A stretch of DNA of 6,502 bases from a virus (IMGVR_UViG_3300045988_042115:1-6502); one strand, 5' to 3'. Counted from the stretch's first letter, positions 1 through 6,502 are shown. A program made the numbers and translations. The notes: generated from the sequence alone by a model not told the origin.

Positions 1-77
1 TCGACACGACCAAGCGTCCAACACGCACGTACAACTTCATCGGCACACGCCGCCTGCGCTCTGTCGTTGAAAAAGAA
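1..77. repeat. Terminal direct duplication, copy 1 (identical to 6426-6502); an assembly overlap marking a circular molecule
   Basis: Base-by-base comparison shows 1-77 (tcgacacgaccaagcg...gttgaaaaagaa) is identical to 6426-6502. A single minus-strand reading frame runs uninterrupted through the implied junction. Confidence 0.95.
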
Positions 78-581
78 TATGATATGATAATGCGGCCTAT
101 ATGTTTTTGGCCCATACTCACCACATGCGAAATAACGTATTTTTGTGTTAAATCCTTTTCTTTCATAAGTAATCCTAAAACGTTTAATAAATAATTGTAA
201 AGCAGATTTAGATAAGACGGGTATGCGACCGTCTAAAATAGAAACCTTTTTCAAAAACATATCCTTACCAGCCAATCCGAAGTCATCGGAAAAAACCTTA
301 TCAAGAATCTCACCTGAAGATGAAACTATATCATAGCCGAATGAACCTGAATCAACAAGACGGACATAAGGAATATTGTTATTATCAAATGTAAGAGTGA
401 CAAATACAGAGCAAACAGATGCATAACTTTCCAATTTACACTGGAAGGCATAACGAGAAGATTTATTCATCTGGCAAGCTTCACATTTACCACAAGAGAC
501 GGTAATAATCTCACCCGTATAAGGATTTCTCACCTTACGCGGGTGAAGACACTTCAAAAATGGCAAATTCAGTAAGCTCAT
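1..581 (-). CDS. VP4: Replication initiation protein (Microviridae VP4 / HUH rolling-circle endonuclease), N-terminal 193 codons. It continues across the circular junction into 6425->5540, for 488 aa in total.
   Basis: ATG at 581-579, with an in-frame stop upstream at 611-609. Manual translation gives MSLLNLPFLKCLHPRKVRNPYTGEIITVSCGKCEACQMNKSSRYAFQCKLESYASVCSVFVTLTFDNN...FACGEYGPKTYRPHYHIIFFFNDRAQAACADEVVRACWTLGRV, with no in-frame stop down to position 3. The next codon (2,1,6425) joins in frame to the 5540..6424 ORF. It contains the CxxCxxC cluster, FVTLTF (HUH motif I) and HYHII (motif II, 92-78). The ORF track missed it because the frame is open at the window edge. Confidence 0.93.
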   Translation of the reverse strand, partial: MSLLNLPFLKCLHPRKVRNPYTGEIITVSCGKCEACQMNKSSRYAFQCKLESYASVCSVFVTLTFDNNNIPYVRLVDSGSFGYDIVSSSGEILDKVFSDDFGLAGKDMFLKKVSILDGRIPVLSKSALQLFIKRFRITYERKGFNTKIRYFACGEYGPKTYRPHYHIIFFFNDRAQAACADEVVRACWTLGRV

Positions 582-745
582 GGCAACTGTACCGAAATAG
601 ACGCAGAATCAGCAGAACCTGAAATAGGGTTTTCTACTTTCTGCGTAGAACCTGAACAATTTTTTTGAGTGTACACAGCGAGCGTACAACTTGCAACAAT
701 GGTCGCAACCAAAATAATCGTGACATAACTAATAGTTTTTTTCAT
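578..745 (-). CDS. 55-aa predicted lipoprotein-like secreted peptide (signal peptide plus lipobox), function unknown
   Basis: Manual translation gives MKKTISYVTIILVATIVASCTLAVYTQKNCSGSTQKVENPISGSADSASISVQLP. It has a KK n-region, a hydrophobic core and a V-A-S-C lipobox with Cys20. Third codon positions are T-rich, as in VP1. Its TGA (580-578) overlaps the Rep ATG (581-579). It is below the size cut-off of the supplied ORF track. Confidence 0.6.
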   Translation of the reverse strand: MKKTISYVTIILVATIVASCTLAVYTQKNCSGSTQKVENPISGSADSASISVQLP

Positions 746-757
746 AAAGTAAAAATA

Positions 758-880
758 TTAAAAAATAACAGACAGTAATGCAATTAAAACAAGAATAGAA
801 GCAGAAGGAACAAGAATTAATAAACAAGCACCTAAAACTCTATTAACAAACGCTTCAAAATCAAATCTTTCTTTGTTCAT
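758..880 (-). CDS. 40-aa tail-anchored single-pass membrane peptide, function unknown
   Basis: Manual translation gives MNKERFDFEAFVNRVLGACLLILVPSASILVLIALLSVIF then TAA. It has a charged N-terminus followed by about 25 hydrophobic residues to the C-terminus. Third codon positions are strongly T-rich. It is not overlapped by any other gene and sits 12 nt upstream of the lipoprotein ORF. Confidence 0.55.
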   Translation of the reverse strand: MNKERFDFEAFVNRVLGACLLILVPSASILVLIALLSVIF

Positions 881-982
881 GGCAATATTAATAATAAAAA
901 ATGAAACAACAAAATAAAAACGTTTTTTTTTTCAGCCATGCGGAATTCGCTACCTTATGGAGCTCAATTGCCGCTCGGCTAG

Positions 983-1063
983 CATACAACACAACGAGAG
1001 GTCGAACCAATTAACTACGTATCCGAGAGTATAGCAATTTACGACCTCTCATTGCGTCGTATG
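983..1063 (-). other. Long stem-loop: 22-bp stem (983-1004 / 1042-1063) with a 37-nt loop, beginning 3 nt after the stop codon of the 65-aa ORF
   Basis: catacaacacaacgagaggtcg pairs with cgacctctcattgcgtcgtatg. 19 pairs are Watson-Crick. The 3 exceptions (988/1058, 991/1055, 995/1051) are A-C on the plus strand and therefore G-T(U) wobbles on the minus strand. Confidence 0.8.
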
Positions 1064-1066
1064 TAA

Positions 1067-1264
1067 TTATTTTCTATCATCGCACAACATAGGACGAAGA
1101 AGATTAGCACACTGAAGAACGTCAGCAGTAACAATAGACATAAGTTTACCAGAACCAGCCATACGAGATGCATAACGATAGGCGGCAGAAAAAACAGTAA
1201 TATTCGAAGGAATACGATACCAAGAAAATTCGCCTGAGGACAATAAATAAACTGCGTAATACAT
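1067..1264 (-). CDS. Hypothetical protein, 65 aa
   Basis: ATG-initiated ORF from the track. Codons are dominated by NNT (GTT, TCT, GCT, CGT), like VP1. It is packed 11 nt after the preceding ORF. I recognise no motif. Confidence 0.6.
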   Translation of the reverse strand: MYYAVYLLSSGEFSWYRIPSNITVFSAAYRYASRMAGSGKLMSIVTADVLQCANLLRPMLCDDRK

Positions 1265-1275
1265 AAGACAAAATT

Positions 1276-1509
1276 TTATAAAGAACGATTCATGTAATTA
1301 ACAATCATGAAATTTTCCAAACAAGATTTACGAGTAGATACCCAAATAAGGTCAACAGTTGCACGTACGCCAGTGCGCTCGTAGATAGCGTCAAGAAGCC
1401 AACGCTCTGCAGTTTCGAGACTAATATCAATATCCGAAACTAAAGACCATAAGAATTGAGATGAATTAATAATAACTGAACTCTCATAATAATAACATTT
1501 TGCTTTCAT
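1276..1509 (-). CDS. Hypothetical protein, 77 aa from the ATG at 1509 (the track's 86-aa version starts at a TTG at 1536)
   Basis: MKAKCYYYESSVIINSSQFLWSLVSDIDISLETAERWLLDAIYERTGVRATVDLIWVSTRKSCLENFMIVNYMNRSL. Third positions are T-rich and a purine-rich AAGGTAAGAGAT lies just upstream of the ATG at 1509. No recognisable domain. Confidence 0.6.
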   Translation of the reverse strand: MKAKCYYYESSVIINSSQFLWSLVSDIDISLETAERWLLDAIYERTGVRATVDLIWVSTRKSCLENFMIVNYMNRSL

Positions 1510-1564
1510 ATCTCTTACCTTTTTTGTTATACACAAAGATAATAATTATTTACAGGGAAATGTG

Positions 1565-1795
1565 TTAACTATCCGTTAAATCTTTGTTAGGAAAGGTTAA
1601 GTAACTTACATAGACACCATATTGGAAAGAACCAAGTACTGCAGTACGAGGAGTAATCCAGAATAGTGGCCAAGAGTCATGATAAACTACAAGGCCTGAA
1701 AACATCATGAGAGATTTGGCAGATAGCGAGGTCAAAAATTCGCCAATTTCGGCCAAATCATGAAACGGAATAGGACAACCTTCAATTTTATACAT
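1565..1795 (-). CDS. Hypothetical protein, 76 aa
   Basis: ATG-initiated ORF with T-rich third positions. It is the first gene after the large non-coding region. No recognisable domain. Confidence 0.6.
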   Translation of the reverse strand: MYKIEGCPIPFHDLAEIGEFLTSLSAKSLMMFSGLVVYHDSWPLFWITPRTAVLGSFQYGVYVSYLTFPNKDLTDS

Positions 1796-1811
1796 AACAT
1801 CAAAATTTAGG

Positions 1812-1839
1812 GGAAAGGTGACAAGCGTGTCACTTTTCC
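1812..1839. promoter_or_regulatory. Inverted repeat with 12-nt arms and a 4-nt spacer, GGAAAGGTGACA-AGCG-TGTCACTTTTCC (perfect core GTGACA-N4-TGTCAC), 17-44 nt upstream of the ORF76 ATG. Operator-like or a stem-loop.
   Basis: Direct pairing of 1812-1823 with 1828-1839 gives 11 Watson-Crick pairs plus one G-T (1817/1834) on the plus strand, which is A-C on the minus strand. Confidence 0.6.
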
Positions 1840-1862
1840 TATACTAGGACAAGAAATAAGGA

Positions 1863-1886
1863 GTGCGAGAAATTACTAACTCGCAC
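1863..1886. other. Stem-loop with a 7-bp GC-rich stem (GTGCGAG/CTCGCAC) and a 10-nt AT-rich loop, TTAGTAATTT on the gene/viral strand. Candidate Rep nick-site hairpin.
   Basis: 1863-1869 pairs perfectly with 1880-1886. The loop is 1870-1879. It lies 17 nt from the tandem-repeat array. Confidence 0.55.
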
Positions 1887-1903
1887 CCCTAAATCATCTA
1901 AGG

Positions 1904-1954
1904 CTCGAGGTTCTCGAGGTCTCGAGGTTCTCGAGGCCTCGAGGTTCTCGAGAG
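1904..1954. repeat. Tandem repeat: 17-nt unit CTCGAGGTTCTCGAGGY x3, which is six CTCGAG palindromes at alternating 9/8-nt spacing
   Basis: CTCGAG starts at 1904, 1913, 1921, 1930, 1938 and 1947. The units at 1904-1920, 1921-1937 and 1938-1954 differ only in their last 1-2 nt. The array is also a near-palindrome centred on 1928. Confidence 0.95.
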
Positions 1955-2003
1955 ACGCACCAAACTTGAGGGAGTCACTCGCAAGCGCGTGGATTATCTG
2001 TCT

Positions 2004-2073
2004 GAGCTAAAAGCTCCGCTTTTGGGGACGCATCCGCGTCCGCCGCTCAGTTGCCAACCATTTAGGTTGGCAA
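2004..2073. other. Cluster of GC-rich stem-loops just downstream (gene strand) of the VP2 stop
   Basis: There are four pairings. (1) 2004-2008/2012-2016, GAGCT-AAA-AGCTC. (2) 2009-2014/2018-2023, AAAAGC-TCC-GCTTTT, an alternative that excludes the first. (3) 2026-2031/2036-2041, GGACGC-ATCC-GCGTCC. (4) 2051-2059/2065-2073, TTGCCAACC-ATTTA-GGTTGGCAA, 9 bp. Confidence 0.7.
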
Positions 2074-2084
2074 ATGCTACGGAA

Positions 2085-3224
2085 TCACTTATTCAAGTTC
2101 ATAGGCTTACCAGCACGACCTTTAGTAATCATACCAGCAGCAGTTCCTGCACCAATAGAAGAACCAAGACCCCAAGCTGATTTTTCACGAGGAGAAATCC
2201 AATAATTATTCTCCTTACGAAGAATCTCCGTCTGATTCCAAGTAGACTCAATAACATCTCCAGCAGTCTGAAATGCGATTTCATTACTAACCTTTTGGCC
2301 AGAAGCTTGGGCTTTACTCAAAATCGACTGAGCAAGATAATACTTACCTTGATAACGAGTCATCTCTCCTTGCGCAATTTTTAGCGCAACAGAGGCTGCA
2401 GCATCGGCAACACCAAGACGCAATTGTTCAGGCAAATAACTGAATTTCAAAGTATCGGAAGCTACCTGTATCTGCAATGACTTAAAGACCTCACGAGAGT
2501 TTAATAAATCCTGAGCAGACTGTGAAGCATGATTTCGAGATATTTGGTCCTGATACTGATTAATAATCTCCTGATAACGAGCCTTCTGTTTAGAACTATC
2601 CGCTTCAGCGTAATCTTTATAAATTTCTGACATAATCTTTTGACCTATATACTGAGTCTCAGTATTAATTTGCTTCGCTTCAGCAGTATCACGGGCAGCT
2701 GTAGCAGTAGAGGTTTTATAAGACGCATAAGCCTGAACACCGTCCATAACAGCCTGACCAAGATTAGGAGGCTGATAAGGACGCATAACAGCTTGGCCTG
2801 AAGAAGATGCTAAACCAGAACCTTGAGACGAAGGAGTAGAGCCCGAAACAGATCCAACAGTAGCAGAAACTCCAGCGTTAGGAAGCATAAGGTTAGGATT
2901 ATAACCAGCTTCCTCGATACGCTGCCTCTGCGCAGAAGGGGTCATATACTCATTTTGTTTGTCAAACATCTCACGCTGGAAATCCTGAGAACCTTCAAAA
3001 AACTCACTTGACAATTGCCGATTAGTATCATTCTCCTGCTTATTAAATGATAACTGTTTTTCCAACATTTTCTGATTGAATTCATTATTCATTTGATTAA
3101 TACGGAAATTCATATCATTTGTGTACTTGTTGGATTTAGAACCAGCAATCGTAGAGGCAGTGCCGCCTAATAGACCAGCAGCACCACCTGCAATACCAAT
3201 AATAGCGGCAGTCTCAAGTCCCAT
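2085..3224 (-). CDS. VP2: Minor capsid / DNA pilot protein (Microviridae VP2, functional analogue of phiX174 H), 379 aa
   Basis: The Gly/Ala-rich hydrophobic N-terminus (MGLETAAIIGIAGGAAGLLGG), the long Q/N/E/K-rich helical middle, the Gly-rich C-terminus and the position downstream of VP1 are typical of gokusho/alpavirus-type VP2. The start shares one base with the upstream stop (TAATG). Confidence 0.8.
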   Translation of the reverse strand: MGLETAAIIGIAGGAAGLLGGTASTIAGSKSNKYTNDMNFRINQMNNEFNQKMLEKQLSFNKQENDTNRQLSSEFFEGSQDFQREMFDKQNEYMTPSAQRQRIEEAGYNPNLMLPNAGVSATVGSVSGSTPSSQGSGLASSSGQAVMRPYQPPNLGQAVMDGVQAYASYKTSTATAARDTAEAKQINTETQYIGQKIMSEIYKDYAEADSSKQKARYQEIINQYQDQISRNHASQSAQDLLNSREVFKSLQIQVASDTLKFSYLPEQLRLGVADAAASVALKIAQGEMTRYQGKYYLAQSILSKAQASGQKVSNEIAFQTAGDVIESTWNQTEILRKENNYWISPREKSAWGLGSSIGAGTAAGMITKGRAGKPMNLNK

Positions 3225-3706
3225 TATTCAGAAGGGTTAGAATCTTCCGAAGCAGGAGCGGAAGACCTATTCAACGCAGCATTCAAATCCTGCTGAGACT
3301 GAATAGAATTGAGTTCATTACGGAATTCAGACATAATATAATGCGTCCAAGAACGCAACTCAGACGGTGACTGAATATAACGAGATTTAACAAACTCAGA
3401 GAGTTTGTCTACAGGAACTTTATTACGAAGTTCATGCAAACCGTCATCCGATGCGTTAGTACTCAACAAATATTCCTGCAAAGCCTGAGCAGTCATACGG
3501 TCGAGCCGCTTCTGATTAAACAACATATACACATCACTAACGAAATGCTTTGCAGAATGTTTATTTGAAGACGTTTCATCCAAAATATAATGTTCATCCA
3601 AAACAGTACATTCACGAGAAACACAAGTGTCAAGAGCAGCCACATACGAAGGCTGCGGATTTTTATGCGGAGTAAATCCACAAATAAAGTTAATACGGGA
3701 GTCCAT
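3224..3706 (-). CDS. Hypothetical 160-aa protein between VP1 and VP2. It may be an internal scaffolding (VP3-like) protein, judged by size and position only.
   Basis: ATG ORF overlapping the VP1 3' end by 17 nt and abutting the VP2 start. It is hydrophilic and helical-looking with an acidic C-terminus (SSAPASEDSNPSE). I cannot assert sequence similarity without a search. Confidence 0.65.
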   Translation of the reverse strand: MDSRINFICGFTPHKNPQPSYVAALDTCVSRECTVLDEHYILDETSSNKHSAKHFVSDVYMLFNQKRLDRMTAQALQEYLLSTNASDDGLHELRNKVPVDKLSEFVKSRYIQSPSELRSWTHYIMSEFRNELNSIQSQQDLNAALNRSSAPASEDSNPSE

Positions 3707-5543
3707 TGTAATCCAATTTACGAGTGAAACGAACGTTAAAAAATGAAGTTATCCAAAATTCATCAGTGTCTACAGTATCATCAGCAGCAACGAGGAACAG
3801 GGCATCAGCAAGTCGAGGGTTAACCTTAAAGAACGAATAAGCAACAGAAGCCGAAGGTACTTTAGGATTCTCAGAACCGTCATAGACGTTGTCCTGCGGT
3901 GACCGAGCCAAATCATCATCCAAAAATGGCATACACCAGCTCTGCAATGCAGTACGAAATGCGCCAAAACTCATGTCATAGTCAGTTTTCCAATTAATAT
4001 ACCGAGCAACATAGCCGAGCTGAGAAGGTAATGTTCCTGAATCAAGAGGATTATTCACAAGCTGGACACGAGGAAGTAACTCCATGCCAACATTGTCCAT
4101 CTCAGGAATCGGGAACGAAGTAGCATCGATTATAAGATTCTGACCACGAACACCTGAAGTAAGATAATCCACGAGAGGTAAAATATGAGTAACACACATA
4201 ATAATACCGTATCTATCTTTTGCTTCAAATTCAATAGAACCACTTCCTGAACCAACACCTTTTCCACGGATAAATGCACCATTATCCTCAATACCAGCAG
4301 CAAGATTAGTATTAGTAACTTCATTAATATCAAGAGATACAGAAGTACCACCAAGATAAGTTACCATGTGAGACAAGTAGTCAGACACAGGAATACCCCA
4401 GTGTGCTTCAATCTGAGACTTATAATCTTCATCCGCAGATTGAGCAACCTCTTTCCAACGCTGTAATGCTTCATACTGACGCAGCATCAGAATACTAAGA
4501 GATGCAGAGGATTGAATCTGCTGAGAAGACAGAGAACCAACAGCAGAATAAGGGCCGCCTGATGCAGAAAGACGACCTTTTGTATCTAGCTGCTGAATGG
4601 GTACGTTAGTAGCAGGCAAGCTGCCTGAATCGTTCTTAAATACAGAAGTAATACTCTGAGCAGGAATACTAGCATCAAAATTCAACGGAACAGCAGAAGT
4701 AGAACCATACTGAGCATTTGGGAGAATGCCGTGAAATAAATCCTTCTGCATGTTACAATACCTCATATCAAACAAATTGAATGAGACATTCTGTCTCTTA
4801 CCACCTGATGTAGGGGTAAGAAGAGAATCAATAGAATCAGACAAGTCGGTATCACCAACACCTGAGAGATAATCAAAATTATAAGTACTTGGGTTAGAGC
4901 GTTCCCACTGAGTATATCGATATCTATCAGAATATATCTTCTGATAAGCGGCAAATGGAAATAGACTAACTTTAGCATTATCTAGAAAATCACCTTCAGA
5001 AGGCTTAGCAATTTTAGGACTAAGGCCAGCAAAACGATAAAAATCACCATAACCAAGTGCCTCAAGAAGACGAGCAGTATTATAGCCACGATTGAAACCG
5101 AAAAAATCCTTATTTGGAGCACCATCACTACCGACAGAAGACGCTACAGAAGCACGTGAGACATAATTAGCAATAGTAAGCAAGTCAGTATGCGGAAAAG
5201 AACCGTCCGTAGTTTTAAATGGATTAACGAGAGACGTAGCATGTTGTTGGTTCGCATTCATCTGCGTAATAACAGCATCAGTCTTATTCCATAAAAACTC
5301 AAGCGGAACGAAATAAAAGTCAAAATATTGACGGATACGAGCAAACGCCGCAGTATTAATGGGGACAGTACGAGTAAACGCCGACAAATCAACCTTAACC
5401 TTATCACCAGGAATACAATATTGCCACCATAGAGGATATAACTGACCCATTTTTTGAGTAAAGTTACGTTTAGTAGACAAATCAAAACCGTTGTATGAAG
5501 TCTTATTCTGTAAGCGCATCATACTCATAATATTATTACTCAT
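3690..5543 (-). CDS. VP1: Major capsid protein (Microviridae VP1 / phage F-type jelly-roll capsid), 617 aa
   Basis: The N-terminal signature ...YNGFDLSTKRNFTQKMGQLYPLWWQYCIPGDKVKVDLSAFTRTVPINTAAFARIRQYFDFYFVPLEFLW is characteristic of Microviridae major capsid proteins. It is the longest ORF. Its ATG overlaps the Rep TGA (ATGA, 5540-5543). Confidence 0.95.
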   Translation of the reverse strand: MSNNIMSMMRLQNKTSYNGFDLSTKRNFTQKMGQLYPLWWQYCIPGDKVKVDLSAFTRTVPINTAAFARIRQYFDFYFVPLEFLWNKTDAVITQMNANQQHATSLVNPFKTTDGSFPHTDLLTIANYVSRASVASSVGSDGAPNKDFFGFNRGYNTARLLEALGYGDFYRFAGLSPKIAKPSEGDFLDNAKVSLFPFAAYQKIYSDRYRYTQWERSNPSTYNFDYLSGVGDTDLSDSIDSLLTPTSGGKRQNVSFNLFDMRYCNMQKDLFHGILPNAQYGSTSAVPLNFDASIPAQSITSVFKNDSGSLPATNVPIQQLDTKGRLSASGGPYSAVGSLSSQQIQSSASLSILMLRQYEALQRWKEVAQSADEDYKSQIEAHWGIPVSDYLSHMVTYLGGTSVSLDINEVTNTNLAAGIEDNGAFIRGKGVGSGSGSIEFEAKDRYGIIMCVTHILPLVDYLTSGVRGQNLIIDATSFPIPEMDNVGMELLPRVQLVNNPLDSGTLPSQLGYVARYINWKTDYDMSFGAFRTALQSWCMPFLDDDLARSPQDNVYDGSENPKVPSASVAYSFFKVNPRLADALFLVAADDTVDTDEFWITSFFNVRFTRKLDYNGLPY

Positions 5544-6502
5544 CTTTGTTCAAGAAAAATTTTATTAGCATCATTAAGTTTTTTATGTTTTATACGGTCA
5601 TTGTACAAAGAATATATTTGAGACTGCCAACGACCATAAACACGAGAGTTAACAATATCACCAGCAGTAGCAGGTGTATTATCATAGAACAAGTACAAAT
5701 CTTCATCCTGACATATATCAGATTCAAAATACAATTGTTCGGCGGACAATTGGTCTGATAAATGCATCATATCAACATAAGACCAAAACTCATCAATAAG
5801 TCTGAGTTTACGATTAATCTCATAGACGGACTGCGTATCACATACATAAGTTAAAAAATGTTTAGATAATAATAATTCACTATATACACGATTGACGAAT
5901 TTCAAAAAATCCTCATCCTCAGGAGAAGTACAAGATTCAGGAAAGTCATCGTTATCAGAAAAATACCTTAAAAACTCACAATGAGAAGCATCAAAATTAT
6001 AACGTGGTCTATCTCCATACAGAAATATATCTATCGCAATTTCCTGCGCGACCTTGGAGGCACTTTGGCAGGCTGCGGAGGGATAATATATCCGCGCTTT
6101 ACTCCATAATCTATAAGAGTAAGAACGCCTACGTGGAGGGAGAGAAGCAAACTTTTTACATCGGGGAAAGAAGAAAGCTGAACACGACCGCCACACGTCA
6201 AACTGCTTATACTTTCCATCGAGGAACATGCTTCTATGGATAAACTCAGCAGGGGTTTTTTCATATATGTTTTTTCTTTCATTTTTAAGAAACGGGAGAC
6301 CGAGCCACTGAGAATGGGTGCAGAACGGTCTGAGACTGCCAGTTTTAAAAAATCGGGGTATAAAGCCAGTACTGTTAACATATCCCGCAACATAGTTTGA
6401 AGCGGTACCCTTGGTGGCTTGCACGTCGACACGACCAAGCGTCCAACACGCACGTACAACTTCATCGGCACACGCCGCCTGCGCTCTGTCGTTGAAAAAG
6501 AA
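5540..6502 (-). CDS. VP4: Replication initiation protein VP4/Rep, C-terminal part. The unique portion is 5540-6425; 6426-6502 repeats codons already counted in 1-77.
   Basis: The frame is open from the window end to the TGA at 5542-5540. The track's GTG 'start' at 6424 is an internal Val. It contains the twin-tyrosine motif III, SNYVAGYVNS (compare YVAKYVNK in phiX174 protein A), immediately after the junction. Confidence 0.9.
   Translation of the reverse strand, partial: FFFNDRAQAACADEVVRACWTLGRVDVQATKGTASNYVAGYVNSTGFIPRFFKTGSLRPFCTHSQWLGLPFLKNERKNIYEKTPAEFIHRSMFLDGKYKQFDVWRSCSAFFFPRCKKFASLPPRRRSYSYRLWSKARIYYPSAACQSASKVAQEIAIDIFLYGDRPRYNFDASHCEFLRYFSDNDDFPESCTSPEDEDFLKFVNRVYSELLLSKHFLTYVCDTQSVYEINRKLRLIDEFWSYVDMMHLSDQLSAEQLYFESDICQDEDLYLFYDNTPATAGDIVNSRVYGRWQSQIYSLYNDRIKHKKLNDANKIFLEQR
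6426..6502. repeat. Terminal direct duplication, copy 2 (identical to 1-77)
   Basis: Exact 77/77 identity with the window start. Confidence 0.95.

What the first reader, a model, noticed from the sequence alone, without database searches (positions are those of the whole stretch)
1904..1954. Array of six CTCGAG palindromes (17-nt unit x3) that is both a tandem repeat and a 49-nt near-palindrome
CTCGAG starts at 1904, 1913, 1921, 1930, 1938 and 1947 with strictly alternating 9/8-nt spacing. The three 17-nt units differ only at their last 1-2 bases (..GGT / ..GGC / ..GAG). Every hexamer is self-complementary, so the whole array can fold on itself. Positions 1904-1926 pair with 1930-1952 around a GTT loop, with one T-T and three G-T pairs on the plus strand, and many slipped registers are equally possible. 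It is non-coding. Such ordered short repeats next to a hairpin are what iterons (Rep-binding sites) look like in rolling-circle replicons. Other possibilities are binding sites for a phage or host regulator, a cruciform-forming recombination hotspot, or a copy-number-variable region. The G-T pairs follow automatically from the repeat design, so they are not independent evidence for a strand preference.
Basis: seen in the sequence. Interest (0 to 1): 0.65.

Follow-up and report, generated by a model that had tools for sequence, protein, structure and literature searches.

The report
Copy-number-variable hairpin repeat in microvirus spacer
The six XhoI-like palindromes are real: they are three tandem copies of one small conserved stem-loop in the folded non-coding spacer of a gut microvirus, relatives carry one to three copies, and this looks like a slippage-prone structural element rather than a set of replication-protein binding sites.

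Summary
All six CTCGAG sites in the window lie at 1904-1952, spaced 9/8 nt, as three 17-nt units that also form a 23+23-nt near-palindrome. The window is a closed 6425-nt microvirus genome, Alpavirinae-like, with a Bacteroidales host inferred. All genes are on the minus strand. The array lies in the only large non-coding region (1796-2084), between the pilot-protein gene and a block of small ORFs.

On the viral strand each unit is a 15-nt hairpin, CTCGAG-AAC-CTCGAG, plus a 2-nt linker. Relatives that are 85-87% identical keep this spacer at 93-95% identity, and four of its stems show compensatory changes. They carry 1, 2 or 3 units, and one contig holds two alleles. Most have arms CTCGGG/CCCGAG, or CTCGGG/TCTGAG with G·T wobbles. 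So pairing between neighbouring hexamers is conserved, not the palindrome.

The same six-site array appears in two other assemblies of this strain, so it is not an artefact.

Best reading: a slippage-driven expansion of a selected stem-loop that acts in the viral strand or its transcript. It is probably part of a complementary-strand origin or a transcript 3'-end hairpin cluster. Iterons are not supported. A distant microvirus lineage independently carries 0-4 copies of CTCGAGGTT.

The parts
1904..1954 (-). The array. On the viral (minus) strand it is three tandem 17-nt units, each a 15-nt stem-loop CTCGAG-AAC-CTCGAG. The stem-loops run 1952->1938, 1935->1921 and 1918->1904, with 2-nt linkers GC (1937-1936) and AC (1920-1919). 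It can also fold as one long imperfect hairpin centred on the middle loop (1927-1929).
   Evidence: The exact 15-mer occurs three times against 0.10 expected by chance.
1796..2084 (-). The only large non-coding region of the genome, made of a series of hairpins. Outside the array it is 93-95% identical to relatives whose genomes are 85-87% identical overall.
   Evidence: Fold z-scores are -8.6 (viral strand, DNA), -7.8 (complement, DNA) and -6.3 (viral sense, RNA). 99% of pair cells are paired, and 0 of 500 shuffles reach the observed covariation score.
2051..2073 (-). Hairpin S1 (TTGCCAACC / GGTTGGCAA), which starts about 12 nt after the VP2 stop codon.
   Evidence: Compensatory C-G to T-A change in 3 of 7 sequences.
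2002..2050 (-). Three-way element. Closing stem S2 (CTGAGC/GCTCAG) encloses hairpins S3 (GGACGC/GCGTCC, 2024-2044) and S4 (AAAAGC/GCTTTT, 2009-2022).
   Evidence: S2 has a compensatory G-C to A-T change. S4 has a matched one-base deletion in both arms in three relatives. In S3 only the loop varies.
1976..1991 (-). Hairpin S5, CACGCGC-TT-GCGCGTG. It is a perfect palindrome in all relatives, but the window has one mismatch (GCGAGTG).
   Evidence: Contig L317 ends here.
1859..1890 (-). Hairpin S7 (AGGGGTGCGAG / CTCGCACTCCT), with a G·T wobble on the viral strand that is kept in all relatives.
   Evidence: Compensatory T-A to C-G change in 2 of 6 sequences.
1812..1839 (-). Hairpin S8 (GGAAAAGTGACA / TGTCACCTTTCC). 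It is invariant, with a conserved A·C mismatch on the viral strand that would be G·T on the complement.
2085..3224 (-). VP2-like DNA pilot protein gene (379 aa), immediately upstream of the non-coding region on the viral strand.
   Evidence: PHROG 8689 and 31272, 'pilot protein for DNA ejection'.
1565..1795 (-). Conserved 76-aa ORF, the first of the small ORFs downstream of the non-coding region.
   Evidence: Called as a gene in all relatives. No family match.
3690..5543 (-). Major capsid protein VP1 (617 aa). Given for context; it identifies the genome as a microvirus.
   Evidence: Pfam Phage_F and PHROG 514.
5540..6502 (-). C-terminal part of Rep. The 488-aa gene starts at 581 and crosses the circle junction, and bases 1-77 repeat 6426-6502.
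   Evidence: Pfam PF23343 REP_ORF2-G2P.

Best explanation
The array is a three-copy tandem expansion (a VNTR) of one conserved 17-nt module. The module is a 6-7 bp stem (CTCGRG / CYCGAG), a 3-nt AAC loop on the viral strand, and a 2-nt linker. It sits in the roughly 290-nt multi-hairpin intergenic region of a circular ssDNA microvirus of Bacteroidales.

Shown: (1) Every relative has at least one copy at this position. (2) The stem is kept by compensatory changes and by G·T wobbles that work only on the viral, mRNA-sense strand. (3) Copy number is 1, 2 or 3 among close relatives, and two alleles occur in one sample's contig. (4) The CTCGAG palindromes appear only when stem pair 5 is A-T, so they are a by-product.

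Inferred: copies are gained and lost by slipped-strand mispairing during rolling-circle or complementary-strand synthesis. The nearly self-complementary arms favour this. In this allele the six identical palindromes allow many pairing registers, so it should be especially unstable.

Inferred function: the hairpin acts as a folded single strand together with its neighbouring conserved hairpins. Most likely this is the cis-acting domain where the host primes complementary-strand synthesis (about 0.4). Next most likely is a hairpin cluster that ends or protects the late transcript (about 0.3). The extra copies are probably neutral, or adjust the strength of that element.
For: Anatomy and significance.

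Genome context (circular microvirus, all genes on the minus strand, one large non-coding region).

Alleles on the viral strand:
- One unit, CTCGGGAACCCCGAG, in 19 contigs.
- One unit, CTCGGGAACTCTGAG (L092, L212, L400).
- Two units (L319-L321).
- Three units (the end of L211, and the circular contig L423).
- Three all-CTCGAG units (window, L317, L318).
- L211 carries the one-unit allele at one end and the three-unit allele at the other.

Covariation: stem pair 129/135 is G-C in 4 sequences and A-T in 3. Pairs 128/136 and 130/134 become G·U. Three other stems have double changes. 99% of cells are paired, and the covariation score exceeds all 500 shuffles and all slid registers.

Strand: the wobble allele folds at -2.2 (DNA) or -6.4 (RNA) kcal/mol in the viral sense, against -0.9 or -2.5 in the antisense.

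Conservation: the region is 93-95% identical outside the array, against 85-87% genome-wide.

Precedent: conserved intergenic hairpins with compensatory changes in other microviruses have been proposed as complementary-strand origins, by analogy with the phiX174 primosome site (PMC9865509).
Against: No experiment or read-level data supports any function, and the origin of either strand is unknown in this virus group. Wobble evidence for the strand is mixed. S7, the long-range helix and the array favour the viral strand, while S8 carries a conserved A·C there that would be G·T on the complement. In this window the long form of the array folds slightly better on the complementary strand (-19.6 against -17.5 kcal/mol). 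Only seven distinct sequences at about 13% divergence support the covariation. Symmetric changes in an inverted repeat are also expected for a dimeric DNA-binding protein. A distant lineage carries the same 9-mer with the spacer inverted relative to its coding strand. That pattern is easier to explain by recognition in double-stranded DNA, or by no specific recognition at all.
Confidence: 0.6

Rival explanations
1. RNA-level element. The array and its neighbouring hairpins form a hairpin cluster in the 3' end of the late (VP1-VP2) transcript. The cluster terminates transcription without a U-tract or blocks 3' exonucleases, as the intergenic hairpins of phiX174 mRNAs do. Copy number would then set the amount of read-through into the small-ORF/Rep block.
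For: The hairpins lie directly downstream of the last large gene, and S1 starts about 12 nt after the VP2 stop. The wobble pairs are in the mRNA sense and are more stable as RNA. In the distant L028/L062 lineages the CTCGAGGTT array begins within about 12 nt of the Rep stop codon. Hairpin clusters within 80 nt of stop codons, often without poly-U, have been reported as termination units in bacteria (PMC8355165). An inverted loop sequence in the other lineage fits a purely structural role.
Against: The scan found no canonical terminator (hairpin plus T-run) on either strand in 1500-2300. In this window the array starts about 130 nt after the stop codon, beyond the reported 80-nt zone. Single-stranded linkers and loops are conserved too (93-95%), which a simple stability element does not need. 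No transcript data exist.
Confidence: 0.25
2. Iterons. The repeats are binding sites on duplex DNA for the phage Rep at or near the plus-strand origin. This would resemble the repeats bound by gene II protein in the Ff intergenic region, or the iterons next to the origin hairpin in CRESS-DNA viruses.
For: Ordered direct repeats lie in the only large non-coding region of a rolling-circle replicon, next to conserved hairpins. The Rep belongs to Pfam PF23343, which also covers filamentous-phage G2P. Symmetric changes in both half-sites fit a dimeric binder.
Against: Copy number is 1, 2 or 3 with Rep 94-100% identical, and two alleles occur in one contig. The wobble alleles make the two half-sites unequal (CTCGGG against CTCAGA) yet recur in several samples. 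The motif occurs nowhere else in the genome. In phiX174-type microviruses the origin lies inside the Rep gene and has no iterons (established knowledge).
Confidence: 0.08
3. Operator array. Each 15-bp inverted repeat is the site of a dimeric phage or host transcription regulator that controls the small-ORF/Rep block downstream.
For: The units are inverted repeats with a 3-bp spacer, they lie upstream of the next gene block, and both arms change together. The same 9-mer in a second Bacteroidales-type microvirus lineage could reflect a shared host factor.
Against: No protein in the genome has a recognisable DNA-binding domain. The wobble alleles have asymmetric half-sites. The array is about 110 nt from the next start codon, with two other hairpins in between. 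The L028 lineage loses the whole region in close relatives.
Confidence: 0.05
4. Assembly or library artefact, such as a collapsed or invented repeat or linker-derived XhoI sites.
For: Repeats and hairpins are hard to assemble. Three related contigs break at or next to the array.
Against: The identical 49-nt array occurs in two further k141 contigs from other ENA assembly records that are 99.97-100% identical to the window. Homologous arrays sit at the same locus in diverged relatives from several projects. The flanks are conserved, and the 77-nt overlap suggests a k-mer that spans the array.
Confidence: 0.01

Closest known systems
Complementary-strand origins of ssDNA replicons: the phiX174 primosome assembly (n'/PriA) hairpin in the F-G spacer, the G4 oriC hairpins recognised by primase, and the sso regions of rolling-circle plasmids
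   Same: A non-coding stretch of the packaged strand, strongly folded into several hairpins, and more conserved than its surroundings. Compensatory changes like those reported for other uncultured microviruses are present (PMC9865509). This window meets those sequence-level features.
   Different: No priming activity is known here. None of the named origins contains a tandemly repeated, copy-number-variable hairpin. The ssoA CS-6 motif TAGCGW is absent from 1796-2084. The wobble evidence for strand is mixed.
The Ff (f1/M13) intergenic region
   Same: A single large spacer made of successive hairpins that holds the cis-acting functions of a rolling-circle ssDNA phage. The Rep belongs to a Pfam family shared with gene II protein.
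   Different: There is no sequence similarity. The roles of the Ff hairpins (packaging signal, minus origin, plus origin) were established by experiment, and none is a VNTR.
Iterons of CRESS-DNA viruses, geminiviruses and plasmids
   Same: Short ordered direct repeats in the non-coding region of a Rep-encoding replicon.
   Different: Iterons are conserved as sequence, with fixed number and spacing matched to the Rep. Here pairing is conserved, sequence drifts, and copy number varies with an almost unchanged Rep.
Hairpin-forming tandem repeats (VNTRs) in mitochondrial control regions, and bacterial REP/BIME palindromic unit clusters
   Same: Non-coding tandem units able to form stem-loops, gain and loss by slippage, heteroplasmy-like coexistence of alleles, and a location downstream of genes.
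   Different: The genome type and scale differ. Here the single unit is itself under selection, since it is present in all relatives with compensatory evolution.
Intrinsic terminators and mRNA-stabilising hairpins in the phiX174 intergenic regions, and hairpin-cluster terminators (PMC8355165)
   Same: GC-rich hairpins directly after the stop codon of the last gene of a co-directional block.
   Different: There is no U-tract, and in this window the array lies about 130 nt after the stop codon.

Membership tests
Iterons (Rep-binding direct repeats at a replication origin) | Short direct repeats of one sequence in a non-coding region | tested here: met
   Three 17-nt units, 96% matches. The exact 15-mer occurs three times.
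Iterons (Rep-binding direct repeats at a replication origin) | Number and spacing conserved among replicons that share the Rep | tested here: not met
   1, 2 or 3 units among viruses with Rep 94-100% identical, and two alleles in contig L211.
Iterons (Rep-binding direct repeats at a replication origin) | The repeat sequence itself, rather than intra-strand pairing, is what is conserved | tested here: not met
   CTCGAG/CTCGAG against CTCGGG/CCCGAG is a compensatory change, and the CCTGAG and TCTGAG arms give G·T wobbles.
Iterons (Rep-binding direct repeats at a replication origin) | Lies next to the Rep nick site and is bound by Rep | not testable with these tools
   The origin is unknown in this virus group. 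This needs nick mapping and EMSA or footprinting.
Variable-number tandem repeat | Head-to-tail copies whose number differs among close relatives or within a population | tested here: met
   Copy numbers 1, 2 and 3 at the same locus between conserved anchors. Both alleles occur in L211. This rests on contigs, not on reads.
Complementary-strand origin (phiX174 PAS, G4 oriC, plasmid sso) | Non-coding, strongly and conservedly folded segment of the packaged strand | tested here: met
   z = -8.6. Four stems have compensatory changes and 99% of cells are paired. 93-95% identity against 85-87% genome-wide.
Complementary-strand origin (phiX174 PAS, G4 oriC, plasmid sso) | Structure specific to the viral strand | tested here: inconclusive
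   G·T wobbles favour the viral strand in the array, S7 and the long-range helix. S8 favours the complement.
Complementary-strand origin (phiX174 PAS, G4 oriC, plasmid sso) | Conserved ssoA motif CS-6 (TAGCGW) in a loop | tested here: not met
   No TAGCGW within 1796-2084.
Complementary-strand origin (phiX174 PAS, G4 oriC, plasmid sso) | Supports primer synthesis on SSB-coated ssDNA | not testable with these tools
   This needs an in vitro ssDNA-to-RF assay with host proteins.
Canonical intrinsic terminator | GC-rich hairpin followed by a T/U run | tested here: not met
   0 terminator-like sites on either strand in 1500-2300.
Hairpin-cluster terminator (PMC8355165) | Two or more hairpins less than 15 nt apart and within about 80 nt downstream of a stop codon | tested here: inconclusive
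   S1-S4 fit this, since they start about 12 nt after the VP2 stop. The array itself starts about 130 nt downstream. In the L028 lineage the array starts 12 nt after the Rep stop. There are no transcript data.
Restriction-site (XhoI-type) cluster | The palindromic CTCGAG hexamer is the conserved feature | tested here: not met
   Most relatives, including L092, L211, L212, L215-L234 and L319-L321, have no CTCGAG at all but keep the hairpin.
Known RNA families (Rfam) and tRNA-like elements | Match to a curated covariance model | tested here: not met
   Only two hits, at E = 0.7-0.9 and far below the gathering scores. No tRNA or tmRNA.

The most novel reading that the evidence does not exclude
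The hairpin repeat may be a contingency locus of an ssDNA phage. Slippage would change the number of stem-loops, and so tune a cis function such as complementary-strand priming or read-through from late to early genes. The same CTCGAG plus 3-nt-loop mini-hairpin array would recur in two unrelated Bacteroidales microvirus lineages because a shared host factor recognises it.
Probability: 0.12. Interest if true: 0.65.

Novelty: new variant of a known kind. Interest (0 to 1): 0.38.

Why it matters
Uncultured gut microviruses have no mapped origins, promoters or terminators. This locus gives a defined, strongly conserved cis-element with natural alleles: 1-3 hairpins, plus compensatory and wobble variants. 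Those alleles could be used directly in priming, termination or binding assays. It is also a clean example of compensatory evolution through wobble states in an ssDNA genome. It serves as a strain-level length marker. Finally, it warns that such repeats break microvirus assemblies and can look like protein-binding iterons or restriction-site clusters.

Tried and rejected
- Rfam at E <= 1 gave only two spurious hits, SIB_RNA and mir-490. There is no tRNA or tmRNA.
- blastn of the spacer against 50,697 GenBank phage records found no match.
- The exact look-up of the window's VP1 found nothing on record.
- The array pattern was not found in 185,579 bacterial and archaeal species genomes, so there is no prophage or host copy.
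- A scan of 80 VP1 relatives at 35-46% identity for GC-rich tandem mini-hairpins found none comparable. The array is therefore not a general feature of this group.
- The single-unit motif CTCGGGAACCCCGAG in IMG/VR gave only chance hits.
- A phiX174-origin-like TTGATATTA at the start of the 76-aa ORF, and a Bacteroides-type -7 box TAAATTTG, are present in some relatives. They are absent from the window (TTGATGTTA, TAAATTTTG) and from L315 (CCTGTTGTTATG), so I treat both as coincidence.
- The ssoA CS-6 motif is absent from the spacer.
- The scan found no canonical terminator and only weak sigma-70-like matches. That scan is not designed for Bacteroidales promoters.
- Whether sharing the 9-mer with the L028/L062 lineage exceeds chance could not be assessed, because those loci were found by searching for that motif.

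Full report
**1. The observation**

The window reads ggCTCGAGgttCTCGAGgtCTCGAGgttCTCGAGgcCTCGAGgttCTCGAGag at 1902-1954. CTCGAG occurs six times in the 6502 bases, all of them here. Chance would give 1.04, and none of 200 dinucleotide-preserving shuffles reached six.

Tandem Repeats Finder reports 1904-1952 with period 17 (2.9 copies, 96% matches, no indels) and, less cleanly, period 9. The repeat finder gives arms 1904-1926 and 1930-1952 as 83% complementary around three bases. No ORF of 40 aa or more crosses the array.

**2. Genome context**

- The first and last 77 bases of the window are identical, so it is a closed circle of 6425 nt.
- All convincing genes are on the minus strand, so the packaged, mRNA-sense strand is the window's minus strand.
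- The genes are:
  - a 488-aa Rep that crosses the junction (Pfam PF23343);
  - a 617-aa major capsid protein (Pfam Phage_F, PHROG 514);
  - a 160-aa protein;
  - a 379-aa DNA pilot protein (PHROG 8689);
  - a run of small ORFs.
- Capsid relatives at 34-44% identity are integrated in contigs of Bacteroides, Phocaeicola plebeius, Prevotella, Paraprevotella and Muribaculaceae. I infer that this is an Alpavirinae-like microvirus of Bacteroidales.
- The array lies in the only large non-coding region, 1796-2084, between the pilot gene's stop codon and a conserved 76-aa ORF.

**3. Relatives**

Close relatives came from a capsid search and exact-sequence contig look-ups. They are 85-87% identical to the window over the whole genome.

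The non-coding region outside the array is 93-95% identical, so it is better conserved than the mostly coding remainder of the genome. It is a chain of hairpins. Several stems vary in ways that preserve pairing:

- S1 changes C-G to T-A in three of seven sequences.
- The closing stem S2 changes G-C to A-T.
- S4 loses one base from each arm in the same three sequences.
- S7 changes T-A to C-G.

Overall 99% of pair cells are paired. The covariation score exceeds all 500 column shuffles and all registers slid by 1-3 columns. Fold z-scores are -8.6 (viral strand, DNA), -7.8 (complement, DNA) and -6.3 (viral sense, RNA). Nothing in Rfam matches, there is no tRNA, and the region has no DNA match among GenBank phages.

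**4. What the array is**

Read on the viral strand, it is [CTCGAG-AAC-CTCGAG] GC [CTCGAG-AAC-CTCGAG] AC [CTCGAG-AAC-CTCGAG]. That is three tandem 15-nt stem-loops with 2-nt linkers. Between the same conserved anchors (GGTGCGTCT ... TTTAGGGG) the relatives carry the following alleles:

| Allele | Units | Sequence (viral strand) | Where found |
|---|---|---|---|
| A | 1 | CTCGGG-AAC-CCCGAG | 19 contigs from JGI and Logan samples |
| B | 1 | CTCGGG-AAC-TCTGAG | L092, L212, L400 |
| C | 2 | two CTCGGG/CCCGAG units | L319-L321 |
| D | 3 | 3' arms CCCGAG, then CCCGAG or CCTGAG, then TCTGAG | end of L211; circular contig L423 |
| G | 1 + decayed second | first unit CTCGAG type | L315 |
| F | at least 2 | CTCGAG type; contig ends inside the array | L213 |

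Three conclusions follow.

- The conserved feature is complementarity between neighbouring hexamers, not the hexamer sequence or its palindromy. Stem pair 5 is G-C in four aligned sequences and A-T in three, and two other pairs become G·T. When pair 5 is A-T, both arms happen to read CTCGAG. That accounts for all six 'XhoI sites', and most relatives have no CTCGAG at all.
- The variant 3' arms differ from CCCGAG only by C-to-T changes, which give G·T wobbles on the viral strand and A·C mismatches on the complement. The wobble allele folds at -2.2 (DNA) or -6.4 (RNA) kcal/mol in the viral sense, against -0.9 or -2.5 in the antisense. So the hairpin is selected on the viral strand or its same-sense transcript.
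- Copy number is labile. L211 carries the one-unit allele at one end and the three-unit allele at its redundant other end, which is best explained by both alleles being present in that sample. Multi-unit alleles occur in both hexamer types, which suggests that expansion happened more than once.

**5. Not an artefact**

L317 (99.97% identical over 6409 nt) and L318 (100% over 5804 nt) are k141 contigs from two other ENA assembly records, and they contain the identical array. The window's 77-nt overlap suggests an assembly k-mer longer than the 49-nt array.

L317 and L318 both begin eight bases before the array, and L213 stops inside its own array. This fits a locus that is heterogeneous in reads, but I could not inspect reads.

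**6. A second, distant occurrence**

A motif scan of IMG/VR found low-GC contigs of about 6 kb carrying tandem CTCGAGGTT. These microviruses have a different gene order, and their Rep is only 20-25% identical to the window's.

In them the array starts about 12 nt after the Rep stop codon, and its spacer is inverted relative to the coding strand. Among close relatives with Rep 80-100% identical it has 0, 1, 2 or 4 copies. In several the whole segment is deleted, and a 48%-identical lineage has CTCGAGGTT or CTCGGGGTT repeats.

So the same kind of expansion has happened at least twice. Because I found these loci by searching for the motif, I cannot say whether sharing the 9-mer exceeds chance. 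Eighty capsid relatives at 35-46% identity have no comparable arrays. The motif is also absent from representative bacterial genomes.

**7. Mechanism**

Shown:
- The array is a VNTR of a selected stem-loop.
- It sits inside a conserved, folded spacer.

Inferred:
- Units are gained and lost by slipped-strand mispairing while the DNA is single-stranded. The nearly self-complementary arms favour this. This allele has six identical palindromes that can pair in many registers, so it should be the least stable.

Function is inferred only by analogy.

- **Most likely (about 0.4): part of the complementary-strand origin.** The packaged strand must be converted to duplex by host enzymes. In phiX174 and G4 this starts at intergenic hairpins. 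Similar conserved hairpins with compensatory changes have been proposed for this role in other uncultured microviruses, although the authors note the role cannot be certified (PMC9865509).
- **Main rival (about 0.25-0.3): an RNA-level hairpin cluster ending or protecting the late transcript.** The position just after the last large gene supports this, as do the sense-strand wobbles and the location right after the stop codon in the second lineage. There is also a report that hairpin clusters terminate transcription without U-tracts (PMC8355165). Against it, there is no canonical terminator, the array is about 130 nt from the stop codon here, and the unpaired linkers are conserved too.
- **Iterons or operators on duplex DNA (about 0.1 together).** These are disfavoured by variable copy number with a nearly identical Rep, unequal half-sites in the wobble alleles, and the absence of the motif elsewhere in the genome.

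The wobble evidence for the strand is not unanimous. S8 carries a conserved A·C on the viral strand.

**8. Comparison and novelty**

The spacer behaves like the structured cis-regions of ssDNA replicons: the phiX174 PAS, G4 oriC, the Ff intergenic region and plasmid sso elements. Membership cannot be claimed, because the defining activities cannot be tested here and the ssoA CS-6 motif is absent.

The array fails two defining features of iterons and fails the definition of a canonical terminator. It meets the definition of a VNTR.

I found no description of a copy-number-variable hairpin repeat in a microvirus intergenic region in the literature searched, but that search was narrow. I rate it a new variant of a known kind, of moderate interest. 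It is real, cleanly dissected and experimentally usable, but probably a structural element with neutral or modulatory copy-number change rather than a new mechanism.

Noticed in passing
window 1-77 and 6426-6502: The two ends are an exact 77-nt direct repeat, so the window is a closed circular genome of 6425 nt. The Rep gene (581->1, continuing 6425->5540) crosses the junction.
   Followed up: yes
window 1976-1991: Hairpin S5 is a perfect palindrome, CACGCGC-TT-GCGCGTG, in every relative. The window has one mismatch (GCGAGTG). Contig L317, otherwise 99.97% identical, ends here with the perfect form.
   Followed up: partly
window 1771-1778 and 1845-1852 (+ strand TAGGACAA, viral strand TTGTCCTA): An exact 8-nt direct repeat flanks hairpin S8 and the start of the 76-aa ORF. 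Both copies are also recognisable in the 65%-VP1 relative L214, whose spacer is otherwise not alignable. It may be a regulatory or promoter element.
   Followed up: partly
L334-L344, just after the Rep stop codon (for example L334 3506-3560): In a distant microvirus lineage from IMG sample 3300045988, the segment after Rep is hypervariable among viruses with Rep 80-100% identical. It has 0, 1, 2 or 4 copies of CTCGAGGTT, and the whole segment is deleted in L336, L339, L340 and L343.
   Followed up: partly
L211, positions 1-190 and 6300-6528: The redundant ends of this contig carry different array alleles, one unit against three units. This suggests two length variants in one human gut sample (ERR527172).
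   Followed up: partly
L423 (ERZ773260, circular with a 55-nt overlap), array near 2590-2665: This three-unit allele has graded 3' arms, CCCGAG, CCTGAG and TCTGAG, giving 0, 1 and 2 G·T wobbles on the viral strand. All differences are C-to-T.
   Followed up: yes
L319 1-12302: This 12.3-kb contig is a head-to-tail dimer of a relative's genome. Both copies have the same two-unit array.
   Followed up: no
window 2085-2170, and relatives: The C-terminal end of the pilot protein varies in length (368-381 aa among relatives that are about 86% identical), with indels just before the stop codon that borders the conserved spacer.
   Followed up: no
window 3575-3614: An 18-nt tandem repeat (2.2 copies, 77% matches) lies in coding sequence around the start of the 160-aa ORF and the end of VP1.
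   Followed up: no
L322, L325-L333: Capsid relatives at 28-44% identity sit inside long contigs of Bacteroides, Phocaeicola plebeius DSM 17135, Prevotella, Paraprevotella and Muribaculaceae. This indicates prophage forms and a Bacteroidales host range for the wider group.
   Followed up: partly
L288 12447-12557: A 22-nt x 5 tandem repeat with hairpin potential lies near the end of a 12.7-kb contig that carries a microvirus capsid gene.
   Followed up: no
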